Positions 1 to 64,000 of a stretch of 64,000 bases of DNA are shown in pieces (positions within the stretch are counted from its first letter, which is position 1; the number at the start of each line of letters is the position of its first letter). The stretch lies in IMG/VR virus record IMGVR_UViG_2585427754_000004; one strand, given 5' to 3'. This stretch comes from a virus (Duplodnaviria; Heunggongvirae; Uroviricota; Caudoviricetes). A program made the position numbers and the translations under genes. Below the pieces are notes generated by a model, which was not told the origin of the DNA, searched no databases, and saw nothing but the letters and a program-made list of their open reading frames with translations.

Positions 1-568
1 TTCCATCAACAGCGGCTCTGGCGCGTGGATAGATATGCGTAACCAGAACGTCATCTTCGGGAGGAACGCTGTAAGTACAAGCTCTGCACAAGCGTTGTTG
101 AGACAAGACCACGCGGATCGCAAATTCTTCTTGGGTGGCTTGGGAAACAGTCAGTTTGGTTTTTACATGATCAACAACTCACGTACCGCAAACGGCACGG
201 ATGCGAACGCATACCTCCAGAATGATGGTACTTGGGTTTGTGGCGGTAATGGCAGCTTTAATGACGTTTATATCCGCTCTGACCGTCGTAGCAAACGCAA
301 TATTCGCAAGATTGAACGAGCGCTCGACAAGCTGGATCGGATCGAAGGTGTTCTGTACGAGATTCAGGTCTGTGACCGGTATGAGCAGTCTGGCGGCCTC
401 ATCGCTCAGGACGTCCAGAATGTTCAGCCTGAACTGGTAACGGTTGACCATAACGATCAGTCAGGAGAGCCTCGTCTGCGTCTTAACTACAACGGCGTTA
501 TCGGCATGTTGGTCGAGGCTGTCAAAGAGCTGCGCGAGGAAGTGCGCGAACTGAAGGCAAAAATGTAA
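1..568 (+). CDS. Tail fiber protein, C-terminal part with intramolecular chaperone (peptidase S74-like) domain; 5' end outside window
   Basis: Translation contains YIRSDRRSKRNIRKIE and GGLIAQDVQNVQPELV, matching the autoproteolytic chaperone domain of phage tail fibers and endosialidases. Open reading frame runs in from the window edge. Confidence 0.7.
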   Translation, partial: SINSGSGAWIDMRNQNVIFGRNAVSTSSAQALLRQDHADRKFFLGGLGNSQFGFYMINNSRTANGTDANAYLQNDGTWVCGGNGSFNDVYIRSDRRSKRNIRKIERALDKLDRIEGVLYEIQVCDRYEQSGGLIAQDVQNVQPELVTVDHNDQSGEPRLRLNYNGVIGMLVEAVKELREEVRELKAKM

Positions 569-634
569 TCAAGGTGAATGGTGAGGGGCCACCCTCACCA
601 ATTCAGGATATTCACATCAAAAAGGAGATTAGAT

Positions 635-1417
635 GTGCCAATTGTCGGTGTTCCCGGTTGGATTGGGTCTTCGGCTGTCAGTGTGACAGGCCAGAGATGG
701 ATGAGTGCAGCTCGAACGGCGGTGCAATTGTCTGCTGCTGGGAATATGTCTCAGTTAGCAGGTCGTTCTAAGGAAATTCAGTACAGCATCGGTGCGAATC
801 ATAACTACAACAAAGACACACTGATCAACTATTTAAAATCCCAGGGGGCGACGCCAGTCGTTGTTACCATTACAGGGGATCTGGTGTCGTCCAGTAGCGG
901 CGTGCCATGTTTAGATTTCCCGAGTTCACTTACCAACTCTTATATCAGCCTTGTAATCAACGCAGGTGTGACTGTCTATGGACGCGGTGGCAATGGTGGT
1001 AGTAACGCTGCCGGTGCTGCTGGTGGTAACGCAATTAATAATGGCATCGGTACACGCTTGCGTATTACGAATAATGGTGCAATCGCTGGAGGTGGCGGCG
1101 GCGGTGGCGGCGGTAACAGGGGTAAACTAATATTTGGCGGCGGCGGTGGTCGCCCATTCGGTGCTGGTGGGTCTTCCTCTCATATGAGTTCCGGTGCAAC
1201 TGCTGGTACTATTTCCGCTCCTGGTAAAGGATCTGTTGGTGAGGGGTCTCTTAGTGCATATACAGGCGGTTCGGGTGGTAATGTCGGTGCTGCTGGAGGA
1301 AGATGTAATACTCAAGGTAACGGTACAGAATATAACGGCGGAGCAGCTGGTAAAGCTGTTACTGGTAATGCTCCAACTTGGACTAAAGTTGGGGCAATTT
1401 ACGGCGCTCATGTGTAA
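635..1417 (+). CDS. Glycine-rich protein, candidate tail-fiber adhesin or host-range determinant
   Basis: Sits directly after the tail-fiber gene. Several poly-Gly tracts (GGGGGGGGGN, FGGGGGRPFGAGG) separate short variable segments, as in T2-type gp38 adhesins. Start uncertain: GTG at 635 follows AAGGAG by 7 nt; ORF track gives 578. Confidence 0.4.
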   Translation: MPIVGVPGWIGSSAVSVTGQRWMSAARTAVQLSAAGNMSQLAGRSKEIQYSIGANHNYNKDTLINYLKSQGATPVVVTITGDLVSSSSGVPCLDFPSSLTNSYISLVINAGVTVYGRGGNGGSNAAGAAGGNAINNGIGTRLRITNNGAIAGGGGGGGGGNRGKLIFGGGGGRPFGAGGSSSHMSSGATAGTISAPGKGSVGEGSLSAYTGGSGGNVGAAGGRCNTQGNGTEYNGGAAGKAVTGNAPTWTKVGAIYGAHV

Positions 1418-1479
1418 GTACTTACCTACCAAGTGTGGGCGTTTTATGATATAAAACCGCCATCCCGATTTGACGATTC

Positions 1480-1815
1480 ATGGAGGAAATAATGTCGAAC
1501 GAGATGGCAGGCGTAACGCCAGAGCAGGTAGAGCGCATTGCCGCTATCGTTGCGCGTGAAGTTGTCGGCAAATTAGGTAAGGAGTTGCGTGAGGAAATTG
1601 GCCAGGAGGTCAACGACCAGCTCAAAACCTACTTTGGCGATATGACGCCTTCGCAACACAGCATTCAGCACTCCAACCTGGACAAACTACTTAATCGGCT
1701 AGACGCCATCTCCAGCGGGTTCTTTGGCGGCATTATCTCAAAGATAACGTCGTTCCTGATTACCGCGCTGCTGCTGGGTCTGGCCGCTTATGGCGTGAAG
1801 AATGGACTGCAATAA
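1480..1815 (+). CDS. Small protein with C-terminal transmembrane helix (holin candidate)
   Basis: 111 aa with C-terminal hydrophobic segment ITSFLITALLLGLAAYGV; lies at the head of the lysis cassette. Confidence 0.3.
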   Translation: MEEIMSNEMAGVTPEQVERIAAIVAREVVGKLGKELREEIGQEVNDQLKTYFGDMTPSQHSIQHSNLDKLLNRLDAISSGFFGGIISKITSFLITALLLGLAAYGVKNGLQ

Positions 1816-1828
1816 CAGGAGATCAAGG

Positions 1829-2521
1829 ATGAAAACTCCGAGAGGCATTCGTAATAACAACCCTGGCAACCTCGACAAAGGTTCGCCGTGGCAGGGGCTA
1901 ATCGACAACCCTGCCGAACCGCGCTTTTGCACGTTTAAAGACCCTGTTTGGGGGATTCGTGCGCTGGCGGTGACTCTAATTACCTACCACGATAAACGTC
2001 GCGCAAAAGACGGCACAAGTATCGATACCATTCGTGAAGTTATTGAACGCTGGGCACCGCCGAATGAAAACAATACTGACGCCTACATTAATGAGGTGTC
2101 TAAAGCCGTTGGTGTAACCGCAGACATGATCATCGATCTGCATGATTACGACATCCTTCGACCTTTGGTTGAGGCAATCATTCGCCACGAGAATGGCCGA
2201 GGCCCGCTAAAAACGCTGAACACCTGGTATGCGGCAGAAGTTATTGAGGAAGGTCTGCGTCGAGCTGGCGTTGTTAAGCCGGTGAAAACCGTGAAGGCTG
2301 TTCCTGTAACTAAAGAAACCGCAGGCGCAACTGTTACAGCAGGTATTGGTCTGGCGCAGCTGGCCGATGTTATGCCGCAGGTTTCCGCTGCTATGGATAA
2401 AGCACAAGGTCATATCTCTAGCGGGGATACAGTACGCATCATCTTCGGTATTGCCACTATTGTTGTGGCAGGATTCATTGCCTGGTCGCAGGTAAGAAAA
2501 CACCAGAAAGGGATGGTCTAA
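1829..2521 (+). CDS. Conserved phage protein with N-terminal RGIRNNNPGN motif and C-terminal membrane anchor; lysis-associated candidate
   Basis: ATG at 1829 preceded by AGGAG. C-terminal hydrophobic helix IIFGIATIVVAGFIAWSQV. Sits between the holin candidate and the spanins. Enzymatic class not established. Confidence 0.3.
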   Translation: MKTPRGIRNNNPGNLDKGSPWQGLIDNPAEPRFCTFKDPVWGIRALAVTLITYHDKRRAKDGTSIDTIREVIERWAPPNENNTDAYINEVSKAVGVTADMIIDLHDYDILRPLVEAIIRHENGRGPLKTLNTWYAAEVIEEGLRRAGVVKPVKTVKAVPVTKETAGATVTAGIGLAQLADVMPQVSAAMDKAQGHISSGDTVRIIFGIATIVVAGFIAWSQVRKHQKGMV

Positions 2522-2522
2522 T

Positions 2523-2774
2523 ATGCTAGGCAGCCTGATGACAAAGCTAAAAGTTGCTTTGATTACGCTGGCTGCCGTTCTTTTCGTTCTTGTCGGCGCT
2601 TACACGATGGGCGGGAATGCGGCGCGACGAGCAATGGAAGAGAAGGCAAAACAGGAAGACAGAAAACGACTTCAAAACACAGTGAAAGTGGTGAATGAGA
2701 CGAGCAGTAAAATACGTCAGAAAGATGCTTCTGCCGTTCATCGTGAGTTGTATGATAAGTGGGTGCGTCATTAA
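2523..2774 (+). CDS. Inner-membrane spanin (Rz-like)
   Basis: N-terminal transmembrane segment followed by a charged coiled-coil region; overlaps the next gene in the classic Rz/Rz1 arrangement. Confidence 0.5.
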   Translation: MLGSLMTKLKVALITLAAVLFVLVGAYTMGGNAARRAMEEKAKQEDRKRLQNTVKVVNETSSKIRQKDASAVHRELYDKWVRH

Positions 2775-2910
2775 ACCACAAACAGCCAGCGTGTTGTTCT
2801 GCGATGGGGCTGAGCCTATCTATATCAGCAATAATGATGTAATGACTGAAGAAACCGAACGCCAAATCCTTTTTCACAATACGATGGGAGAGAGGGTTTG
2901 TGGTTGGTGA
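2695..2910 (+). CDS. Outer-membrane lipoprotein spanin (Rz1-like), start embedded in the Rz-like gene
   Basis: Signal peptide with lipobox (MISGC), short mature region with Cys residues, +1-frame overlap with 2523..2774. Confidence 0.5.
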   Translation: MRRAVKYVRKMLLPFIVSCMISGCVIKPQTASVLFCDGAEPIYISNNDVMTEETERQILFHNTMGERVCGW

Positions 2911-2942
2911 TGTCGAAGTTCCCCTCAAATGAGGGGAACACA

Positions 2943-3464
2943 TTATTCGTCGAACAATTTTTCGATAGATTTTGTAGGATAGAACAAAGAACGCTCGTTG
3001 TTACCAACCAGCTGGATAAAGCCTAAACTTTTATAAAACGCCTTGGCTTTGTCATTTAACGCCTCAACGAAAAGTCCATGAATGCCTACAGCAAGAGATG
3101 CATTGTACACAACGCGCATTGCATGTGTTACAAGCATTGAGCCAAATCCTTGACCTTGAAGGGACTTGTCCAAAGCCAGCCTACCCAAAGTAACACTTGG
3201 AACATTCCGATAAGGAACCTTCTTTTGTTTGCTTCTTGAAGGTAAGGACTCCTTTTCAAAACAACTACCTGACAAAGTGTAATATCCTAACACTTTTGGC
3301 CTTTCTTCTTGAGTGCAAAGCACATAAGCACGAAGAATTTTTCCCTCATGCTGCCTTTTTAAGTGGTTGGCTAAAAAGGCGTTTAGTGACTCTTCGCCGC
3401 AATCAAAACCGTTTAGATCATAATCTTTCTCTCCAGAGAAAATCTCTATCGTTGTATTGCTCAC
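2943..3464 (-). CDS. GNAT-family acetyltransferase toxin (TacT/KacT-like) of a type II toxin-antitoxin pair
   Basis: 173 aa with acetyl-CoA-binding signature QGQGFGSMLV; 7 bp downstream of a DUF1778-type antitoxin gene on the same strand. Confidence 0.75.
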   Translation of the reverse strand: MSNTTIEIFSGEKDYDLNGFDCGEESLNAFLANHLKRQHEGKILRAYVLCTQEERPKVLGYYTLSGSCFEKESLPSRSKQKKVPYRNVPSVTLGRLALDKSLQGQGFGSMLVTHAMRVVYNASLAVGIHGLFVEALNDKAKAFYKSLGFIQLVGNNERSLFYPTKSIEKLFDE

Positions 3465-3471
3465 GAGTAAA

Positions 3472-3741
3472 CTACTCCATGCTTTTCAGACGATCAGCAG
3501 CTCGTTTCAGCTTGTCGTTCGGTGCCGGAGGATTGCTTATAGCGTCCATAACCAGATTCCAGGATTCTTCATTCAGAACTAGTCTACGGTGTTGCTCTAT
3601 AACTTTCACGGCACGTTCAGATGCACTGCTAACCATAAACTGAGTAATGCTCTGGTTAGACATTGCGGCAGCTTCCTCGATGATGCTTTTATCGTCATCG
3701 GTTAATCTCAAATCGATGCGCTGCTTTTTTAGTGCTGACAT
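3472..3741 (-). CDS. DUF1778 ribbon-helix-helix antitoxin (TacA/KacA-like)
   Basis: Translation MSALKKQRIDLRLTDDDKSIIEEAA ... NPPAPNDKL is typical of DUF1778 antitoxins. ATG at 3741 (minus strand) preceded by AGGAGG; ORF track extends to 3780. Confidence 0.7.
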   Translation of the reverse strand: MSALKKQRIDLRLTDDDKSIIEEAAAMSNQSITQFMVSSASERAVKVIEQHRRLVLNEESWNLVMDAISNPPAPNDKLKRAADRLKSME

Positions 3742-3752
3742 GTATTCCTCCT

Positions 3753-3779
3753 GATGGCCGTGATGTAGGAAGGCCATCA
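3753..3779. promoter_or_regulatory. Inverted repeat TGATGGCC-N11-GGCCATCA upstream of the antitoxin gene (candidate autoregulatory operator)
   Basis: Perfect 8-bp arms immediately 5' of the antitoxin ribosome-binding site. Confidence 0.35.
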
Positions 3780-4059
3780 ATCTCCTCTGTTCAAACTGAG
3801 TTTTCGACTCAAAAATTACTTTAAAAGGCTATAGCCCATTACGTGTGCATTATCAAATTGTGTACGGCATATCACCGTACTTGTAATATAGATGTCATTG
3901 TTACTTTTTTCAACAGACAAATACAAGCTATGTTTGCCAATTGTTAATCACAACCTACCATTTAACCTTTACACCGCAGCCGTAGGCATTTAGGCTATAT
4001 CACATATAAGAAAACAAGTTGTTTCAGACGATAATTATATACGCAAAGGGAACTCTCCA

Positions 4060-4728
4060 ATGACCAAGATCTTTGTGGTTGGCGGCACAAAGGGCGGGCC
4101 TGGCAAATCCACCGTTGCCCAGCAAATTGCCGTTTGCCTGAAAGTCAAAAAGAAGAAGAAGGTTTATATTACCGATATAGATATTCAGCGCACGACAACG
4201 AGCTGGTGTGAAGACCGTCGACAGAACGAAGACCTTGAGCTGATTCCTTTTGCATACGTTCAGGATGACATCATTAAGCACCTAAAATCGCTTCAGGGTA
4301 GAGCTGAGTTTGTAGTGGTAGATGCTGGTGGCTTCGACTCCGAAATTCAGCGACAAGCGATGCTGATGGCTGACGTTATCATTATCCCGCTGCGTCCTAA
4401 GCGTCGTGATTTGAAATCTTTACGTGACATCGATCCTATTATCGACAATGTTCGCAATGTAAACGATAAAGTGAAGGTCCGCGCGGTCATGAACCAGTGC
4501 CCGGCTTTGCCATCACAAGTGTCTCGCATTCTGGCGGCTAAAGAGATTGTTGAGACGTTTGGAATCGAGTCTGCGCCAGTCAATCTATATAACCGCAACG
4601 TCTATGATGATGCGGAAGAGTCTGGTCGCTCTATCTTTGAAATGACCGGTAGCGAGCGCGACAAAAAGGCGGAAGCCGAGTTTGAAGAATTTGTAGATTA
4701 TCTGTTGAGTCTGGAGGAAGAAGAATAA
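4060..4728 (+). CDS. parA: ParA-family partition ATPase (small type Ib)
   Basis: Deviant Walker A GGTKGGPGKST at the N-terminus; 222 aa; followed by a small RHH protein. Confidence 0.75.
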   Translation: MTKIFVVGGTKGGPGKSTVAQQIAVCLKVKKKKKVYITDIDIQRTTTSWCEDRRQNEDLELIPFAYVQDDIIKHLKSLQGRAEFVVVDAGGFDSEIQRQAMLMADVIIIPLRPKRRDLKSLRDIDPIIDNVRNVNDKVKVRAVMNQCPALPSQVSRILAAKEIVETFGIESAPVNLYNRNVYDDAEESGRSIFEMTGSERDKKAEAEFEEFVDYLLSLEEEE

Positions 4729-5087
4729 TGTCCATGAAAATGGGTGACCTAGCAAAGCGCAAAGAGCCTGATGCACCGGCTAAGAACACAACTCCTTTGC
4801 GCCAACCAGTCAGACCACAGGGACGCCCGACTCGTGGCAAAGAGAAAATTAAAAGCCGCACAATGTCACTGGAGGACGAATACTTCGAACTGCTGGAGAT
4901 GATGAAGTTCATCCCTCGCTTCGAGAAATTCACCCGTTCAGACGTGATTCGCGCAGCCATTTTCCATCTGGCAGAGAAGTCACCGCAGGAAATCGAGGAC
5001 ATCGTGAAACTTAACGAGGCGATCACAGCTGCCGATGTCACGATGCGTACCGATGAAATCAAACGAGAGTTGATGAAAAAAGGTTAA
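4728..5087 (+). CDS. Ribbon-helix-helix partition protein (ParG/ParB-like centromere-binding candidate)
   Basis: 119 aa with basic N-terminal tail and C-terminal RHH-like segment (TRSDVIRAAIFHLAE); start overlaps the parA stop. Confidence 0.45.
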   Translation: MSMKMGDLAKRKEPDAPAKNTTPLRQPVRPQGRPTRGKEKIKSRTMSLEDEYFELLEMMKFIPRFEKFTRSDVIRAAIFHLAEKSPQEIEDIVKLNEAITAADVTMRTDEIKRELMKKG

Positions 5088-5092
5088 AAATC

Positions 5093-5123
5093 ATGCATTG
5101 GCGCGTACATTGCGCCAATGCAT
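5093..5123. terminator. Perfect 12-bp inverted repeat between the convergent partition and GIY-YIG genes
   Basis: ATGCATTGGCGC-gtacatt-GCGCCAATGCAT. Confidence 0.5.
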
Positions 5124-5139
5124 AACTACAGTGTCAGCT

Positions 5140-5907
5140 TTATGCCGCGCTAACACTATGTTCAGTCCTAACCACCCCAACCTTCACAAAAGGGCTACCG
5201 TAGCTTGGTGGTTTCTTGATTAATTTGCCTACATACAGTTTTCTAATATGCTCATCGGCTATTCTGCCAACAAATTCATAACGTTTTGTGTCGGGGCCAA
5301 GAGCTATATCCCTTGTAAAGTACTGCTGAGAACCGGCTTTGACCCAGCATTCAATCCGATAAACTTCCATTATCAGCCCACCATATGTAGCGTAGGCATA
5401 TTTGAGATTCTCGTCTCTTGGAACCTTTGCCCATACGCCACGCGTAGCTTCATATAATGCCAGAGCGGACATTCCTGACTTGTAGGTGCTGTTTAGCAGG
5501 AAGGCAAGACCGGCGTGCTCAGGAGCAATTTCAGTTTCCTCTTGCAGCACTAAGTGATGGTAGGCGTCCAGTGATATTCTGCCCATCATGGAACCACTTC
5601 CTCGTACCTTATTCGTAAGCTCTCCGACCCCCATAAGGTCGATGCATGTCGCCTCAACAAGTTTGGCTGTGGTTTCATCCATACCATGACGAAGTATATC
5701 TATGCCTAATTTTTTATTAGCCAAAAGTTCTTTGATCCGCATGGATTTGGGAGAGTCATCGGGATACTTGATGTGATCGAGACAACGAGTCGATTTGCCT
5801 TTTCCTATGTAAAACGGTCTTTTCATCTTGTCTTCTGTATCATAGAGACAGTAAACATAGTATTTAGCCTTATCCAATGATCTCGCGTATACCGATAAAT
5901 CGTCCAT
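5140..5907 (-). CDS. GIY-YIG domain protein (homing-endonuclease-like or other nuclease)
   Basis: N-terminus YYVYCLYD ... PFYIGKGK ... R ... H matches the GIY-YIG fold. Opposite orientation to its neighbours. Confidence 0.45.
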   Translation of the reverse strand: MDDLSVYARSLDKAKYYVYCLYDTEDKMKRPFYIGKGKSTRCLDHIKYPDDSPKSMRIKELLANKKLGIDILRHGMDETTAKLVEATCIDLMGVGELTNKVRGSGSMMGRISLDAYHHLVLQEETEIAPEHAGLAFLLNSTYKSGMSALALYEATRGVWAKVPRDENLKYAYATYGGLIMEVYRIECWVKAGSQQYFTRDIALGPDTKRYEFVGRIADEHIRKLYVGKLIKKPPSYGSPFVKVGVVRTEHSVSAA

Positions 5908-6017
5908 TATTGCATCTCTTAGCTACTGACTAATGCGTTCTATTTTACACATAAGTTTTTAATCAATTTAACAGGCTCAAAGTGTAGAGCTTCTGGGCGT
6001 CTAAGACGACAAGTTAT

Positions 6018-6075
6018 GCCTGCTTCTGTATATATATAAATAATAAGTAACTTATTAAATATATACGGAAGCAGG
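6018..6075. repeat. AT-rich palindromic element of about 58 bp, copy 1
   Basis: GCCTGCTTCTGTATATAT ... ATATACGGAAGCAGG with AATAAGTAACTTATT at the centre; a near-identical element occurs at 51287..51345. Confidence 0.6.
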
Positions 6076-6182
6076 TCTTTTAAAAGACACCACCAGAACA
6101 AGTCCCTTCCGTTTCCACTTCCAAAAACTGCCACCAGTCGCTATCATCCGCTCATTGTGATAAGTAAGTAACTACCTACCAG

Positions 6183-6932
6183 GTGAGCCACATGAGCCAA
6201 ATCTTTTTCGATACCATCGACAACGACCAGTACGACTTCATGACAGAGTGGAATACCGCTGTTATGGACAAGTGGGTCGCTGAAAACATTGGTTTGTCGC
6301 GCTGTAAAGATGAGGCTGAACTCTTCGAGACGAAGTGGTTTGATTACCGCGACATGCATCCTCTGATGGCCACCTGTCTATTTACGGAGGCATACAAACG
6401 TCAGTACTCAAATATCATGCTGACGCACGGTCGCGAACACTTTGAAACAGCTCCGTTCACCACCGGGTTAAAACGCCTGCCTTATCAGGAGTTGTCGACT
6501 GCCAATAAAACGTCGCTATGGAAAGCACGCCAGTTTGCGGATCGCTATTGCTGCTCATACGACTACTTTATCTCCACCGTTCTTTCCGCAGCTGCACGAC
6601 GGCTGTGGGACAAGCTGCCGCGTCCGCAGCATTTGTGGCAGCCAGAACTGATTGAGATATTTGAAGATAAATTAGCCAGACGCGCAACAACCCGTCTGGA
6701 TGACTCTCTGGTTAGCTTTAAGCATATGGGAGACATGCAGTTCAACCCGATTCAGGAAAGCTATTTTGAGTGGATTCTGGAGCGTTTGCGCACCATCCCC
6801 CGCAGCAAGCGCATACGCGCAATTTTCTCCGCTATCTGGCTAATGGAAATCGTTCCAGAGCGCCTTATTTCCGCCCACTTTCCAGAAGAACTGGAAGAAG
6901 CACGGCGGTTTATTGATCCCCTATCTAATTAA
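6183..6932 (+). CDS. Hypothetical protein (immediately upstream of the helicase)
   Basis: 249-aa ORF with upstream TAAGTA palindrome motif; no recognisable motif. Confidence 0.35.
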   Translation: MSHMSQIFFDTIDNDQYDFMTEWNTAVMDKWVAENIGLSRCKDEAELFETKWFDYRDMHPLMATCLFTEAYKRQYSNIMLTHGREHFETAPFTTGLKRLPYQELSTANKTSLWKARQFADRYCCSYDYFISTVLSAAARRLWDKLPRPQHLWQPELIEIFEDKLARRATTRLDDSLVSFKHMGDMQFNPIQESYFEWILERLRTIPRSKRIRAIFSAIWLMEIVPERLISAHFPEELEEARRFIDPLSN

Positions 6933-6975
6933 CTAATACTAGAAAACAATTTGTTTAAAAAACAAAGGAAAGCAC

Positions 6976-8316
6976 ATGACCGAACTTTGCCATACAGGAC
7001 GCGGGCTGTCCGAAGAGTTTGATGAAGATTTTCAGAACAGATTGACGGCCTATTTTTGTCGTGATCACGAGTTTCTTACTCGTGCTGGAGATCTGGTTGT
7101 ACCTAGCCAATTTGCCAATGCGGCCAATGCCATATTGGTTAATATGGTTTCGGGCTATTACCGTATGTACAAGAGCGCGCCCTCTTCATCTGCGATTCTG
7201 GATATGCTTAAGCGTGCGAAACGCGATAAGACTATCCGTGAGGAACTATTCGCCGATGTTGTTGCTGCGTTTAAGCGCATCCTTGCAGAAAAATTGTCTG
7301 ATACCTCGTACATGGTTGACCAGGTATCAACCTTCGCAAAAAGTGTAGCGTTTGATGATGCTCTGATTAAGGCTGCTGAACTGAAAGAGAAAGGCGACTT
7401 TCAGGGGGCGATGGCAATCATGGCCAAGGTTCAGCAGATTGGATCGAACGAAGCGACCGGAATCTATGACTACTACACCTCCGCAAGTGAGCGATTGAAG
7501 GCGCGTGAATATGAGGCTTCAGAGGAGTATGTGCCAAACAGCATTACAACTGGACTCCCTCTGCTCGATAGGTTGCTGTACCAAAAAGGCTGGGCGAAGC
7601 GTGAAATGGTGCTCTTCATGGGGTTCGCTAAATCCGGTAAATCGACCGCAATGGGTGAGTTTTCCATAAACGCAACACTTGCTGGCTACAATGTTCTGTA
7701 TCTCTCGCTGGAGGTTCACACCACCATTTTATCCGACCGTTTTGATGCAAGATTGTCGGAGACAGAAATGTCCAAGCTGGTGGAACGGCGCGATGAGGTT
7801 CATCGTAAGTTGGCAGAGTTGGGAGCCACGAAGGGGATTGGTAGTTTGTGGGTGGTTGAGCGTCCGTCAGGAAGTATGTCACCGGCAGATCTGGACCGTA
7901 TGCTTAACAGCATGAAAGCCAACGGCATGGTACCTGACATGGTTGTTGTCGACTACGCAGATTTGATGCGTGCCAGTTATGACCTTCGTGATGATCGCGC
8001 CAACATTCGTAGTATCTACACCGATTTACGTGCTCTTTATGACAAGCATAACGTTGCTGGGATCACGGCATCGCAGACAAACCGTGAAGGTGGCGCGTCA
8101 GAAGTTGCCACAATGATGCACGCTGCCGACAACATCGAAAAAGTACGTATTGCTGACCTGGTAATAACGATCAACAAAACCGAAGAAGAAGAAGCGAAAG
8201 GAGAGGCTCGTCTCTACTTTGCTGGTTCACGTAACCAGCAGGGAGGGATCAGCATTCGCGTTAAACAAAACCTCGAACAAATGCGCTTCATTGAGCGAAT
8301 CTTAGACGTTACCTAA
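6976..8316 (+). CDS. DnaB-family replicative DNA helicase
   Basis: Walker A GFAKSGKST, Walker B VVVDYADLM, RecA-like C-terminal domain; conserved upstream AAACAAnTTGTTT motif and shared translation-initiation sequence. Confidence 0.7.
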   Translation: MTELCHTGRGLSEEFDEDFQNRLTAYFCRDHEFLTRAGDLVVPSQFANAANAILVNMVSGYYRMYKSAPSSSAILDMLKRAKRDKTIREELFADVVAAFKRILAEKLSDTSYMVDQVSTFAKSVAFDDALIKAAELKEKGDFQGAMAIMAKVQQIGSNEATGIYDYYTSASERLKAREYEASEEYVPNSITTGLPLLDRLLYQKGWAKREMVLFMGFAKSGKSTAMGEFSINATLAGYNVLYLSLEVHTTILSDRFDARLSETEMSKLVERRDEVHRKLAELGATKGIGSLWVVERPSGSMSPADLDRMLNSMKANGMVPDMVVVDYADLMRASYDLRDDRANIRSIYTDLRALYDKHNVAGITASQTNREGGASEVATMMHAADNIEKVRIADLVITINKTEEEEAKGEARLYFAGSRNQQGGISIRVKQNLEQMRFIERILDVT

Positions 8317-8325
8317 AAAATAAGC

Positions 8326-9579
8326 GTGGAGAACACCTCCACGCTTGATTCATTGGTGAAACAACTTTTCTTTTGCCAAACCACAAAAGAAAAACACATG
8401 AGCCTTTATGTTATATCAACATTTAGGTTGGTCACAATATTGCCTGTTAAAAGTGGAATTATCGTGAGCGAGCTGAAAGAGCTAATTACCGAATTAGATT
8501 TTGAACAATGGTTGGATACTGAAGGTATCGTTTATCGACGTGGAGGCGTGAGTACTCGCGGTCGTGAAGTGAATATCAAGGAGTGTCCGGTATGTGGCAG
8601 CTCCAACTGGAAGGTATATTTCAATCTGACCAGTGGCGTCGGTAAATGCTTCGCTGGTGATCATCCCGAAGAGATTCAGTTCAATAAGCTGGTCTTCCTC
8701 AAGCACTACAGCGGCAAATCACGACGACAGTTCGAGGAATATGTGCAGAACGCCCTTCTTTCCCAGGGGTGGGCACCAAAGAAAGAAGAGATAGTGCTTG
8801 CAAGCACAGTCGAGTTAGAGGGACCACTTGCACTCCCTCGTCATTACGAACTTCCTATAGATGGCCGTCTTCCAGACTATCTGGTTGAACGAAACATATC
8901 GCCTGAAATGGCAAAGTATTTTGACCTACGATACTGCGTCGAAGGCAAGCACGCTTATGTAGATCCGTATACAGATCAGGTTAAAGGACAGATATTCGAT
9001 ATGCGAATACTGATACCGGTTTACGATCTGGATGGGGTAATGAAGACATTTCAGGGGCGAGACATTACCGGTACAGCTGAACGTCGCTACCTCTTTCCTA
9101 TGCAGCTTCCAGCTTCAGGTAAGTTTCTCTACAACGGCCATAATGCGGTCGGCAAACAGACTGTAGTTGTCTGTGAGGGGGCGTTCGATGTTATGGGAGT
9201 TAAACGAGCTATTTTTGATGAAGAAACATTACGTGATTACGTGGAACCGATAGGAACGTTCGGGATGCATCTATCTGGTAACACCACTCAGGATGCAGAA
9301 GATCAGTTGGGCGCGTTCCTGACGCTCAAGGCGCGTGGATTACGTAATGTGATCATGATGTGGGATAGTGAAAAGCAAGCTATACGCAACACTATGGCCG
9401 CAGCCAGGCGACTGACCAGTATTGGTCTTAATGTCAAAGTAGCATGTTTGGGCGAGGAAGGACTCGACCCAGGCGATGCAACGCCAGAACAAATTATCAA
9501 AGCCTATTATCGGGCAAAACCGTATACCAAACAGTTGGAGTTGCAAAGCAAGGTTTTGGGCATTAAGGCGCTATCGTAA
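8326..9579 (+). CDS. DNA primase (zinc-binding plus TOPRIM)
   Basis: CPVCGSS ... KCFAGDH zinc-binding element, TOPRIM-like VVVCEGAFDVMGV; adjacent to the helicase. Start may be an internal Met. Confidence 0.6.
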   Translation: MENTSTLDSLVKQLFFCQTTKEKHMSLYVISTFRLVTILPVKSGIIVSELKELITELDFEQWLDTEGIVYRRGGVSTRGREVNIKECPVCGSSNWKVYFNLTSGVGKCFAGDHPEEIQFNKLVFLKHYSGKSRRQFEEYVQNALLSQGWAPKKEEIVLASTVELEGPLALPRHYELPIDGRLPDYLVERNISPEMAKYFDLRYCVEGKHAYVDPYTDQVKGQIFDMRILIPVYDLDGVMKTFQGRDITGTAERRYLFPMQLPASGKFLYNGHNAVGKQTVVVCEGAFDVMGVKRAIFDEETLRDYVEPIGTFGMHLSGNTTQDAEDQLGAFLTLKARGLRNVIMMWDSEKQAIRNTMAAARRLTSIGLNVKVACLGEEGLDPGDATPEQIIKAYYRAKPYTKQLELQSKVLGIKALS

Positions 9580-9654
9580 CAAGTGCCGCTAAAATAAGTA
9601 GATGATTACTTATCTTTCTGTAAGAATACTTTCATCTGTTAGCTAGGAGTTGGT

Positions 9655-10431
9655 ATGAAAGACGAAATTCAGAAATTAGCCTGCGACATCATTGATAAAA
9701 CTGGTTTAGAAATCAGCGAGAGCAATCGACTAGACATCATTGAAAAAGCGGTAAAAACAGCAATGGATCATATCGCCACTCGTTTGGTCGAGATCCCGCT
9801 ACCGGGGCTACCTTATCTGAAGGTTAAGTTACACGTATGGGGTGAACCTTCTTGTGCACGGCGTTCTGCATTAGTTGTTTTTATTAGCAAAGAAAACCCG
9901 CTCAGTCTTAAAGTGCAGGTTGGTGCATGGATGGATGGCAAAGTGATCTACACAAATACCGTTTTTTGTCTTTCAAACGACGAAACTATTGAAGCGGCCA
10001 TTCAAGAAGCAGTTCTAGCAATGCGCAGCAGCGGTTTGATGAAGAATAACTACGAAGAGTACTTGCGTTCGATAAGTGGTGAAAAGACATTATCTCTGAA
10101 AGCAGATTTCGTTACCCCGAAAAACCTGTTGGAAGTCTTGCTTAATAAAGGGGCTAATGATGCCGTAAATGTAATCAGAGAGAGTGAGTATGCGTCTCTT
10201 TGCGACATGTGCAAAAGCCAGTTGGATCTGGTGCATATCGTTATTGATGCTGGGAAGGCATGTGATGGCGTAATGGCGGAATTTGCTTGGAAGGTGGTCA
10301 GGATTGCTAACGAATTACCGATGATAGAGCAAGAGGCCAAATCATACGCCACCAATCATGTCACAGAGCTTCTTGTCCCCTATCGCTTAGAAAGCAATCA
10401 GCGCAAGATGGTTAGCTGGGGAAGTTGGTAA
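9655..10431 (+). CDS. Hypothetical protein
   Basis: 258-aa ORF in the replication block. Confidence 0.3.
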   Translation: MKDEIQKLACDIIDKTGLEISESNRLDIIEKAVKTAMDHIATRLVEIPLPGLPYLKVKLHVWGEPSCARRSALVVFISKENPLSLKVQVGAWMDGKVIYTNTVFCLSNDETIEAAIQEAVLAMRSSGLMKNNYEEYLRSISGEKTLSLKADFVTPKNLLEVLLNKGANDAVNVIRESEYASLCDMCKSQLDLVHIVIDAGKACDGVMAEFAWKVVRIANELPMIEQEAKSYATNHVTELLVPYRLESNQRKMVSWGSW

Positions 10432-10486
10432 TCTCTCCGCGCGTCGTTTTTTACGCAAATAATGATAGGTAAGTACAAGATTATTT

Positions 10487-10969
10487 ATGGCGGTAGTTGT
10501 GAAAGCTGATTTGTCAAAAATCCCTTCTATTTCAGGAAATAACGGTTATTCACTTCGTTGTGAGGAAGTAAAGATAAACGGTGAGTCGGCATATTGCAGC
10601 TATTCCGTTTGCCAGCACACCATTCTTGCCTTCAAAGAAAACCGTCTTCCTCGAACTTCTTTCCAGTCGTGCGCAACCGCTATTAAAGCAGGCAAATGCA
10701 AGGCGTTAAAAATGATGGTTGAAGAGATTCGTAAAGGAGAATCTCTGTATTTCGAAGATATGACCGCGCTCATTAAGGAGGTTGAAGAACGGAATAAACA
10801 AGCCAGAACTATAAAACGAAAACGTGACAGTGTAACGATTAATAGCATGGTTAAGAAGAGCACCACATCACAAACAGCGATCACTGACGTGTATGCGGCG
10901 TTGCTTGAAGAAACAACAAAAGAAACACATGAGCAAATCGATCAACATATGGAGGCAAAACAACAATGA
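10487..10969 (+). CDS. Hypothetical protein
   Basis: 160-aa ORF; stop overlaps the ligase start. Confidence 0.3.
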   Translation: MAVVVKADLSKIPSISGNNGYSLRCEEVKINGESAYCSYSVCQHTILAFKENRLPRTSFQSCATAIKAGKCKALKMMVEEIRKGESLYFEDMTALIKEVEERNKQARTIKRKRDSVTINSMVKKSTTSQTAITDVYAALLEETTKETHEQIDQHMEAKQQ

Positions 10970-12288
10970 AAAAGTTGATCGCACTTAAGCATAAGCTGGA
11001 CGAAATGAAAGCTATGGGAACCAATGCAAAAAAAGAGGCATTGGCCAACATGGATGACTTCGAGCAAAGCATGGTTTCATTGATGCTCAACCCTTTCATC
11101 CGTTTTGGGGTAAAGAAATACAAAGTGGCAGAGCCGCTTAGTGAGTCCGTCCCAAGTGACGAAAAAGCCATTGATATACTGAATAAGCTGGCCTCTCGCG
11201 AGCTGACGGGGAACGCAGCAATAGCTGCTGTTGAGTCTATCGTGGCGTCAATGTGCGCCGATGGGCAGGACGTGTTCCGTCGTTTCCTCTTAAAAGATCC
11301 GAAAGCTGGCGTTGGGATTAGCCTATGCAACAAGGTTTTTGAAAATCCCATTCCGAAATTTGAGGTGCAGCTGGCGTCACCGTATAAAGAAAAAGGCGAC
11401 AAATACCCCTTCAAGCCAAATCCTAAAGCCAAATGGCCGATGATTGGCAGCCTTAAGCTCGATGGTTTGCGAGTAATTTGTGAGGTTATTGTTGACGAGG
11501 AAGAGGTGAACTTCCTTTCTCGTACTGGTAATCCAATCACGTCTCTCGATCACCTAAAGCCAGCCATGCTCGAATTAGGCAAACTTTCAGGCCACAAACA
11601 CATCTTCTTCGATGGTGAAGGAACAGCCGGTTCATTTAACCAGTCCGTATCTGCATTGCGCAAAAAGAACGTGCAGGCAATTGGCGCTATTTATCATGTT
11701 TTCGACTTCTTCCTACCGGAATGGCGGGCACAGGCTAAATCCAAAGAGTATGCAAAGACAGGTATGAAGCTGAAAGAGCGCCTGGCTATGCTCGTGGCGT
11801 TGTTCAAAAACGATCGCAGTGAAGGCTACGCACAAGACATTCACCTGCATCCGTTCTATATCATCCATAGCCACGAAGACTTCATCGAACGCTTCATGAA
11901 ACGCCTGGACGATAACGAAGAAGGGGAGATGGGCAAAGATCCGAACTCTGTTTACGAGTTTAAACGTACCCGCAGCTGGTGGAAGTTAAAAGACGAAGAT
12001 TCAGAAGATGGTGAAATTATCGATTTTGAGCCGGGCGATCCGGACTCTGGTTTTGCCAACACGCTTGGAAAAATTGTTATTCGCCTTGAAAACGGTGTGA
12101 TTGTTCGTGCGAGCGGCATTAAGCATAAATATCTGGACGAGATCTGGAACAACAAAGAGAAGTACCGTGGTCGTATTGTCGAGGTTCATTGTCACGAGAA
12201 AACGCAGGATGGCAGCTTACGCCACCCACGACTGAAATGGCCGCGTTGCTTACGCGATACAGAAGATCGAATCGGAGATAAAGAATGA
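10966..12288 (+). CDS. ATP-dependent DNA ligase
   Basis: Adenylation motif I KLDGLR (KxDGxR) and C-terminal lysine-rich motif; 440 aa. Confidence 0.7.
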   Translation: MKKLIALKHKLDEMKAMGTNAKKEALANMDDFEQSMVSLMLNPFIRFGVKKYKVAEPLSESVPSDEKAIDILNKLASRELTGNAAIAAVESIVASMCADGQDVFRRFLLKDPKAGVGISLCNKVFENPIPKFEVQLASPYKEKGDKYPFKPNPKAKWPMIGSLKLDGLRVICEVIVDEEEVNFLSRTGNPITSLDHLKPAMLELGKLSGHKHIFFDGEGTAGSFNQSVSALRKKNVQAIGAIYHVFDFFLPEWRAQAKSKEYAKTGMKLKERLAMLVALFKNDRSEGYAQDIHLHPFYIIHSHEDFIERFMKRLDDNEEGEMGKDPNSVYEFKRTRSWWKLKDEDSEDGEIIDFEPGDPDSGFANTLGKIVIRLENGVIVRASGIKHKYLDEIWNNKEKYRGRIVEVHCHEKTQDGSLRHPRLKWPRCLRDTEDRIGDKE

Positions 12289-12446
12289 TGCTCGGCTGGA
12301 TGATTGCATTTTTAGCAGTTGGTTTTTCATCGGTATTGTGGTGATGTCCAGTTGCATTAATGACTACATTAAAAACGGTGTTATAGAAAGACGAGGTCGC
12401 ATTTATCGCATTGTAGAAATAACCAACACCGTGAAGGAGATTAAGG

Positions 12447-12662
12447 ATGATCGTATTAAGTAAACGGGAGAAGGAAACGCTTCATGAAATCAGTAAGTGG
12501 CCGGAGTTCCCTGAGTACTGGAAGCCTAAAACGCGAGCTAAGTTAGAGCGGTTAGGGTTGGTTGCAAACGTTTCTGAAACGAAGTGTTCGGCCAACTACC
12601 AGTTAACTGATAAAGGGAAAGTATTGCTACAGCAATTAGTAGAATCAGGAGTGTTAAAATGA
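12447..12662 (+). CDS. Hypothetical small protein
   Basis: 71-aa ORF preceded by AAGGAG. Confidence 0.25.
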   Translation: MIVLSKREKETLHEISKWPEFPEYWKPKTRAKLERLGLVANVSETKCSANYQLTDKGKVLLQQLVESGVLK

Positions 12663-12916
12663 TTCCATACATCTCATTAGCTTTTATGGGTGGCTTCCTT
12701 ATCGGCTTCGGCATCTGTCGTGATTTAATTAAGCAGGAACTTAAAACCAAAACACTGTGCATCGGAAAGCGTGTGTATCGGGTAGTTCATGAAACAAAGG
12801 TGAAAAATGAGCAATTTAACTTCTTGGGAATGGTGGTTGGCCACCTATTTCTTAGCGGCCGGAGTCGCATTCGCCTTTTACGTAGGTCAGTTAGTCGTAA
12901 AACTGTTGCTGATTAA
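12659..12916 (+). CDS. Small membrane protein
   Basis: N-terminal hydrophobic helix; start overlaps previous stop; 3' end overlaps the next ORF by about 110 nt in another frame. Confidence 0.25.
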   Translation: MIPYISLAFMGGFLIGFGICRDLIKQELKTKTLCIGKRVYRVVHETKVKNEQFNFLGMVVGHLFLSGRSRIRLLRRSVSRKTVAD

Positions 12917-13097
12917 ATTTGCTAGTCATAAACGTATCGATGATGGTCTGTGGCGTCTTGGCACCCTGGTGGAAACTCGCTACGGGCAACTTAAGGAGAA
13001 CGAAACCATTACTATCCAGGCGAAACGATTCACTGCCACCATCACAAGAACACCTAGTCGTAGAGTGGCCTTGATCAAAAAAGTCACAACCGAATAA
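12807..13097 (+). CDS. Small membrane protein
   Basis: AAGGTG ribosome-binding site; N-terminal transmembrane helix WWLATYFLAAGVAFAFYV. Confidence 0.3.
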   Translation: MSNLTSWEWWLATYFLAAGVAFAFYVGQLVVKLLLIKFASHKRIDDGLWRLGTLVETRYGQLKENETITIQAKRFTATITRTPSRRVALIKKVTTE

Positions 13098-13875
13098 AAA
13101 CATCATGATAAGTATTTACTTACTTATCTTTTATGTATAAGATGACTTTGTTTTCGTTGAGACGCGACTGTTTGAACTTAAATACAAGTGCAAACGAAGA
13201 AGTCTATCTGGCAGTAGCCTAATAAGCCAAACACCAGCGAGGTCAGTTTCCAGCCTCGTTACCGAAATGGGACACACTGAGCGAGTGTGATTGCATAACG
13301 CAGGAGGGAACATTCATGTTCCCTCCGATGAAGTAACAGAATGGGCGGTTGGTATATTTTCAACTCCATATGACTCCCGGATTCTTAGCCACTGACCGCC
13401 CATCCTGTTACGTCATTTTGTTCAATTATGTCGTTTATACTGGGTTAAAAAGCGGCGACGTAGCCCGGCTGGTATGGTTAGCCAGCACACAACGTTGAGG
13501 CCATTACATTTTTATCAATTCTAAGGTTCTATTCACAGAGATACCGGCGAGCGTTGATATGTAACATGTTGGGCAAACATTCAATCGGAGTAGTGGCCTC
13601 AACGTTGTGAAGACAGGATTGTTGTGTAGGTTTAACCACTGTTGCCATTGGTGCCTGTTTTCACAACAAATGATTCCATACATCACATTGTATAAATTAC
13701 AAAGTAGGTGCTGTCCTCAGAAACATCATCTACTTAAAGATTTTGCCTTCTACTATTGAGCGAAGTCGAAAGCGTCTGGCACTAACGAAAAGTGCAAGTA
13801 GCGGTGCGTTTCCTGGCAGAAACTAAACCGTCGCGATTGGCACTGTTGAGTAATAAATACTGGCAGTGCTGAATT

Positions 13876-13950
13876 GATGGTGTAGCTCAGCGGTAGAGCA
13901 GTTGGCTGTTAACCAACTGGTCGGTGGTTCGAATCCACCCACCATCGCCA
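13876..13950 (+). tRNA. tRNA-Asn (anticodon GTT)
   Basis: Cloverleaf folded by hand: acceptor GATGGTG/CACCATC, anticodon loop CTGTTAA, T-arm GGTGGTTCGAATCCACC, discriminator G then CCA. Confidence 0.85.
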
Positions 13951-13955
13951 ATTTA

Positions 13956-14042
13956 GGGGAGTTAGTCCGTAGGGGCAGCGGGGTAGACTGTAAATCTACT
14001 GTCATTGCGACTCGGGTGGTTCGACTCCATCACTCCCCACCA
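13956..14042 (+). tRNA. tRNA-Tyr (anticodon GTA), type II with long variable arm
   Basis: Acceptor GGGGAGT/ACTCCCC, anticodon stem-loop GTAGA-CTGTAAA-TCTAC, T-arm GGTGGTTCGACTCCAT, CCA encoded. Confidence 0.8.
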
Positions 14043-14046
14043 AATT

Positions 14047-14122
14047 GCCGGTTTAGCTCAGTTGGTAGAGCGTCTGCCTTGTAAGCAGGATGTCAGCGGT
14101 TCGATCCCGTTAACCGGCACCA
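14047..14122 (+). tRNA. tRNA-Thr (anticodon TGT)
   Basis: Acceptor GCCGGTT/AACCGGC, D-arm GCTC ... GAGC, anticodon loop CTTGTAA, T-loop TTCGATC, CCA encoded. Confidence 0.75.
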
Positions 14123-14442
14123 ACACAACAGGTAAGAGCATTGGGCGAATCGGCGATACTGACCCACAAGCCCGTAAATCGATAGAGTCAGACCAGTGCT
14201 CTTACCGTTGTGAGGAAGTGCAGCTCTTTGAAGCAACCAGAAGATAAGCATCTGGCTTCACAACACAACGATAAGATCATTACGGTTAATCGTCGTTCAT
14301 GTGCACAATGACTGGTCGAAAGGTAGTGATCTTACCGTTGTGATGAATGCACAGGCTGATGTGCCGCAACTACAGTAGTGCGCGCTTTGCGGGGCTTGCT
14401 ACAACCCTGTGTCGGAGTTCAGCACCGACCATCACAATAGCT

Positions 14443-14529
14443 GGAGAGTAGGGAGCATGGTGCTCAAGCGGTCTTGAAAACCGTCCCATTGCGCAAGCGA
14501 TGATGGTTCGATTCCATTACTCTCCGCCA
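14443..14529 (+). tRNA. tRNA-Ser (anticodon TGA), type II
   Basis: Acceptor GGAGAGT/ACTCTCC, anticodon loop CTTGAAA, long variable arm, T-loop TTCGATT, CCA encoded. D-arm is atypical. Confidence 0.7.
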
Positions 14530-14684
14530 GACACAGCGTTGAGCGGTTTGGCCTTTTAATCACCCAGATTAAGACTCCGCTAACATAAACCAGACCGCTC
14601 AACGCTGTGATAGACAATTACGGCAGACGTTCTTAACCATAGCTTGCTAACATCCTAGCAACACTTTTTTTCAGCGCAAAATTC

Positions 14685-14708
14685 AAAGGGGCTTCGGCCC
14701 CTTTTTTG
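14685..14708 (+). terminator. Rho-independent terminator after the tRNA cluster
   Basis: GGGGCTTCGGCCCC followed by TTTTTT. Confidence 0.7.
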
Positions 14709-14750
14709 CAACTGAAAGAGTCAAGTCTACGAACTTTGTAGGAAGAAATA

Positions 14751-15101
14751 ATGACCAGCAAAGATAACACACCACTAAAAGTCACCCCTGAACACATTGA
14801 ACAACTCATTCAAAGTGAACATTATTTCACTGCATATGATGCCAGCCACGGGGATAACTTCATCTCTGTTTACAATTCAAAAACAGATATCGACAAAGGT
14901 CATGAGTCGTTAAAACTCTTAACGTTCTGCGTTATGGTTCTCAAAAATGGATATACCGTAACGGGAAAATCTGCGTGCGTAAGACCAGAAATCTTCAACT
15001 TTGATGTTGGTCGCGAGTACGCTCGAAAAGATGCTATCGATCAAATCTGGCCCCTGGAAGGCTATCTCCTGAAGCAAAAGTGGCATGAGGCAAAGCAATG
15101 A
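14751..15101 (+). CDS. Hypothetical protein
   Basis: 116-aa ORF preceded by GGAAG; stop overlaps the glutaredoxin start. Confidence 0.3.
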   Translation: MTSKDNTPLKVTPEHIEQLIQSEHYFTAYDASHGDNFISVYNSKTDIDKGHESLKLLTFCVMVLKNGYTVTGKSACVRPEIFNFDVGREYARKDAIDQIWPLEGYLLKQKWHEAKQ

Positions 15102-15343
15102 CGATCACTATCTACGGACGAGATAACTGCTCATACTGCAAACGTGCGGTCGAGCTGGCGAAGCAACTAAAGGGACATGGCTACGGTGATTATGAGTACA
15201 TCGACATCACCACTGCCGATATCGACAAGGAAAAACTTAGTGAAATTGTTGGTAAACCGGTAGAGACTATCCCCCAGGTGCTGATCGATGGCCAGCCGAT
15301 TGGCGGATACACAGAACTGGCTGCATACGTCAGCACCCTCTGA
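15098..15343 (+). CDS. Glutaredoxin (T4 NrdC-like)
   Basis: Active-site CSYC near the N-terminus and C-terminal IPQVLIDGQPIGGY, matching the glutaredoxin fold. Confidence 0.7.
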   Translation: MTITIYGRDNCSYCKRAVELAKQLKGHGYGDYEYIDITTADIDKEKLSEIVGKPVETIPQVLIDGQPIGGYTELAAYVSTL

Positions 15344-15348
15344 TTTTA

Positions 15349-15371
15349 ACGGCTCACAGGAGCCGTTTTTA
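15349..15371 (+). terminator. Rho-independent terminator
   Basis: ACGGCTC-acag-GAGCCGT followed by TTTTT. Confidence 0.6.
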
Positions 15372-15553
15372 TTCCCACCAAACTCACTCCCATTTCCCTT
15401 AAAATTCAAAAAACAACGTCAAAATGATTCCATACCTACTATGTATGGAATCATTAGTAAAAATGAGTTACTTTTACTCTTGATCCTATAAGAATCTATG
15501 CCTAATATACTGTTTACTTATACAGTACATCGGCGTAACTCGGTGATTGTCAT

Positions 15554-16657
15554 ATGAAAAATAGCTTTGACAGAGCACGCGCTGCGGAGAACACCTCAAA
15601 AGAGGCGATTGAGTATCTCGAAAGAGCATCTCAAATGCAGGCCGTTATGATCTCCCAGGTTAGCAATGACATGAGATTCTCGGACGCATTCATGTTATTC
15701 ACTCGCTTATCTCTGCTGATAACCAGACGTCGGCCAGAGATCGCTGTTCATTGTATTTTGATACATGTTTTGCCGCACATTGCCGATGTAAAAGTAAGTG
15801 ATATTAATAGGTTCATGGTGAACCAACTGGTCAACCCACTAATACTGGATGGCAAAATTGTTATGGGCCGCCGCGTTTTCTCTCTGATGAAGCAGTTCCT
15901 TAGCTGGTGCGCCTTCCAGGGGATGATAGACGTGTCACCGTTAAACGATATGTCACTTAACAAAGTTGCCGGTGGCGCAAAGCCCACGCCCCGCGAGCGG
16001 AAGCTGACTGACGCAGAGGTATGGGTGTTCTGGAATATATGGGACTACTTCAATGTGTGCGCTGGTACAAAATGGGCGGCCAGACTGTGTCTTGTATCAG
16101 CAAGACGACCTGACGAAGTACTGCGGGCTAAAAAAAGTGAGTTCAATCTTAAGCGTGGGGTTTGGAATCAAGGCAAGAGGAACAAATCTGCCCGTGAGCA
16201 TTCTCTGCCTTTAAGCTCATTAATGCGCACTTGTATTGAAGAGTTGTTCGAATATGGTAAAGACAGCCAGTGGCTCGTGCCTTCGAATAAAAAAATCGGG
16301 AAAGACCTTCCTATGTCTAAAGTGGCAATAGCCCAGGCATTACGTCGTATTCTGGAACGACCAGAACTGATGGAGCTTGAGCCATTTACACCCCGAGATT
16401 TGCGCCGTACTGCGCGTAGTTACTTCCCAGCATTAGGCATAAGCCAGGAGGTATCACGTAAAATCATGAACCACAGTCTTGAGGGGATAGATCGGGTCTA
16501 CGACCGTCACGATTATATGGACGAGATGCGAGACGCCTTAGAAAGTTTCTCGACGTACATCGCATCAATCGTAGAGCAACCGGATTTAGACGAAATTGAC
16601 CACAAATTTAAGGGAGATCGTCTATCAACAGAGCTTATTCGTGTAAATTTTTCATAG
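15554..16657 (+). CDS. int: Tyrosine recombinase / integrase
   Basis: C-terminal catalytic-domain pattern with Arg (RRPDEV), His and RDLRRTARS, then HS ... VYDRHDY carrying the putative Tyr. N-terminal start uncertain. Confidence 0.7.
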   Translation: MKNSFDRARAAENTSKEAIEYLERASQMQAVMISQVSNDMRFSDAFMLFTRLSLLITRRRPEIAVHCILIHVLPHIADVKVSDINRFMVNQLVNPLILDGKIVMGRRVFSLMKQFLSWCAFQGMIDVSPLNDMSLNKVAGGAKPTPRERKLTDAEVWVFWNIWDYFNVCAGTKWAARLCLVSARRPDEVLRAKKSEFNLKRGVWNQGKRNKSAREHSLPLSSLMRTCIEELFEYGKDSQWLVPSNKKIGKDLPMSKVAIAQALRRILERPELMELEPFTPRDLRRTARSYFPALGISQEVSRKIMNHSLEGIDRVYDRHDYMDEMRDALESFSTYIASIVEQPDLDEIDHKFKGDRLSTELIRVNFS

Positions 16658-17038
16658 AGACTTTATGGCCTCAACAACCTTTTGTGATGCGCCTTTCTCT
16701 TTACCGAATCGCTCGTTATATGCAGCAAGAACCTGTTTTTCGTCCTCGTTAAGAGGAGCAGTGCCTTCTTTGTATAAAAATGCTGCGAGTTCGGGTTGGC
16801 GTTCTTCCAGCACCATCATCATAAGACGACTTGGCTCAATGCCCAGCGCCAGCGCCAACGGACGAACCTTATCGATAGGCAAAGGAATTTTGCCACTTTT
16901 AATTAAAGAAAGGTTGTTGGCATTTTTGTAACCAATAAGTCTGGCTATTTGGGCCTGACTCATAGGTGAGGATTCAATCAACCCTGCGATAAAAGCAGCG
17001 TAGCGACTTTCTATAAATTCAATCTTGTTATCAGACAT
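16652..17038 (-). CDS. HTH (XRE-family) DNA-binding regulator
   Basis: Helix-turn-helix MSQAQIARLIGYKNANNLSLIKSGK; convergent with the integrase; palindromes in its upstream region. Confidence 0.5.
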   Translation of the reverse strand: MSDNKIEFIESRYAAFIAGLIESSPMSQAQIARLIGYKNANNLSLIKSGKIPLPIDKVRPLALALGIEPSRLMMMVLEERQPELAAFLYKEGTAPLNEDEKQVLAAYNERFGKEKGASQKVVEAIKSL

Positions 17039-17289
17039 GGTTACAACCTTTGCGCGTTCAATTCTCTCTGGTAAGTGCTTACCGATATTACATCAAAGGT
17101 TAGGGTTGTAAAGCTATTATCATTTTTTTCGATAGGCACTTAAAAGACCGGTTAAAGGCCATTGCACGGAGAAAAATTAGCCCAAAATAGGTAAGAAAAT
17201 CAACTTGCATATGATATGAATGTATTCAGTATTGATACAAATTTTAGTAGTATTCCTTACCATAGTATAAGTTAGAATGGATTGATTGA

Positions 17290-17502
17290 ATGAAAACCAC
17301 TATTTCCAGCCTAATCGCTCTTGAGATCGGACACGTACAGAAATTAGCTGATGAGTGTGTAGCTGACATCCTCACCGATCTACCGAATGAGCAGATTCAG
17401 GTTGGTGTGAATGACACAACTGGATTTATATTCGAACTTAACAACAAACGCTTCACGCTTCTCAATACCGGCTCCGGGTCTTTAGCCGTCAGAATCTGTT
17501 AA
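17290..17502 (+). CDS. Hypothetical small protein
   Basis: 70-aa ORF followed by a hairpin. Confidence 0.25.
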   Translation: MKTTISSLIALEIGHVQKLADECVADILTDLPNEQIQVGVNDTTGFIFELNNKRFTLLNTGSGSLAVRIC

Positions 17503-17600
17503 CCCCTCTTCTCCCTGCGCGAATGGCTTAGTTCCCTGTTCGCGCAGTGCTACATTAAACACACTAGTAAATAATTTGTTTTCATAACAAAGGATTAGCC

Positions 17601-19709
17601 ATGTCTAAAAAACGTTCCATCAAAGAGGTTCAGGACTTCCGTGACAGTGTAAAACGAGTAGTCGCTCTCCTTTCAGGTAAAAACATCCCTGTTGCAGAAC
17701 GAGGGGACGACGCTTATGTACGCTATAACGATGATGGAGAGCCAATTCTCGTAAACATCCCATCAATCCCGGATAACGCAACACCGGCATTGATGAATGC
17801 TGTGCGCGGATTTCTCGATCATGAGGTTGCTCACATTTTGTTTACCGATATTCGTGTGTCCAACAAAATGAGAGAAAAAGGACGCGTTCCTTCCTGGTCG
17901 CTATGGAATGCCTTAGAAGACGTGTTCATCGAGCGAAAAATGGGTCAGGTCTTTAACGGAACAAGACGTAATCTGATGGCAACTCAGCGCCTTATAATCG
18001 AAAAAGTCTTTAAACCAAAGGCTTCAGAGGCTATTGCTTATTGTGGCAAAGATCAGCGCGCGCTTTTTCTAAACTTCTTTCTCTGTCCGGTTGTAAGAGC
18101 CTGGGATGGCCAAGCACCGTTCGTAGATTTCATGGATGAATATTGGCCTGTCATTGAGAAACCAATTTCATTATTAAAAGAACATGGTATCGATGTGGCC
18201 GTGCGTAACATGTCTTGCACCGAGGATTGTGTAAAGGTGGCTGCGACCATAGCTAAGATCCTCAAAGACACTGAAAGTGAAAGCAAAGGTAAGGAGTCAG
18301 CTCCGGGAAAAACTTCCGATCCTTCAGACGCTGACCAGACGGATGCCTCTGGAGAAAACAATGAAGACAACGAAGATCATGAGACACCCTCATCGTTAGA
18401 TAATCACAAATCTATTAAATCAGAGTCACATAGTAAGCACAAACATGATAATAACGACAGTGATGATTCAGATAATCCTGAATCATCAGAAACAATATTC
18501 GATGATACAGAAAATGATAAAGCGGTATCAGATTCTGATGCTTCTGATAACGCGGCGTCAGAATCATTAACCGCTGACCACGAAAAAAGAAAAACGACAG
18601 AAGACGGCTCTTCAGACATTCCAACTCCGTCAAAAATGAGTCTGGAAGAGGCTTTAGAGGAGTTGGATAGCATGGAAGATGAAGTCGGAGGCATGACAGA
18701 AGATGCGCTATCCGAAACGATTAAAAGCGAGTTAACAGAAAGCTCGAAAAGCGAATACAGGCCATACAATCGCTCATACGACTTCATCGGCTCGATTGAT
18801 CAGGCAGAAGCCCATATCAAACGGCTTATTAAAACATTCTCCGATATTGATTTAGGTGGATATCCAATCAGCCGTTATCGCATCGTTCCTGAAGGCAACC
18901 AACTCTTCGACAAATATATTGAAAAGCACCTTTCGTCAGGTGTTTCGTCGACGCTGGCAAAAGACCTGGAACGTGCAATAGCAAGCAGAAACAGAGTTCA
19001 GTTTATACCTGGCCAGCGTCGGGGGCGCATTCATGGTTCAAGTATCTACAGATTAACAATGAATGATGATCGCGTGTTTCGTAAAAAAGAAGAATCTAAA
19101 GCCGTTAACGCCTGTGTTCAACAAGTGATTGATTTATCGGGTTCAATGAGTGGCGAAACGATAAAACTAGCTCTTGCAAGTGCATATACCATCGCCGATG
19201 CACTTGATCGAATAAATGTTCCCAACATTATCACCGGCTTCACTACATTTGGCAGTCATATGGCAGCAGGAGAACTTAAGGCTATCAAATATGAGTTCTC
19301 TCGCTTTGAATCTTTAATGCTACCTATCATCAAAAATTGGAATGAAAAAGCAAATTCTCGCGAAGTTCGCTCACGTATGGGGTGCGTAGGCTACACATTC
19401 CCACTTCTTAATAACGTGGATGGTGAAAGCATAGCCAGCCTTGCATCGTTATTTTCCGGTCGCTTGGAGGACAGGAAGATCATGCTTGTTCTGAGTGATG
19501 GCGCGCCGTGGGCTGTTGGGAGAGGTTTTGACGCTCATTTGCGTTCAGTTGCGAAGCAAATTGAAACGCAGACTGACATTGATTTGATGGCAATTGGCAT
19601 CATGACTGATGCACCGGAGAGATTTTACTCAAATCATGCCCTGGTAACGAGCGTTGATAGTCTTGGTTCATCTGTAGTTACTGAACTATCTCGTATCATT
19701 TTAAAGTGA
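17601..19709 (+). CDS. von Willebrand factor A (vWA) domain protein with long acidic Ser/Asp-rich insertion (CobT-like)
   Basis: MIDAS motif DLSGSMSGET in the C-terminal half; roughly 150-aa low-complexity acidic region in the middle; conserved upstream motif. Confidence 0.55.
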   Translation: MSKKRSIKEVQDFRDSVKRVVALLSGKNIPVAERGDDAYVRYNDDGEPILVNIPSIPDNATPALMNAVRGFLDHEVAHILFTDIRVSNKMREKGRVPSWSLWNALEDVFIERKMGQVFNGTRRNLMATQRLIIEKVFKPKASEAIAYCGKDQRALFLNFFLCPVVRAWDGQAPFVDFMDEYWPVIEKPISLLKEHGIDVAVRNMSCTEDCVKVAATIAKILKDTESESKGKESAPGKTSDPSDADQTDASGENNEDNEDHETPSSLDNHKSIKSESHSKHKHDNNDSDDSDNPESSETIFDDTENDKAVSDSDASDNAASESLTADHEKRKTTEDGSSDIPTPSKMSLEEALEELDSMEDEVGGMTEDALSETIKSELTESSKSEYRPYNRSYDFIGSIDQAEAHIKRLIKTFSDIDLGGYPISRYRIVPEGNQLFDKYIEKHLSSGVSSTLAKDLERAIASRNRVQFIPGQRRGRIHGSSIYRLTMNDDRVFRKKEESKAVNACVQQVIDLSGSMSGETIKLALASAYTIADALDRINVPNIITGFTTFGSHMAAGELKAIKYEFSRFESLMLPIIKNWNEKANSREVRSRMGCVGYTFPLLNNVDGESIASLASLFSGRLEDRKIMLVLSDGAPWAVGRGFDAHLRSVAKQIETQTDIDLMAIGIMTDAPERFYSNHALVTSVDSLGSSVVTELSRIILK

Positions 19710-19804
19710 ACAAAACAGCCTTAACGATAAGTAACCACTTACGATAGATAATGATATATTTATATAAGAAGTTGAACGCTCATTAGAAAACAAAGGAAAA
19801 ACGC

Positions 19805-21040
19805 ATGACTACTACTGCACTGCAAAATGAAAAAAATCCTTCTGATTACCTTGTTTGCAAGTGGTGCGGAAAATCATTTCACTATTTTAAGTCCCATGTA
19901 GCCAATGGTAATTGCGAGGGCATTCCTGAGTCAGTAAAAGATGCCGATCCTGACACCGTACTGAAAATGTACACAACACAGTTTCCAGATGAGCCAACGC
20001 TATCGAAAAAGGCACTTGATGCAATTCAAGCTAAACGTGCCGAGCAAAAAAGCGAAATGGCCAAATCATCTGGCGTGACCAGTAGCCCAGGCTACACAGG
20101 CACAGTTGAGTACAAGACAGATCTGGTCGCAGCTCACGAACTGCTAAATGTAACGGTGAAAGAACTCGGAACAAAACGTGGGACGCCGCTCATGGTTAGC
20201 GTCAACGTCAATACGCCGTATCCAGAGTTCGTTCCAGAAGTGAAGAAGGGCTACGTATATGGCGACTTCGAACTGATCAAAGATATTTTCATGATGCTTG
20301 AACTTGGCATACCTGGCTATTTGTGGGGTCATGCAGGAACAGGCAAATCGTCATTGCCTACACAGCTATGTGCTTTGCTCAATCGTCCGTTGATCCGTGC
20401 CCAACATACAGCATCAATGGAAGAGGCACATGTTACGGGGCAAATTCTGGCGCGTGATGGCTCTACGTATTTCGAGCCTGGCTTGCTTGCGCTCGCAATG
20501 AAGCATGGCTGGGTTTACCTCGCGGATGAATACGACTTTGCGTTTCCACAAATTCTTGGCGTGTATCAGCCAGTGCTGGAAGGTGAGGCGTTGGTCATCA
20601 AAGAGGCAACTCCAGAATGGCGTCGCATTACTCCGCATGAACGGTTTGCTTTCATTGGCACTGGCAACACAAACGGTTCTGGTGATGAAACCGGCTTGTA
20701 CCAGGGTACAAACATCCAGAACGCCGCGAACTTTTCGCGTTTTGGCATCGTTTCGAATGTGAAATACATGAGCAAAGAGGCAGAGATCAACATGTTGATA
20801 AATGCCGGTATCGTGGATGAATACGCAGAAAAGATGGTTAAGTTTGCCGGTATCGTTCGCGATGGATACGAAGAACACCTTATCAGTCAGCCAATTGGCC
20901 CTCGTGAACTTTTGTTGTCGGCCAAGATTGGAATGATGCGAGGCGACTTTGTGACAGGTATTGAGCGTTCTTTCATTAACAAACTCCCTTCAGCTTCTGC
21001 ACAAGCGGCTCGTGAAGTTGTTCAAAAAATATTTGGTTAA
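19805..21040 (+). CDS. AAA+ ATPase (MoxR/CobS-like)
   Basis: Walker A GHAGTGKSS, Walker B VYLADEYD; N-terminal Cys/His cluster; directly follows the vWA gene. Confidence 0.6.
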   Translation: MTTTALQNEKNPSDYLVCKWCGKSFHYFKSHVANGNCEGIPESVKDADPDTVLKMYTTQFPDEPTLSKKALDAIQAKRAEQKSEMAKSSGVTSSPGYTGTVEYKTDLVAAHELLNVTVKELGTKRGTPLMVSVNVNTPYPEFVPEVKKGYVYGDFELIKDIFMMLELGIPGYLWGHAGTGKSSLPTQLCALLNRPLIRAQHTASMEEAHVTGQILARDGSTYFEPGLLALAMKHGWVYLADEYDFAFPQILGVYQPVLEGEALVIKEATPEWRRITPHERFAFIGTGNTNGSGDETGLYQGTNIQNAANFSRFGIVSNVKYMSKEAEINMLINAGIVDEYAEKMVKFAGIVRDGYEEHLISQPIGPRELLLSAKIGMMRGDFVTGIERSFINKLPSASAQAAREVVQKIFG

Positions 21041-21220
21041 TCGTGCGTAAAGGATGTTTCGGCTCTCTTATCGCTGCTTCTGAAACTGGTAAGGCTTGTC
21101 TGGTGTGTCCAGACAAGCCCGATTGTCACCAATCAGCAAAAGAAGTTGCGATTTCGATGCATGGGAAGTTCGTAGGCTTCCCCAATGACAAAATCAAAAA
21201 AACCAGAAAGGTAAAAACAC

Positions 21221-24200
21221 ATGAAGGCACTGATGGTTCGAACTGACTTCTCACTTGGGGAGTCGGCTCTAAAAGCAGAAAACGCGGTGAAGATTGCCAG
21301 AGAAGCTGGCTACACCGCTGTAATTTCAGCAGATAGCATGAATATTGCGAGCGTTATTCCACTACAACGTGCCGCTGGTGACGACATGGCGGTTATTTGT
21401 GGTGTGAAACTAAACATTGTTGATGATCCCACATACGAACACCGGGCTAAACTTGCTAAAGAATCTATGAGATGTATGGAATCATTAGAGCGGGGACGTA
21501 ACTACTCGTTTACCGCTCTAATTAAAAATGAGCAAGGATATCGCGACATCTGCGAACTAATGACGGCGGCCAACACACGAGAACAGTTCTACTTTGTACC
21601 GCGTCTCTCGCTCGAACAGTTGGTTTCTACATATGCCAAAGGCAACATCATCCTGCTTACTTCCGACATCGGTAGCGTGTTCCAACGCAACGATTTTGCA
21701 AAAATCATAAGCACACTGATTACAGCGGGTGGAAAAGACAACTTCTATAGTGTGGTTTATCCGCACCCTACCCCATTCTACGACCAGATTAACGTCCGGG
21801 CGATGAAAGTCGCCAGCGCATTGAAAATAGAGCCAGTGGCGTTCTATCCCGCTTATTACGAATCGATCGACGATGCAGACATTAAAGACATCGCGCACAT
21901 GGTTACGAACAACATCAAAATCGACCAGCCGCATCGTCTGCGTATCCCCCACCAGCGAGATAACGCCGTCAATGGTCGCCGCCATCTCCTTGAGGCGCTT
22001 AAAGCCTTCTCCGTTCGCATGGATGTGCCTGTAACAGCTGCAATGGCCTCAACAACGCAGGATACCATTATCGATTCCTGCACATGGCGCTGGCATGAAT
22101 TGCCACCAGCACTGCCAAAGATGGCAGACGACGAGCCTGCAACGCTTATGAAACTGGCTGTTGCAGGGCTGCGTAAACGTCTTACCACAAAAGAGTTTGG
22201 CTACACACCACCTGCTTCTGAGAACAGGGTTTATGTTGAGCGGCTAAAGTACGAAATGGACACGCTGACTCGCCTGGGATTTTGTGGTTACTTCCTGATG
22301 GTACGCGATCTGATGAATCATAGTCGTGAAACTGGCATTCCCGTTGGGCCTGGTCGTGGTTCCTCTGCCGGTTCTCTGGTGGCGTGGTGCATAGGCATAA
22401 CCAACGTCGACCCAATCCGTCACGGTCTTCTGTTTGAGCGTTTCATCAACCCTGAGCGTCTCGACTTGCCGGATGCGGACTTGGACTTCAGCCAGGCACG
22501 TCGCCATGAGGTGATCGAGTATCTGAATGAACGCTACGGCGAAGATTACGTTGCGGGTATTCCGAACTTCACCTACCTGGGCGCAGCCTCTGCACTACGT
22601 GATACCGCTCGTATTTATGGTGTGGAGTCCGCAGATATGGCGGTATCAAAAGAACTGAAGAACGCTGAGGATGATAGCCTTCCATTGGAAGAACTGCGCG
22701 AACAACTGGCAAGTCTCGACAAATACGCAACAAAATATCCTGATGCATTCAATGCAGCCTGCAAGTTACAAAGCCTTATGCGTGGCTTTGGTAGACATGC
22801 GGCAGGGATGATCGTAGCAGGTGTTCCTCTGACAGAACGTACACCGGTTGAGCGCCGTGGTGACGCGCGTTGTATCGCATTTGACAAGCGTTACTGCGAG
22901 GCTATGGGCCTAATTAAGCTGGACGTGCTTGGCCTGGCAACTCTCGATTTGCTCGATAGTGCAAAACGCTACATAAAAGAGAACACAGGTGAAGATATCA
23001 ATCTTGATGCCATTTCTCTTGAAGATCGCAAGGTGCTGGATGGTTTTGCTGCTGGGTACACTCAAGGTGTTTTCCAGCTTGAATCAGGCCCAATGCGCAA
23101 GCTGCTTAAAGATTTAGGTGGTGGAATTGAGCCAATGAGCTTTAAAACGGTCGTCGCTACAACTGCGCTCTTCCGGCCGGGGCCAATTCAATCAGGCATG
23201 TTGGATGACTATGTTTCTGTCGCCAAAGGCTTTATGACGCCGGAATCATTACACCCCGTTCTTGATGAACTTACCGCGGAAACAAATGGCGTGATTCTCT
23301 ATCAGGAACAGACGATGAACGCGACTCGATTGCTTGCCGGCTTCACAATGGCTGAAGCTGACGCTGTGCGTTCCGCAATCGGTAAGAAGAACATGGAAAA
23401 AATGAAGAGCATGGGCGAGAAGTTCATCGTTCAGGCTCAAGCTGGCTGGATAGACGTTGAGCTGGAAGATGGCACTACACAGCGCATTCACCGTGCGGAA
23501 CATTTTAAATGCGAAGACGGAACTCTGAAAACTGTCGAAGAGGCACTTGAGCACGGCGCAAAACTACCTATAAACGCAGTACGCGTTACAGCGTCACATC
23601 CAGGGCTATCAGAGATGAAAGCGAAGGAGATCTGGACCGCATTTGAGAAAAACGGAGCCTATCAGTTCAATAAATCACACTCCGTTGCTTATTCTTTAAT
23701 CAGTTATCAGTCTATGTGGCTAAAGACGCACTACCCTGCTGAGTTCTTCGCAGCTGCGCTCACCATTCTGGGCGAGGATAAGCATCAGGGGCTGGTGAAG
23801 GATGCGCTGACCTATGGCATTCGCGTATTGCCACCAGACGTTAATGTGTCATCTAACCGAATTGAGATCCGCACACTCGAAGACGGCAGTCAGGCACTGT
23901 ATGCGCCATTCTCTGCTGTGAAAGGCTGTTCTGAAAATGGTTGTCAGGCAATTATGCGTGCGCGTGAGAAAGTTGGTGGCAAATTCGAGTCAGTGGCACA
24001 ATTCGATGAAGCGGTCGAGAAGCGTGCATGTAACAGTCGTGTACGCGAGTCGCTTCATAAAGTAGGGGCTTTTGCGTCAATTGAGCCAGGCAGTCTGCCA
24101 GCAACTGATCCTGAACGACTGCGCGACCAGGCTGAGCTGATGGGCAATCTCATCATTGACGCTGTTAAAGCATCACGTCCGTTCGAAATGAATCCTAAGC

Positions 24201-24739
24201 GTTCTGCCGAAATCAACGTACTCATGACACGTATGGCGGCTGAAATGGGCTTGGGTGAGGAGTTGATACGCCCGACTATTGGTATTAAACCCAAAATCAT
24301 GATCATTCTGGACAATGCGAACGGCAATGACGCTCGTACCGGCTACTTCATGGAGAACGGATACGACGACTTTAAGGCAAAACTACTGACAGTTGGAGAT
24401 CTGCGCATGGGCGATCTTTATGTCACGGGTGTTTGTAAGAAGGTTAAGGACAAAGAGAAAGACTATACCAAAGACGAGATAGGCCAGTTCACAGACTTTA
24501 TGCGGGAAGAAATTAATCTTGTACGACCAACCTACATTTTGACGTGTGGTAGTCGTTCAACCGCACTATTTAACAATAAGAGTAAACCATCAGATCTGAT
24601 TGGTCGTAAGGAGTACTTCCCAGAGCTTGATGCAACCGTCTTCTACGGATTTAACCCGAATATCCTGTACTTCCGACCGGAAGAAGGAGAGCGACTGGAG
24701 GCCATTCTGGCTGATATCGCGGAGACAATAAATAAGTAA
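21221..24739 (+). CDS. dnaE: DNA polymerase III alpha subunit (DnaE-type replicative polymerase)
   Basis: 1172 aa; GPGRGSSAGSLVAW, FERFINPER, PDADLDF catalytic triad region and FNKSHSVAYSL ... HYPAEFFAA align with bacterial DnaE signatures. N-terminal PHP-like region lacks the usual His residues. Confidence 0.85.
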   Translation: MKALMVRTDFSLGESALKAENAVKIAREAGYTAVISADSMNIASVIPLQRAAGDDMAVICGVKLNIVDDPTYEHRAKLAKESMRCMESLERGRNYSFTALIKNEQGYRDICELMTAANTREQFYFVPRLSLEQLVSTYAKGNIILLTSDIGSVFQRNDFAKIISTLITAGGKDNFYSVVYPHPTPFYDQINVRAMKVASALKIEPVAFYPAYYESIDDADIKDIAHMVTNNIKIDQPHRLRIPHQRDNAVNGRRHLLEALKAFSVRMDVPVTAAMASTTQDTIIDSCTWRWHELPPALPKMADDEPATLMKLAVAGLRKRLTTKEFGYTPPASENRVYVERLKYEMDTLTRLGFCGYFLMVRDLMNHSRETGIPVGPGRGSSAGSLVAWCIGITNVDPIRHGLLFERFINPERLDLPDADLDFSQARRHEVIEYLNERYGEDYVAGIPNFTYLGAASALRDTARIYGVESADMAVSKELKNAEDDSLPLEELREQLASLDKYATKYPDAFNAACKLQSLMRGFGRHAAGMIVAGVPLTERTPVERRGDARCIAFDKRYCEAMGLIKLDVLGLATLDLLDSAKRYIKENTGEDINLDAISLEDRKVLDGFAAGYTQGVFQLESGPMRKLLKDLGGGIEPMSFKTVVATTALFRPGPIQSGMLDDYVSVAKGFMTPESLHPVLDELTAETNGVILYQEQTMNATRLLAGFTMAEADAVRSAIGKKNMEKMKSMGEKFIVQAQAGWIDVELEDGTTQRIHRAEHFKCEDGTLKTVEEALEHGAKLPINAVRVTASHPGLSEMKAKEIWTAFEKNGAYQFNKSHSVAYSLISYQSMWLKTHYPAEFFAAALTILGEDKHQGLVKDALTYGIRVLPPDVNVSSNRIEIRTLEDGSQALYAPFSAVKGCSENGCQAIMRAREKVGGKFESVAQFDEAVEKRACNSRVRESLHKVGAFASIEPGSLPATDPERLRDQAELMGNLIIDAVKASRPFEMNPKRSAEINVLMTRMAAEMGLGEELIRPTIGIKPKIMIILDNANGNDARTGYFMENGYDDFKAKLLTVGDLRMGDLYVTGVCKKVKDKEKDYTKDEIGQFTDFMREEINLVRPTYILTCGSRSTALFNNKSKPSDLIGRKEYFPELDATVFYGFNPNILYFRPEEGERLEAILADIAETINK

Positions 24740-24744
24740 TAAAG

Positions 24745-24772
24745 AAAACCCGCCTGTTGGCGGGTTTATAAA
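24745..24772 (+). terminator. Terminator hairpin after dnaE
   Basis: AACCCGCC-tgtt-GGCGGGTT followed by TATAAAG. Confidence 0.5.
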
Positions 24773-25042
24773 GAATTATGGCGCTTGTTGAGGAAGTCAC
24801 TCCTCTTACGCACTTTGTTTTGCCATGCCGGCAGTTAGCTTCTGCCTTTGACTATTCATGCGGCAACCCCGCATTTCGCCACAATGGGCAATTCACTTTT
24901 ATGGAATAAACTGGCCGTTGTGTCGATTTAATTAGCATGGCCTTACCATGCTAATTTATTCAACTTGTACAATCCTGCAAATCTATCCACTCAGGCTTAC
25001 ACCGTCTTCGTTATTGTAGAAATGAGGATCATCAGCGTTGAA

Positions 25043-25258
25043 TCAGCTTAGAGCAACGACATTTGCTGCTGCTGGGCCTTTAGCCCCATTCTCGATAGAG
25101 AATTCGACCTGCTGGCCTTCTTCCAAAGTGCGGAAATTATTACTCTGAATTGCCGAAAAATGTACAAAAACATCTTTACTGCCATCAGCAGGAGAAATAA
25201 AGCCAAAGCCTTTATCAGAGTTAAACCATTTTACTAAACCAGTCATTTTATTAGACAT
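25043..25258 (-). CDS. Cold-shock protein (CspA family)
   Basis: [23 protein letters not shown] ... VFVHFSAIQ is near-canonical for a cold-shock domain with RNP1/RNP2 motifs. ATG at 25258 with SD; ORF track start at 25354 is probably too far upstream. Confidence 0.85.
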
Positions 25259-25587
25259 AGATATTACCTTCTTAATTTTGTGAGCCACATAGTGCGGCGA
25301 GAATTTGATCTGTATAGATTGGGACTTACTTAGGCACTTAAGGAGGAGACTCACGAAGAAGGGAAATCAGAAGATAACACTGAACTGAGACTGCTTTACT
25401 AAAACTGCTTACATAAGGTCTGTCTTGCAAACCAACGATGCTATTAACGCATACCCCTTCTTTTCATGCAACCTTTATTTTTCAAAGATAACTAATTTTT
25501 GTCACCATTGGTTTAGTAAACGTTAACGAACCAGACGATGCCAGACACCTTTACAGAGAACAGATGCCCGCCAATTGGCGGGCATCA

Positions 25588-26151
25588 TTATGCGCATTTC
25601 GCAATATCTTTGCGGCGTTTAATCAGTTTCTCCGCAATTTGCTCTATTTCGTTGAAATCTTTCGAGACGCTGTTTCGAAGCGCCAGATTCCATTTACTCA
25701 AAGTTCGGGCATTTTGGACAATTTGATCGCCCTCTTTAAGTCGTCCGTTATTCATGAGCCATTCAGCCACATCAGCCCAATCCCAGAGAGGAGACTGGCC
25801 TTTTATGCGTTGTACAGGGCAAGGGAAGTCGCCGCTTCCGCGCTTACCGTCTTTGAGCAACGCCACTGCCTGGCGAGACAGGTCTGTCAGTTCCGCGATA
25901 TCGCTTAAGCCCACAAGAGCCGAGTCGACGGATTCAACAATTGCACCGATACCGGCTGATTCAATATTGTCGACCGCAGATGCGATAGCTGCATCAAGTG
26001 ATTGTGCTTCGCGGTCAAATTCTACATAGACGGAGTTTCCATATGCGCAAATTAGCGCATCGTCACAGCCGTTTTGGTACAGCGCGTCTTCCAGTCCTTC
26101 CGTCTCATACGATACGCCTGAGAGCGTCAGAGTGAAGTTATAAAGCGCCAT
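25588..26151 (-). CDS. HTH-containing protein, candidate antitoxin or regulator
   Basis: Helix-turn-helix LSDIAELTDLSRQAVALL in the middle; start MALYNF with AAGGA ribosome-binding site; 60 bp downstream of a small ORF on the same strand. Confidence 0.4.
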   Translation of the reverse strand: MALYNFTLTLSGVSYETEGLEDALYQNGCDDALICAYGNSVYVEFDREAQSLDAAIASAVDNIESAGIGAIVESVDSALVGLSDIAELTDLSRQAVALLKDGKRGSGDFPCPVQRIKGQSPLWDWADVAEWLMNNGRLKEGDQIVQNARTLSKWNLALRNSVSKDFNEIEQIAEKLIKRRKDIAKCA

Positions 26152-26211
26152 AGTTTTCCTTTGAAGATAGTTGGACAGTTTCTGCAAAAGGCGGCTAATG
26201 CCGCCTTGAAA

Positions 26212-26436
26212 TCATTTACAACGATCAACCATTCGTTTGATCTGTTTGGCATGGTTTTCGGGATTACCCGGAGTCGACCATACGCTCATTTGGTGAGTTT
26301 TGTGTTCACCTTCTGGATTACCGCATCGCAGTCTGCAAAAACAATGTGCAGCACCACCAGCTGCTACCCAGATCCAGCCTTTACTTAATGCATAGTCAAT
26401 GGCTGCTTGAATATGCTTATTCGGATGTTGCTTCAT
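26212..26436 (-). CDS. Small protein, weak HicA-like toxin candidate
   Basis: 74 aa; LSKGW ... GGAAHCF loosely resembles the HicA fold; GGAGG ribosome-binding site; palindromic operator upstream. Confidence 0.3.
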   Translation of the reverse strand: MKQHPNKHIQAAIDYALSKGWIWVAAGGAAHCFCRLRCGNPEGEHKTHQMSVWSTPGNPENHAKQIKRMVDRCK

Positions 26437-26467
26437 TCGCCTCCGATAATAGTATTCTATTCACAGT

Positions 26468-26483
26468 GTTGACATCTGTCAAC
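26468..26483. promoter_or_regulatory. Palindrome GTTGACA-tc-TGTCAAC overlapping a -35-like hexamer for the small minus-strand gene
   Basis: Perfect 7-bp arms containing TTGACA; TATTAT-like hexamer about 17 bp downstream on the minus strand. Confidence 0.4.
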
Positions 26484-26690
26484 GGCGACTGAATTTCATC
26501 CGTTCATGCCACACCCCCATCCATCTCATGTATGTGACCTAAAGATGGTCAGCACAGCTTACCAAAATAAGACAACTAATTATCTTCGGTGATCTCAATA
26601 TTTTCCCCTGAACAAAGTTGACATGACGCCATAAACCCGTTCTCTGTTTGATATAATTGATACAGATTTTATAAGTAGGAACCTATTAGA

Positions 26691-27122
26691 GTGAACACTG
26701 ATATTTTTTCTAAAATCATGGCCGATCTGGAGTTCGACCGCGACAACCTTGAGGAAGTATGGCGTAAACAGCCACGGCTTTTAATGGAGTATGGGTCAAA
26801 ACTAGCGCAGGCAGATCGAGATGTCGCAGAGGCAAAACTTAACCTTGAAGCTGTTGAAGCAAAGCTATACGACACAGAGCGTAAGAACTTGAGTATGAAC
26901 GGCATTAAGTTCAACGAGTCTGTACTGGACGCTAAGGTTAAAACAAACCCACAGTATCTGTCTAAACGGCAGAAGTTGGATGAAGCACGGCACATCGCAG
27001 ACATATACAAACATGCTGTCGCCGCCTTTTCGCATCGCCGAGACATGATCGTTCAGGCGTCAAAGATGGCCATCGTTGAATTAGAGCGATTAGGCTCTGA
27101 ACGCTTTATTACTCCCCGTTGA
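26691..27122 (+). CDS. Hypothetical protein, possible UvsY-like recombination mediator
   Basis: 143 aa, predicted helical; position next to the SSB gene and loose similarity to T4 UvsY. GTG start. Confidence 0.3.
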   Translation: MNTDIFSKIMADLEFDRDNLEEVWRKQPRLLMEYGSKLAQADRDVAEAKLNLEAVEAKLYDTERKNLSMNGIKFNESVLDAKVKTNPQYLSKRQKLDEARHIADIYKHAVAAFSHRRDMIVQASKMAIVELERLGSERFITPR

Positions 27123-27239
27123 TTTTTGATAGATAATAAGTAAGTACTGATCTATCATTTAACAGCTCGAAAGAGCCACGAATGAACGAAAGCCCAACGC
27201 GCATAGCGCCATCGGCCAAATCACAACAAGGAGAAACAC

Positions 27240-28268
27240 ATGTCTAAGACATTACTTGATTTGCTTAACAAAACTCGTGAAGACATTGCCGCCAAACGTG
27301 GCAACAACGTTGATCTGACTCGCTTAAAAGACGGCGTCAACTATATCCGCATCTTCCCGAATAAAGACGACCCAAACGGTAAGTTCTTCCAGACTTTCGG
27401 TATGCACTACGTTAAGTATCAGAACGAGGAAGGTAAAGAAGCAACCAACGCTTATATTTGTGAGCAACATACTCACGGTCGCGCTTGTCAGCTATGCGAA
27501 ATGGTTATGGAAGGTCGCGCTCGTCACAAGGGCAACAAAGCAATGGAAGAACGCATCGGTCAAATGCGTGCCACTCCTCGCTACCTGGTCAACGGCATTC
27601 TTTCTGCTCGTGAGGATTTCGCAGATGCTGAGAAATGCCAGTTAATCGAGCTGCCGTCTACTGTATTCGATGATATCTGCAAAGCAATCACCGAAGACAT
27701 CGCTGATGATATCGGCAATCCACTGAGCAAAGAGGAAGGCTACGCATTCCTGATTAAACGTACTGGCTCTGGTCGCGATACCAAATATGACGTCTCGCCT
27801 AAGCGTAAAGTCTACAAAGGCGATATCGAAGATAAATTCTGGAACACCCAGCATGATCTGATCGCATACGCAAATCAGGCTGATGAAACTCGTCTTCTGT
27901 CGACAGTTCGCACTATGGGTCGTCTGATTGGCATCGCTGCACCAACTGCCGCAGCATCTGCACCAGCAATTTCCTCAACCGCGAAAACATCGGCTGCGGC
28001 ACTACCTGGATTTGGCTCTGTCACTGGTCATACGGAGGGTGCGACTGCTGTAGCAACCGCTCACACCCCAGCTTCTGAACCAACCAGTCTGGTTGATGAA
28101 GAAATCCTCCGTGCCGTTGAAACTGAATTTAAACCAGAAGCAAGTTCCGCTGCCGTTGCCGTATCAGTCAAAGAGTCTGAAGCAGTCGCAGCGACATCTG
28201 TAGCAGCCGCATCTGCGACGGAAGATGAAGGTCTGGATGACCTACTGAGAGAGCTGGACTCTCTGTAA
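27240..28268 (+). CDS. Single-stranded DNA-binding protein (T4 gp32-like)
   Basis: N-terminal YIRIFPNKDDPNG (compare gp32 RFLPSKNDEQ), Zn-binding HTHGRACQLCE, Ala/Ser-rich linker and acidic C-terminal tail DDLLRELDSL. Confidence 0.6.
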   Translation: MSKTLLDLLNKTREDIAAKRGNNVDLTRLKDGVNYIRIFPNKDDPNGKFFQTFGMHYVKYQNEEGKEATNAYICEQHTHGRACQLCEMVMEGRARHKGNKAMEERIGQMRATPRYLVNGILSAREDFADAEKCQLIELPSTVFDDICKAITEDIADDIGNPLSKEEGYAFLIKRTGSGRDTKYDVSPKRKVYKGDIEDKFWNTQHDLIAYANQADETRLLSTVRTMGRLIGIAAPTAAASAPAISSTAKTSAAALPGFGSVTGHTEGATAVATAHTPASEPTSLVDEEILRAVETEFKPEASSAAVAVSVKESEAVAATSVAAASATEDEGLDDLLRELDSL

Positions 28269-28285
28269 TCCCATTACGTGACCAG

Positions 28286-28313
28286 TAAGGCGTCTACGGA
28301 CGCCTTACTTTTT
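28286..28313 (+). terminator. Terminator hairpin (AGGCGTC family)
   Basis: GTAAGGCGTC-tacg-GACGCCTTAC followed by TTTTT. Confidence 0.6.
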
Positions 28314-28328
28314 GGAAGGAATGTACCG

Positions 28329-29273
28329 GTGAATTATCTCTTCGTAGATGGCAATAGCCTTGGTTATTACCACCAACAATCTGACAAATTGCACAACGGC
28401 GAAATGGAAGTACAGGCTGCTTTCGGCTTTGTTAAGAACGTCCGTCGTTATGCCTCCATCCTCCATGCCCGACCTATGATTCTTTGGGATGGATTTAGTG
28501 ACAAGCGTCGCGACTTTTACCCGGACTACAAAGCAAATCGCGACGACGATCCTGATATGAAAAAGATGAAGGAAGGCTTTGCTATCCAGAAGCCATACAT
28601 CCTAAAAATGATGACCGCGCTTGGAGTTACCCAACTCATTGCAAAAGATGCAGAAGCGGATGATCTGGCCGGGCTGCTGGTATCCCGCATGGCACCGCAG
28701 CCAACCGTTGAACACATCTATCTGTTAACAGGCGATAGCGACTGGCTTCAGTTAGTTCGTGAAAACGTAAGCTGGGTAAGCCTGCGTGAAGACGCCAAAA
28801 ACAAGCAGGTTAATTTTGAGCAATTTGCGGAGCTGACAGGATTCGCCACGCCTCGCGCATTTTTGGAAGCAAAAGCATTACAAGGCGATAACTCGGACAA
28901 CATTAGCGGTGTTGGTGGCATTGGTGCTGGCGGTGCGAAAGAGCTGCTGCATGAATGGGGAAGTGTCGCAACGATGGTACGCGGCATCAACGACGGCTCA
29001 ATCGTGGTTAATAAAGGGCGTCATAAGACCGCCTTCAACAAACTAGCGAAGAATGCCTTCAACGAGAAAACAGGCTGTCGAATGCTCGAAGCGTTCAAGA
29101 GAAACATCACGCTAATGAACCTGATTGAGACGAAGTTTCCGCCTACCGAAATCGAAACAATCAAAGGCAATCGTGACGTGAAAGCATTCGAGCAACTGTG
29201 CTACGAGCTGAATTTCCGTTCGTTCCTTGAAGACCTTGAAGTGTTTGTTCTTCCATTCGAAAGGTATTGCTAA
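28329..29273 (+). CDS. 5'-3' exonuclease / flap endonuclease (FEN family)
   Basis: DAEADDLAG, GDSDWLQL and H3TH motif LQGDNSDNISGVGGIGAGGAKEL. Start set at in-frame GTG after the upstream terminator; ORF track 28278. Confidence 0.75.
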   Translation: MNYLFVDGNSLGYYHQQSDKLHNGEMEVQAAFGFVKNVRRYASILHARPMILWDGFSDKRRDFYPDYKANRDDDPDMKKMKEGFAIQKPYILKMMTALGVTQLIAKDAEADDLAGLLVSRMAPQPTVEHIYLLTGDSDWLQLVRENVSWVSLREDAKNKQVNFEQFAELTGFATPRAFLEAKALQGDNSDNISGVGGIGAGGAKELLHEWGSVATMVRGINDGSIVVNKGRHKTAFNKLAKNAFNEKTGCRMLEAFKRNITLMNLIETKFPPTEIETIKGNRDVKAFEQLCYELNFRSFLEDLEVFVLPFERYC

Positions 29274-29539
29274 TGCTTAAATCGATTATCAATGGCGCTA
29301 CAACCACCCCTGCCCAACTGGCAAAAGAGATTGTCTTTTATCACGGTGAGTACGCTGTCATCGCACTGCCGTCAATTCTAGGCGCTGCCGGAATGAAAGC
29401 GACAGATCGCGAGTTTGGATTAGTCAGCGAGCAGGTCGTAAAAATCCTCGCTCGTGTATCCAGACTCCTTAACCACGATGCGATTGTATTCGATGAATCC
29501 GCCGCTTTAAAACGAATCAACGAAACAAAAGGAGCCTGA
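29267..29539 (+). CDS. Hypothetical protein
   Basis: 90-aa ORF overlapping neighbouring stop and start codons. Confidence 0.3.
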   Translation: MLMLKSIINGATTTPAQLAKEIVFYHGEYAVIALPSILGAAGMKATDREFGLVSEQVVKILARVSRLLNHDAIVFDESAALKRINETKGA

Positions 29540-29541
29540 TC

Positions 29542-30615
29542 ATGGCAAAAGGAAAATCCGCACTGGCACTTGCTCTGAAAAAGAAAATCGGTAGCAACGA
29601 CGAAATTCAGAAAGTAACTCATTGGATTGATACAGGCTTTCCACCGTTAAACAAAGCTATTTCTGGTCGTTACGATGGCGGCTTCCCATGTGGTCGTATC
29701 GTCGAAGTATTCGGTCCTCCAAGTGCAGGGAAAACGTTCCTTGCAACAGCAGCGATGATCTCCGCTCAAAAACAAGATGGTCTGGCGGTATTCCTCGATC
29801 ATGAAAACAGTTTTGACGTTGGCCTGGCTGTAGCCAATGGCCTGAACGCAGATGAGGATGACGGTCAGTGGGTATACAAGCAGCCAGATACCTTCGAAGA
29901 CTCTGTAGAGTTGATCGGCACAATACTTAAATTGGTTCGTGATGAAGAGCTTATCCCCGAATCAGCACCTATCTGTATCGTGGCTGACTCTCTTGCGTCT
30001 ATGGTTCCGAACTCCAAAGCCGAGAAGTTCGAAAAGATGGCTGAAGGCACTGCCAAAGACAAAGATCAGCTAAACATGAACGACAATACGGCACTGGCTC
30101 GTGCGACGAGTGCGAACTTCCCTACTCTGGCTTTGTGGGCACGCAAATACAACGCCTGCATCATCTTCTTGAATCAGGTTCGCACAAAAATCGGTGTAAT
30201 GTTTGGCGACCCTACTACGTCGCCAGGTGGAGATTCACCGAAGTTCTACGCTTCTGTACGTATCCGTCTTGGTGCATCGGTGATGAAGGATGGTAAAGAG
30301 AAGATCGGCCAGGACGTAGGCGCAGAATGCATCAAAAACAAAGTTGCACCACCGTATGGCAAATGCACCTGGAAATTCTACTTCGATCCTACTCGTGGCC
30401 TCGACGTTATCGAATCGCTCGTCGAGTACATGCTGGAAGAAGGATACCTGCCAAAGAACGCCAGCGGGCGAGTTGAAATTGGTGACAAGAAATACACAAA
30501 ATCGCAGATCGTCGAGATGTATCGGGAGAAGCCATTAGCAGAAATCATTGCTGCGTTACAGACGATAGATGACCGACGAGAGAAGACATCACCAACAGAA
30601 GAACTAGAAGATTAA
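29542..30615 (+). CDS. recA: RecA-family recombinase
   Basis: GRIVEVFGPPSAGKTFLA Walker A and IFLNQVRTKIGVMFGDPTTSPGGDSPKFYASVR closely match bacterial RecA core motifs. Confidence 0.85.
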   Translation: MAKGKSALALALKKKIGSNDEIQKVTHWIDTGFPPLNKAISGRYDGGFPCGRIVEVFGPPSAGKTFLATAAMISAQKQDGLAVFLDHENSFDVGLAVANGLNADEDDGQWVYKQPDTFEDSVELIGTILKLVRDEELIPESAPICIVADSLASMVPNSKAEKFEKMAEGTAKDKDQLNMNDNTALARATSANFPTLALWARKYNACIIFLNQVRTKIGVMFGDPTTSPGGDSPKFYASVRIRLGASVMKDGKEKIGQDVGAECIKNKVAPPYGKCTWKFYFDPTRGLDVIESLVEYMLEEGYLPKNASGRVEIGDKKYTKSQIVEMYREKPLAEIIAALQTIDDRREKTSPTEELED

Positions 30616-30620
30616 TTATC

Positions 30621-30646
30621 AGGCGTCCAAACGGACGCCTTTTTTG
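30621..30646 (+). terminator. Rho-independent terminator (AGGCGTCC family)
   Basis: AGGCGTCC-aaac-GGACGCCT followed by TTTTTTG. Confidence 0.7.
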
Positions 30647-30708
30647 TATATTGAAAATGTATAAGCACTTACTTATCATTAGCACACAATAACCACATAG
30701 GAAAACAC

Positions 30709-30909
30709 ATGATCAAACTCTATCTTATGGCAGTAGTTACAGGTCTATCTGTAGTTTTCATCTACTGTTTGCTGGTTCCGTCGCTGATCTCTACTAAAAG
30801 CGACATTGCCGTAATGCTTGGAATCATCGTTGCTTTTGGCGCTCCTGTGATCGGGTTTATTGCAGGTCGTAAGTTTCTAAAGTCACTCATCAATTCGAAG
30901 GAGAAGTAA
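30709..30909 (+). CDS. Small two-helix membrane protein (possible partner of the SPFH protein)
   Basis: 66 aa, two hydrophobic segments; stop 3 nt before the next start. Confidence 0.35.
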   Translation: MIKLYLMAVVTGLSVVFIYCLLVPSLISTKSDIAVMLGIIVAFGAPVIGFIAGRKFLKSLINSKEK

Positions 30910-30912
30910 GTA

Positions 30913-31743
30913 ATGAAGAAAGGTTTACTGGCAGTGATCGTGGCCGCTGTTTGCACAATGGGTCTTACTGGCTGCGATCGCGTGGAGCCTGGATACGTTG
31001 GCATCAAAGTAAACAAATTAGGTGAAGACAAAGGGATTGGTGAAGTGGTTGGCGTTGGTCGCCAATGGACAGGTCTTAACACCGAACTTTACGTATTCCC
31101 GACCTTCAAACAAATGAAGACCTACGACGAGCCGTTCACATTCCAGATGAGTGACGGTACTGCTATTGGTCACAAAATTGGCGTTGCGTATCTGGTTAAT
31201 CGTGACAAGGTAACGACGGTGTTCCAGACCTATCGCAAAGGCGTAGACGATATCACCGAATCAGATCTGCGTCAGAAAATTGCCGACTCTCTAAACCGTT
31301 TGGCCAGCCGTATGACCACTGACTCATTTATCGACGGTGGTAAGGCACAATTGCTGGACAACGCACTGAAAGATATTCAGAAAGAGATGTCTCCGGTTGG
31401 TATTGAGGTACTGAGCCTGTCATGGGTTGGAAAGCCTGATTACCCAAAAACCGTCATAGAATCTATCAACGCCAAAGTAACGGCTAACCAGCGTACTCTG
31501 CAACGTCAGCAGGAAGTAGAACAACGTAAAGCTGAGGCGAATATGCTGCGTGAACAGGCTAATGGTGAAGCTGATGCTATCCGTGCTCGTGCGCAGGCAG
31601 AAGCAGATGCCATTCGTCTGCGCGGTGAAGCTCTGCGTCAAAACCCGAACGTTATGGAACTGGAAGCCATCAATAAATGGAATGGCCAGTTACCGCAGTA
31701 CATGACTCAAGGGGCTAACACTCCTTTCATTACAGTGAAATAA
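30913..31743 (+). CDS. SPFH/Band-7 domain lipoprotein
   Basis: Signal peptide with lipobox LTGC; C-terminal Ala/Glu/Arg-rich helix (EQRKAEANMLREQANGEADAIRARAQAEADAIRLRGEA) typical of the prohibitin/HflK fold. Confidence 0.55.
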   Translation: MKKGLLAVIVAAVCTMGLTGCDRVEPGYVGIKVNKLGEDKGIGEVVGVGRQWTGLNTELYVFPTFKQMKTYDEPFTFQMSDGTAIGHKIGVAYLVNRDKVTTVFQTYRKGVDDITESDLRQKIADSLNRLASRMTTDSFIDGGKAQLLDNALKDIQKEMSPVGIEVLSLSWVGKPDYPKTVIESINAKVTANQRTLQRQQEVEQRKAEANMLREQANGEADAIRARAQAEADAIRLRGEALRQNPNVMELEAINKWNGQLPQYMTQGANTPFITVK

Positions 31744-31758
31744 CTCCCCTAAAAAGTT

Positions 31759-31785
31759 CAGGCGTCCAGTTGGACGCCTTTTTTA
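31759..31785 (+). terminator. Rho-independent terminator (AGGCGTCC family)
   Basis: AGGCGTCC-agtt-GGACGCCT followed by TTTTTT. Confidence 0.7.
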
Positions 31786-31834
31786 TCGCAATTATCTTAT
31801 TAAGAAAACAATTTGTTTAAAAGGATAAGAAAAC

Positions 31835-32260
31835 ATGACAGCTATTAAGAAACTCTACGATGCCGCAAACGTGGCTCTGGATGTTATTGATGATGAAGTA
31901 GCAAAAGGCTTTCCTGAACCTGATTGGGCGCATCAGCTACGAAACGCTATCGCAGAAATGACCCCACCAGATCCAACCCCCGACGAGACAGACTGGCAGC
32001 GATTCATCCGTATGTACGCTCAGGAAATAGGTCCAACGCCAACGGCAGAGCAGGCAATGCTGCTGAAATACTTCAAAGAGGCGGGAGAGGATTTACCAAT
32101 TGATGACTCAGCATATTGGTTCCACTGCGCATGGCGTAAGTATGACGTGATATTCACACAAGGCATGGGAAGCAAAGATATGGTTGTGTGGCATCTACTC
32201 CATATAGACACAGCCGTTGACAGAGTTATTGAACAGTTTTTCCCTAAACAAGAAGATTGA
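31835..32260 (+). CDS. Hypothetical protein
   Basis: 141-aa ORF with conserved upstream AAACAATTTGTTTAAAA motif. Confidence 0.35.
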   Translation: MTAIKKLYDAANVALDVIDDEVAKGFPEPDWAHQLRNAIAEMTPPDPTPDETDWQRFIRMYAQEIGPTPTAEQAMLLKYFKEAGEDLPIDDSAYWFHCAWRKYDVIFTQGMGSKDMVVWHLLHIDTAVDRVIEQFFPKQED

Positions 32261-32315
32261 TCGCCTATTCATAACTAACAAAATAAGTAAACACTAACCA
32301 CAAAAGGAAAAACAC

Positions 32316-32591
32316 ATGAGAGTTTTAGTTCGAATCGTTACCAGCACTGTCTATGACGTGTTTCCGCTTTTTATGGTCAAAGCCGATGGCCTTAACGACG
32401 AAGAAACTGACGCGCTGATCCAGCGTATTCTCGTTGAATATACAGGTCATGACGCTGATTCAGTGATGGTTGATGATGATGGTGTTTGTTGGCATAACGG
32501 CAACTGTTGGTACGTAGAAGAGACTCAACAAATCAGTGATGAAGATGCCGAACATCTTGAGCGTATTTTAAGCATCAGCACTTTTGAGTGA
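32316..32591 (+). CDS. Hypothetical acidic protein
   Basis: 91-aa ORF with the shared AAAGGAAAAACACATG initiation sequence. Confidence 0.35.
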   Translation: MRVLVRIVTSTVYDVFPLFMVKADGLNDEETDALIQRILVEYTGHDADSVMVDDDGVCWHNGNCWYVEETQQISDEDAEHLERILSISTFE

Positions 32592-32806
32592 GTTTACAGT
32601 AAAATTTATATAAGTTAGTATCTACCTATCATGAAGATTTTTATTGAATACTTGTTACTCATCGTTTCAATAGCTTTTGTCATCGACTGCATTTTCACTG
32701 GTGTCATTCGTAAAGTCTTTTCCCCGGTGCACGACGTAGTCATAAACGCTTTGGCTATCGTGCTCGTATTTAATTCAGCATTTGATGTAATCAAAGAGGT
32801 GGCAGC

Positions 32807-33142
32807 ATGAAGGCCATCCCATTCGCGCTGTTGTTCCTTTCTTCGATCGTTGTGGCCGACACCACTGTTTATCAGTGTGAAATGTCTGTAGCCGACGTTA
32901 AGAATGGCGCTCTTACCGACGTCATAAAAGCACCATATGGAGCGATGGTCGTAGACAGCGGCGACCAGTTCTATGTTGTGCGTGACGATCGAGTGTTGTC
33001 ATCCCCATATCTCACAAATCGTAATGGCAAATTAACCGGCGTCGGAGAAGACCACTTCGTATACAACAAATACAAGGGCTTCTATGGCGTTCACGCTTCT
33101 CAGCAAAGCTACCTTTTCGATGACTGCAAGGAGGTTGGATAA
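32807..33142 (+). CDS. Secreted/periplasmic hypothetical protein
   Basis: N-terminal signal peptide MKAIPFALLFLSSIVVA. Confidence 0.35.
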   Translation: MKAIPFALLFLSSIVVADTTVYQCEMSVADVKNGALTDVIKAPYGAMVVDSGDQFYVVRDDRVLSSPYLTNRNGKLTGVGEDHFVYNKYKGFYGVHASQQSYLFDDCKEVG

Positions 33143-33354
33143 TGGCATTAACACTGGCAGGTCTGGAAATCGAGAAAACAAGCGGCTACTGGCGTGCTAA
33201 GGGTTTCAAGCAGCCTGGCATTCTTGAGCGTCTGGAACGTGAAGATGGGTATATCGTCCACCAGCGGCGTGAATGGCGTATGTACGATCCAGAAACAGGA
33301 AAACTGACTACAAAAGCCGGAACACTTTGGGGTCTGTTGAAGAAAATTCACTGA
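33142..33354 (+). CDS. Hypothetical small protein
   Basis: 70-aa ORF, start overlaps previous stop. Confidence 0.25.
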   Translation: MALTLAGLEIEKTSGYWRAKGFKQPGILERLEREDGYIVHQRREWRMYDPETGKLTTKAGTLWGLLKKIH

Positions 33355-33360
33355 TAACAC

Positions 33361-33843
33361 CAACCACTGCGGTGAGTAGTCTGCTCACCGCATTCGTATC
33401 CAGCTCATTATCCACTGTAGTCAGTAACAAAACCTTCCTACATATCTGCTAACCACTGTAGCGAGTAGACAGCCTTTCATTCGCATCAAACAACCACTAT
33501 GGTGAGTATTGGAGTGAGATGTCCAGCGGGTATCCACTATGGTGAGTAAGCCTTTGCTGTTTTCAGTGGATATCCACTCGCCACAGTGGATACGCTCAAA
33601 GATGAGGGCGACAACAACCACTATAGACAGTAAATTTTCCAAGATACCCAGTGACCACTAACCTCGCAGCCCTTGTTTCATCAGTGTTAGTGATCACTAA
33701 CATTTAATTCAGTATTTGCATTCTACTGCCTACAGTGGTTATCAACAGATAACGATACTCACTATAGTGGATAGCGAATTACAGATATAAGTAAGGCTCA
33801 CTACAGTGGATAGTGAGCCTTACTACTAACTACAGTGGTTGGG
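33361..33843. repeat. Iteron array downstream of repA (about 10 copies, both orientations; incA-like copy-control candidate)
   Basis: Repeated AACCACTRTGGTGAGTA / CTAYAGTGGWT units, e.g. at 33363, 33446, 33492, 33530, 33614, 33757, 33795, 33828. Confidence 0.6.
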
Positions 33844-34899
33844 CTATTTGCGAGTCTTTGCCTTGCGCAACTCTTCGAGAAGCGCCAGTTCTTCTTTACT
33901 CAACATGACCATTTTGCCTTCTTTTTCGTCAGGCACAACGTCGATAATGTCATCTTGATTCTCATCTGGGAGGCTATATTCCGTCTCATCATTATCGATT
34001 TTTGTTGATATTTGTGCCTGGCGTAACTTTGGCCGCCTATAGTGGATGACGAAGTAGACCGAGTTTCCGCGCTTAACTTCCGTGTAATCGAGATATCCTA
34101 TCTCTCGCAGCTGTTCCATAGCCTTTCTTACCGTCGCATTCTGAGTAATAGTGCGACTTGTCAGATTAAGTCTGGCGCGTAAACGGGCTAGTGATATTGG
34201 TGCCGGATCAGGCGGCAAACTTTCAATAAAAGTATAAAGCGCCTGAGCGGATTCTTTTCTTGAGAGTTCGTTTATAGCCCGGAGTTGCAGAAGAACCTTT
34301 TTGTCGAACTGGTAGAGTTCGAAAATCTTGGGATCTGCTTTCAGTTCGACCGTATCGTGCTTGACACTATATTTTGCCGTTTGCACAAGATGCGTTACGT
34401 AAAACTCATCAGAGCCTTTGCTACGGAACGAGATGGTATTTGTGGCAATACGGCTTAGCGAACTGTCCAGGCGTTTGCGTAACTTCGCTGATGACCTGGC
34501 GGTCGGAATGCCACACAGCCTTACAAACTCAACGAACGGCAACGTGACAGTATCGCCAACGACCTTGTGTTTGGCAAACGCGTGGATTATTCCCACCCAC
34601 GTTTTAAAGTCGTTATCCATATCAAGCCGAAGGCCAGAGATCCTTATGTCTTCGTACCCTTCGGCTTTTGCCAGAGACAGCTGTTTGAGTTCAGCAGAGG
34701 CATCCATAGAGACCATTTGCCCCTTTCTTCCTCTGGATGTCGATTTCAGCGTCGGAACGAAGAGGCCCAGACGCATCAAAGCAACAGGCTGAACAGTGTT
34801 ATTAGTGTTAGGAACCAACGTAACAACTTCGCCTGTCTTTTTATCTGTTTCTGAAAATGCTTCAACGATCGCTATGTTTTTATTGCCGTTTTCGCTCAT
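33844..34899 (-). CDS. repA: Iteron-type plasmid replication initiator (RepA-like)
   Basis: 351 aa with winged-helix-like C-terminal region; flanked on both sides by iterons of the same sequence family; DnaA box and GATC cluster upstream. Confidence 0.55.
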
Positions 34900-34987
34900 T
34901 CCAAATGTCTCTTGTTATTCGACGGCTTTGGTGGCCTTTGCTGATTACAGTGGATAGTAGCACTCATCACAGCGGTTATCCTACCGT

Positions 34988-35059
34988 CTATAGTGGTTTT
35001 TCTCCTCTCTATAGTGGTTGCTTTGCTCCCTATAGTGGATTATTCGCTCTCTATAGTGG
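34988..35059. repeat. Four direct iterons (CTATAGTGG core) at exact 21-bp spacing upstream of repA
   Basis: Core starts at 34988, 35009, 35030, 35051. Confidence 0.7.
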
Positions 35060-35173
35060 ATATCGATCATGTCTGAAGGCAGATGGCACAACGGTTTGAG
35101 GTTGGCGGGGATCTTATTGGGTCTTTATGGGTCTCTTTGGTTCTCTTTGTGATCTGAATTACTGGATCGGGCC

Positions 35174-35182
35174 TGTGGATAA
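35174..35182 (-). promoter_or_regulatory. DnaA box (TTATCCACA on minus strand)
   Basis: TGTGGATAA on the plus strand is a perfect 9-mer consensus; two 8/9 matches nearby (35221..35229, 35548..35556). Confidence 0.5.
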
Positions 35183-35345
35183 AAATCAGAGGATTTCAAG
35201 AACAGGTAACTCTACTCTTCTGTGGATATTTAAGGACATAAGAATCATGACTAAGAGTAGAGTTTAAAATATATCTATTTATATCAGTATGTTAATGAAG
35301 AATTAAGTCATTAAGTTATCCATAAAAGACAATGTGCTCTACTCT

Positions 35346-35440
35346 CTACAGTGGATATATACAGCTCTCCAGAGTGGTTGTTTTACTCTTCATAGCGGTT
35401 ATTCAGCTCTCTACAGAGGTTTCTTTGCTCTCCATAGTGG
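35346..35440. repeat. Second array of five iterons at about 21-bp spacing
   Basis: CTACAGTGG, CAGAGTGG, CATAGCGG, CTACAGAGG, CATAGTGG cores at about 35346, 35369, 35390, 35411, 35432. Confidence 0.6.
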
Positions 35441-35483
35441 ATGGCAACACCCTTTCAGACCAGTAACCGCAACGGCTAGAGGC

Positions 35484-35541
35484 GATCGGGGATCTCTTTG
35501 GATCTTCTATTTGATCTTACTTGGGATCTCTTATTTGGATC
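35484..35541. promoter_or_regulatory. Cluster of six GATC sites in 58 bp (candidate Dam/SeqA-regulated origin region)
   Basis: GATC at 35484, 35491, 35501, 35513, 35525, 35538; a smaller cluster at 35065..35168. Confidence 0.5.
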
Positions 35542-35642
35542 TATCCAGTGGATAACTGGGATAAGTAAAACAGGCAAATGCAGATTAAGGTATGCCTAAT
35601 GAGTTATCGTAGCATCGGCCAATAACTACTGAAAAAACGATT

Positions 35643-36287
35643 ATGGATCTAAAACGCACGCGCTGGGTTCGTCGTCTTGATGACGGCTCCTACACTATCG
35701 AATCAAATTCCAACCTGAATAAGCAGAAGTTACTTTGTGATATCTGCGGTATAGCGGCGAAGTGCCCGATCTACGAAACCAGAATTAAACTTGATAAGGC
35801 TGGTGTGAACTTTCATTTGAATAGTTGTATCAGGTACGTTCCATTGCTCGCATTTCGTAAACCGATCATCGGATTGGATGCGCCCTACTTCAACACACTC
35901 CGTTCAGGAGTAACGTGGCGAGATCGTTTATCACCAGACAAACTGATTTGCCTTGTATCCGCAGATACAGGAAAAATCATTCGTTTTGGGAAAGTAGACA
36001 AGGTTTACTCAGGCCCAGTTGACGAGATGTTGCGGAAACACAGCCGGTTTAATCACCTCTGCATGGGTGGTGAGAAAATCGAGAAGGTTGAAGAAGTGAT
36101 CCGCAAATCCTACGGACACTTCCTGACCAAAGATAGCCTGCTCACTGCAATCTACATCAGACATGTAAAACGTGAGTTCGACCTTGAATACCATAGCGAA
36201 GAAGAACTGAACCTTGTCGATCCACGTCCTAAAGCTGGCGTCATAAGCATAAATGCAGCGCGTAAAAAGCCCACTGACGCGCTGTAA
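35643..36287 (+). CDS. Hypothetical protein adjacent to the origin
   Basis: 214-aa ORF preceded by a GATC-rich region. Confidence 0.3.
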   Translation: MDLKRTRWVRRLDDGSYTIESNSNLNKQKLLCDICGIAAKCPIYETRIKLDKAGVNFHLNSCIRYVPLLAFRKPIIGLDAPYFNTLRSGVTWRDRLSPDKLICLVSADTGKIIRFGKVDKVYSGPVDEMLRKHSRFNHLCMGGEKIEKVEEVIRKSYGHFLTKDSLLTAIYIRHVKREFDLEYHSEEELNLVDPRPKAGVISINAARKKPTDAL

Positions 36288-36541
36288 CCCTCCAGATCGT
36301 ATATTGGCGTAGATAGAATCTACGCCCCCTCAAAATAGCTCTCATAGCGTTCTACAGTGATCCTGTCTTATTTTTAGTCATACAGACAAGCAAAGTTGCG
36401 CCACGATAAATAGGTATATACTTACTTATAAATTTTGTATATTAAGGCGCTCGTTTCATTCCTAACATACCGTTATGCATAGTTGTTTACCTCCTCATTG
36501 CTCTTAGAATTTGTATCAAAATAACCACAAAGGAAAAACAC

Positions 36542-37627
36542 ATGACTTTGCCATACGGCGTCATTTCTGACTGCCACTACCACAAATGGGATGCGTTCTC
36601 CACGACGAACGCTGAGGGGCTTAACTCCAGACTTGAAATACAGTTGGAAGCAACGAAAGAAGCAGCCATCGCCATGAAGAAGGCCGGTTGTAAGTACATG
36701 TTGGTTGCCGGTGATACATTTCACGTCCGAGGAACTGTGTCCCCTTCTGTTTTGCATTACGTAACTGAAACGTACAAGTGGATTATCAACGAGCTTGATC
36801 TGACAGTAGTAATGCTGGCCGGTAATCACGATCTTGAAACCAACGATTCAGTATATAGCGCCAACGCAGCAGCATCGCTGAGTTCTATCGGCGTGGTAAT
36901 CGTATGTGGCAAGCGCCCACACTCAATAAAAATTGGCGATGTGACTGTCCACCTGATTAGCTGGCGTAACAATCATGCGGAGCTTATCAGCGATCTGAAA
37001 GCATTACGTAAGAGCGTAGAAGGTGATAATCATGACGTTGTTATCCATACATCCATTAACAAAGCCATTCCAACAATGCCTGACGTCGGTATCGATGCGC
37101 AGGAGTTAAAGGATATCGGCTTTCGTCTCGTGCTTAGTGGGCATTACCACAACCACAAAGAGGTCATTCCTGGAGTTATCAGTGTCGGTGCACTGACTCA
37201 TCAAAATTGGGGAGATGTTGGATCTCTGGCTGGCTACATGATCGTAAACCCGGACGGCAGTTTCAGTCACTACGAAACCAGTGCGCCTAAATTCATTAAC
37301 CTGGAAGATGATGTTGCTGATGACCAAATTCGCGGCAACTACGTGCGTTTCCGCGCCGTAATTGAGAACGATGAAGAAGGCATTAAGTACCAGAACATCC
37401 TCAAAACAATGGGTGCAAAAGGTGTCGTGTGCAACTTCATCCGTAAGTCATCAATGATGGAAGGTACAGCCAGCACAACTGAAACCAGCAAAATCGATAG
37501 CCTGGGAGAGTCGGTATCTGCTTATTGCAAGATTGTCCACGATACTGACGGCGGATTTGATCTGAGCAAATTGGATATTTTGTGTCAGGAAATCCTCACC
37601 GAAGCGGAGAGTTCGGAGGCTGTGTGA
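36542..37627 (+). CDS. Mre11/SbcD-family nuclease (T4 gp47-like)
   Basis: Calcineurin-like phosphoesterase motifs DCHYH, AGDTFH, LAGNHD, SGHYHNH; shared initiation sequence. Confidence 0.8.
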   Translation: MTLPYGVISDCHYHKWDAFSTTNAEGLNSRLEIQLEATKEAAIAMKKAGCKYMLVAGDTFHVRGTVSPSVLHYVTETYKWIINELDLTVVMLAGNHDLETNDSVYSANAAASLSSIGVVIVCGKRPHSIKIGDVTVHLISWRNNHAELISDLKALRKSVEGDNHDVVIHTSINKAIPTMPDVGIDAQELKDIGFRLVLSGHYHNHKEVIPGVISVGALTHQNWGDVGSLAGYMIVNPDGSFSHYETSAPKFINLEDDVADDQIRGNYVRFRAVIENDEEGIKYQNILKTMGAKGVVCNFIRKSSMMEGTASTTETSKIDSLGESVSAYCKIVHDTDGGFDLSKLDILCQEILTEAESSEAV

Positions 37628-37856
37628 AGCAAAGTCGTTATGGGAGCTTTCGAGACTTTGCCATCACGATGAAAAGACTTGAACGAGGCCAGACGGTGAT
37701 GTTTCACAAGCCCTACCCGCCACAAGGAAATCCCGTAGCGTTTTATCTTGGAAGGTTAACAAGAAAAGGCGTATTGAGGCGCAGATCCTTCCCGGCGCAT
37801 ACGGAGTTCAGATTGAAAGAAGGCCAAAAGCTAACACGCGGTATCAGAGGTGTTAT

Positions 37857-39773
37857 ATGAAGTTTTTAAAGCTCCAGGTTGAGAATTTTATGGCTATCGC
37901 CAGCGCGGAGGTCGAGTTAGATCAGCGTGGTTTAGTGCTTATTCAGGGTGTTAATAGTGATGATAGTTCCGCATCAAGTAATGGCTCTGGAAAGTCAACT
38001 CTAATGAATAGCCTGATGTGGTGTCTTTATGGCGAAACAGCTCATGGTGTGAAGGGTGACGATGTGTTGTCTACCGACCATGAAAAGAACTGTCGTGTTG
38101 CAGTAACCATCGAGGATGAAGGCAAGAGATACGCAATCATTCGTCACCGTAAACACAAAGAGTTCAAAAATCGTCTTATCGTTCGTGGTGAAGATGGCGA
38201 TATGACGAAAGGCAAAGATGCGCTGACGCAGGAGTTCGTCGAGCGTCTGATCGGTGCATCTAAAGAGGTTTTCATGGCTTCCATCTATGCGAGCCAAGAA
38301 GCTATGCCAGATTTACCTGGAATGTCCGACAAAAACCTCAAAACCATCGTAGAAGAAGCCGCTGGCGTTGACAGACTGACACGCGCCTACGCTATTGCTC
38401 GTGAGCGAGCTAATGCAGCTGCCGCACGTATGGATGTGGTTAAAACCAAATTGGAGTCGACAATCTCGACCATTGAGGCAACACAGTCAGAAATTGAGTC
38501 AGCGAAAGCCTCCTCTGAATCATGGGAGCAAGAGCGTTCTAAACGTTATGACGATGCCCTGGCTGGGCTGGCCAGTGCCGAAGTTGAGTTAACGGAAGTT
38601 GAACTTGAGATCCGCACTCTTCCCGAACAGATACGTGATACCGAGAAGGCAATCGAAAGTGAGCGCAAAAAGTTAGCCTCAAAAGAAGAACATGACGCCA
38701 AGTTGCTCAAAGTTCGTGGTGCGATAACTGATATTCGGGCAAGCATCAAAGCTACAGAAAATAGTCAGGCTGATGCAATGAACCGCGCGCGTAATTTTAA
38801 GACCAAAGCAGAAGAGGTTGGTACTAAAGTGGGATCACCATGCCCTACTTGTGGCAAAGCCTACTGCGAAGAAGATCTATCAACGGTGAAGGAGAGTTTC
38901 ATTGAACAAGCACGTCAGGAAATTGGTCAGGCGAAGACACTTGCAGAGGCAATGGCTAAACACAAAACGAATCTTGAGAAAGCGTTAAGCATTGAGTCTG
39001 CCCTTGTTAAAACGACACCTGATGTAACGGCTATCATTGCCCGGATTGAAGAGCTTACGAAACAACTCTCATCTTTGCGTCATCGTGAGAAGGAGGTTGT
39101 TGCTATTGAGTCTCTTGTGACTCGTGCTCGTACTGAGGTCGATCGTATATCAAAAGAGATTAATCCGTTTATTGCTCTTATCGCCAGACACGAAGATAAC
39201 TTGGTATCCAGTAAGTCTACCTTCAAGTCCTTAAAAGATGAGTTGAAGGCTATTCAGGAACAAACGTTGCTATTGGAAAAAGCTCGTCAGGTCTACTCTC
39301 CTGCCGGGGTGCGTTCTCATATTTTGACGTCTGTTACGCCTTTCCTGAATACACGCACTGCCGAGTATCTCAATACGTTGTCTGACGGGAATATTACTGC
39401 TGAGTGGTCGACGATGGATGTCACTAAAAAAGGTGAGTATCGCGACAAATTCAACATTAGTGTGCAGAAGAAAGGTTCAAGTAAGTCGTTCCAGACCCTC
39501 TCTGGTGGTGAGAAGCGGAAGGTTCGCATTGCGTGTTCTTTGGCATTGCAGGATCTGGTTAGTAACCGGGCGAGTAAAAACATCGATTTGTTTATCGGCG
39601 ACGAAATTGACGATGCACTCGATACAGCCGGTCTTGAACGCCTCATGGGTATTCTGGAGTCCAAAGCTCGCGAGCGAGGTACTGTGCTGATTATCTCCCA
39701 TAAAGAGATGAAGTCATGGTTCCGGGAAACTATTACGCTGGAAGTTAAAGAGGGGCGCAGCTATGTCGTTTAA
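37857..39773 (+). CDS. Rad50/SbcC-family ATPase (T4 gp46-like)
   Basis: Walker A GSGKST, long coiled coil with CPTCGKAYC zinc-hook-like motif, C-terminal signature LSGGEKRKVRIA and Walker B FIGDEIDDALD. Confidence 0.8.
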   Translation: MKFLKLQVENFMAIASAEVELDQRGLVLIQGVNSDDSSASSNGSGKSTLMNSLMWCLYGETAHGVKGDDVLSTDHEKNCRVAVTIEDEGKRYAIIRHRKHKEFKNRLIVRGEDGDMTKGKDALTQEFVERLIGASKEVFMASIYASQEAMPDLPGMSDKNLKTIVEEAAGVDRLTRAYAIARERANAAAARMDVVKTKLESTISTIEATQSEIESAKASSESWEQERSKRYDDALAGLASAEVELTEVELEIRTLPEQIRDTEKAIESERKKLASKEEHDAKLLKVRGAITDIRASIKATENSQADAMNRARNFKTKAEEVGTKVGSPCPTCGKAYCEEDLSTVKESFIEQARQEIGQAKTLAEAMAKHKTNLEKALSIESALVKTTPDVTAIIARIEELTKQLSSLRHREKEVVAIESLVTRARTEVDRISKEINPFIALIARHEDNLVSSKSTFKSLKDELKAIQEQTLLLEKARQVYSPAGVRSHILTSVTPFLNTRTAEYLNTLSDGNITAEWSTMDVTKKGEYRDKFNISVQKKGSSKSFQTLSGGEKRKVRIACSLALQDLVSNRASKNIDLFIGDEIDDALDTAGLERLMGILESKARERGTVLIISHKEMKSWFRETITLEVKEGRSYVV

Positions 39774-40506
39774 ATTAAGCCGCTCGCAGTTTTTGCAGGT
39801 ATTTGCAGTGATGCAGTCGATAAAACTGATCAATGGGCATACTTCCAATGGTGCGGCTCCACGTATTCTGTGGGGCAGCAACAATATTGACGGAGTACAA
39901 TTCGCCGCGTTGCTTGGTCTAATATCCGAGACGCCATTGATGCAAAGTTTGAAATCACTACCACCTGGATGTATTGCGCCGATCCTGATTAATCCTTTTG
40001 TTGAGGGGGGATATCTTCCCAACGTCGGGCCTGGGTTTATTGCATCCCATGAAACTGAAGATCTTAACATTAATAGCGAAGGGTTCTTTGGGGGAATGGG
40101 TGCGCATCACTGTATGGCTTTCACGAACCTTATTCGACTTGCCAATAAGCGGGTGGATAGTTTGGCATCGCCAGGTGATGCTTTTACTGGTTTCCTTATC
40201 CAAAGGAGGGATAAAAAGTACAGTGCGGACAAACTACAGTTTGTTGGTAAGTATGGAGAAATGGTAGAAATCGAACTTCAGCTCCCTCATGTTTTAGCAA
40301 ACGATAGTGCAGACAGTCGGAGGCTATTGGGCATCATGCGTCATTTCATAGCAAGTGGTGTTAAACATGCCGCAGATAAACGTGTCACGCAGGAAAATGA
40401 GTATTCAGACTTTGCAAACTATCCCCAACCAACGTTGCAAACGGCAATAGTAGCCAATTCGTTGGAGGCGAGATTATTGGAAAACCCTATATGGGGAACA
40501 TGGTAA
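39763..40506 (+). CDS. Hypothetical protein
   Basis: 247-aa ORF overlapping the SbcC-like stop. Confidence 0.3.
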   Translation: MSFKLSRSQFLQVFAVMQSIKLINGHTSNGAAPRILWGSNNIDGVQFAALLGLISETPLMQSLKSLPPGCIAPILINPFVEGGYLPNVGPGFIASHETEDLNINSEGFFGGMGAHHCMAFTNLIRLANKRVDSLASPGDAFTGFLIQRRDKKYSADKLQFVGKYGEMVEIELQLPHVLANDSADSRRLLGIMRHFIASGVKHAADKRVTQENEYSDFANYPQPTLQTAIVANSLEARLLENPIWGTW

Positions 40507-40515
40507 GGAGACTAT

Positions 40516-41085
40516 ATGAGTAAAAAAATCAGCGTAGTTGGTGTTGATCCCTCAATGAGCAACTTTGGGCTTGCTGTGGGCACTTTAGACCTTGAGACGG
40601 ACGAACTTGAGATTCACGGCCTTACTCTTGTTGAGACTAAAGCGGGGAGTAACAAAAAGACCGTTCGTGTGAACAGTGACGATCTGCGCCGCGCCAGTGA
40701 AATATGGCGTGTTGCGAAGCCAATCATTGATAAGGCAAATATGGTTTTTTGTGAGCTACCGGTTGGGAGCCAAAACTCTCGTTCGCAGACGTCTTACGGT
40801 ATTTGTATCGGTGTACTTGCGTGTGTGGATAAGCCATTGATCCAGGTTACTCCAAACGAAATCAAGCATTTTGTCGGCAATAAACTTACTACATCGAAAG
40901 AAGAGATTATCCAGTGGGCTACGAAAAAACACCCTAAAGCACCGTGGCTGCGTCGTAAGCAATCTGGACAGGATGTTCTCGTGAACAAAAACGAACATTT
41001 GGCTGATGCGGTGGCTGCCATCCATACCGGTATGCAAACAGATCAGTTCCGCCAGGTGCGCGATGTTCTTAAGTCTCTCATTTGA
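40516..41085 (+). CDS. RuvC-like Holliday junction resolvase candidate
   Basis: N-terminal ISVVGVDPSMSNFGLAVG (compare RuvC ILGIDPGSRVTGYGV) and C-terminal EHLADAVAAIH (compare RuvC DAADALA). Confidence 0.45.
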   Translation: MSKKISVVGVDPSMSNFGLAVGTLDLETDELEIHGLTLVETKAGSNKKTVRVNSDDLRRASEIWRVAKPIIDKANMVFCELPVGSQNSRSQTSYGICIGVLACVDKPLIQVTPNEIKHFVGNKLTTSKEEIIQWATKKHPKAPWLRRKQSGQDVLVNKNEHLADAVAAIHTGMQTDQFRQVRDVLKSLI

Positions 41086-41118
41086 TTTCATTGATAGGTA
41101 AGTGCTTATCTATTAACA

Positions 41119-41149
41119 TGGGCCACTATATTTAGTGGCCCTCTTTATT
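41119..41149 (+). terminator. Rho-independent terminator
   Basis: GGGCCACTA-tattt-AGTGGCCC followed by TCTTTATTT. Confidence 0.6.
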
Positions 41150-41158
41150 TGGTGATAC

Positions 41159-43474
41159 ATGATAAGCATCGTAAAACGTAACGGCCAAACAGAGCCGTTA
41201 TCCGAAGAAAAATACAACCGCGTCGTAATGTATGGCGTAGAAGGCATTCGTGGTGTAAGCGCATCCGCTGTAGCAATGGGAGCTGCGGCCAGCATTTTTG
41301 ATGGGATTACCACCAGCCAGTTGCATGAGGCTTTGGTTAAATCTGCCGCTGATTTGATCTCACCAGAAGCACCAAATTACTCACAGGTGGCTGCCCGCCT
41401 GAACATTTTTAAAATCCGCAAAGATGCCTTCGGTCGTTACGACTATCCGAACTTCTACCAACACATTGTCAAGAACGTTAACAAGGGCGTTTATGACAAG
41501 GATTTGCTGACACATTATTCGTTTGAAGAGATCGAAGAACTCGGCAATTACATTAAGCCGAAACGTGACGATCTTTTTGGCTATGCAGCTACGGTGCAGT
41601 TGCAAAGCAAATACCTCGTTCAAAACCGTGTTACTGGTGAGATTCATGAGGGGCCGCAACATATCTATATGCTGGTAGGCATGTGTCTGTTCCAGAATTG
41701 GGAAGACGACTGCGCTGGCAAAACACGTATGGAGATGGTCAAAGGTTTCTATGACGTTACAAGTACGTTCAAACTGTCTCTGCCCACACCAATCATGGCC
41801 GGCGTCCGTACTCCAACCCGTCAGTTCTCCAGTTGTGTGCTGATTGAGTCTGGCGATAGTCTGAAAGGGATTAGTGCAGCTTCAGCCGCAATTATCGACT
41901 ACGTTTCACGTCGTGCTGGAATTGGTATTGGTTTTGGCCGTATCCGTGCGCTGGGCAGCGAGATCCGCAATGGTGAAGCCACCCATACTGGAGTTATTCC
42001 ATTCCTGAAGCATTTCCAGACGGCTGTTAAATCTTGTTCGCAAGGTGGTGTTCGTGGTGGCGCAGCAACAGCGTTTTACCCGATCTGGCATCTTGAAGTT
42101 GAAAGTCTGCTGGTGGTGAAAAATAACCGTGGTATTGATGAAAACCGCGTTCGCCATCTTGATTACGGCGTCATGAGTAACCGTCTAATGTACCGTCGAC
42201 TCGTCAGAAGCGAGAACATCACTCTGTTCAGCCCGCATGATGTGCCTGATATGTACGAAGCCTTCTTCACAGACCAGGAGCTGTTTGAAAAGCTGTACCA
42301 TAAATACGAAGCCGATGATTCAATTCGCAAGAAGTCAGTACCTGCCATTGAGCTGTTCTCATCTCTGATGCAGGAACGAGCGTCCACGGGCCGAATTTAT
42401 ATTGCGAACGTCGATCATATTAACGAGCATGGCGCTTTCATTCCTGCTCTTGCACCTGTTCGCCAGTCAAACCTGTGCATGGAGATCACTCTACCCACTC
42501 GTCCACTGGCATTTACCGACGACCCGAACGGTGAGATCGCGCTATGCACTTTATCCGCTTTTAACCTCGGAGCCATCCGTTCACTGGAGTCTCTTAAAGA
42601 GGTGGCGTTCTATGCCGTTGCTGCACTGGATTCGTTACTGGATTATCAAGACTATCCGATGGAGGCAGCCGAAGTGCCTGCCAAAGCTCGTCGTAGCTTG
42701 GGAATTGGTGTAACCAACTTTGCTTATTACCTGGCAAAGAATGGCGTTCGTTATTCTGATACCGCTGGCAATAAACTGGTGCATGAAACGTTCGAAGCTA
42801 TCCAGTATTACCTTCTTGATGCCAGCTGCCGACTTGCTGAAGCAAAAGGTGAGTGTGACTGGTTTGAGCAGACCAAGTACGCAATTGGTCAGTTGCCGAT
42901 CGACCATTACCGTTCTTCATTAGACGAAAGTGGCGAAACCAACTTTGAGTTAAAGATGCCGTGGGAAGAACTGCGTGAACGTATTGCAAAATACGGCCTT
43001 CGCAACTCCACACTGACGGCACAAATGCCATGCGAGACTTCCAGCCAGATCACTAATTCCACCAACGGCATCGAACCGCCTCGTGGACCGGTGTCGGTGA
43101 AATCTTCTAAGGACGGCATCGTTAAGATGGTCGTGCCTGAGTTTGAAAAACTGAAGGAACAGTATGAATACCTGTGGGATATGCCGGACAACCGCGGCTA
43201 TCTGACAAAGGTGGCGATCATCCAGAAGTTCTTTGACCAGGCTATTTCAGCCAATACCAACTATGACCCTTCTCGCTTTGAAGGCGATAAAGTCCCAATG
43301 ATGACGCTACTGTCAGATTTGCTTCTCGCCTACAAGATGGGAGTTAAAACGCTTTACTACCACAACACCAGAGATGGTGCAGGAAAGCGTGATGACGACG
43401 AAGCGCAGAATCCACTTACGCAAGCTGTAGCCGTCGAGCCAGAAGATGAGTGCGACGGAGCCTGCAAAATCTGA
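41159..43474 (+). CDS. nrdA: Ribonucleotide reductase class Ia alpha subunit
   Basis: N-terminal ATP-cone, active-site region NLCMEI and C-terminal CDGACKI redox tail; 771 aa. Confidence 0.9.
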   Translation: MISIVKRNGQTEPLSEEKYNRVVMYGVEGIRGVSASAVAMGAAASIFDGITTSQLHEALVKSAADLISPEAPNYSQVAARLNIFKIRKDAFGRYDYPNFYQHIVKNVNKGVYDKDLLTHYSFEEIEELGNYIKPKRDDLFGYAATVQLQSKYLVQNRVTGEIHEGPQHIYMLVGMCLFQNWEDDCAGKTRMEMVKGFYDVTSTFKLSLPTPIMAGVRTPTRQFSSCVLIESGDSLKGISAASAAIIDYVSRRAGIGIGFGRIRALGSEIRNGEATHTGVIPFLKHFQTAVKSCSQGGVRGGAATAFYPIWHLEVESLLVVKNNRGIDENRVRHLDYGVMSNRLMYRRLVRSENITLFSPHDVPDMYEAFFTDQELFEKLYHKYEADDSIRKKSVPAIELFSSLMQERASTGRIYIANVDHINEHGAFIPALAPVRQSNLCMEITLPTRPLAFTDDPNGEIALCTLSAFNLGAIRSLESLKEVAFYAVAALDSLLDYQDYPMEAAEVPAKARRSLGIGVTNFAYYLAKNGVRYSDTAGNKLVHETFEAIQYYLLDASCRLAEAKGECDWFEQTKYAIGQLPIDHYRSSLDESGETNFELKMPWEELRERIAKYGLRNSTLTAQMPCETSSQITNSTNGIEPPRGPVSVKSSKDGIVKMVVPEFEKLKEQYEYLWDMPDNRGYLTKVAIIQKFFDQAISANTNYDPSRFEGDKVPMMTLLSDLLLAYKMGVKTLYYHNTRDGAGKRDDDEAQNPLTQAVAVEPEDECDGACKI

Positions 43475-43479
43475 CATAT

Positions 43480-43510
43480 GGTGGGGTATATCCCCACCTT
43501 ATCTTTGATT
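43480..43510 (+). terminator. Terminator hairpin after nrdA
   Basis: GGTGGGG-tatat-CCCCACC followed by a T-rich run. Confidence 0.6.
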
Positions 43511-43574
43511 TGTAAGCCTTGTTTAAACACATAAGATAACAACTTGTTTAAACACATCAAAAAAGGAAAAACAC

Positions 43575-44717
43575 ATGTCATATTCAACGTTCCGTTTGGG
43601 TGCTAATGATGCAACCAAAGAGCCTATGTTCCTCGGACAATCTGTCAACGTGGCACGTTACGATCAGCAAAAATACCGTGATTTTGAAAAGTTGATTGAA
43701 CGTCAATTGTCTTTCTTCTGGCGGCCGGAAGAAGTTGATATTTCGAGTGATCGTATCGACTTCAACACGAAGCTGCGGGACCACGAACGTCACATTTTTC
43801 TGAGCAATCTCCGTTATCAAACGTTACTCGATTCAGTTCAGGGACGTAGCCCAAATGCAACGCTTCTGCCGCTTATCTCTATTCCTGAACTGGAAACGTG
43901 GGTTGAAACATGGTCTTTCTCTGAGACTATCCATAGCCGCAGCTACACCCACATTATTCGTGGCATGGTGGACGATCCGAGTATTGTTTTTGACGGTATT
44001 GTTACGGATGAAGAAATCATCAACCGAGCGATCAGTATCTCTGCTGAATATGACAGGCTTTATGGGATGACCTGCGAGCGCCAGTCGTTAGGTGAGAAAG
44101 AGTTTGAACGTCTGTACGTAAATGAATATGGCTGGGAGCCATACCCTTTGCACCGTCAGCTTTTCCGCACGTTGGTGTCCATTAATGCGCTTGAGGCGAT
44201 CCGTTTCTATGTAAGTTTTGCATGTACGTTTGCCTTTGGCGAACGGAAGTTGCTTGAGGGTAACACCAAAATTATGCGCTTTATTGCCCGTGATGAAGCT
44301 CTGCATTGCGAAGGAACTGAACGCATGATCCGCTTCATGCGTACCGGTCGCGAAGGCTTATTGTGGAAAGAGATTGCTGCTGATGAAGAAAACGTCATTT
44401 ACGACACCATGAAATCAGTCGCCGAACAAGAAATGAACTGGGCAGACTATCTCTTCAAAGACGGTTCGATGATTGGTTTAAACGCGGATATTCTGAAGAC
44501 CTATGTAAAATACCGCACCAATCTGGCTATGAATCGTCTTGGCCTGAAGGCTTTATTTCCAGAAGTTACCACAGATCCGCTGGTCTGGATGAACAAGTGG
44601 TTGTTAACCGACACACTGCAAATTGCACCACAAGAGGCAGAGCAAAGCACATATCTGGTAGGTCAGATCGATTCTACCGTGGATAAGGCTTCTCTAAGCC
44701 AGTTTGCAGACCTGTAA
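43575..44717 (+). CDS. nrdB: Ribonucleotide reductase class Ia beta subunit
   Basis: Di-iron/tyrosyl radical motifs ([23 protein letters not shown]); 380 aa; no intron interruption seen. Confidence 0.9.
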
Positions 44718-44794
44718 ACCGATACAAAGCATTATGTGGCCTGGCAACGCTGGGCCACAATGGATCACAAGAATTAAGAAGGAACAAAACTAGC

Positions 44795-45664
44795 ATGAAC
44801 TTTACCAAACTGACTGACCACCTGAAACTTGCCACCGATCGTCTCATTGGATTTAAGCCAGAACCATATGAGTTGCATGAAGGTCATGGTGTAGCTACTG
44901 AAAGTATTTACAAGATGGTCGATCAGTTTCATGAACTCTTCCTGCATCCGAGACGCGTTATGCCGACACCAGAGCTGCTTCGTCTCCGTGCAAGCCTGAT
45001 TCATGAAGAAGCTGTAGTGGAAGGTATTCCAGCCGCAATGAATGGGGATATTGAGCAACTGCTGGATGCAATGGCCGACTTTTTATACGTTGGTGTTGGT
45101 ACGATGGTCGCCATCAAAGGTGGTATTTCTACCGGCATGACCTATTACACGCAGGAACAGAGCATTGATCGCTTTATGCAGACAATTTTTGTGCCCGGTA
45201 ACACTGTTTTCGATGATATGGCAATGCCATTTCAGGAAGCTCGTGAGGCGTCATGTATGCTCGAAGAGCTGGCAGATAAACTTGAGAACAAGACTGTTAA
45301 GGATTCTGAGCTGATTCAGGAACTGCGCCGTGTCATGAACAAAATCTATGTGGCGTGCATGATGACCTATCGACTGGCTGATTTCCTCGGTATCAATGTA
45401 GTCGAGCTGGTTGGAGAAATTCATCGGTCTAACATGACAAAATTATGGCCTGCTGATGTAGAGGAACGTCGCCAGGCTGTGGCCAACTGCAAATACGACT
45501 CTTCAGACCTGGGATTTCGCCATGCTGATGGTACCGATAAGATGATCGGTTTTCGAATTTCCGATGGAAAGATTCTGAAGTCTCCAACCTATAGTGATGT
45601 CGATTTATCCTCCTTTGTTGAGCAAGCTAAAGCCTCAGCAATGTACGGAATGATCAAAAAATAA
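44795..45664 (+). CDS. Hypothetical protein, possible all-alpha NTP pyrophosphohydrolase (MazG-like)
   Basis: Segment EEAVVEGIPAAMNGDIEQLLDAMADFLYVGVG resembles the MazG/HisE metal-binding helix pair; weak. Confidence 0.3.
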   Translation: MNFTKLTDHLKLATDRLIGFKPEPYELHEGHGVATESIYKMVDQFHELFLHPRRVMPTPELLRLRASLIHEEAVVEGIPAAMNGDIEQLLDAMADFLYVGVGTMVAIKGGISTGMTYYTQEQSIDRFMQTIFVPGNTVFDDMAMPFQEAREASCMLEELADKLENKTVKDSELIQELRRVMNKIYVACMMTYRLADFLGINVVELVGEIHRSNMTKLWPADVEERRQAVANCKYDSSDLGFRHADGTDKMIGFRISDGKILKSPTYSDVDLSSFVEQAKASAMYGMIKK

Positions 45665-45732
45665 TTGTAGGTAGTTATCTATCTGTGTATATTTAACATG
45701 CGTAATAAAACTCTGGAATGACTATTCGTTTT

Positions 45733-45758
45733 GGTGGCCTATGGCCACCATTTTTTTA
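45733..45758 (+). terminator. Rho-independent terminator
   Basis: TGGTGGCC-tat-GGCCACCA followed by TTTTTTT. Confidence 0.7.
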
Positions 45759-45834
45759 TCTGTCTGGTCTTGTTCTCTCAATGAATGTAAACTCACACGA
45801 TGAATAAGTAATTACTTATCTTTGTGAGGTTTTT

Positions 45835-46938
45835 GTGTCACTCCTTTTGAATCGAGAGCATACGAACGGTCAGGTAACAAACGCATCGTATGCAAAAGTT
45901 ATTGAGACGGTGCTTAAAAGCGGCGTGCAGGCTGATGATCGCACAGGCACTGGTACTTTAAGCACCTGCTACGTTCCCTCTTACTACATGCTTACTGGTG
46001 GGACTGTGCCGCTTATTTCTGGAAAGGCGGTAAATCTTAAGCCACTACTTGTCGAACTTGAGTGGTATCTGAAAGGCACGGGCAACATCCAATTTCTCAA
46101 GGATAACGGCGTTAAGATTTGGGATGCATGGGCCGATGAGAATGGCGATTTGGGGCCGGTTTACGGTAAGCAGTGGCGTCGATGGGAAGATACCCGCATC
46201 GTGAGCCATAGTGAATATCTGAGCAAGATCGCTACTTTCCGTGAACGCGGGTACAAAGTCGAGGGATACCTGGGTATCAGTGAAGATCGCGTAGTGCTGT
46301 CCCGTGAAATCGATCAGCTACAGCGTATTGTCGATACACTGCGCACGAACCATACCGATCGTCGCATCATGCTTAACGCATGGAACGTAGGCGAGCTTGA
46401 GGATATGAAACTGCCACCTTGCCACTTTGTCTTCTCTTTGTGGAGTCGTGAGCTGGATTTTGAAACCCGTTTAACGATGGCAACTGACATTGGTCTTCAA
46501 CACAGTCGCCTCGGTTACGAGTCTATCTACACCAAGATGCTATACGATCTGGAGATGGACGGCAGTGTTACTGAAGCTGAACTGGATGAACTTGGAATCC
46601 CCAAACGCATCCTCAACTCCTGCCTCGTACAGCGTAGCGTAGACACTTTTGTTGGTATGCCATTCAATATTGCTGGCTATGGCATTCTCACTCATTTTCT
46701 CGCGAAGATTACGGGTCACATGGCCGGTGCATTTGTGCATTTTGGCTTTGACGTGCATTTGTACAACAACCACATGGAAGGTGTGTGTGAGCTAATGAAA
46801 CGACAGGCTCCAGAGCATTCAGATCCGGTCGTTATTTTCCCTCATGAATGGTCAGAGTTGGATGATTTCAAATGGGACGAGGTTTTAATTCTTGGCTATG
46901 ACCCTCTACCGTGGATCAAGGTTCCAGTGGCGGTGTGA
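45835..46938 (+). CDS. thyA: Thymidylate synthase (ThyA family) with two internal insertions
   Basis: DRTGTGT, catalytic PPCH, QRSVD ... PFNIAGY (Asn indicates dUMP specificity), DVHLYNNHMEG and C-terminal GYDPLPWIKVPVAV. GTG start. Confidence 0.8.
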   Translation: MSLLLNREHTNGQVTNASYAKVIETVLKSGVQADDRTGTGTLSTCYVPSYYMLTGGTVPLISGKAVNLKPLLVELEWYLKGTGNIQFLKDNGVKIWDAWADENGDLGPVYGKQWRRWEDTRIVSHSEYLSKIATFRERGYKVEGYLGISEDRVVLSREIDQLQRIVDTLRTNHTDRRIMLNAWNVGELEDMKLPPCHFVFSLWSRELDFETRLTMATDIGLQHSRLGYESIYTKMLYDLEMDGSVTEAELDELGIPKRILNSCLVQRSVDTFVGMPFNIAGYGILTHFLAKITGHMAGAFVHFGFDVHLYNNHMEGVCELMKRQAPEHSDPVVIFPHEWSELDDFKWDEVLILGYDPLPWIKVPVAV

Positions 46939-46939
46939 T

Positions 46940-47353
46940 ATGGCAAGAGGTATGTATGTCTTATGCGAAATTGAAGGTGTGCTGGCAAATGCCAGCCATC
47001 GTAAATCAGTATCTGACGCGGATGCAGGCCAGCTCATTGCCGGTGATGAACTCATTTTCCCCACCAGCCGTATGTTGCGTGGTTTTGCTCGCTCAGGGGC
47101 TGAAGTGGTGCTTATCAGTAGCCGCTCTGAAACTCTTGAAGCGCCAACTAAACGATGGCTGAAAGATTTTGGCGTTGATTATGACTGGCTTCATCTTGTA
47201 CCGAATGGCACCAGTTATGAGAAGCATATTAAGCGCACATTAGCGGAGCATAAAGGCGATCTGCTTATCGCTGCGCTGGTGCACGATCCTCGACTCCGTG
47301 CCGCTTTAGCCGACTCTCACCATCGACCGGTCATCTATGAGGTGAGCAAATGA
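46940..47353 (+). CDS. Hypothetical protein
   Basis: ORF between thyA and the DHFR gene; start set at first ATG after the thyA stop. Confidence 0.3.
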   Translation: MARGMYVLCEIEGVLANASHRKSVSDADAGQLIAGDELIFPTSRMLRGFARSGAEVVLISSRSETLEAPTKRWLKDFGVDYDWLHLVPNGTSYEKHIKRTLAEHKGDLLIAALVHDPRLRAALADSHHRPVIYEVSK

Positions 47354-47826
47354 AGATGATCGCTGCTGTTGGCCGTAACTATGAGATCGGCATAGCGAAT
47401 GAACTCCCCTGGCGTTGTTCTACCGATCTGAAGCTATTTAAGAGACTCACCAAAAACGCCACTGTCGTTATGGGGCGTAAAACGATGGAAAGTCTCAAAC
47501 GCCCTCTTCCAGAGCGTCATAACCTCGTTTTGACGCGCTCTCATGGCTTTGTACCAAATGGATTCTACCCTGCTGGTGTGGATGATGTGTTGCGATTACC
47601 AGAGCCTGTGTGGGTGATTGGCGGGGAACAAATTTACTCGCTATTCATGCCGCATGTTGAAGAGATTTGGCTCTCCCACATCGGCGTTGATGTACCAAAC
47701 GCCGATGCATTCTTCCCGGCAAGCATGATGCGTAACTTAGGCTTTGTGCCTGTTGAAACAGCTTATACCCAACGAGCCAGCGAGGAAGAGCCTGGCTTTT
47801 CGCAGATCGTATACAGAAGGTCGTAA
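47350..47826 (+). CDS. Dihydrofolate reductase
   Basis: MIAAVGRNYEIGIANELPW ... VMGRKT ... VWVIGGEQIY matches the DHFR fold signature; 158 aa. Confidence 0.8.
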   Translation: MKMIAAVGRNYEIGIANELPWRCSTDLKLFKRLTKNATVVMGRKTMESLKRPLPERHNLVLTRSHGFVPNGFYPAGVDDVLRLPEPVWVIGGEQIYSLFMPHVEEIWLSHIGVDVPNADAFFPASMMRNLGFVPVETAYTQRASEEEPGFSQIVYRRS

Positions 47827-48470
47827 TGGATTACCGGATTGGGATCACTGGTGCTCAGGGCAGTGGGAAAACAACCCTGGCAAAATATATCGACAAACAT
47901 TACGGAATCCCTTACGTGGATGCTGGTGTCGGAAGTTTGATGAGCCGCCTCGGTGTTCGAGTAGGTGAGTCTATGCCTCTATATGAGCGGCTTCAGATTC
48001 AAATGGAAATAGCAAAGCATATAGAGCTACTTACGCGTGGTGTTGAAGGCTTTGTTATCGATCGCACACCTGCTGATGTTATGGCCTACACGTTGGATTT
48101 GGTCGGCCATACCAATGAAGATCGATGTATTGAGTTAGCCCTCGATATCGAAAAGTTTTGCCACAAAACTGCTATTTCAAACTTTAACGCCATTGCTGGC
48201 TTACGCCCGGGAGTCGCTCTCTCAGAGCGAGATTACTTGCGATCACAACGAGCATCATTAGACCGTCTGTATGTCGCTCGTATTGATGCGTTGATGTGCG
48301 GGGAACTGACAAAAATTCACCTGCATCCGCAAAGGGGGGATCTGCAAACCTTCGTCGTTTCCAACCGATATCGCACGGTTGAAGCAAGAGCCAGATCAGT
48401 GATGAGAATGCTAGATAACGCTGTAGAAAAGATAGAAAACCGGTTCTGTGGCCGAGTGACCGTTCATTAG
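47826..48470 (+). CDS. P-loop nucleotide kinase-like protein (dNMP kinase candidate)
   Basis: N-terminal Walker A GITGAQGSGKTT; sits in the nucleotide-metabolism block. Confidence 0.45.
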   Translation: MDYRIGITGAQGSGKTTLAKYIDKHYGIPYVDAGVGSLMSRLGVRVGESMPLYERLQIQMEIAKHIELLTRGVEGFVIDRTPADVMAYTLDLVGHTNEDRCIELALDIEKFCHKTAISNFNAIAGLRPGVALSERDYLRSQRASLDRLYVARIDALMCGELTKIHLHPQRGDLQTFVVSNRYRTVEARARSVMRMLDNAVEKIENRFCGRVTVH

Positions 48471-48531
48471 AAATTGTTCGCCTCTTCGACATTGCGACAA
48501 TAAAACTCTCAAAATGGGTTAAGGATAAAAA

Positions 48532-48951
48532 ATGTTTAGTGAAATGTTGCTTGAAGATGAACTGGATCGGAAAACAACAGAGGCTTTGATTCGTGTAGCG
48601 GACGAACATTCCCGGTCGCTTATGAGCGATCGAGAGGCTCGTCTGGCTATTCGTGCCATATTCGAAACTGCGCAGGGGCTTGTTGGCGCACAAGTAGGTG
48701 AAGCCATTAACATCGCCATGTCTCAGTTCAGTGAAGACAGTAAAAAGCCTCTGTTTCCTATGCATTTGATGCTGGCTGGTGGCACGGTGCTTTATATCTC
48801 TGTTTGTCTGGATAGCAACCAAATCAATATTCTCAACACTGCGTCAGGTAAGTGGAAAGATCCGATTGTCTGTGAAACCAGTGAAGAAACTTTGAAAAAA
48901 GCGGCTCAATTTGTACGTAGCGCACTACTTAAGGGCGCTAAGAAGTTGTAA
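48532..48951 (+). CDS. Hypothetical protein
   Basis: 139-aa ORF. Confidence 0.3.
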   Translation: MFSEMLLEDELDRKTTEALIRVADEHSRSLMSDREARLAIRAIFETAQGLVGAQVGEAINIAMSQFSEDSKKPLFPMHLMLAGGTVLYISVCLDSNQINILNTASGKWKDPIVCETSEETLKKAAQFVRSALLKGAKKL

Positions 48952-48960
48952 GGAGTTCTG

Positions 48961-49518
48961 ATGACAACGATTGTTGCAGGCATCGATATCGAGTCTACGG
49001 GACTGGATTTCCTTGCTGGTCATAAAATTATTGAAATCGCAATTACCCGCTATGAACTGGAGACACAGAGACATATTGATAGTCTGGAGATGCGTTTTAA
49101 CCCTCGCAGAAACATAGATCCGAAAGCTCAAGCCGTTCATGGCATTTCATTAGAACAGCTCGCAGCTGAACCTTTGTTGTCAAATCATGCCAGCGAAATT
49201 GGCGCTTATATGGGGGCATGTAGTGCGTGGATTGCTCATAACGGCGAAGCGTTTGATATACCATTTATTCGACACGAGTTTTCAGGGTATGGAGTAAGAC
49301 TGCCAGACGTTCCCGTTATAGATACTATGTTATCGGGATTGTGGGCCACAGAAGACGGTAAACGTCCTCGCCTTGAAGAGTTGGCCTTCTCTCTTGGCTT
49401 TATATACGATCATGCCAAAGCACATAGTGCCTTATATGACACAAACTTAATGATGCAATGCTTCTTTAAGGCACGTAATAAGTACGGATTTTTTAAATTA
49501 CCCTCTGAAATTGTGTAA
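48961..49518 (+). CDS. DnaQ-like 3'-5' exonuclease (DEDDh family), likely proofreading partner of DnaE
   Basis: Exo I GIDIESTGL, Exo II AHNGEAFDIPF, Exo III HSALYDT. Confidence 0.75.
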   Translation: MTTIVAGIDIESTGLDFLAGHKIIEIAITRYELETQRHIDSLEMRFNPRRNIDPKAQAVHGISLEQLAAEPLLSNHASEIGAYMGACSAWIAHNGEAFDIPFIRHEFSGYGVRLPDVPVIDTMLSGLWATEDGKRPRLEELAFSLGFIYDHAKAHSALYDTNLMMQCFFKARNKYGFFKLPSEIV

Positions 49519-49678
49519 AACAAAAGCCTACTTTAAAGAGAGTTTAAAGTAGGCTTTCTTTTAAAGAACAGCCGCCTTTCAATCATTTCCTGCCTGTATT
49601 TAATACTTTTCCGCCTGATAGGTTTAGTCAAAATGTAGCTATCGAAACGCAAATGTAACCAAGCAGAAGGAGACTTAC

Positions 49679-50488
49679 ATGAGTTCGGTTGAAAATGTAA
49701 TGACAAATGATGATCTGGACGAGCTGACAGCCATGTTGCAATCACTTGATGAACCAGTAAAAAAAGCCGCACAGGTTGAAAATACTGATGATATTGACGA
49801 TCTGCTGCTCGGCCTCGATGCTGGCGTAGCCATGAGTTCTGATGATGTTGCCGAAGAACTGTTCAATGAAGAAAAAGCAGGTGATTTCAGCTCTGCTTTA
49901 AATGAGTTGGAGTTAGCGCATGAGCCTATAAACGTAATTAACGCTGAAAGTGTTGAATCTGCCGAAAACGAGCCAGAACAATTGGGATTGATTGAGGTTG
50001 AAGAGTGTGTTGATGTTAATGATGAATTAAAAGTTCAACAGTCAAATGATAGCAACACAAATAAAAAAGCGCGTACTGCAAGAGGTCCTCGTTTTACTTT
50101 AAGTGATAAAGATGATTCGTTTTTCAATAAAGCAGGCTTAGAAACAGATATTTTCTTAGACGCTTACGAAAACGCGCCTGTCAAAGCAAAGGATAAGATA
50201 TTAAACCTTCTTAATTGGTTTAGCGGAGGTCCAGATATTAGTGTTTACACGGTAATTTCCATGAGACACCTTCTCACAGAAAAGAAGGCTACAAGTAATA
50301 GTATTAAGATTGCTTTAATGAGCAATCCAGAAAAACCGTATCCGCTTAACACTGCGTCAACTCAGGCTGGGCAAATGATGGCTGTATTTCCAGCGACAGG
50401 AATTGCCGTTAGAGACGGTGGAAATCTAACATTGAACGAAGAATCACCGATCGTTAAGAAGTTTGTAGCGGAGTACACTATTGGATGA
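49679..50488 (+). CDS. Highly acidic hypothetical protein
   Basis: N-terminal 120 aa dominated by Asp/Glu; 269 aa. Confidence 0.3.
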   Translation: MSSVENVMTNDDLDELTAMLQSLDEPVKKAAQVENTDDIDDLLLGLDAGVAMSSDDVAEELFNEEKAGDFSSALNELELAHEPINVINAESVESAENEPEQLGLIEVEECVDVNDELKVQQSNDSNTNKKARTARGPRFTLSDKDDSFFNKAGLETDIFLDAYENAPVKAKDKILNLLNWFSGGPDISVYTVISMRHLLTEKKATSNSIKIALMSNPEKPYPLNTASTQAGQMMAVFPATGIAVRDGGNLTLNEESPIVKKFVAEYTIG

Positions 50489-50671
50489 CGTCCCCCTACT
50501 GAAAATAAAGCCCATAGAGAGCTTTATAGTGCTGGGTAAGCCAATCACATATCCAGCACCACAAAAACGCGCCAGAGAGCTTCTCGTTTGCATTTCTGGC
50601 GCGTTTTATTTGATTGCCAGACATAAAATCAAATGCAAAAATAGGTAATCACTTACCTATCGAGAAAGACG

Positions 50672-51265
50672 ATGATTGCAGCCGAAAAAATCAAACAGCG
50701 AAAGCGCGACAACTCTCTTCGTGACCTCTGGAGAACACCTGACTGGCTGTTTTCTGCCATTCAACGTTATCTTGGAGTGACATTTGATGTTGACGTTGCC
50801 TGCAACAAGGACAATGCGAAGCTGCCTAATTTCATAGGCGTTGAGCGTGATGCTTTGAAATCTGAATGGGGACAGCCAGGTACAATTGCCTTCCTCAATC
50901 CACCCTACTCCAAAATCTCCCCCTGGATTGATGCGGCTATACGTGAGCAGGCTCGCGGAGTTACAACAGTGATGCTAATTCCTCAATCCCTCGATACAAA
51001 GTGGTATGAGCGTGCAACAGAGTGTGCGAATGAGACGATTATTCTGTCTGGTGGCCGCGTAGCGTTTGTCGAGCCTGACGTCAATTTGGGTCAGGTAGAA
51101 GTAAACATCAACCCCGGTGGCAGTATGCTCGTTGTTTTTCGAGGATTTTGTCAGGACGCTGGGCACTCTATAAGCAAGATCCCTTTGGATGTCATGAAAA
51201 GTCTGGGAGGGTATGATCCTGCGAATGTGATCAGGAAAAAAAGACCATCAAAGAAGGCTGCTTAG
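50672..51265 (+). CDS. Small phage-type DNA N6-adenine methyltransferase
   Basis: Motif IV NPPYS in a roughly 190-aa protein. Confidence 0.55.
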   Translation: MIAAEKIKQRKRDNSLRDLWRTPDWLFSAIQRYLGVTFDVDVACNKDNAKLPNFIGVERDALKSEWGQPGTIAFLNPPYSKISPWIDAAIREQARGVTTVMLIPQSLDTKWYERATECANETIILSGGRVAFVEPDVNLGQVEVNINPGGSMLVVFRGFCQDAGHSISKIPLDVMKSLGGYDPANVIRKKRPSKKAA

Positions 51266-51286
51266 TTTGTTCTGGCGTCTGTAATT

Positions 51287-51345
51287 AGCCTGCTTCTGTA
51301 TATATAAATAACTACATATTAATTATTAATATACGGAAGCAGGCT
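51287..51345. repeat. AT-rich palindromic element, copy 2 (also a likely terminator)
   Basis: AGCCTGCTTCTGTATATA ... TATACGGAAGCAGGCT followed by TGTTTTA; near-identical arms to the element at 6018..6075. Confidence 0.6.
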
Positions 51346-51427
51346 GTTTTATATCAGAGACTCCCAGACCTGAACACCACTACAGAATCCACTAGAACCC
51401 CTTCCCAGACGCTTTAAAATCGATTTT

Positions 51428-51682
51428 ATGAACCACTTTAAGGAAACCAACATGTCATACCCGACTAATGTCGTTGCGCTCGTAGAGAGCGATTTTCTGG
51501 CCCAGGCTCGTGAAATGATGAAAGATCGTGAGCAGGCTTTCAACTTGTACGAGTGGGCAATTAAGTGCTTACATCTTGGCGAGCATCGCGAACTTGTTGA
51601 ACAGCTTTTAGGTGAGTTGATCAATGAGGTGTTTGCCTTGAATGTTCAACTACATGGTCGAGAAAATAATCAATCACAATGA
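51428..51682 (+). CDS. Hypothetical protein
   Basis: 84-aa ORF preceded by GGAAACC. Confidence 0.3.
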   Translation: MNHFKETNMSYPTNVVALVESDFLAQAREMMKDREQAFNLYEWAIKCLHLGEHRELVEQLLGELINEVFALNVQLHGRENNQSQ

Positions 51683-52263
51683 TAGATAAGTACAAACTAT
51701 TCATAAAGTGAATTGTAAGTGCTAAGATCTGATAGTTTCCAGTCGTAGACTGGAGGCTCGACCTGATGGGTGGGGGTAAGCGTCACTGGCGTCAGGTTTA
51801 AAAAAGCTCACTACCAGCGTAGAACCGGTGCCGTATAGGTGTCGGGGAAGGGGGAACCAAAGTGAGCAGAGACAAGGGTCACTTTATGATTGTCGAGTCT
51901 GGGGTGTTTCGAGAGGTTGAATCCAGTACTCCCCTTCATAAAGTGTGGGAAGATCTCGGTTCTGGGGTGCTGTCATCCATAACTTCCCAAGTCTAAGCTG
52001 GCAGTAGACTTAGACCATAGCTTTTCAGGTTATGAAACGACCAGGTTGGTGAGGAATTTTATACTCACCTCCCTGGGAGAGTATTACCTGAAAAGACAAC
52101 CTCTCACTTCGTTCGAGGTGAACTTCACTCACTTCGTTCGTTCAGTTCAGGTTTATAAAAACCTGTTCTGGGAAGTAATTTGTTTATTTTAATAATTATT
52201 AACACGCACGCGTGTGCGCACGCGCGAGGAAAAATCGGCGCGGCGCTTGATTCAGGAGTTTAT
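51683..52263. other. 580-bp non-coding region with G-rich blocks, a 13-bp direct repeat and an alternating GC palindrome
   Basis: No convincing ORF. CTCACTTCGTTCG at 52103 and 52128; ACACGCACGCGTGTGCGCACGCGCG at 52201..52229; GTCTGGGG repeats. Confidence 0.4.
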
Positions 52264-52854
52264 ATGACGACGAAGACACCAGCCCGATCGCAAGCAAAAA
52301 CTCGCAAAAAAGACAAAAACAAAAATTCTCCCCGCACCAATCCCACAACGCCTGTCGTAGAGTTCAATCCCCAGCTCAAAACCGTGAAAATCTTTAGTGA
52401 TGGCTCTTGCCTTAAAAATCCGGGTGGCCCGGGCGGTTACGGTATCGTTCTCCAGTATCGTGGTGAGGAACGCGAGTTCTCAGATGGTTTTCATAGCACC
52501 ACCAATAACCGCATGGAGATGATGGGGGCACTTATCGGGCTGGAGCGTTTGAAATATCCATGCAACGTTATTTTGCACTCTGATAGCCAGTATCTGAAAA
52601 ACGGCATGACACAGTGGATGAAATGGTGGAAACGCAATGGATGGATGACTTCTGACAAAAAACCGGTAAAGAATGTTGATCTGTGGAAGCGTCTGGATGA
52701 GGCCGCAAGTCGACATAATGTTCGCTGGAAGTGGGTTAAAGGTCACGCCGGGCATCGTGAAAATGAAATATGTGATCGACTCGCGAAGATCGCAGCTTTT
52801 TCAGCAGCAGATATGCCTCACAAGAAAGATATTGGTTTTGTTTATAACAAATAG
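52264..52854 (+). CDS. rnhA: Ribonuclease HI
   Basis: FSDGSC ... GGPGGYG ... HSDSQY ... [18 protein letters not shown] matches RNase H catalytic motifs. Start at MTTKT; ORF track begins at 52180. Confidence 0.8.
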
Positions 52855-53002
52855 TAAGTAAGTGTTTACCTATCATTTTAAATCATGTATCTTATCGGCG
52901 TCAGGATGACAATGTGTCGGTAAGACACAGTTCCAGGATGGAACGAGAAAGGCGGCTGGCAATCGCCAGCCGCAACTCTTTCTGACACTGGATGGAGTCC
53001 AC

Positions 53003-53497
53003 ATGGCACGTCAAACCTATTTCACTTCTGCAACTAAACGTCCTCGTTCACTACGTCAAATTTTGGCCGAATTATTTAGCGGTCGTGTTCTGTCACGTCT
53101 TGATGAACTGGAGACTACCGTTCGGTTGCTGAATGAACGTTTAGATAAGCAAGCGTCAGTTGTTGCGAACGTGGGGGCGATTGTTACCTCTGGTTCTTCA
53201 CACCAAGCGAAAAATGCACGGCCTTTAGTGAAGGAGAAAAACAACAAGGACAGTTCGAATGGAAAATTTTCAAAGAAAGAGGCTGAAACCAATGGCCTAC
53301 GTTCTCATTATAGTTTCACTGGCGACGGTAGCTGTTCCAGCCGGCCAGAGCCTTTTGATGCCGGATTCATCCATCACCACACCTCCGTCGACGACAATTA
53401 CCACCACTCCAGTAGAGCGTCCTGTCACTCTGGATGGGATGACGGTGGATGCGATACCTCAATTTCATCCAGTTACTCAGGATCATGTTGTGACTAA
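53003..53497 (+). CDS. Hypothetical protein (frame conflict with 53292..53510)
   Basis: N-terminal 90 aa look coiled-coil; C-terminal part is Ser/Cys/His-rich and overlaps a second frame that encodes a signal-peptide protein. Confidence 0.25.
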   Translation: MARQTYFTSATKRPRSLRQILAELFSGRVLSRLDELETTVRLLNERLDKQASVVANVGAIVTSGSSHQAKNARPLVKEKNNKDSSNGKFSKKEAETNGLRSHYSFTGDGSCSSRPEPFDAGFIHHHTSVDDNYHHSSRASCHSGWDDGGCDTSISSSYSGSCCD

Positions 53498-53506
53498 GGC
53501 GGTTGT

Positions 53507-53695
53507 ATGAACTTGTTTTCAAATCACTTTGGAAAAATTTGGCTGGCAATTCTGGCCCTCATGGCCGCCGGTTGGGTATCGAACATTATAAAACTTGTTT
53601 GCTCTGGCGATCTCCAGTTTCAGGCTGGCATGACCTTGGCTCGTGTAGTTGGGGTTTTTGTTTTTCCAGTCGGTTCGGTACTTGGTTATTTCTGA
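53507..53695 (+). CDS. Small membrane protein
   Basis: 62 aa, two hydrophobic segments. Confidence 0.3.
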   Translation: MNLFSNHFGKIWLAILALMAAGWVSNIIKLVCSGDLQFQAGMTLARVVGVFVFPVGSVLGYF

Positions 53696-53788
53696 CGGCT
53701 GTTAGTGCATATGCATTGACCATCTTTGCGTAAGCAATTTATGAAACTATAAAACAACTTGTTTTGACAAATAACAAAAGGAAAACAC

Positions 53789-54214
53789 ATGTTAGGTTTC
53801 TTCAAAAAGAAAACTCGTAAAGCTGTTATCGAAGTCAAAAAAATGGAGAACCGTGATGCGGTTGAGGCCACCGTGTGGGGCGCGTACATGATCTCCTATG
53901 CCGACGGCACATGTGACGCAAAAGAAATTGCCATTCTTGAGAAGACAATTGCAGCTCTGCCTGCGTTTTCTCCGTTTGCTGGTGAAATTGCCCAAATGAG
54001 CGCCAATATCCGTGCTCGTTACGAAGCGTCCCCTCGTTCTGCTAATGCACAGGCTATTCGTGAGCTGTCTGATATTGCGGGTACTCCAGAGGCGGTCGAT
54101 GTTCTGTGTCTGTGCCTTGATATTGCCGATCAGGACGGCATTGGCGAACAAGAAGAGCAGGCACTTAAAAAGATCGCCCAGGCGCTTCAGTTGTCACTGG
54201 ATGCTTATCTCTAA
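53789..54214 (+). CDS. TerB-like domain protein
   Basis: MLGFFKKK ... ISYADGTCDAKEIAILEK ... CLCLDIADQDGIGEQEEQALKKIA follows the TerB two-repeat pattern; conserved upstream motif. Confidence 0.45.
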   Translation: MLGFFKKKTRKAVIEVKKMENRDAVEATVWGAYMISYADGTCDAKEIAILEKTIAALPAFSPFAGEIAQMSANIRARYEASPRSANAQAIRELSDIAGTPEAVDVLCLCLDIADQDGIGEQEEQALKKIAQALQLSLDAYL

Positions 54215-54374
54215 TGCTTGAGAGATTCCGGCTTGTGATCGTCATTGCTCTTCTGGTGATGGCGGTGTTGGTGGATTTTACGGGAAAGATGATGTCTGTC
54301 ATTTCTGATGGCGTCCTCATTGGTCTGGCGATCTACTTCGCTTATCCGCTAGTCCGTAAAGCAACGTGTTAATG

Positions 54375-54403
54375 ACAAGGGCCAAATGGCCCTTGTGTTT
54401 CGT
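54375..54403 (+). terminator. Rho-independent terminator
   Basis: ACAAGGGCC-aaat-GGCCCTTGT followed by GTTTCGTT. Confidence 0.6.
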
Positions 54404-54511
54404 TGACCGAAATAGAGAGTTTGCACCTTTACGTTTAGCTTGCTCCCCTTTTATGCCACATCACAATAAAGCCAATAAGAAAACAACTTGTTTAAGCATT
54501 AGGAAAAACAC

Positions 54512-55081
54512 ATGTGCAAGAAATGCAAAGCGATAGCTGATGAACAAAACGCCTTATTCGAAGAAATGGATGCTAATGAACTGGTCAAAATGTTAGCCAT
54601 TCTTCGAGGAATAGAAGACGTTTCCATATTTGAGAGAGTGGTTACAGCACTTAATTTTGAGTCCACCTTTGAAGAGCCAACTCAGGTTGTAGCTTTAGCA
54701 CATCATTTCGGTGTTCATTATCTTGCTGAAAAAGAGCGCGCTGATAAGTTGCAGGCGACTTTGGATATGGTGAGCGAGACTCAACGAACTGATGACACTA
54801 ACAAGAGTGAGGCGATTATTGCCAGCAAAGATCGTGAAATTGCTGGGCTTAAATCCTCTCTAACGATGTTGATGTCTGCGTTCAATCTTATGTCTTCTCA
54901 GGCGGGTTATAAAATGCCATCACTAAACAGCGATGATCCGATGGCCGTTCGTCAGCTTTTGGGAGCAATGGCCGACCAACTCGACGACACAAAGAGTCGG
55001 CTTGAAGACATGATGCGTGAGTTAAGCCATCGACATAACCTCGCAACACAGCCACACAAAGCCTTTCAAAGCTCTAATTGA
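54512..55081 (+). CDS. Hypothetical protein
   Basis: 189-aa ORF with conserved upstream motif. Confidence 0.35.
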   Translation: MCKKCKAIADEQNALFEEMDANELVKMLAILRGIEDVSIFERVVTALNFESTFEEPTQVVALAHHFGVHYLAEKERADKLQATLDMVSETQRTDDTNKSEAIIASKDREIAGLKSSLTMLMSAFNLMSSQAGYKMPSLNSDDPMAVRQLLGAMADQLDDTKSRLEDMMRELSHRHNLATQPHKAFQSSN

Positions 55082-55136
55082 TCTGATATGGCCGCATGAT
55101 CGGCCATATTGTGTTGATAAAAAACAAGGATGAAAA

Positions 55137-55418
55137 ATGGCATACGGTACAGGGATTTACAACAATAAAGGAATTAACGTTACTGGCTTCCTTACTCCTA
55201 TTTTTTTTCTTGATCGATTTACTGCGTCATCAGGCTCTAAGACGTACTCCAATCCGCCACCGGGTAAATCGCTACATGCCGTGTGGTCATTGATGCCTCT
55301 TAACAACGACAACTACATTAATTTACCTGTTCCAACAGTTACTATTAATGGAAATACGGTTAGTTGGTCAAATTTATATACGGGGCTTGGTTCTTACATA
55401 TACACATACTGGGGATAA
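55137..55418 (+). CDS. Hypothetical protein in low-GC segment (contains T8 tract)
   Basis: 93-aa ORF; T8 at 55201..55208; 3' end overlaps the next ORF by 55 nt. Confidence 0.3.
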   Translation: MAYGTGIYNNKGINVTGFLTPIFFLDRFTASSGSKTYSNPPPGKSLHAVWSLMPLNNDNYINLPVPTVTINGNTVSWSNLYTGLGSYIYTYWG

Positions 55419-56035
55419 TTATGTTCGGGATGTCAATTACTCAATCAGATGGAAGTTTGTGGATGAGTCCAGAATTTACTCCGCAAAATCTGATTAATAA
55501 AGGGACAATGTCTACATCTAAAGGTTCTGTTTTTCAAACATCAATCCCATCAAACAAATCATGTTTTTTTTTCATAAAAAGCAGTAATAAGGCGAACATG
55601 ATGTTTATTCATGAGCATAGTAACGGATACAATGCTCTCAGATTGCATCAGGTAAATGGTAGCCCCGGAACAATAACAGTTTATGCTTTTTCTGATATGG
55701 TGTTACCACATTCTGGCTATGGCATTGCCATGTATAACAGCGCAGGCGCAATGGTGTATCACGGTGAGATGATGCCCCTTGATGCGAAACTTATCACTAT
55801 TTCTGACCCTCAATTTACAATAGATATGGGGTATCCATGTGCGGTAATGCCTGCTATGGTTGGGGTATATAACTATAGACGAACCGATTACGACAGACCT
55901 GTCTATGTAACAATGACAGGTGCAACTGGAAACCAAGTATATAACGGTCAATGGTATTCCGGTAATGTCACATGGGATATTAAGAAGATTTATACAAACA
56001 AAATTCTGGTGATAAATACCTCCAAGTATGATTAG
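55364..56035 (+). CDS. Hypothetical aromatic-rich protein in low-GC segment (contains T9 tract)
   Basis: 223-aa ORF; T9 at 55564..55572 encodes CFFF. Confidence 0.35.
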   Translation: MVKFIYGAWFLHIHILGIIMFGMSITQSDGSLWMSPEFTPQNLINKGTMSTSKGSVFQTSIPSNKSCFFFIKSSNKANMMFIHEHSNGYNALRLHQVNGSPGTITVYAFSDMVLPHSGYGIAMYNSAGAMVYHGEMMPLDAKLITISDPQFTIDMGYPCAVMPAMVGVYNYRRTDYDRPVYVTMTGATGNQVYNGQWYSGNVTWDIKKIYTNKILVINTSKYD

Positions 56036-56138
56036 CCAATGCCTTTATTTGAACGATTGCCTGTTTATTTCTATTTAGTACCTTTTCATTTTTGAAATAA
56101 TTGCACCATTAAACAAATCACTTCTTAATGGTGCAATT

Positions 56139-57824
56139 ATGAATACAGCCCTTTCCATCATCGACGATGCCAACTCAAACACTGCTATCGACTATCGGCA
56201 GGAAATGAACGTCATCCACGAAATTGTGGCCGAGTGCGAGAAAGAGATCGCCTTCATGTATCAGGTACACGACTTCGTTTATGGCGACGAACGCCACAAC
56301 ATGATTAATCGCCTGCTGAGACTAAACCATCGACCAGATGAAGATCGCTCGCGTTTAAATCGAGGTTGGTTGGATAAAGTCGATCTGGAATGGGTGAAAC
56401 AGAATATTTGGGCCGAGTACTGGAGTAAGGTCACGGACATGACTAACGTTTTGCTGATCATGCCAGCTTCCCGTCGAGATGAGTGGCGCGAGCAGTTTAT
56501 AGAGGGCAAACAGGAAGTCATCAAAACTGACAGAACCGGCTACCAGATGAAGGTTAAAGAGTTCGTTGGTGTACCGGAGTTCAAAGCAGAAACGGTCATA
56601 CCCACGATGCTTAATTTGCTGAATGACAGGCACAAATATCTCTCTGAGCGCGTGTATGGCTTGTTTAAGGCGCTGAGTCCTGCGCACAAGACAAATAAGA
56701 CAAACGGTTTCAGCGAGCGTCTGATAATCGCTGACTGCATTTCTGATTTCTGGCGGGACAGCGTTAGCGTGAACTATCGCAAAGAGGACTACATCGACGA
56801 TCTGCGTGTCTTGCTTCATTTCTTCGCGCACAAAGAATTTATTACCATCAACCGCACTGCTGAGGTGCTATCAGCTGCGTATCGAGCAAACGACTGCCAG
56901 ACCGGTGACTGGATGAACGTCGATGGAAATCTGATGCGCGTGAAGATGTTCAAGAACGGCAACGTTCACTTTGAAATACATCCTGACGTGGCCTGGAAGT
57001 TGAATGAGGTGCTGGCTTACAGTATGCCTGCTGCAATCCCCGCGCCATGCCGAACTGCGCCAAAAACACGGGCACCAAAGCAGTTCGGGTTAATCCAGAA
57101 GACGATCTCCGTGCCGGTTCGCACTGCGCTTCGTGACGGGCGATTGAGCAAAGACAAAGGCGTATGGTACTTCTCTGATTCAGCTCTCCAGAAGTCGCAG
57201 GTGGAAGAGCTTGAGCGCACACTGAGCTTCATTGGCGGCGTGCAGGAGAAAAAGCACTGGCAGTTCCCGTATGACATCGGCCATACGCTAAATACGATTG
57301 TGGCTACCGGTTTAATACCGGATACAAAATCACACCAGTTCTACCCTACCCCACGCTTGATTGCTGAGTACGTTGCCAGAGCCACTGAATTGAAGCCTGG
57401 TGAGAAGCTGCTGGAGCCTCAAGCCGGACGTGGGGATCTTCTGGCCTATATTAACGCCGATCTGGAAGATGTTACCTGCATAGAAATCGCACCTCTCTTC
57501 GCTGATATCCTGCGTGGAAAAGGGTATACGAACACGATTTGCTGCGACTTCATAAAGTGGTCTGAGGACAACGCAGGTTATCAGTTCGACAAAATCGTTA
57601 TGAACCCGCCGTACTCGCTTGGTCGTCATAGAGAGCACACGCTGGCTGCGCTGGGGCATCTGAAAGTCGGCGGGCGTCTTGTAGCAGTATTGCCGGGCAC
57701 TGCGCCAATACTGGACTGGATGACGATGGATAATTACGTTTATGCCAGAGGGAAGTCGTTTACCAACGAGTTTGAAGACACAGGGATCACAGTCAGCGTA
57801 TACGTTTTCAAACGCGTTAAATGA
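56139..57824 (+). CDS. Large protein with C-terminal SAM-dependent N6-adenine methyltransferase domain
   Basis: Motif I LEPQAGRGDL followed by motif IV MNPPYS in the C-terminal third; about 370-aa N-terminal region of unknown function. Confidence 0.5.
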   Translation: MNTALSIIDDANSNTAIDYRQEMNVIHEIVAECEKEIAFMYQVHDFVYGDERHNMINRLLRLNHRPDEDRSRLNRGWLDKVDLEWVKQNIWAEYWSKVTDMTNVLLIMPASRRDEWREQFIEGKQEVIKTDRTGYQMKVKEFVGVPEFKAETVIPTMLNLLNDRHKYLSERVYGLFKALSPAHKTNKTNGFSERLIIADCISDFWRDSVSVNYRKEDYIDDLRVLLHFFAHKEFITINRTAEVLSAAYRANDCQTGDWMNVDGNLMRVKMFKNGNVHFEIHPDVAWKLNEVLAYSMPAAIPAPCRTAPKTRAPKQFGLIQKTISVPVRTALRDGRLSKDKGVWYFSDSALQKSQVEELERTLSFIGGVQEKKHWQFPYDIGHTLNTIVATGLIPDTKSHQFYPTPRLIAEYVARATELKPGEKLLEPQAGRGDLLAYINADLEDVTCIEIAPLFADILRGKGYTNTICCDFIKWSEDNAGYQFDKIVMNPPYSLGRHREHTLAALGHLKVGGRLVAVLPGTAPILDWMTMDNYVYARGKSFTNEFEDTGITVSVYVFKRVK

Positions 57825-57884
57825 TAGGTAAATACTTACTTAATTTGTGTAAGAATGTAATAACTAAACGATAAGAGAAAACAC

Positions 57885-58589
57885 ATGAACAACCTCCAGT
57901 TAGAGCATTTTAACGTCACAGGCCATTCTGATTTTCCTTTCAAGTTTACATTGAAAGGTTATGCAGAGGATGCGGTAGGCCAGATCATTATTGATAAAGG
58001 CATCGTTAAGTTTGAGGGGGATTTTGATGAATCCGCGAAAACATTCATAGACTTCGTTGCCAAACGTTGGAGCGAGCAATGGAAAGACCTGGAAAAGCGC
58101 GCTAGTGAGTTTGATCGGTTCATGGATGCAATGGATACAGCAAAAGAGGCTCTTGCTGCCGGGACTCCGTTAGATCTGGAGTCACTTTTCAACGGCGAAG
58201 TGGCCTCTGCGATGTTCGCCACCATGTTCGCGGGTGAGTTCGTCCGCAGCGGTGCCAAAAACTACCTTGAGCTGGATTACAACGTCCCTGCAATTGGCGA
58301 TTTCGTCGTTACCATCCAACGCAAAGAAGGTAAGACGCCAGGTGAACGCGTCGCAGAGCTTGAGGCCGTTGTGGATCAGCGTAACGGAGAGTGTGACCGT
58401 TTGATCAACGAGCTTCATGCACTTCGGGAAGAAAGAATATGCGCGGGTAGCAATACACGTAATGCAGCGGATATCTACTTCCAGTTAGTTGAGGAATGCC
58501 AGATTCCACCAGGCGGCTCTCTTGTCGATTACGTCAGACATTTAATGACGGAAGTTAACTCCAGCCATAAAGATGGTGAGGTGCGCTGA
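57885..58589 (+). CDS. Hypothetical protein
   Basis: 234-aa ORF with AAAACACATG initiation sequence. Confidence 0.35.
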   Translation: MNNLQLEHFNVTGHSDFPFKFTLKGYAEDAVGQIIIDKGIVKFEGDFDESAKTFIDFVAKRWSEQWKDLEKRASEFDRFMDAMDTAKEALAAGTPLDLESLFNGEVASAMFATMFAGEFVRSGAKNYLELDYNVPAIGDFVVTIQRKEGKTPGERVAELEAVVDQRNGECDRLINELHALREERICAGSNTRNAADIYFQLVEECQIPPGGSLVDYVRHLMTEVNSSHKDGEVR

Positions 58590-58969
58590 TGTTTGGCATT
58601 GACGCACAGCGTGTAGCCGCTTTTGCAAAAAGCCCTCTTGATAATCCCTTGTCTCGTAGTGAGCAAATGGAGCTGGCAAGGCTTTTTCTTCACATTCAAA
58701 AACAGGCAGACATTTTCAATAACATGCCTAATCAACCTATTCTGGATGGTCACATCCAGATGGTCATTAACAGTCATGAGAAAGGCTGGGCTGCAATCGT
58801 CCCCTGCACAATTACATACAAGTTGGCGAAAGAGGTTCAAGAGTTTCGAAAAGCCAGTGTCGAATCGGAGTCTACCAAAGCCGCAATAAACACTCTTATT
58901 CGCATGGGGTTCACATGGACCGGTGGAGCCTACTGGCAAGCACCTCAACCCATTTTATCCGGCAATTAG
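58589..58969 (+). CDS. Hypothetical protein
   Basis: 126-aa ORF, start overlaps previous stop. Confidence 0.3.
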   Translation: MFGIDAQRVAAFAKSPLDNPLSRSEQMELARLFLHIQKQADIFNNMPNQPILDGHIQMVINSHEKGWAAIVPCTITYKLAKEVQEFRKASVESESTKAAINTLIRMGFTWTGGAYWQAPQPILSGN

Positions 58970-59107
58970 GCGCTACAAATCCTTCTGCATGAATAAATAA
59001 AGGCCATAAGTTATGGCCTTAAATAAATTGTTTTCTACCTTTTCTTATTTGTGAAAATAAACCAGCACTTGGTAGTGCTTATGTAACAGCAAAGAAGAGA
59101 AAAACAC

Positions 59108-59659
59108 ATGAGTAACAAAATCGAAAATCCCGTAGTTCTCATTCACAAGCGCGAGAACCACGACTCCTATGCGGTGGCGATCACCAATGGGAGTCACGAT
59201 TTTTACGATGGCCTGCTAATGGCCTCAGTGTCGCCTGATGAGGCAGATAACTCTTTTGCCGTCTTCGCTATGGTTGGTTACTACATGGCTGCCGAAATTG
59301 AGAAGTTGCGGGCGCAGAGAGACGCATTAGCGGCGGAGAATGTGGCATTGCGATCTAAGGCTGCGGAACTGGCACATGAAGCGTCAAAAATTTACTCGGC
59401 ATATAACGCCACTATCACAGAGCCTGACGGGGATTTTATGGACATGCAGACATTGCATGAAATGCAGTGCATAGAAACTCCAGCCACCGATGCTTTTCTG
59501 GCTGAAGTACGTGCGCAGGGCGTGGATATGGCTCGTAACGCGATGATTGATTTTGTTGATGGTGAAGTTGGGCCAAACAAGAACGTTCCGGGGCTGATTA
59601 GAGGCGCAGAGATATGCGTAAGTATTGCTGAACAGCTTCGCAAAGGAGGCAACCAGTGA
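59108..59659 (+). CDS. Hypothetical protein
   Basis: 183-aa ORF with AAAACACATG initiation sequence. Confidence 0.35.
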   Translation: MSNKIENPVVLIHKRENHDSYAVAITNGSHDFYDGLLMASVSPDEADNSFAVFAMVGYYMAAEIEKLRAQRDALAAENVALRSKAAELAHEASKIYSAYNATITEPDGDFMDMQTLHEMQCIETPATDAFLAEVRAQGVDMARNAMIDFVDGEVGPNKNVPGLIRGAEICVSIAEQLRKGGNQ

Positions 59660-60732
59660 GCAAGATTGACTATCAGGCACTGCGTGAAAAGGCAGAGAAA
59701 GCAACGTGTGGCGAGTGGTCGCTAGAATATGGAGATGGCAGATTTGATGGTGATGATGCACTAATTCATCGCGAGGCTGCTGGATATATTCCCATTTGCA
59801 GAATTGAAGGAGCGCATCCTGAAAGCGGTTTCGATGAAGATTTCCAAATGGAGCAGCAGGCCAATGCTGAATTCATCGCCGCAGCCAACCCGGCTACTGT
59901 GCTGGTATTACTGGATGAACGGGAAAGGAACCAGCAATACATCAAACGCCGTGACCAGGAGAACGAGGATATTGCGCTAACGGTTGGGAAGCTGCGCGTT
60001 GAGCTGGAAGCCGCAGAGAAGCGCATTGCTGAACTGGAGTCACTGATGGAACCAAAGTTACCGCAGCCAGCGGTGGTTGACAACGATAAGTTCCGAGCGG
60101 ATTTTGAACGGTGGATGGTTGAGGATGAAAAGTGCATCGTAGGAAGCTCTGACCCTTATCCAGCTGGGATTGAGTCACGCAACTGGAGAGCATGGAACGC
60201 CTGCCGCGCCGCCATGCTTCAGAGTCAAGATAGTGGCATTAAGGATAGCTGGATAAGCTGTAGTGAGCGAATGCCTGTAATCGGCGAGCTAAATTGGAGA
60301 ACTGGTTTTCCTTTGCTGATTACGTGTGAGATCGGCGTTATACCAGCTTATTACGGCTTTGTGAGCGTTAATGGGGGTAAGCATTATGGTTTTATGGAAA
60401 GTTTTAAATACGGAGACGATAACGGCAACCATCCTCAAACTAATGAATATGGTCTGATTAGCAATGTCACACACTGGATGCCACTACCAGAACGCCGCAG
60501 GAGTCGAACAGTGAATAATGCAGAGTTATTTCAGAAAATATCGGCTCTCGCGACTGAATGCCACGCTATAGCATCTGAGCTTGATGTTGGCGATGAACGA
60601 ACCGAGATGTTCGAAATATACAGTGTGCTGCGCAATCTCTGTCGGCGTGGCTACGCCACTCAAGTAGGGCGAATGACTAACCCACTACTCTCATCCTGTG
60701 ATGAGGATGACTCGGATGAGGATGACGAATGA
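59656..60732 (+). CDS. Hypothetical protein with central coiled coil (possibly Ead/Ea22-like)
   Basis: 358-aa ORF overlapping neighbours; coiled-coil segment LTVGKLRVELEAAEKRIAELESL. Confidence 0.3.
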   Translation: MSKIDYQALREKAEKATCGEWSLEYGDGRFDGDDALIHREAAGYIPICRIEGAHPESGFDEDFQMEQQANAEFIAAANPATVLVLLDERERNQQYIKRRDQENEDIALTVGKLRVELEAAEKRIAELESLMEPKLPQPAVVDNDKFRADFERWMVEDEKCIVGSSDPYPAGIESRNWRAWNACRAAMLQSQDSGIKDSWISCSERMPVIGELNWRTGFPLLITCEIGVIPAYYGFVSVNGGKHYGFMESFKYGDDNGNHPQTNEYGLISNVTHWMPLPERRRSRTVNNAELFQKISALATECHAIASELDVGDERTEMFEIYSVLRNLCRRGYATQVGRMTNPLLSSCDEDDSDEDDE

Positions 60733-61112
60733 TGCATAAATCAGTAGCCGGTGAGTTTCAGAAGGAAGTCGATAATACCACTGATCTATTGGACGATATT
60801 TTAAGCATTCTCGCGCTGCTTGAGGCTGGCGATTGGTCAGAACATTGCACTAAAACAGAGCTAGGCGGTCGGCTTGAAAGAGAGATTACACGACTGATTA
60901 GCGATGCCCAAAATGATTTGTCACCTGAGCATCTCCCCTGCGATGTAGTTCTTGTGCCAGGGATGAGGATACACGAAGGCGTCAGAACGAAAACATTATT
61001 AACCGCATTACAGAGAAGAGCCGAACTAAGCTCGCGGATAAAGTTGATGCCATCCAAAATATTTGATGTCGTCAAATTTACGCCATCGCAACATACCGAG
61101 AGAGATAAATGA
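60729..61112 (+). CDS. Hypothetical protein
   Basis: 127-aa ORF, translationally coupled to neighbours. Confidence 0.3.
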   Translation: MMHKSVAGEFQKEVDNTTDLLDDILSILALLEAGDWSEHCTKTELGGRLEREITRLISDAQNDLSPEHLPCDVVLVPGMRIHEGVRTKTLLTALQRRAELSSRIKLMPSKIFDVVKFTPSQHTERDK

Positions 61113-61735
61113 GCACGGTAGCGAAAGATCTCACAGAAGATATTCTCAATGAAATTATTGCTGGTGCAAATACCTCGCTTGAGCAACTTCTTGCGTTAGC
61201 ACTGAGAGCCGAACGTCGAGACAGAAATCGTTTTTATGAGCGATTACCAGGGAAGCGACCAGATAGATCGGATGAAGAAGGTTGCGATATAGACTACATG
61301 GAGCCTTCAGAGATTTATCAACTTGGTAAAGATGACGGCTGGAACGCTTATCACGATGCTGTGATGAAGTTGGATGAAAAAGTTAAACCTCTTTCTCGAC
61401 CGGTAGATCACGGTTTCCGCGATAACTGCGAATGCTCTAGTTGCCAGACCACGGCCCGTATTTGTTCCGAATTGACAGATAAGTCCAGCCTAATCTACGA
61501 AGTTAATGTAGGCGGTAATACATGGGTCGAATGCACAAGAGCTGCATACGTAAGAGCAAAAGACAAGGGTGAATTAACCAGAGTTGTTACCAATCACCCA
61601 AATAATGAGCTTAAAGATCACCAGATTCGAGAACTGGTGAACGAGTTGAGAGATATTGCGGTTCAGTACCACGGAACGCAGCAATTGCGGGAGAAGATTG
61701 CCAGAGCAGTGAACAACTCAGTCCGTAAAAAATAA
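61109..61735 (+). CDS. Hypothetical protein (last gene of the co-directional block)
   Basis: 208-aa ORF followed by a hairpin at 61753..61777. Confidence 0.3.
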   Translation: MSTVAKDLTEDILNEIIAGANTSLEQLLALALRAERRDRNRFYERLPGKRPDRSDEEGCDIDYMEPSEIYQLGKDDGWNAYHDAVMKLDEKVKPLSRPVDHGFRDNCECSSCQTTARICSELTDKSSLIYEVNVGGNTWVECTRAAYVRAKDKGELTRVVTNHPNNELKDHQIRELVNELRDIAVQYHGTQQLREKIARAVNNSVRKK

Positions 61736-61948
61736 GCAATAGTACGATAAAGAGGCCCCATGCTCTTGATGGGGCCTGTAGCAACTAGCGTTATGGACGC
61801 TGGTTTACGTACTCAATGATCGCTTTGATAATCGCGAACATCGGCGGCACGATTTTGAACAGTAAGTTAACCATAACAGGCCTCACTTAGTTTTATCGCG
61901 CCTAGCTGCAAATACCTTTGGGATTGCCTTTGCAGTTGCAATATCTGT

Positions 61949-61968
61949 AGTCGCCAGATACTTACGGC
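61949..61968 (+). repeat. 20-bp direct repeat, copy 1 (AGTCGCCAGATACTTACGGC)
   Basis: 19/20 identical to the copy at 62122..62141, 173 bp away, in the non-coding stretch between the mobile element and the umuD-like gene. Confidence 0.6.
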
Positions 61969-62121
61969 ACGATTTCGAGTTAAGGTAAGGTTTTAGAGTC
62001 ACCAAAAACCTGGACTTAAATCTTCTTTGAGAACAACGATGTTTAGTAAATGGTCATTATTACCTGGTATGACCACTCAACGTTTCTTGATGAATCCAGT
62101 ACATTCGGTTAATCTTAATTC

Positions 62122-62141
62122 AGTCGCCAGATACTTATGGC
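62122..62141 (+). repeat. 20-bp direct repeat, copy 2 (AGTCGCCAGATACTTATGGC)
   Basis: See copy 1. Confidence 0.6.
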
Positions 62142-62174
62142 TCAGGAACAGAGCCTCAAACTCTGTTTCCCTTT

Positions 62175-62205
62175 AAAAAGCCCAGCCTAGTCAACTGGGC
62201 TTTTT
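62175..62205. terminator. Bidirectional terminator hairpin
   Basis: AAAAAGCCCAG-cctagtcaa-CTGGGCTTTTT, preceded by a second hairpin at 62145..62170. Confidence 0.6.
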
Positions 62206-62500
62206 AATGTCTATTTTTAACCCAACATACCCTCAATACTGCAACATCAGTGTCTTGCGAATTAAGATAGTGTGAATAGATTTTTCATGCAAGTGCATAA
62301 GCCTGTGGATAACTCAGGAAGGAAAAAGTGACTTCTGCGCACTTTAGACCGGACAAGGCGTTCGAAAAAGTCAATGGGAAGAAAAAATTTGTTAAAAATA
62401 ACGTTTGTTTGAATTGTATATATTTATGCCTTTCAATAGTTAGCATCTTATTAACATCTTTTTTAAGAGATAGAGTTCAAAAATATATAGCTTCAATATA

Positions 62501-62520
62501 TACTGTATGTGTATACAGTA
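62501..62520 (+). promoter_or_regulatory. LexA (SOS) box
   Basis: TACTGTATGTGTATACAGTA fits CTGT-N8-ACAG and is nearly a perfect palindrome; 16 bp upstream of the umuD-like start, with AAGAGG ribosome-binding site between. Confidence 0.75.
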
Positions 62521-62536
62521 TTAAGAGGCGAGTATT

Positions 62537-62926
62537 ATGGGCTTCCCTTCTCCTGCGGCGGATTATGCTGAGAGCCGTATTTCTCTTGATCAGCAGATAA
62601 TTAGACATCCTTCAGCGACCTACTTCATGAGGGCAGCTGATAGTCATCATCGTGAGGGAATATTACAGGGTGCATTGCTGGTGGTCGATTCCTCACTTAC
62701 CCCGGTTGATGGTTCTCTGCTTGTATGCGCTCTGGATGGGGAATATCGCGTAAAAAGATACCGGAAGTACCCACGTCAGCATCTGGAGGATTTAAGAACC
62801 GGTAAGAAGGAAGCATTGCCAAAGGATGACGATGGATGCACGGGCAGCAATGCCGTGTTTGGTGTGATCACTCACATTATCAACGACGCAAGAAGTGGCG
62901 AGTTTGATGATTGTCCCGTGATGTAG
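62537..62926 (+). CDS. umuD: UmuD'-like protein (LexA/S24 peptidase fold) encoded without the N-terminal arm
   Basis: Starts MGFPSPAADY, i.e. at the Cys-Gly cleavage site of UmuD; retains the Ser (AADSH) and Lys (RVKR) dyad and GVITHII near the C-terminus. No umuC follows. Confidence 0.65.
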   Translation: MGFPSPAADYAESRISLDQQIIRHPSATYFMRAADSHHREGILQGALLVVDSSLTPVDGSLLVCALDGEYRVKRYRKYPRQHLEDLRTGKKEALPKDDDGCTGSNAVFGVITHIINDARSGEFDDCPVM

Positions 62927-62938
62927 GAGAACTGATTA

Positions 62939-62963
62939 GGCGGTGCAATGCACCGCCTTTTTA
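62939..62963. terminator. Bidirectional terminator between the umuD-like gene and apbC
   Basis: GGCGGTGCA-a-TGCACCGCC followed by TTTTTA. Confidence 0.65.
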
Positions 62964-64000
62964 TCACACTGCGCGGAATGCGATTTCGCCAGGTATTACT
63001 TCACCTTGCCAATACATTTGGGCGGCAACGCGATCTGCGAGGTCACGATAAATAGCCGTAAATTCGCTATCTGGACGACTAATAACGGTTGGTGTTCCGT
63101 TATCCAGATCTTCACGAAGAGAGATATGAAGTGGCATTTGGCCTAACAACTGCGTGTTGTATTTCTCGGCCAGTTTCTGTGCGCCACCGGTGCCAAAAAT
63201 TGGCTCGTGATGACCGCAGTTACTGCAAATATGCACACTCATGTTTTCGACGATACCCAGTACCGGCACTTCGACTTTTTCGAACATCACAATGCCTTTC
63301 TTCGCATCGATCAGCGCGATGTCTTGCGGCGTAGTTACCACAACCGCACCAGTTACAGGAATGTTCTGCGCCAGCGTCAACTGAATATCACCAGTGCCCG
63401 GCGGCATATCGAGAACGAGATAGTCCAGATCAGGCCATAGAGTTTCCTGCAACATCTGCATCAGCGCCTTGCTGGCCATCGGTCCACGCCACACCATTGC
63501 ATTGTCGTCGGTGACCAGATAACCAATAGAGTTGGTTGCCAGGCCATGAGACATGATAGGTGCCATGTGAGTACCGTCAGGTGAGGTTGGACGTTGGTTT
63601 TCCGCGCCCAGCATGGTTGGAATTGATGGACCATAGATATCGGCATCCAAAATACCAACTTTCGCACCTTCAGCAGCCAACGCCAGTGCCAGGTTTACCG
63701 CCGTGGAGGATTTACCCACGCCGCCCTTGCCTGAGCTGACGGCGATAATGTTCTTAACGCCATTAATGCCTGGTTGGTTTTTGACGCGCTTAAGCGTGGC
63801 AATGTTGTACGACAGCTTCCAGTCAATAGCCTTTGCGCCAGTGATACGGAGCAGATCACCACTACATTGCTCTTTCAGGTCTTCAAAAGGCTTATTCCAC
63901 ACGAAAGGCATGATTAGTTCGACATGCAGTGTGTCATCCATCAACGCAACATGGTGTAACGCTTTAAGCGTAGTCAGGTTGTGTTTCAGGGTTGGGTGCT
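62964..64000 (-). CDS. apbC: Fe-S cluster carrier ATPase ApbC/Mrp, 3' portion (5' end outside window)
   Basis: Near-identical to enterobacterial ApbC over the visible length: Walker A SSGKGGVGKSSTAVNLALALA, CSNCGHHEP and C-terminal WQGEVIPGEIAFRAV. ORF runs off the window end. Confidence 0.9.
   Translation of the reverse strand, partial: HPTLKHNLTTLKALHHVALMDDTLHVELIMPFVWNKPFEDLKEQCSGDLLRITGAKAIDWKLSYNIATLKRVKNQPGINGVKNIIAVSSGKGGVGKSSTAVNLALALAAEGAKVGILDADIYGPSIPTMLGAENQRPTSPDGTHMAPIMSHGLATNSIGYLVTDDNAMVWRGPMASKALMQMLQETLWPDLDYLVLDMPPGTGDIQLTLAQNIPVTGAVVVTTPQDIALIDAKKGIVMFEKVEVPVLGIVENMSVHICSNCGHHEPIFGTGGAQKLAEKYNTQLLGQMPLHISLREDLDNGTPTVISRPDSEFTAIYRDLADRVAAQMYWQGEVIPGEIAFRAV

What the first reader, a model, noticed from the sequence alone, without database searches (positions are those of the whole stretch)
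25588..26483. Second small-toxin-like/HTH gene pair with a palindromic promoter
A 74-aa protein with loose HicA-like features is followed 60 bp downstream by an HTH protein on the same strand. The promoter region contains the perfect palindrome GTTGACA-tc-TGTCAAC overlapping a -35-like hexamer. The layout suggests an autoregulated two-gene module, possibly a second toxin-antitoxin system.
Basis: inference. Interest (0 to 1): 0.4.

Follow-up and report, generated by a model that had tools for sequence, protein, structure and literature searches.

The report
Self-regulated two-gene cassette, untested toxin-antitoxin candidate
This is a real, expressed two-gene operon on an SSU5-type phage-plasmid, made of a small basic His/Cys-rich protein and a DNA-binding partner with a strongly conserved palindromic operator; it belongs to the widespread but untested defence-candidate family PDC-M06, behaves like a mobile toxin-antitoxin-type module, and is not demonstrably HicA/HicB.

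Summary
**Observation: confirmed.** On the minus strand, a near-consensus sigma-70 promoter is overlapped by the perfect palindrome GTTGACAtcTGTCAAC. It drives a 74-aa gene (A). A 60-nt spacer with a GC hairpin follows, then a 187-aa gene (B) and a strong terminator.

**Source.** The window is an SSU5-type phage-plasmid, 99.7% identical to E. coli LF82 phage-plasmid Cyrano. There the genes are annotated HicA/HicB. Published RNA-seq shows them expressed in lysogeny and about 60-fold induced in macrophages.

**HicAB is not supported.**
- Neither protein hits Pfam or NCBIfam.
- Profile-profile comparison with HicA is insignificant.
- No HicA or HicB structure is recovered.
- B's N-domain is ferredoxin-like, not HicB-like.

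**What they do match.** Both proteins match PADLOC's untested phage-defence candidate PDC-M06A/B.

**Comparative evidence (81 loci).**
- B always follows A.
- 74 loci carry a 6-N4-6 palindrome over the -35 box. The arms are conserved or change symmetrically, the spacer varies freely, and the arm variant tracks B's recognition helix.

**Reading.**
- Well supported: B is the autorepressor of a mobile two-gene cassette.
- Inferred, untested: A (basic) is an effector neutralised by B's acidic N-domain, as in a toxin-antitoxin or abortive-infection module.

The parts
26468..26483 (.).
   Evidence: The same arms with a free N4 spacer occur in 60 of 81 loci. Symmetric arm variants occur in distant clades and track B's recognition helix.
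26454..26482 (-). Sigma-70-type promoter: -35 TTGACA (26482..26477), 17-nt spacer, -10 TAGAAT (26459..26454)
   Evidence: 11 of 12 consensus positions. Transcription of both genes in the 99.7%-identical Cyrano element is shown by RNA-seq.
26440..26444 (-). Shine-Dalgarno GGAGG of gene A
   Evidence: Read directly from the sequence.
26212..26436 (-). Gene A: 74-aa basic (pI 9.5) His/Cys-rich protein; PADLOC PDC-M06A, PHROG 5923; predicted alpha-beta-beta-(short helix)-beta-alpha fold
26188..26207 (-). Intercistronic stem-loop AAGGCGGC-ATTA-GCCGCCTT followed by TTGC (dG -14.2 kcal/mol); terminator-like attenuator or RNA-stability element
   Evidence: A hairpin with dG <= -8 is present in 33 of 37 loci whose A-B gap is >= 40 nt, with differing stem sequences. 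A mRNA is 2-5 times B mRNA in Cyrano RNA-seq.
26156..26161 (-). Shine-Dalgarno-like AAGGAA of gene B
   Evidence: Read directly from the sequence.
25588..26151 (-). Gene B: 187-aa acidic (pI 4.5) DNA-binding protein; PADLOC PDC-M06B, PHROG 2620
25924..26151 (-). B residues 1-76: very acidic (pI 4.05) ferredoxin-like beta-alpha-beta-beta-alpha-beta domain, the proposed A-binding/neutralising domain
   Evidence: This is the only part of B retained next to A in two Cardiobacteriaceae loci.
25732..25923 (-). B residues 77-140: AlpA/excisionase/MerR-type winged helix-turn-helix; recognition helix SRQAVALLK
25591..25731 (-). B residues 141-187: basic two-helix hairpin, absent from the ~150-aa B proteins of Pasteurellaceae, Neisseria and Moraxellaceae
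25563..25586 (-). Operon terminator: perfect 12+12 palindrome GATGCCCGCCAA/TTGGCGGGCATC, starting 1 nt after the stop codon of B

Best explanation
The locus is an autonomous, negatively autoregulated two-gene cassette of the PDC-M06 type, carried as a lysogeny-expressed 'moron' by an SSU5-type phage-plasmid.

**Proposed mechanism**
1. A near-consensus sigma-70 promoter transcribes A, then B.
2. B dimerises and its AlpA/Xis-type winged HTH binds the 6-N4-6 palindrome GTTGAC-N4-GTCAAC. That palindrome covers the -35 box, so B binding shuts off the operon. This step has strong comparative support but no biochemistry.
3. A stem-loop between the genes keeps A mRNA 2-5 times more abundant than B mRNA. 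The ratio is observed; the role of the hairpin is inferred.
4. A is a small basic protein. Invariant H4, K7, H31, T55/P56 and H62 appear to cluster at one end of an alpha-beta-beta-beta-alpha fold. C38, C/H48 and C73 form a likely metal or disulfide staple at the other end.
5. A is the effector, and B's very acidic ferredoxin-like N-domain sequesters it (inferred).
6. When B is lost or titrated (stress, plasmid loss or phage attack), the operon is derepressed and free A acts on a nucleic-acid target. The result is addiction or abortive-infection behaviour (speculative).

Functionally this resembles toxin-first type II toxin-antitoxin operons such as hicAB, higBA and mqsRA. Both proteins nevertheless belong to families of their own and are not HicA/HicB.
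For: **Real operon with good signals**
-.

**Family assignment**
- A matches PDC-M06A (E 1.2e-19) and B matches PDC-M06B (E 1.3e-32).
- PDC systems are 145 untested candidates found embedded in BREX, DISARM, type I RM or Hma systems. This cassette was counted 497 times in the PDC assignment table (Table S8).
- The A family is large: 712 cluster representatives at E <= 1e-3.

**Linkage and mobility**
- B lies immediately downstream of A in 81 of 81 loci from different species.
- Contexts are varied: phage-plasmids including SSU5 itself, a P2-like prophage next to Phd/YoeB, an integrase island, and two-gene inserts among housekeeping genes.

**Operator**
- 66 of 81 loci carry a perfect palindrome and 74 of 81 one with <=1 mismatch, 38-75 nt upstream of A, with a free N4 spacer.
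- Arm variants pair with recognition-helix variants: GTTGAC with RQA(I/V)A(L/M)LK, GTTTAC with RAA(L/I)S(N/Q)YA, GTAGAC with KKTISAY, GTGGAC with KQTLNNY.
- The two loci whose B lacks the HTH also lack the operator.
- The operator is unique in the 64-kb window, so B has no other obvious target here.

**Expression in Cyrano (99.7% identical)**
- A is 30-fold and B 14-fold above prophage background in LB.
- log2 fpkm rises from about 8 (A) and 7 (B) in LB to about 14 (A) and 13 (B) in macrophages at 6 h, while flanking genes stay at 3-5.5.
- This is the behaviour of a regulated, derepressible promoter.

**Charge complementarity**
- A has pI 9.5 (family median 9.45); B's N-domain has pI 4.05.
Against: - No toxicity, neutralisation, DNA-binding or anti-phage experiment exists for any member of the family.
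- Neither protein has a recognisable enzymatic domain.
- A mRNA exceeds B mRNA in all five conditions, and many loci have a hairpin between the genes. A putative toxin made in excess of its antitoxin is awkward for classical type II stoichiometry.
- In my sample of 75 genomes the nearest neighbours are mostly housekeeping genes, not defence genes.
- The correlation between operator and recognition helix is confounded by phylogeny.
- The spatial clustering of A's conserved residues was deduced from the secondary-structure order, not measured on coordinates.
Confidence: 0.5

Rival explanations
1. A bona fide HicA/HicB toxin-antitoxin system, as annotated in phage Cyrano. A would be a HicA mRNA interferase and B a HicB antitoxin.
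For: - Cyrano annotates the genes as HicA/HicB.
- The gene order is toxin-first with the DNA-binding protein second, as in hicAB.
- The A model has the alpha-beta-beta-beta-alpha order of HicA, with an invariant His (H31) just before strand 2, where HicA has its conserved His (H23 in the E. coli HicA numbering of alignment A4).
- Foldseek against BFVD lists two predicted phage proteins named HicA-like (E 0.027 with TM 0.54/0.61; E 0.26).
Against: - No Pfam HicA_toxin or NCBIfam hit for A at E <= 1, nor for any of 75 diverse relatives at E <= 0.1.
- The A-family profile finds no HicA chain in the PDB at E <= 10.
- hhalign against an E. coli-type HicA profile aligns only 16-19 columns, and out of register (A's N-terminus against HicA helix 2).
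- hhalign against a broader HicA profile that includes four PDB HicAs gives 7.6% probability.
- Foldseek against the PDB returns no HicA among its top 50 and nothing at E <= 0.001.
- B's N-domain is beta-alpha-beta-beta-alpha-beta (ferredoxin-like), not the beta-beta-beta-alpha-beta partial RNase H fold of HicB (the latter from established knowledge). Its DNA-binding domain is AlpA/Xis-like, not RHH or Xre.
- The Cyrano names were transferred by BLASTP/Pfam annotation and were not tested.

Confidence: 0.1
2. A non-toxic regulatory pair. B would be a transcription factor and A a small metal- or redox-binding co-factor or modulator, such as a co-repressor, anti-repressor or stress sensor. The module would serve some host-adaptation function rather than addiction or defence.
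For: - A carries conserved Cys and His residues suggestive of metal binding.
- A is made in excess of B, which is easier to reconcile with a harmless modulator than with a toxin.
- The operon is induced about 60-fold inside macrophages, an oxidative and metal-limited niche.
- Many chromosomal copies sit stably among housekeeping genes.
- Neither protein has an enzymatic domain.
Against: - The only detectable operator is the cassette's own promoter, so there is no evident regulon.
- The cassette is patchily distributed and mobile, like selfish or defence modules.
- It is recurrently embedded inside BREX, DISARM or RM systems according to Payne et al..
- Two loci keep A together with only the N-domain of B, with no DNA-binding part. 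This suggests the A-B(N) contact matters more than regulation.
Confidence: 0.3
3. A phage life-cycle regulator: an excisionase or AlpA-like control protein of the SSU5-type phage-plasmid, as PHROG and the SSU5 annotations suggest.
For: - PHROG 2620 is labelled 'excisionase and transcriptional regulator'.
- SSU5_054 is annotated AlpA-like.
- There is weak similarity to an AlpA structure (8c3t, E 0.71).
- The cassette keeps the same position in SSU5 and Cyrano.
Against: - Only SSU5-type phages among 50,697 phage records carry full-length B. Hundreds of bacterial chromosomes carry the pair with no phage or integrase nearby.
- Cyrano's master repressor is assigned to another gene (CYRAN_45), and the pair is classed as a moron.
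- The flanking replication and recombination genes are not co-induced with it.
- There is no second operator in the 64-kb window.
Confidence: 0.05

Closest known systems
PADLOC phage-defence candidate PDC-M06 (Payne et al., bioRxiv 10.1101/2024.01.29.577857)
   Same: Both proteins match the PDC-M06A and PDC-M06B models (E 1.2e-19 and 1.3e-32) in the same A-then-B order.
   Different: PDC-M06 is a catalogue entry obtained by guilt-by-embedding, not a characterised system. It has no tested activity and no described mechanism. This copy sits on a phage-plasmid, not inside a BREX, DISARM or RM locus.
HicAB type II toxin-antitoxin system
   Same: - Toxin-sized basic first gene, followed by an acidic two-domain DNA-binding second gene.
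- An operator in the promoter.
- The alpha-beta-beta-beta-alpha order of secondary-structure elements, with an invariant His before strand 2.
   Different: - No sequence, profile or significant fold match to HicA.
- A carries an extra Cys/His staple and an N-terminal HPNK motif.
- B has a ferredoxin-like N-domain and an AlpA/Xis-type winged HTH, instead of the HicB fold with an RHH or Xre domain.
Other toxin-first type II TA operons (higBA, mqsRA)
   Same: - Gene order.
- Autoregulation through a palindrome that overlaps the promoter.
- Mobility between plasmids, prophages and chromosomes.
- Transcriptional induction under stress.
   Different: - The protein families are unrelated.
- No internal promoter for the second gene was detected.
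- A hairpin lies between the genes and favours the first gene.
AlpA / excisionase (Xis) / MerR-type winged-HTH regulators
   Same: B residues ~79-141 match PHROG excisionase/regulator families (E 2e-4 and 1e-3) and weakly match AlpA 8c3t. Databases name homologues 'AlpA family transcriptional regulator'.
   Different: B has an added N-terminal ferredoxin-like domain and a C-terminal helical hairpin. It is strictly paired with protein A, is not next to an integrase, and does not reach any Pfam HTH threshold.

Membership tests
HicA toxin (Pfam HicA_toxin PF07927) | Significant match to the family profile | tested here: not met
   - No Pfam or NCBIfam hit at E <= 1.
- None of 75 diverse relatives hits PF07927 at E <= 0.1.
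- Genuine HicAs carry PF07927 in the same database.
- hhalign gives a 76% / 34% local match over 16-19 columns that is out of register, and 7.6% against a broader HicA profile.
HicA toxin | dsRBD-like alpha-beta-beta-beta-alpha fold superposable on solved HicA structures | tested here: inconclusive
   - The model (pLDDT 86.5) has the right order of elements.
- Foldseek against the PDB finds no HicA, and its best hit has E 0.87.
- BFVD gives 'HicA-like' predicted proteins at E 0.027 and 0.26, TM about 0.5-0.6.
HicA toxin | Catalytic His at the start of strand 2; ribosome-independent mRNA cleavage | not testable with these tools
   H31 is invariant and lies just before strand 2. Its equivalence to the HicA His, and any RNase activity, need structure superposition and biochemistry.
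HicB antitoxin | N-terminal HicB fold (beta-beta-beta-alpha-beta, partial RNase H-like) and a match to HicB profiles | tested here: not met
   - B's N-domain is beta-alpha-beta-beta-alpha-beta.
- Foldseek returns only generic ferredoxin-like folds (S6, PII, ACT, acylphosphatase) at E >= 0.016 and no HicB.
- No Pfam or NCBIfam hit.
HicB antitoxin | C-terminal RHH or Xre-type DNA-binding domain | tested here: not met
   The DNA-binding part is an AlpA/excisionase/MerR-type winged HTH in the middle of the protein.
PADLOC PDC-M06 candidate | Protein A matches a PDC-M06A model | tested here: met
   Six PDC-M06A models are hit; the best has E 1.2e-19 over residues 2-74.
PADLOC PDC-M06 candidate | Protein B matches the PDC-M06B model and is adjacent to A on the same strand | tested here: met
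   E 1.3e-32 over residues 3-161. The genes are adjacent with a 60-nt gap. The same arrangement holds in 81 of 81 loci.
PADLOC PDC-M06 candidate | Anti-phage activity | not testable with these tools
   The source paper states that the 145 PDC systems are untested. No paper in the library mentions PDC-M06.
Type II toxin-antitoxin systems (generic) | Small bicistronic operon that is mobile and patchily distributed | tested here: met
Type II toxin-antitoxin systems (generic) | Autoregulation by the DNA-binding partner at a palindromic operator in the promoter | tested here: inconclusive
   - Strong comparative support: a conserved 6-N4-6 palindrome in 74 of 81 loci, whose variants track the recognition helix.
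- The operator is lost where the HTH is lost.
- The operon is inducible in vivo.
- No binding experiment exists.
Type II toxin-antitoxin systems (generic) | Toxicity of one protein, neutralised by direct binding of the other | not testable with these tools
   Only circumstantial evidence: charge complementarity (pI 9.5 against 4.05), and retention of B's N-domain alone beside A in two loci.

The most novel reading that the evidence does not exclude
PDC-M06 is a new toxin-antitoxin/abortive-infection family with two unusual features. Its effector would be a previously unrecognised Zn- or disulfide-stapled mini-fold, convergent with or only very distantly related to HicA. Its neutraliser would use a ferredoxin-like acidic domain fused to an Xis/AlpA-type HTH.

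The intercistronic hairpin would deliberately keep the effector in excess, so control would rest on something other than simple stoichiometric sequestration. Examples are catalytic inactivation, or an A-dependent change in B's operator binding.

Carried by SSU5-type phage-plasmids of E. coli, Shigella, S. Typhi and Y. pestis, and switched on about 60-fold inside macrophages, it could contribute to plasmid-prophage maintenance, superinfection exclusion or intracellular persistence.
Probability: 0.2. Interest if true: 0.65.

Novelty: new variant of a known kind. Interest (0 to 1): 0.45.

Why it matters
**Scale of the gap.** The cassette is widespread: 712 clusters at 50% identity for protein A, across Gammaproteobacteria and beyond. 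It sits on SSU5-type phage-plasmids of clinically important Enterobacteriaceae. Yet it has no characterised homologue.

**Correction to existing labels.** It is currently named HicAB in one phage record. The PHROG family and the RefSeq SSU5 record label B 'excisionase and transcriptional regulator'. One homologue of A is even annotated as a RuBisCO small subunit. Removing these labels keeps a wrong name from spreading.

**What the analysis makes testable.**
- A precise operator, GTTGAC-N4-GTCAAC, with natural specificity variants paired to recognition-helix variants. This is a ready-made system for studying the DNA recognition code of Xis/AlpA-type winged HTH proteins.
- A short list of candidate catalytic residues (H4, K7, H31, H62) and staple residues (C38, H48, C73) in A.
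- A proposed neutralising domain, B residues 1-76.

**If confirmed.** If A proves toxic or the pair proves protective, this would add a new toxin-antitoxin/defence family. It would also explain a macrophage-induced moron of an adherent-invasive E. coli.

Tried and rejected
1. **HicA/HicB membership: rejected.** Pfam, NCBIfam, a PDB sequence search with single sequences and with profiles, hhalign against two HicA alignments, and Foldseek against PDB and BFVD all failed to show significant similarity.
2. **RuBisCO small-subunit similarity of A: treated as spurious.** Pfam gives E 0.2; 9 of 75 relatives match, the best at E 0.0023, all far below the gathering score of 27 bits.
3. **Lysogeny or excision regulator: rejected**, on distribution and on the Cyrano repressor assignment.
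4. **Defence-island context: no clear enrichment.** Nearest neighbours in 75 genomes are mainly GNAT, ABC-transporter, epimerase and LysR genes. I take the PADLOC hits among them (mad3/mad8, ATPase models) to reflect the 11 ABC ATPases, on matching counts only.
5. **Canonical intrinsic terminator between A and B: only partly supported.** 33 of 37 long-gap loci have a hairpin, but only 8 have a T-rich tail. Its role is left open.
6. **Internal promoter for B: none detected** by the consensus scan.
7. **Rfam: nothing in the operon**.
8. **Technical failure.** The search for related loci with the very diverse alignment A3 found no conserved stretch. It was repeated successfully with A1.
9. **Synteny shortcut abandoned.** I considered using plasmid CP099286.1 to place other TA genes in the window. 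The window start is not collinear with that plasmid, so no claim is made.
Full report
**What is in the sequence**

The features lie on the minus strand.
- Gene A runs 26436..26212 (74 aa, ATG start), with GGAGG three bases upstream of the start codon.
- A 60-nt spacer follows.
- Gene B runs 26151..25588 (187 aa). Its ATG is the start shared by all homologues (MALYNF...).
- One base after the stop codon of B lies a perfect 12+12 palindrome, GATGCCCGCCAA/TTGGCGGGCATC (25563..25586), which scores as a terminator.
- Upstream of A the consensus scan finds TTGACA-17 nt-TAGAAT, matching 11 of 12 positions. The palindrome GTTGACATCTGTCAAC (26468..26483) covers the -35 hexamer and the start of the spacer.
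- The A-B spacer contains the stem-loop AAGGCGGC-ATTA-GCCGCCTT followed by TTGC (26207..26188, dG -14.2 kcal/mol).

Within this window alone the palindrome is unique but only weakly beyond chance: 0.14 matches are expected with <=1 mismatch.

**Where the window comes from**

The region is 99.7% identical to Escherichia phage Cyrano (OV696614). Cyrano is the SSU5-type phage-plasmid pLF82 of adherent-invasive E. coli LF82. The region is also 100% identical to many ~110-kb non-mobilizable E. coli plasmids.

The cassette lies between dnaE plus a csp gene and a recombination module: a UvsY-like gene, a gp32-like SSB, an exonuclease and a RecA-like gene. Cyrano annotates the pair as 'HicA toxin protein' and 'putative antitoxin HicB'. 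NCBI's pipeline calls them 'hypothetical protein' and 'DNA-binding protein'.

SSU5 itself carries the pair in the same place: SSU5_055 and SSU5_054, the latter 'AlpA-like' and 67.7% identical to B. Its operator is GTTGAC-TCAA-GTTAAC and its spacer hairpin is AAGGCGGGCAACCGCCTTTTT.

**Family assignment**

- Neither protein hits Pfam or NCBIfam at E <= 1.
- PHROGs place A in family 5923 (unknown function). B falls in family 2620 ('excisionase and transcriptional regulator'), with weaker hits of residues ~71-150 to other excisionase/HTH families.
- The informative hit is PADLOC-DB: A matches PDC-M06A (E 1.2e-19) and B matches PDC-M06B (E 1.3e-32).
- PDC systems are 145 'phage defence candidates' proposed because they are embedded within BREX, DISARM, type I RM or Hma loci. 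The authors state they are untested. This cassette (CAS_00046) carries the count 497 in the PDC assignment table (Table S8).
- No paper in the library mentions PDC-M06.
- An exhaustive profile search shows the A family is large: 712 cluster representatives at E <= 1e-3 and 267 at 1e-10.

**Is it HicAB?**

Tests on A:
- None of 75 diverse A relatives hits Pfam HicA_toxin, whereas genuine HicAs carry it.
- The A-family profile finds no HicA chain in the PDB at E <= 10.
- hhalign against an E. coli-type HicA profile gives only a 16-19-column match that is out of register. It aligns A's N-terminal HPNKxI with HicA's RHPxxEI at helix 2.
- Against a broader profile that includes four solved HicAs the probability is 7.6%.
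- The AlphaFold model of A (pLDDT 86.5) has the element order helix, strand, strand, short helix, strand, helix, which is the HicA/dsRBD order.
- Foldseek against the PDB returns no HicA and nothing better than E 0.87.
- Against BFVD the best hits have E 0.011-0.027. They include one predicted 'HicA-like' phage protein (TM 0.54/0.61) and another at E 0.26.

Tests on B:
- The model (pLDDT 90) has a beta-alpha-beta-beta-alpha-beta ferredoxin-like domain (residues 1-75), a winged HTH (82-134) and two long helices (143-186).
- Foldseek finds only generic ferredoxin-like folds and no HicB.

Conclusion: A shares at most a topology with HicA, and B does not have the HicB architecture. The Cyrano names came from BLASTP/Pfam-based annotation transfer, not from experiment.

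**Comparative genomics of the cassette**

A scan of one genome per species recovered 383 relatives of A, and the best 80 loci were analysed.

*Linkage and context*
- In all 80 loci, plus the window, a B homologue lies immediately downstream on the same strand.
- Contexts differ widely. In Histophilus the pair sits in a P2-like prophage beside Phd/YoeB. In Pseudoalteromonas it sits in an integrase island. In Providencia it is a bare two-gene insert between housekeeping genes. In two Cardiobacteriaceae genomes it lies between murE and murF.
- Nearest neighbours overall are mostly housekeeping genes. I see mobility, but no clear defence-island enrichment in this sample.

*Operator*
- 60 of 81 loci have a perfect GTTGAC-N4-GTCAAC upstream of A's start codon. 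N4 differs from locus to locus.
- Six more loci have perfect symmetric variants: GTTTAC/GTAAAC, GTAGAC/GTCTAC and GTGGAC/GTCCAC.
- Eight more have one mismatch.
- Across these 74 loci the operator lies 38-75 nt upstream of A's start codon.
- The left arm keeps a 5-6 of 6 match to the -35 consensus in every variant. The right arm lies in the promoter spacer, so promoter function cannot explain its conservation.
- The arm variant tracks B's second HTH helix: GTTGAC with (S/T)RQA(I/V)A(L/M)LK, GTTTAC with RAA(L/I)S(N/Q)YA, GTAGAC with SKKTISAY, GTGGAC with NKQTLNNY.
- The two loci in which B is truncated to its N-domain have no operator.
- Y. pestis pMT1 has a degenerate right arm.
- The correlation is confounded by phylogeny. 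Taken together, though, these observations are what an autorepressor and its operator should look like.

*Spacer*
- 33 of 37 loci with a gap of >= 40 nt have a hairpin with dG <= -8 in the spacer. The stems differ in sequence (GGCGGC/GCCGCC, GGTGGC/GCCACC, and 13-15-bp stems in Enterobacter and Kluyvera). Only 8 have a T-rich tail.
- In Pasteurellaceae, Neisseria and Moraxellaceae the genes abut or overlap, and B lacks the C-terminal helices.

**Experimental evidence from the literature**

Misson et al. (PLoS Pathog 2023, PMC9928086) re-analysed LF82 RNA-seq.
- CYRAN_51 (A) is 30-fold and CYRAN_50 (B) 14-fold above the prophage background in LB. They are listed as morons, and the master repressor is assigned to another gene, CYRAN_45.
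- Their S1 Table gives log2(fpkm+5) values. For A: 8.4/7.9 in LB and 14.1/14.3 in THP-1 macrophages at 6 h. For B: 7.1/7.2 and 13.0/13.3.
- The flanking dnaE and uvsY-like genes stay at 3-5.5.
- So the operon is transcribed in lysogeny and is strongly inducible, by about 6 log2 units. A mRNA exceeds B mRNA 2-5-fold in all five conditions, which fits partial termination or processing at the spacer hairpin.

**Proposed mechanism**

*Shown:* an operon with good expression signals, transcribed and inducible in a near-identical element.

*Strongly inferred:* a B dimer binds the 6-N4-6 operator across the -35 box and represses its own operon.

*Inferred:*
- A is basic (pI 9.5, family median 9.45). 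B's N-domain is extremely acidic (pI 4.05 across the family). The N-domain is the one part of B that is never lost.
- I therefore propose that the N-domain binds and masks A.
- A's invariant or near-invariant residues (H4, P5, N6, K7, W21, H31, T55, P56, H62, plus C38, C/H48, C73) fall into two groups when mapped on the strand and helix order.
- The first group is a polar His/Lys cluster at the end of the sheet where HicA has its active-site His.
- The second group is a Cys/His staple at the other end.
- This mapping was reasoned from topology, not measured on coordinates.

*Speculative:* A is a nucleic-acid-directed effector released when B is degraded, diluted or titrated, giving plasmid addiction or abortive infection.

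*Main difficulty:* the putative toxin transcript is in excess of the antitoxin transcript, and no enzyme-like domain is detectable. A non-toxic 'regulator plus small metal-binding modulator' reading therefore remains a serious rival (0.3).

**Novelty and verdict**

As a sequence object the cassette is already catalogued: PDC-M06, PHROGs 5923 and 2620, and a listed moron of Cyrano. No member has been characterised, and the HicAB label is not supported.

Architecturally it is a toxin-first, autoregulated, type II TA-like cassette built from two protein families of their own. I rate it a new variant of a known kind.

Interest is moderate (0.45). The family is large and sits on clinically relevant phage-plasmids. 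The operator/recognition-helix pairs and the macrophage induction make it directly testable. The general design is familiar, however, and the function is still unproven.

Noticed in passing
window 25018-25436 (minus strand): Immediately downstream of the operon terminator lies a csp gene (PGAP calls it cspG in the identical plasmid region) with a full-length match to the Rfam cspA thermoregulator 5' UTR (185.7 bits, E 8e-51). The phage-plasmid therefore carries a cold-shock protein gene complete with its RNA thermosensor.
   Followed up: partly
window 26188-26207 (minus strand); spacers of L010-L089: A GC-rich stem-loop sits between genes A and B in 33 of 37 loci with a gap of >= 40 nt. The stem sequences differ between loci (some are 13-15 bp, dG down to -33 kcal/mol), and only 8 have a T-rich tail. 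Whether it is an attenuator, an RNA stabiliser or a processing site is unresolved.
   Followed up: partly
Cyrano CYRAN_50/51 (= window 25588-26436); PMC9928086 S1 Table: The operon is induced about 60-fold (6 log2 units) in E. coli LF82 inside THP-1 macrophages at 6 h compared with LB stationary phase, while the flanking phage genes stay at background. As far as my term searches of the paper showed, the authors do not comment on this.
   Followed up: partly
L067 3001-3488 and L088 (Cardiobacteriaceae MAGs): The cassette is inserted between murE and murF. B is truncated to its ~91-aa N-terminal domain with no HTH, and the upstream operator is absent. This natural variant keeps only A and the proposed neutralising domain.
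   Followed up: partly
L030 (Yersinia pestis NCTC5923, 108-kb contig, pMT1-like): The Y. pestis copy has a degenerate right operator arm (GTTGAC-ACGC-GCTCAC) and an A protein extended to 83 aa. This may mean altered regulation or decay of the cassette.
   Followed up: no
L042 (Providencia sp. Me31A): Gene A is cut short at 52 aa by a premature stop, while B (190 aa) and the operator are intact. This is the pattern expected if losing A is tolerated but losing B is not. It is a single case.
   Followed up: no
P0039 (Shewanella sp. homologue of A): One database names a homologue of A 'ribulose bisphosphate carboxylase small subunit'. This traces to sub-threshold Pfam RuBisCO_small matches (best E 0.0023 among 75 relatives, against a gathering score of 27 bits) and looks like an annotation error that could propagate.
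   Followed up: partly
window 26614-26660 (plus strand): The divergent uvsY-like gene (26691..27122) is preceded by an extended -10 element, TGATATAAT (26649-26657). Further upstream, at 26616-26622, is another GTTGACA, which equals one half-site of the operator and is too far from the -10 to serve as a -35 box.
   Followed up: no

Follow-up and report, generated by a model that had tools for sequence, protein, structure and literature searches.

A conserved SPFH lipoprotein and hairpin membrane protein gene pair in an SSU5-like phage-plasmid of Escherichia coli

Gene pair and control elements

The locus described here belongs to an SSU5-like E. coli phage-plasmid, covered by a window of 64 kb (the whole stretch of DNA that was analysed), and is 98.4% identical at this point to phage Cyrano/pLF82. 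It holds two plus-strand genes with 3 nt between their open reading frames. The first (30709-30909) encodes a 66-amino-acid two-helix hairpin membrane protein assigned to PHROG 1130, and the second (30913-31743), with GGAG 10 nt 5′ of its ATG, encodes a 276-amino-acid SPFH/Band-7 lipoprotein assigned to Pfam PF01145 and PHROG 200. As part of the reading favoured below, the two genes probably form one translationally coupled transcription unit.

A preliminary description of this DNA had placed the pair between a recombinase gene and the replicon. The placement itself holds, with that gene on one side and repA (33844-34899, minus strand) on the other, but the upstream gene is a RecA homologue (Pfam RecA, E = 2e-42), which rules out a site-specific recombinase, and five small open reading frames separate the pair from repA.

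The same description had the pair bounded by members of one terminator family, and repeat searching and folding bear this out. A hairpin of the form AGGCGTCC-N4-GGACGCCT followed by a T-run occurs at 30621-30640 and 31760-31779, and these two near-identical copies are the only ones in the 64 kb, with 0 expected in shuffles. The plus-strand terminator after the RecA-like gene (30621-30646) reads AGGCGTCC-AAAC-GGACGCCT and then T6, and that after the SPFH gene (31760-31785, plus strand) reads AGGCGTCC-AGTT-GGACGCCT and then T6; each folds at -15.1 kcal/mol, with a z-score of -5.2 for the 30621-30646 copy. In SSU5-like relatives the stems are kept and the loops are variable, with one compensatory double change; L042 has the compensatory stem change GGCGCCC/GGGCGCC in the terminator after the RecA-like gene, and the terminator after the SPFH gene is also kept in these relatives. 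A third, related hairpin, GTAAGGCGTC-TACG-GACGCCTTAC, follows gp32 at 28285-28308.

Between the first terminator and the pair lies a sigma-70-type promoter (30651-30679, plus strand; TTGAAA, 17 nt, TATCAT) that matches the consensus at 10 of 12 positions, occurs as a whole element once in the window, and is near-invariant in all SSU5-like variants despite diverging flanks. Its spacer contains the near-palindrome ATAAGCACTTACTTAT (30661-30676), an operator-like element identified by motif counts in the window, which overlaps the -10 hexamer. The promoter copy is an exact match to the 14-nt core AAGYACTTACTTAT, for which 17 strand-hits were counted in the window where 0.9 would be expected, and a palindrome of about 20 bp, ATARGTA-N6-TACYTAT, gives 17 hits against 0.5 expected. 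The copy in the pair promoter fails the longer palindrome at up to two mismatches and is a half-site or 16-bp variant only, most resembling the 16-bp site before ThyX at 45804. The operator-like motif is common to the pair promoter and the early DNA-metabolism promoters of the element. Judged from the sequence, a regulator may bind the near-palindrome, which would place the pair under repressor control.

The SPFH lipoprotein and its hairpin partner

The assignment of the longer protein to the SPFH family, made at first from the letters alone, is borne out by profile searches and by structure prediction. The Pfam Band_7 profile (PF01145) matches with 106.2 bits against a cut-off of 23.6 (E = 2.6e-30) over profile positions 2-176 of 176, and the protein is a full-length member of PHROG 200 'lipoprotein' (E = 3e-107). 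The SPFH domain spans approximately residues 20-176 and is followed by a long helix (residues 179-243) and a tail with a conserved KWNGxLP motif, in which W256, G258, and P261 are invariant.

The lipoprotein call also stands. The N-terminus, MKKGLLAVIVAAVCTMGLTG-C21-D22, can be read as n and h regions, with MKK and a hydrophobic core, ending in the lipobox L-T-G-C21; the signal peptide comprises residues 1-20 and the cysteine predicted to be lipidated, Cys21, is encoded by codon 30973-30975. The N-terminus thus ends in a lipobox of the form [LVI][ASTVI][GAS]C. A pattern search detected a lipobox in 99 of the 120 closest homologues, with Asp at the +2 position in 93 of these and Glu in five. 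Asp at +2 is the Lol-avoidance signal of Enterobacteriaceae and causes retention in the inner membrane, and Asp22 accordingly predicts a lipoprotein held there.

A PDB sequence search returned only one match, a faint one to HflK (E = 0.007), and comparison of folds was therefore needed. The AF2 monomer model has a pLDDT of 80.9 and fits the subunits of SPFH cages: the top Foldseek matches are HflC/HflK (7vhq, E = 7e-14), and probabilities of 1.00 over 240-300 columns were obtained against full-length subunits of HflK/C, erlin, prohibitin, stomatin, flotillin, and QmcA. Assembly of the protein into rings or cages, which a monomer model cannot display, is most likely. Scores were below the NCBIfam equivalog cut-offs for both HflC (TIGR01932, 30.2 bits against 134.4) and HflK (TIGR01933, 18.7 bits against 159.4). 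The label 'serine protease' carried by some homologues can be set aside, as there is no protease domain and only a weak PHROG match on the coiled coil.

The small membrane partner is likewise confirmed, as a full-length member of PHROG 1130 'membrane protein' (E = 3e-25), a family categorised as 'moron, auxiliary metabolic gene and host takeover'. Its sequence reads as two hydrophobic helices joined by a short polar turn, with a basic C-terminus. This arrangement points to an N-in/C-in topology with a periplasmic turn, P24-S-L-I-S28-T-K-S-D, and a basic C-terminal tail. In an alignment of partners across phyla, P24 and S28 are invariant and G38 is near-invariant, and the Pro-x-[LMF]-[IVLF]-Ser turn is the sole conserved feature. 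No Pfam family at E up to 0.01 and no NCBIfam family matched the partner in the window. A permissive Pfam search (E up to 1) with 28 diverse partners gave scattered chance matches to transmembrane families, among which NfeD, holins, and Imm were absent, and a PDB profile search gave chance matches to short transmembrane peptides only. The suggestion that this is a classical SPFH partner is thus not upheld, and NfeD is ruled out, with PF01957 matching none of the 28 partners.

These features resemble several known systems in part. HflK and HflC of E. coli form an SPFH cage around FtsH. They are the best structural match of the phage protein (Foldseek E = 7e-14, about 260-300 aligned columns), and their structures (7vhq, 7wi3, 9cz2) have the periplasmic-side SPFH domain predicted for the phage protein and the same order of SPFH domain, long helix, short helix, and tail. 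Both are longer than the 276-residue phage protein, with which they share 17-19% identity, and have an N-terminal transmembrane helix where the phage protein has a predicted lipid anchor; HflK/C is a hetero-pair, whereas the phage has one SPFH gene and the 66-amino-acid hairpin. The SPFH-NfeD operons (QmcA-YbbJ, PDB 8z5g; YqiK-YqiJ; Pyrococcus PH1511-PH1510) likewise join an SPFH protein to a membrane partner in two genes. The QmcA fold is also matched by the phage model (Foldseek rank 34), but the phage partner has no NfeD domain and is too short for an OB-fold or protease part. QmcA faces the cytoplasm, whereas the phage protein is predicted to be exported.

In Bacillus subtilis, as outlined in two accounts (PMC8581546; bioRxiv 10.64898/2026.02.06.704340), small membrane proteins recruit the SPFH protein YdjI (SamI) in a membrane-stress module with YdjG/YdjH and PspA; YdjI differs in being cytosolic, host-encoded, and not a lipoprotein. 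No sequence relation was found between the phage partner and YdjG/YdjH. Membrane exclusion proteins of phages, which are small membrane proteins or lipoproteins acting at the envelope, include T4 Imm and Sp, T5 Llp, P22 SieA, and TP-J34 Ltp. These are unrelated to the pair in sequence and fold and are lineage-specific, whereas the pair spans phage families and bacterial phyla. PHROG 200 and PHROG 1130 are catalogue entries for exactly these two proteins, with annotations that give no mechanism, pair linkage, or fused forms. SPFH proteins as a kind are already known; the architecture of a lipoprotein with a hairpin is uncharacterised.

Distribution, fused forms, and expression

The SPFH gene is present in 378 phage records, many of them of obligately lytic phages, and strictly lytic carriers include N4-like, rV5-like, FelixO1-like, and Lak phages. 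Phages of environmental bacteria, among them Caulobacter, Sphingomonas, and Leptospira, often carry a member of the family, and among complete E. coli genomes about 6% have the pair. In 82 of 83 viral loci the partner gene precedes the SPFH gene, and the two are neighbours in the majority of the contexts examined, which span many bacterial phyla. The partner accompanies SPFH homologues with identities as low as 30-50% in Leptospira, Bacteroidota, Dependentiae, Sutterella, Xenorhabdus, and Sphingomonas, and is also present in N4-like, rV5-like, Lak, Aeromonas, and phiP27 phages. Lineages seemingly without a partner are Bruynoghevirus U47, CcrSwift, and the chromosomal copies L088 and L089. Natural fusions (P0310, P0316, P0326, P0145, P0156, and others) run from the hairpin through a basic loop and a signal-like helix with a lipobox to the SPFH domain, an order that matches the topology proposed for the split genes; in P0151 the partner is at the C-terminus. 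In other phages the genes lie in early, DNA-metabolism, or anti-defence regions, 'early' in lytic phages being read from gene position only.

The pair had been taken for accessory cargo. It is instead a phage function and not local cargo, because every one of the 44 SSU5-like loci retrieved keeps it, as do many unrelated phages, among them lytic ones, its GC content resembles that of the flanks, and it is under strong purifying selection, with dN/dS of 0.03 for the SPFH gene and 0.16 (against SSU5) for the partner. The SPFH gene is conserved to the same degree as RecA. Recent horizontal acquisition is rejected on the grounds of the flank-like GC content and the presence of the pair in those 44 loci.

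Expression can be followed in published RNA-seq data for Cyrano, an element 98% identical to this one, given as log2(fpkm+5) in two replicates (PMC9928086). In lysogens grown in LB, the genes of the pair, CYRAN_56 (2.32/2.32) and CYRAN_57 (4.3/3.0), are at background level, and in macrophages at 6 h they reach 7.6/7.7 and 7.25/7.4, respectively, while the flanking RecA gene (about 4.06) and CYRAN_58 (4.2/3.9) stay low; other Cyrano genes rise in macrophages too (PMC9928086). With its conserved promoter and flanking terminators, the rise of the pair between low flanks agrees with the earlier view of a self-contained unit. Set against the usual definition of a moron, the pair has its own transcription unit (promoter, terminators, and RNA-seq relative to the flanks), but its lysogen expression in LB is not well above prophage background, and induction is conditional, in macrophages. 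Neither gene is in the list of 13 Cyrano morons (PMC9928086). The main text of the PAK_P3 transcriptomics paper makes no mention of the gene.

Proposed role and alternatives

The gene structure, family membership, conservation of the pair, fusions, fold, and expression in Cyrano form the basis of the reading preferred here, to which we give a probability of roughly 55%: an early phage membrane module under repressor control, whose product would be a scaffold similar to HflK/C at the inner membrane, on its periplasmic side. After export, the SPFH protein would receive its lipid at Cys21 and, through Asp22, stay in the inner membrane, and its SPFH domain, 65-residue helix, and KWNGxLP tail would most likely drive assembly into a ring or cage like those of HflK/C, stomatin, or prohibitin. 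The Pro-x-[LMF]-[IVLF]-Ser turn of the hairpin would be exposed on the periplasmic side, the same side as the SPFH protein, and the 66-amino-acid protein would serve as a dedicated membrane-embedded partner (an anchor, nucleator, or enclosed cargo of the scaffold) in contact with it, so that the two would form a two-part inner-membrane complex facing the periplasm. The unit would be silent while the plasmid-prophage rests and switch on upon derepression or stress, and in other phages it lies in early or host-takeover regions. As a guess, the scaffold would most plausibly cordon off or stabilise the inner membrane of the infected or induced cell, which might thereby be kept energised, closed to further phage DNA, or shielded from membrane-targeting suicide effectors until lysis. 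Superinfection exclusion or envelope protection, both raised in the preliminary description, may be the outcome.

It is doubtful that the pair represents a new class of SPFH machine, in which a lipid-anchored periplasmic cage with a two-helix partner would act as an early inner-membrane shield for counter-defence or exclusion in many phage families and hosts. Such a shield might close the membrane to competitor DNA or neutralise pore-forming or depolarising abortive-infection effectors.

Another explanation, close to the superinfection exclusion raised in the preliminary description, has the plasmid-prophage express the pair constitutively, as a moron that excludes or aborts superinfecting phages of unrelated kinds. 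In its favour are the promoter and terminators proper to the pair, its predicted envelope location, and the PHROG category of the partner ('moron, auxiliary metabolic gene and host takeover'). The pair is also similar in kind to many known exclusion proteins, which are small membrane proteins or lipoproteins. This defence of the lysogen is nonetheless disfavoured, and improbable, because the pair is silent in LB lysogens and outside the 13 Cyrano morons (PMC9928086), and because neither protein matched any PADLOC-DB 2.0.0 family even at E up to 1. Many carriers are, moreover, obligately lytic phages with no lysogen to protect, and the SPFH gene is conserved like RecA, whereas exclusion genes are typically fast-evolving.

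The lipoprotein might instead join, replace, or block the HflK/C-FtsH holoenzyme of the host and so alter how FtsH degrades membrane proteins or phage regulators, as a way, for instance, of tilting the choice between lysis and lysogeny. HflC and HflK are its closest relatives in both structure and sequence, the orientation (periplasmic and anchored in the inner membrane) would be shared, depositors have labelled homologues HflK/HflC-like or 'putative FtsH modulator', and HflK/C controls the stability of lambda CII (PMC8540360). Mimicry is nevertheless unlikely given the identity of only 15-19%, scores far under the equivalog cut-offs (30 bits against 134 and 19 against 159), a lipid anchor in place of the transmembrane helix, a dedicated partner unrelated to FtsH, and the wide occurrence of the family in lytic phages, which make no lysogeny decision.

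Far less probable is a lipoprotein released from the cell, for example in vesicles, to act on the animal host. The induction in macrophages at 6 h (PMC9928086) would suit such a role, as would the precedent, likened by description only, of PM0222, a prophage HflK/C-like protein of Pasteurella multocida for which TLR1/2 signalling and an effect on virulence were reported (PMC9872710). Against this, Asp at +2 predicts retention in the inner membrane, and many phages that carry the family infect environmental bacteria. Stimulation of TLR2 is, in addition, general to triacylated lipoproteins. A lysis-timing device, with the hairpin as a class II holin-like or antiholin protein restrained by the SPFH scaffold, is equally remote. 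Class II holins do have two helices and a basic C-tail that fit the size and proposed topology of the partner, but the holin, endolysin, and spanin cassette of the element lies elsewhere (CYRAN_22-25), the pair is in early regions outside lysis cassettes in every phage examined, and holin families were unmatched among the 28 partners.

SPFH scaffolds occur throughout life, and most bacterial ones are without a clear function. Phage genome papers repeatedly note an unexplained SPFH or 'HflK-like' lipoprotein, where the phage protein is mentioned its role is described as unclear (PMC13239085, PMC8540360), and a literature search found no functional study of any phage SPFH protein. The present analysis turns a vague annotation into a defined, testable two-gene module that is conserved and at times fused. 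If its effect is only minor housekeeping, the finding is that of an ordinary annotated gene pair; if the module protects the membrane or excludes other phages, it would matter for how phages compete, for the behaviour of phage-plasmids with resistance genes, and for the selection of phages for therapy.

Gene pair and transcription unit

The pair consists of a 66-aa ORF (30709-30909, plus strand) and a 276-aa ORF (30913-31743, plus strand) that starts three bases after it, and because a GGAG lies within the end of the first ORF, 10 nt 5′ of the SPFH ATG, the two are translationally coupled. The preliminary description had proposed an SPFH lipoprotein with a small membrane partner, and profile and sequence analyses bear this out. 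The 276-aa protein covers the whole Pfam Band_7/SPFH profile at 106 bits (E 2.6e-30; cut-off 23.6 bits) and begins with a predicted lipoprotein signal peptide, MKKGLLAVIVAAVCTMGLTG-C-D, whose lipobox is LTGC and whose +2 residue, Asp, is the inner-membrane retention signal in Enterobacteriaceae lipoproteins. A pattern search found a lipobox in 99/120 of the closest SPFH homologues, with Asp at +2 in 93/99 and Glu in 5/99. The 66-aa protein has two hydrophobic helices, the turn P-S-L-I-S-T-K-S-D between them, and a basic tail, GRKFLKSLINSKEK, at its end; by the positive-inside rule, both termini would be cytoplasmic and the turn periplasmic.

Over the pair locus, E. coli plasmid NZ_CP061531 is 100% identical, phage Cyrano (pLF82) 98.4%, and Salmonella phage SSU5 78%, which marks the window as an SSU5-like phage-plasmid. 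Genes for UvsY, a gp32-like SSB, a 5′-3′ exonuclease, and RecA lie 5′ of the pair, the last being the gene earlier taken for a recombinase, and genes for DUF7238, small ORFs, and RepA with iterons lie 3′; the GC content of the pair resembles that of its flanks. The RecA-like gene (29542-30615) is intein-free and encodes 357 aa. Its counterpart in Cyrano runs to 2340 nt, and in many sister plasmids the annotation at this position reads LAGLIDADG family homing endonuclease. The size difference and annotation suggest an inserted intein or homing endonuclease, a presence/absence polymorphism directly beside the pair. Just 3′ of the second terminator lies the gene (31835-32260) whose product matches DUF7238 (Pfam E 5e-38), and a database protein called as an SPFH-DUF7238 fusion (P0018) is probably a deletion variant. 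The repA gene (33844-34899, minus strand) adjoins nine copies of the iteron TCTCTATAGTGGAT, at 21-bp spacing in two clusters (34942-35554), which are the plasmid replication origin of the phage-plasmid.

Terminator hairpins with identical stems, AGGCGTCC-N4-GGACGCCT followed by T6 (predicted folding energy -15.1 kcal/mol each), stand just after the upstream gene (30621) and just after the SPFH gene (31760); these are exactly two copies in 64 kb, with none expected from shuffles. A related hairpin, GTAAGGCGTC-TACG-GACGCCTTAC followed by T5 (28285-28308; -19.8 kcal/mol), follows the gp32-like gene, making the terminator family announced earlier real but small. This third hairpin overlaps the exonuclease GTG start of a mechanical ORF list; going by the Cyrano annotation, the true start is probably near 28329. 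Among 44 SSU5-like relatives, stems are conserved and loops variable, with a compensatory stem change (GGCGCCC/GGGCGCC) in one lineage. Between the first hairpin and the 66-aa ORF lies a promoter, TTGAAA-17-TATCAT (30651-30679; 10/12 consensus positions), nearly invariant in all SSU5-like variants despite diverging DNA around it.

Fold, distribution, and pairing

An AlphaFold2 model of the SPFH protein (41-sequence alignment, pLDDT 80.9) comprises an N-terminal signal helix, a beta-rich segment (residues 20-95), an alpha/beta segment (97-176), a single 65-residue helix (179-243), a short helix (245-255), and a low-confidence tail with invariant W256, G258, and P261. Foldseek matched it to full-length cage subunits in the PDB, led by HflC and HflK (7vhq; E 7e-14 and 2e-13) and followed by erlin1/2, prohibitin, stomatin, flotillin, QmcA, and major vault protein at 15-19% identity, and a PDB sequence search detected HflK alone (E 0.007). 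The predicted membrane orientation is also like that of HflK/C. A protein that mimics HflK/C and acts on FtsH would account for the leading structural matches, but scores far below the cut-offs of both NCBIfam models, HflC and HflK, speak against it; identity with either protein is ruled out by the same scores. The sole family match of the partner is PHROG 1130; Pfam searches with the partners matched no family, NfeD and holin included, and a PDB search found no solved relative. Databases annotate the two products, which belong to two PHROGs, as 'SPFH domain-containing protein' and 'hypothetical protein'.

By tblastn, the SPFH protein occurs in 378 of 50,697 phage records. Among its temperate carriers are phiP27, Stx2a phages, P2-like P88, and SSU5-likes, and among those that are obligately lytic are N4-like Schitoviridae, rV5-like Vequintavirinae, FelixO1-like Ounavirinae, 45-kb Pseudomonas podophages, phiCbK-like phages, and Lak megaphages. 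The promoter and flanking terminators agree with the accessory unit proposed earlier, but a module this widespread is not local cargo. Searched exhaustively with HMMER, 1.8 billion representatives yielded 194 clusters at E <=1e-30, rising to 906 at E <=1e-10, and the pair locus is present in 314/5,426 complete E. coli genomes.

The partner ORF lies immediately upstream of the SPFH gene in 82/83 viral loci, the sole exception being cut by a contig end. It also adjoins SPFH homologues of just 30-50% identity in Xenorhabdus, Morganella, Sutterella, Luteibacter, Dyella, Leptospira, Saprospirales, Muribaculaceae, Flavobacterium, Dependentiae, and Sphingomonas, and is found in N4-like S6 and Pokken, Lak-B6, Aeromonas Gekk3-15, phiP27, rV5-like 4MG (one ORF away from the SPFH gene), and Burkholderia phage Maja (a Ser-to-Asn variant). 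Only Pro24, Ser28, and Gly38 are conserved among 28 aligned partners drawn from viral loci, loci of distant bacterial homologues, and named phages. Several lineages encode single-polypeptide fusions ordered as hairpin, basic loop, signal-like helix with lipobox, and SPFH domain (P0310 of Rhodopseudomonas, P0316, P0326, P0145, and P0156, among others), and in P0151, a single representative, the partner is C-terminal. The fusion layout matches the topology predicted for the split proteins and argues for a physical cooperation of partner and SPFH protein. Both pair genes are under purifying selection, the SPFH gene having a dN/dS of 0.03 against SSU5 and the partner one of 0.16, compared with 0.02 for RecA.

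The partner is seemingly missing from Bruynoghevirus U47, CcrSwift, and two chromosomal E. coli/Shigella copies. In the latter (L088 and L089, ~6001-6825), a 78%-identical SPFH copy has no upstream partner and the DNA 5′ of it appears degraded; P0019, a cluster at 78% identity that has 1366 members and takes its name from Shigella boydii, may be the same chromosomal form.

Early context, expression, and candidate operators

In other phages, the pair occupies early regions: it lies in the early operon of P88, between repressor and integrase in phiP27 and a Rhodopseudomonas prophage, and beside dUTPase, RNR, ThyA, RtcB, NAMPT, Acb2/Tad1, or Lar in lytic or unclassified phages. In one 41-kb phage contig (L170; Logan SRR29078204), a distant SPFH homologue sits amid Acb2/Tad1-like, NAMPT/NAPRTase, and Lar-like genes, which have known anti-defence functions; the company at this single locus, where no partner ORF is confirmed, is suggestive of counter-defence.

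The promoter spacer of the pair contains ATAAGCACTTACTTAT, a copy of a motif recurring across the window (17 strand-hits versus 0.9 expected). Its 20-bp palindromic form, ATARGTA-N6-TACYTAT, has a half-site of about ATAGGTAAGT and 17 hits versus 0.5 expected, with ~20-bp copies at ~1404-1429, 6160-6179, 9594-9613, 13108-13127, 27136-27155, 32610-32629, 36410-36429, 41094-41113, 45804-45819, 50641-50660, 52854-52873, and 57824-57843; the copy at the pair promoter is imperfect. Copies are mainly intergenic, ahead of early genes of DNA metabolism, among them gp32, SbcD, RNR, and ThyX, and ahead of CYRAN_60 (Cyrano coordinates), and hold a TATCAT-like -10 hexamer within the right arm. They resemble the dispersed C1 operators of P1 and may be dispersed operators of a prophage regulator.

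Cyrano RNA-seq values, given as log2(fpkm+5) for two replicates (S1 Table, PMC9928086), cover LB stationary phase, culture medium, and macrophages at 6 h. The partner gene, CYRAN_56, went from 2.32/2.32 (floor) through about 3-5 to 7.6/7.7, and the SPFH gene, CYRAN_57, from 4.3/3.0 through about 5 to 7.25/7.4. The flanks gave 3.6/3.1, about 4, and 4.06/4.05 (RecA, upstream) and 2.7/2.3, about 3, and 4.2/3.9 (CYRAN_58, downstream). This pattern fits an independent unit, off in the resting lysogen and induced conditionally. Three small genes, CYRAN_60-62 (window 32631-33354), have the same pattern, LB-silent and strongly macrophage-induced (log2 2.3-3.8 to 8.3-9.0; PMC9928086), and their promoter has a good palindrome copy; they encode a 59-aa membrane protein, a protein with a signal-peptide-like N-terminus, and a Cra-like protein.

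Proposed role at the inner membrane

The physiological effect of the phage SPFH protein has been called unclear (PMC13239085, PMC8540360). In the literature searched, obligate pairing with a conserved Pro...Ser hairpin, fused partner-SPFH forms, a conserved predicted inner-membrane retention signal of the phage SPFH protein, and early, repressed expression of the pair were not described. The characterised SPFH systems, HflK/C-FtsH, SPFH-NfeD, flotillins, and YdjI-PspA, all differ from the architecture predicted for the phage pair.

Besides mimicry of HflK/C, the SPFH protein might, in the manner of Pasteurella PM0222 (PMC9872710), be a virulence lipoprotein. Constitutive defence of the lysogen sits poorly with CYRAN_56 and CYRAN_57 being off in the resting LB lysogen and outside the 13 morons found when these were sought in LB-grown LF82 (PMC9928086), and a lysis-timing device is disfavoured by the lack of a holin family match for the partner.

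It is reasonably secure that the SPFH protein would be a lipid-anchored scaffold in the inner membrane, facing the periplasm, with a dedicated hairpin partner, both made early in phage development. Because the pair is kept in phages that differ in their entry machines and in hosts of different phyla, a general membrane property is a likelier target than a specific receptor. The best guess is that, in infected or induced cells, the pair would protect or insulate the inner membrane.

Follow-up and report, generated by a model that had tools for sequence, protein, structure and literature searches.

A P1/RepFIB-family iteron replicon with a tandemly duplicated origin core in an SSU5-family phage-plasmid

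Results

Organisation of the locus

The 64,000-nucleotide stretch of phage DNA analysed here (the window) carries, on its minus strand, the gene of a replication initiator (repA) enclosed between two groups of short repeats (iterons). On the upstream side, the iterons are combined with DnaA boxes and GATC-containing blocks into two modules, named proximal and distal from their position relative to repA. The features of the locus are:

33360..33842, no single strand: downstream control array (incA-like), 12 iterons with scores of 19.9–27.9
33844..34899, minus strand: repA; the product is a Rep3-family initiator of 351 aa that contains two winged-helix domains (WH1 and WH2)
34029..34049, plus strand: iteron-like site within the repA coding sequence (codons ~283–290), score 18.7
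34937..35063, plus strand: proximal origin/operator array, 6 direct iterons, with 38 bp between the array and the repA ATG
35064..35173, no strand: proximal spacer and degenerate 13-mer block, four GATC (35065, 35110, 35151, 35165)
35174..35182, minus strand: perfect DnaA box TTATCCACA, bounding the proximal module on its outer side
35183..35337, no strand: AT-rich inter-module spacer, GC content down to 20%, with a promoter candidate (35295 to 35268)
35338..35444, plus strand: distal origin array, 5 direct iterons
35445..35483, no strand: GC-rich spacer separating the distal iterons from the GATC block and containing the right-hand boundary of the swapped cassette (~35454)
35484..35541, no strand: distal GATC block, six GATC in 58 bp within T-rich units resembling the 13-mers of oriC
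35547..35564, minus strand: distal-module pair of tandem DnaA boxes, TTATCCACT at 35547–35555 (1 mismatch) and degenerate TTATCCCAG at 35556–35564

The RepA protein matched two Pfam families above their gathering cut-offs, Rep3_N with 42.2 bits (22.4 required) and Rep3_C with 22.6 bits (21.1 required), and its tblastn comparison with P1 RepA gave 47.5% identity over residues 40–293 (E 1e-71). Its identity is 100% to the RepA of Escherichia phage Cyrano, 91% to those of SSU5 and pMT1, and 61–65% to IncFIB initiators. No match was obtained when RepA and both neighbouring ORFs were scanned against NCBIfam, nor when the RepA sequence was searched against PDB chains. The iteron-like site inside repA lies close to the point where P1 RepA ends; it is also found in SSU5, pMT1 and 48 of the 119 related loci, a persistence that protein-coding constraint alone could explain.

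No partition or repressor gene adjoins the repA locus, the ParA gene of the element being located at 2518–3186 of the window, ~31 kb from the repeats. Two ORFs running across the arrays (34857–35099, 80 aa; 35334–35555, 73 aa) were rejected as genes because their periodic 'YSG' peptides, with a period of 7 residues, mirror the 21-bp DNA repeat. The best consensus promoter (35295 to 35268, 10/12 matches) points toward repA and sits in the AT-rich spacer, which is poorly conserved (59% identity, 29% invariant columns) and also contains a degenerate iteron/DnaA-like site at 35210–35229. A weaker candidate (35066 to 35039) is placed in the outer proximal iterons. Since neither candidate was recovered by a consensus scan of pMT1 or Pantoea, no claim is made for a repA promoter. 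With regard to copy control by antisense RNA, positions 33000–36000 gave no RNA family match at a permissive E-value.

Iteron arrays

A position-weight scan of the 64-kb window located 24 iterons with the core CTAYAGTGG, all in 33360–35444. With the 21-nt weight matrix they score 17.0–29.8, against 13.0 for the best site elsewhere in the window, a separation that is partly circular because the matrix was trained on 22 of the same sites; the two sites recovered beyond the training set are 33360 and 33553. The exact core CTATAGTGG is present in 7 copies in the window, all of them within 33618–35059. When up to one mismatch was allowed, 17 matches were obtained in 33300–35600 (of these, 33759 is a palindromic shadow of 33762) versus 9 in the remaining 61.7 kb. 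The coordinates of the preliminary description (33361–35561) were correct to within a few bases; the repeats it saw flanking repA are real, and its figure of about 20 copies was a slight undercount.

The units of the proximal array start at 34937, 34959, 34980, 35001, 35022 and 35043 (spacing 22, 21, 21, 21, 21), and the array is kept in relatives, with insertions or deletions of whole 21-bp units. The distal array has unit starts at 35338, 35361, 35382, 35403 and 35424 (spacing 23, 21, 21, 21) and shares 85% identity with its orthologues, 71% of its columns being invariant. Both arrays are direct and in the same orientation, as had been described, but the strict 21-bp periodicity ascribed to them is broken by one step of 22 and one of 23, so that they are nearly regular. 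Across orthologues, the core positions of the iteron are 73–91% invariant compared with 18–55% for the variable positions of the unit, which was counted as selection.

The downstream array sets in 2 bp past the repA stop codon. It is indeed of mixed orientation, with six units in the origin orientation (starts 33553, 33573, 33722, 33754, 33793 and 33822) and six inverted units (starts 33360, 33408, 33449, 33490, 33530 and 33614). Going away from repA, the spacings are 29, 39 and 32 bp, a gap of 108 bp, and then 41, 20, 23, 40, 41, 41 and 48 bp; the first four units have the origin orientation and the following ones are mixed or inverted. Five of the six inverted units, spaced by 40–48 bp, make up an outer sub-array, while the unit at 33614 stands 84 bp off.

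GATC blocks, DnaA boxes and the duplicated origin core

The six GATC sites of the distal block (35484, 35491, 35501, 35513, 35525 and 35538) were correctly noted in the preliminary description and are packed more densely than any others in the window; when all 278 GATC of the window were placed at random, a cluster of six arose in only 2 of 2000 trials (p ~0.001). The GATC columns are 75% invariant versus 41% for the other columns of the block, and the sole match to GATCTnTTnTTTT within 1 mismatch in the window is at 35525. The block is presumed to be the unwinding element as well as the target of Dam and SeqA. The adjoining pair of distal DnaA boxes aligns at every base with the pair annotated in P1, TTATCCACA and TTATCCACT. 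In the proximal block, three units have their GATC turned into GGTCT or GTTCT, and these non-GATC units are conserved in most orthologues. The perfect DnaA box, the only one in the window, had been placed near the GATC cluster; it exists, but at a distance of 302 bp and as a part of the proximal module.

The two direct arrays upstream of repA, initially taken as simple arrays, are instead parts of a tandemly duplicated origin core, each copy of which comprises a DnaA box, a GATC 13-mer block and iterons. The proximal and distal DnaA/GATC blocks are paralogous, with 70% identity over 117 nt (z 9.2), and comparisons of the distal and proximal blocks between the window and Pantoea gave overlapping scores (z 14.7, 12.9, 7.7 and 5.2). 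Two tandem cores were likewise found in 74 of 112 related replicons, the set examined being drawn from phage-plasmids and large plasmids of Escherichia, Salmonella, Yersinia, Rahnella, Erwinia, Pantoea and Xenorhabdus. A single origin module is present in P1, in the classical RepFIB of pO157, in PhiR41_1 and pJN2-26, and in some SSU5-like phages, this being a trait of the characterised P1/RepFIB members and not one that defines the family.

Cassette exchange between relatives

The iteron–repA–iteron cassette (33353–35453) has been exchanged between otherwise near-identical phage-plasmids. In PhiR41_1 and pJN2-26, which carry a swapped RepA, the repeat sequence is altered on both sides of repA and the flanks are unchanged. 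PhiR41_1 possesses an orthologous DnaA/GATC block (91.8% identity, GATC spacing 14, 12, 12, 10, 7) as its sole origin core, joined to unrelated iterons.

Relatedness of the replicon

The replicon-bearing region is 99.8% identical to that of Escherichia phage Cyrano (phage-plasmid pLF82), and 55 plasmid records are at least 99% identical to it. IncFIB was the typing result in both records checked, namely pMT1 and one E. coli plasmid of 99.9% identity. The replicons of pMT1 and SSU5 are ~83% identical to it at the DNA level. In the SSU5-family database records inspected, repA is the sole annotated feature of the replicon.

Discussion

Identity of the replicon

The anatomy of the locus and its homology to known replicons are demonstrated directly by these comparisons. 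With high confidence, the element can be regarded as the replicon by which an SSU5-family phage-plasmid is maintained in its prophage (plasmid) state. It would be a theta replicon under iteron control, belonging to the P1/RepFIB family and working by the general mechanism of that family. The P1-type character recognised earlier goes beyond resemblance, being borne out by homology of RepA, of the order of parts and of the DnaA-box/GATC block. The closest characterised relative is RepFIB rather than P1, as judged from RepA identity and a related iteron sequence. Save for the tandem two-copy origin core, the replicon is an ordinary member of this known family.

It is very improbable that the repeats are a partition centromere or an operator array for a phage transcription factor lying near repA by chance: despite the regular 40–41 bp period of the outer downstream sub-array, which recalls centromere repeats, and the ParA gene carried by the element, the same 21-nt unit builds origin-type arrays beside DnaA boxes and GATC blocks, the layout agrees with the annotated RepA-binding iterons of P1, the repeats have no partition or repressor gene next to them, and the reading was rejected because the repeat sequence co-varies with RepA in the cassette-swapped PhiR41_1 and pJN2-26.

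Predicted mechanism

The mechanism outlined here, including handcuffing and Dam dependence, is carried over by homology from experiments on P1 and FIB. Monomers of RepA would bind the direct iterons, whose 21-bp spacing (two helical turns) would place the sites on one face of the DNA, and host DnaA would bind the boxes at the outer edge. Together, RepA and DnaA are expected to open the T-rich, GATC-containing 13-mer-like block between their sites. Firing would need full Dam methylation of this block, and after initiation SeqA would sequester the hemimethylated GATC. RepA bound to the array next to repA is predicted to repress its own gene, and the 12 downstream iterons, along with the origins of sister copies, would pair with the origin iterons via RepA (handcuffing) and so keep the copy number low. 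For the FIB replicon, displacement of a resident replicon was obtained with the iterons downstream of the gene on their own and not with those upstream, a result that the authors interpreted as handcuffing (PMC11983097). Lytic replication of the phage probably starts from a different origin, since the phage has genes for a helicase, a primase and a Pol III alpha of its own.

The copy number of P1 is 1–2. The 5.5 copies of Cyrano exceed this figure, an observation that we counted against the proposed explanation. That Cyrano is maintained as a plasmid at this low number of copies per chromosome, as measured in overnight cultures (PMC9928086), was counted in its favour.

Roles of the two origin modules

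Our tentative preference, which falls a little short of a probable assignment, is that the distal copy, in which all six GATC are intact and the tandem boxes resemble those of P1, is a working origin and that the proximal copy is primarily the repA operator. This division is a best guess; the proximal copy adjoins repA, contains the perfect DnaA box and shows three fixed GATC losses, and besides its operator role it may provide an auxiliary or second site of initiation. The distal block is very likely functional here because PhiR41_1 keeps the orthologous block as its sole origin core.

That the proximal module is, on the contrary, the only working origin appears rather unlikely to us. The distal module would then be a redundant sink for RepA and DnaA, a handcuffing partner, or an element serving the promoter of the neighbour with an ASCH domain. 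Three GATC units are gone from the proximal block, a loss that has become fixed, whereas the distal block retains all six with column-specific conservation, is orthologous to the only core of PhiR41_1 and is closer to P1 oriR (z 14.5 vs 8.6). Set against these points are the position of the origin directly upstream of repA in single-module relatives, the location of the only perfect DnaA box, and the better conservation of the proximal block across orthologues (85% identity vs 76% for the distal block), which also fits a proximal module that is the real origin. A non-functional duplicate would nevertheless be unlikely to last in so many replicons (74/112), with RepA identities down to ~62–67%.

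We consider it improbable that both modules are independent origins firing alternately or according to conditions, for instance with one of them sensitive to Dam and SeqA and the other less so. Each module is complete, having a DnaA box, T-rich 13-mer-like repeats and at least five phased iterons, and both are conserved across the clade, at least four GATC being kept in each in 24 related loci. This is an argument from structure, for which the operator role of the proximal module suffices as an explanation, and we know of no P1/RepFIB-family replicon that uses two tandem origins.

Returning to the preferred assignment of a distal origin and a proximal operator, a broader proposal may be added that we regard as doubtful, namely that the tandem duplication of the P1-type core constitutes an uncharacterised functional design in which the copies have diverged in role, one being a fully Dam/SeqA-sensitive origin and the other, with its three GATC lost for good, serving as operator, as second origin or as a partner for handcuffing in cis. 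If true, the diverged duplicated cores would represent a control layer absent from P1 and RepFIB, and the cassette swap at the boundary of iterons and GATC block would show in addition that the host-factor half of such origins is interchangeable between initiator specificities.

Implications

The SSU5-family phage-plasmids are widespread in clinical Enterobacterales and include S. Typhi pHCM2, Y. pestis pMT1, pLF82/Cyrano and carriers of CTX-M resistance genes. The base-level map of iterons, DnaA boxes, GATC blocks and control array defines the minimal replicon and predicts which elements should be mutually incompatible. By comparison with the FIB replicon (PMC11983097), the fragment 33360–33842 should serve as a curing or incompatibility tool. 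Together with the clean cassette swap, the duplicated core makes a small, testable addition to the understanding of how P1-type origins evolve and are regulated, and the practical value of the map is modest but real.

Comparison with known systems

Mini-F has a more distant initiator, 19-bp iterons of different sequence, a single origin module and, to our knowledge, no P1-type GATC 13-mer block. Its ori2/incB–repE–incC region shares the logic of the present replicon, with a Rep3-family initiator, DnaA boxes, an AT-rich region, autoregulating origin iterons and a handcuffing downstream array (PMC11983097).

The annotated order of P1 matches that seen here, with tandem DnaA boxes, five Dam sites, five iterons, the gene of a homologous RepA and nine incA iterons. 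The incC iterons of P1 are spaced by 21, 21, 21 and 22 bp, like the 21–23 bp found here, and P1 oriR is 79% identical to the distal DnaA-box/GATC block over 117 nt; its match to the proximal block is the weaker one. The distal GATC spacing is 13, 12, 12, 10, 7 here versus 23, 11, 10, 7 in P1. The P1 incA array likewise starts at the repA stop codon, has the origin orientation first and then inverts, with spacings of 31 or 41 bp. The iteron core of P1 is unrelated (GATGTGTGCTGGAGGGAAA vs ATATCCACTATAGAGAGTAGA here, in the repA direction), and the present RepA is longer than that of P1 by ~39 N-terminal and ~58 C-terminal residues. P1 has one origin core and 9 downstream iterons, compared with two cores and 12 downstream iterons here, and unlike in P1 the par genes are not adjacent to the replicon.

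RepFIB (P307, F, pO157) possesses the closest characterised initiator. Its iterons are also 21 bp long and of related sequence (TACTGACTACAGCTTATAT vs TACTCTCTACAGTGGATAT), and a DnaA box and five GATC are followed by the B–C–D–D'–D'' array, the downstream E–J array being the control element. The downstream array here corresponds to P1 incA and to the RepFIB E–J repeats in both position and orientation pattern. Classical RepFIB has one origin module, with a leader of ~150 bp before repA. On the matrix of the present replicon, the pO157 iterons score 12.5–14.5, versus at least 17 for its own sites, whereas typing software assigns it to IncFIB. Its incompatibility specificity is probably distinct from that of RepFIB, since the presumed specificity positions differ in sequence (GTGG vs CTTA).

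SSU5, pHCM2 and Y. pestis pMT1 carry the same replicon. Lindler et al. reportedly called the pMT1 origin similar to the RepFIB, RepHI1B, P1 and P7 replicons as early as 1998. The downstream iterons number 12 here, 15 in SSU5 and 14 in pMT1; the proximal DnaA box, perfect here, is the 1-mismatch box TTATACACA in SSU5 and pMT1, and for the distal box both of these have TTATTCACA where TTATCCACT is found here. No difference is seen in the arrangement of two modules upstream of repA, in the intragenic site or in how the downstream array is organised.

Organisation of the replicon

The 351-aa gene repA on the minus strand (33844-34899) is surrounded by copies of a 21-nt iteron with the plus-strand consensus TCTACTCTCTAYAGTGGWTAT. 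All seven exact occurrences of the 9-mer CTATAGTGG in the 64 kb lie within 33618-35059, and with one mismatch allowed 17 matches fall in 33300-35600 versus 9 in the other 61.7 kb. A weight matrix placed 24 iteron sites in 33360-35444 with scores of 17-30, the top score elsewhere in the 64-kb window being 13; the gap is partly circular, since 22 of these sites had served to train the matrix, although it recovered two further units.

Features of the replicon, listed in the direction of repA
35564-35547, tandem DnaA boxes, outermost part of the distal module
35541-35484, distal block with six GATC in 58 bp
Between this block and the distal iterons, GC-rich spacer
35444-35338, distal array, five direct iterons spaced 21-23 bp
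Between the distal iterons and the perfect DnaA box, AT-rich spacer of 155 bp, GC down to 20%
35182-35174, perfect DnaA box of the proximal module
Between this box and the proximal iterons, degenerate block with four GATC
35063-34937, proximal array, six direct iterons spaced 21-22 bp
34899-33844, repA, minus strand
34049-34029, iteron-like site within repA (codons ~283-290, score 18.7)
33842-33360, downstream array, 12 iterons, the first 2 bp past the repA stop codon

The iteron arrays around a RepA-like gene, as given in the preliminary description, are thus confirmed, whereas their supposedly strict periodicity is 21 bp in general, with one spacing of 22 and one of 23 bp. The six GATC within 58 bp (35484-35541) were also found as described and form the densest cluster of the window, equalled in 2 of 2000 simulations placing 278 GATC at random; the perfect DnaA box said to be nearby does exist, but it lies 300 bp from this cluster and belongs to the other module. 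Successive spacings of the GATC sites nearly coincide among the window (13, 12, 12, 10, 7), the related locus PhiR41_1 (14, 12, 12, 10, 7) and P1 (23, 11, 10, 7). The distal GATC units resemble the oriC 13-mer, the consensus of which is GATCTnTTnTTTT, and the sole window match to it with at most one mismatch is at 35525.

In the downstream array, four units in origin orientation next to repA are followed by a mixed stretch and, outermost, by five inverted units spaced 40-48 bp. The intragenic site, located about where P1 RepA ends, was found in 48 of 119 related loci but not in the Pantoea branch; the site may genuinely serve RepA, or the encoded peptide VIHYRRP alone may account for its upkeep. 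Within the AT-rich spacer (35210-35262) there is a degenerate iteron missing 2 bp and doubling as a DnaA-like box (CTCTACTCTTCTGTGGATAT), the left half of which forms with 35253-35262 a perfect 10-bp inverted repeat (CTCTACTCTT / AAGAGTAGAG); in the relatives, the TATCCNCAGA part alone is conserved. The repA promoter was left unplaced by a consensus scan, the window matches being absent from the pMT1 and Pantoea counterparts. Two mechanical plus-strand ORFs (34857-35099, 80 aa; 35334-35555, 73 aa) were rejected as artefacts of the 21-bp repeat, encoding 7-residue periodic 'YSG' peptides; a similar ORF in the downstream array of PhiR41_1 (L008 2810-2926) is annotated as a hypothetical protein.

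Conservation among close relatives

The 760-bp upstream region was aligned for the window and six relatives of 87-91% RepA identity. In this alignment, conserved iteron core positions are 73-91% invariant versus 18-55% at variable unit positions, and GATC columns of the distal block 75% versus 41% for the intervening bases. Conservation extends to both DnaA-box/GATC blocks, which match the window at 76% (distal) and 85% (proximal) identity, but not to the AT-rich spacer separating the modules, with 59% identity and 29% of its columns invariant. In two of the six relatives the proximal array is shorter by exactly one 21-bp unit. Downstream of repA, 12 units were counted in the window, 15 in SSU5 and 14 in pMT1; the arrays therefore evolve through whole units being gained or lost. 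Among SSU5 (L002), pMT1 (L004), L112 and L116 the proximal array has six or five units, with exact 21-bp indels. Such polymorphism in iteron number might track copy-number set-points of the lineages.

The duplicated origin core

The origin core is present twice, as two paralogues that share 70% of their bases over 117 nt (z 9.2) in the window and 79% in pMT1, whereas P1, classical RepFIB, PhiR41_1 and pJN2-26 have one module each. A survey of species-representative genomes and viral contigs covered 119 related loci, 112 of them with the full upstream flank. Two iteron arrays were present in 74 of these 112, a cluster of at least five GATC lying directly outside the distal array in 72 of the 74, and at least four GATC are kept in both modules in 24 of the 112. 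As these loci extend over Kluyvera, Buttiauxella, Yersinia, Rahnella, Erwinia, Pantoea, Franconibacter, Cedecea and Xenorhabdus, with RepA identity down to ~62-67%, the duplication is old and maintained.

Judged from sequence, the distal module is favoured as a working origin, because it keeps all six GATC, matches P1 oriR more closely and has a DnaA/GATC block orthologous (91.8%) to the only origin core of PhiR41_1. The proximal module is favoured as the repA operator, possibly with an auxiliary role; in the SSU5/pMT1/Cyrano group three of its 13-mer-like units read GGTCT or GTTCT, not GATCT, changes conserved in most aligned relatives. The opposite assignment, with the proximal module as origin, is possible and agrees with the better conservation of the proximal block; a true two-origin design is also possible. 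It is rather unlikely, though conceivable, that the duplicated core represents an uncharacterised functional variant.

Cassette exchange and genomic context

Up to 33352, where the Cra-like gene ends, PhiR41_1 and the window are 99% identical, and from 35454 on their identity is 91.8%; between these points the RepA of PhiR41_1 is only 49% identical and unrelated palindromic iterons (TATGCTGTCAGCGGTA) stand on both sides. What was exchanged is thus precisely the unit iterons-repA-iterons (33353-35453), with the origin-side crossover between iterons and GATC block, so that the DnaA-box/GATC half remains with the backbone. The same cassette is swapped when the window is compared with pJN2-26 (L009) as well as PhiR41_1. 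A role of the repeats as a centromere or as an operator unrelated to RepA was ruled out, because they differ where RepA differs.

Escherichia phage Cyrano, which is the phage-plasmid pLF82 of E. coli LF82, matches the 2.35-kb region at 99.8% identity, and the window coordinates map one-to-one from Cyrano position 26790 onward. Identity is 99% or more with 55 plasmid records and ~83% with Salmonella phage SSU5 and Yersinia pestis pMT1. IncFIB typing applies to pMT1 and one near-identical E. coli plasmid, and repA is the sole annotated feature of the replicon in the database records inspected. The surrounding genes serve phage replication and recombination, encoding helicase, primase, Pol III alpha, SSB, a RecA-like protein and SbcCD, which points to the module as the plasmid-state replicon of a phage with separate lytic machinery; the phage's own helicase, primase and Pol III alpha imply a separate lytic origin. 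In the Cyrano annotation a ParA gene lies ~31 kb from repA and is followed by a gene annotated as RelE/ParE toxin, and three tRNA genes (Asn, Thr, Ser) are clustered; the window coordinates of these genes and of those for helicase, primase and Pol III alpha are 2518-3545, 5323-7926, 19968-23474 and 12232-12479.

Proposed mode of action

By analogy with experiments on P1 and FIB replicons, RepA monomers would bind the phased iterons and DnaA the flanking boxes, and both would jointly open the T-rich GATC block. For P1, in the record of which Dam sites are annotated, the requirement for full Dam methylation and sequestration by SeqA after firing are established; firing here would likewise need full methylation, the hemimethylated block then being sequestered. 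Host genera of the replicon are all Enterobacterales except one Tolumonas MAG, and these host groups have Dam and SeqA. RepA bound at the proximal array would autoregulate repA, and the downstream array would limit copy number through RepA-mediated pairing with the origin iterons. In a FIB replicon the downstream block alone displaces the resident plasmid and the upstream block does not, which its authors read as handcuffing (PMC11983097). The copy number of Cyrano, ~5.5 per chromosome (PMC9928086), is compatible with iteron control.

Comparison with known replicons

RepA contains the Rep3 WH1 and WH2 domains with scores exceeding the Pfam cut-offs. Its identity is 91% with the SSU5 and pMT1 counterparts, 61-65% with the RepA proteins of E. 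coli IncFIB plasmids and 47.5% with P1 RepA (residues 40-293, E 1e-71). The P1-type layout proposed earlier is upheld by this homology: the annotated P1 record has the same order of tandem DnaA boxes, Dam sites, iterons, repA and incA, and its oriR is 79% identical (z 14.5) to the ~120-nt distal DnaA-box/GATC block. The abutting DnaA boxes read TTATCCCAG-TTATCCACT in the window and TTATCCACA-TTATCCACT in P1. In P1 there are five Dam sites, five RepA-binding iterons (21, 21, 21, 22 bp) overlapping the repA promoter, and nine incA iterons from the repA stop codon on. In the pO157-type RepFIB, one perfect DnaA box and five GATC spaced 11-13 bp precede five repeats of 21 bp (B, C, D, D', D'') and then repA, and the downstream array is in origin orientation first and inverted afterwards. 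The iterons of this replicon (TACTGACTACAGCTTATAT) show an evident relationship to those of the window but differ at the core GTGG/CTTA positions.

Large plasmids of Pantoea and related bacteria (L065-L090) form a sister group with RepA 65-68% identical and different iterons, in which the weight-matrix scan gave no matches. Their one upstream module contains 6-10 GATC, and a TCATCCACA box is conserved 27 nt 5' of repA; several Pantoea genomes carry the two-module and the single-module replicon side by side.

The pMT1 origin was reportedly described by Lindler and colleagues in 1998 as similar to the RepFIB, RepHI1B, P1 and P7 replicons. On sequence grounds, the present replicon belongs to the P1/RepFIB family of iteron replicons and is the one also carried by SSU5, pHCM2 and pMT1; neither it nor its predicted control logic would surprise a specialist, the doubling of the origin core in tandem and the sharply bounded cassette being modest additions.
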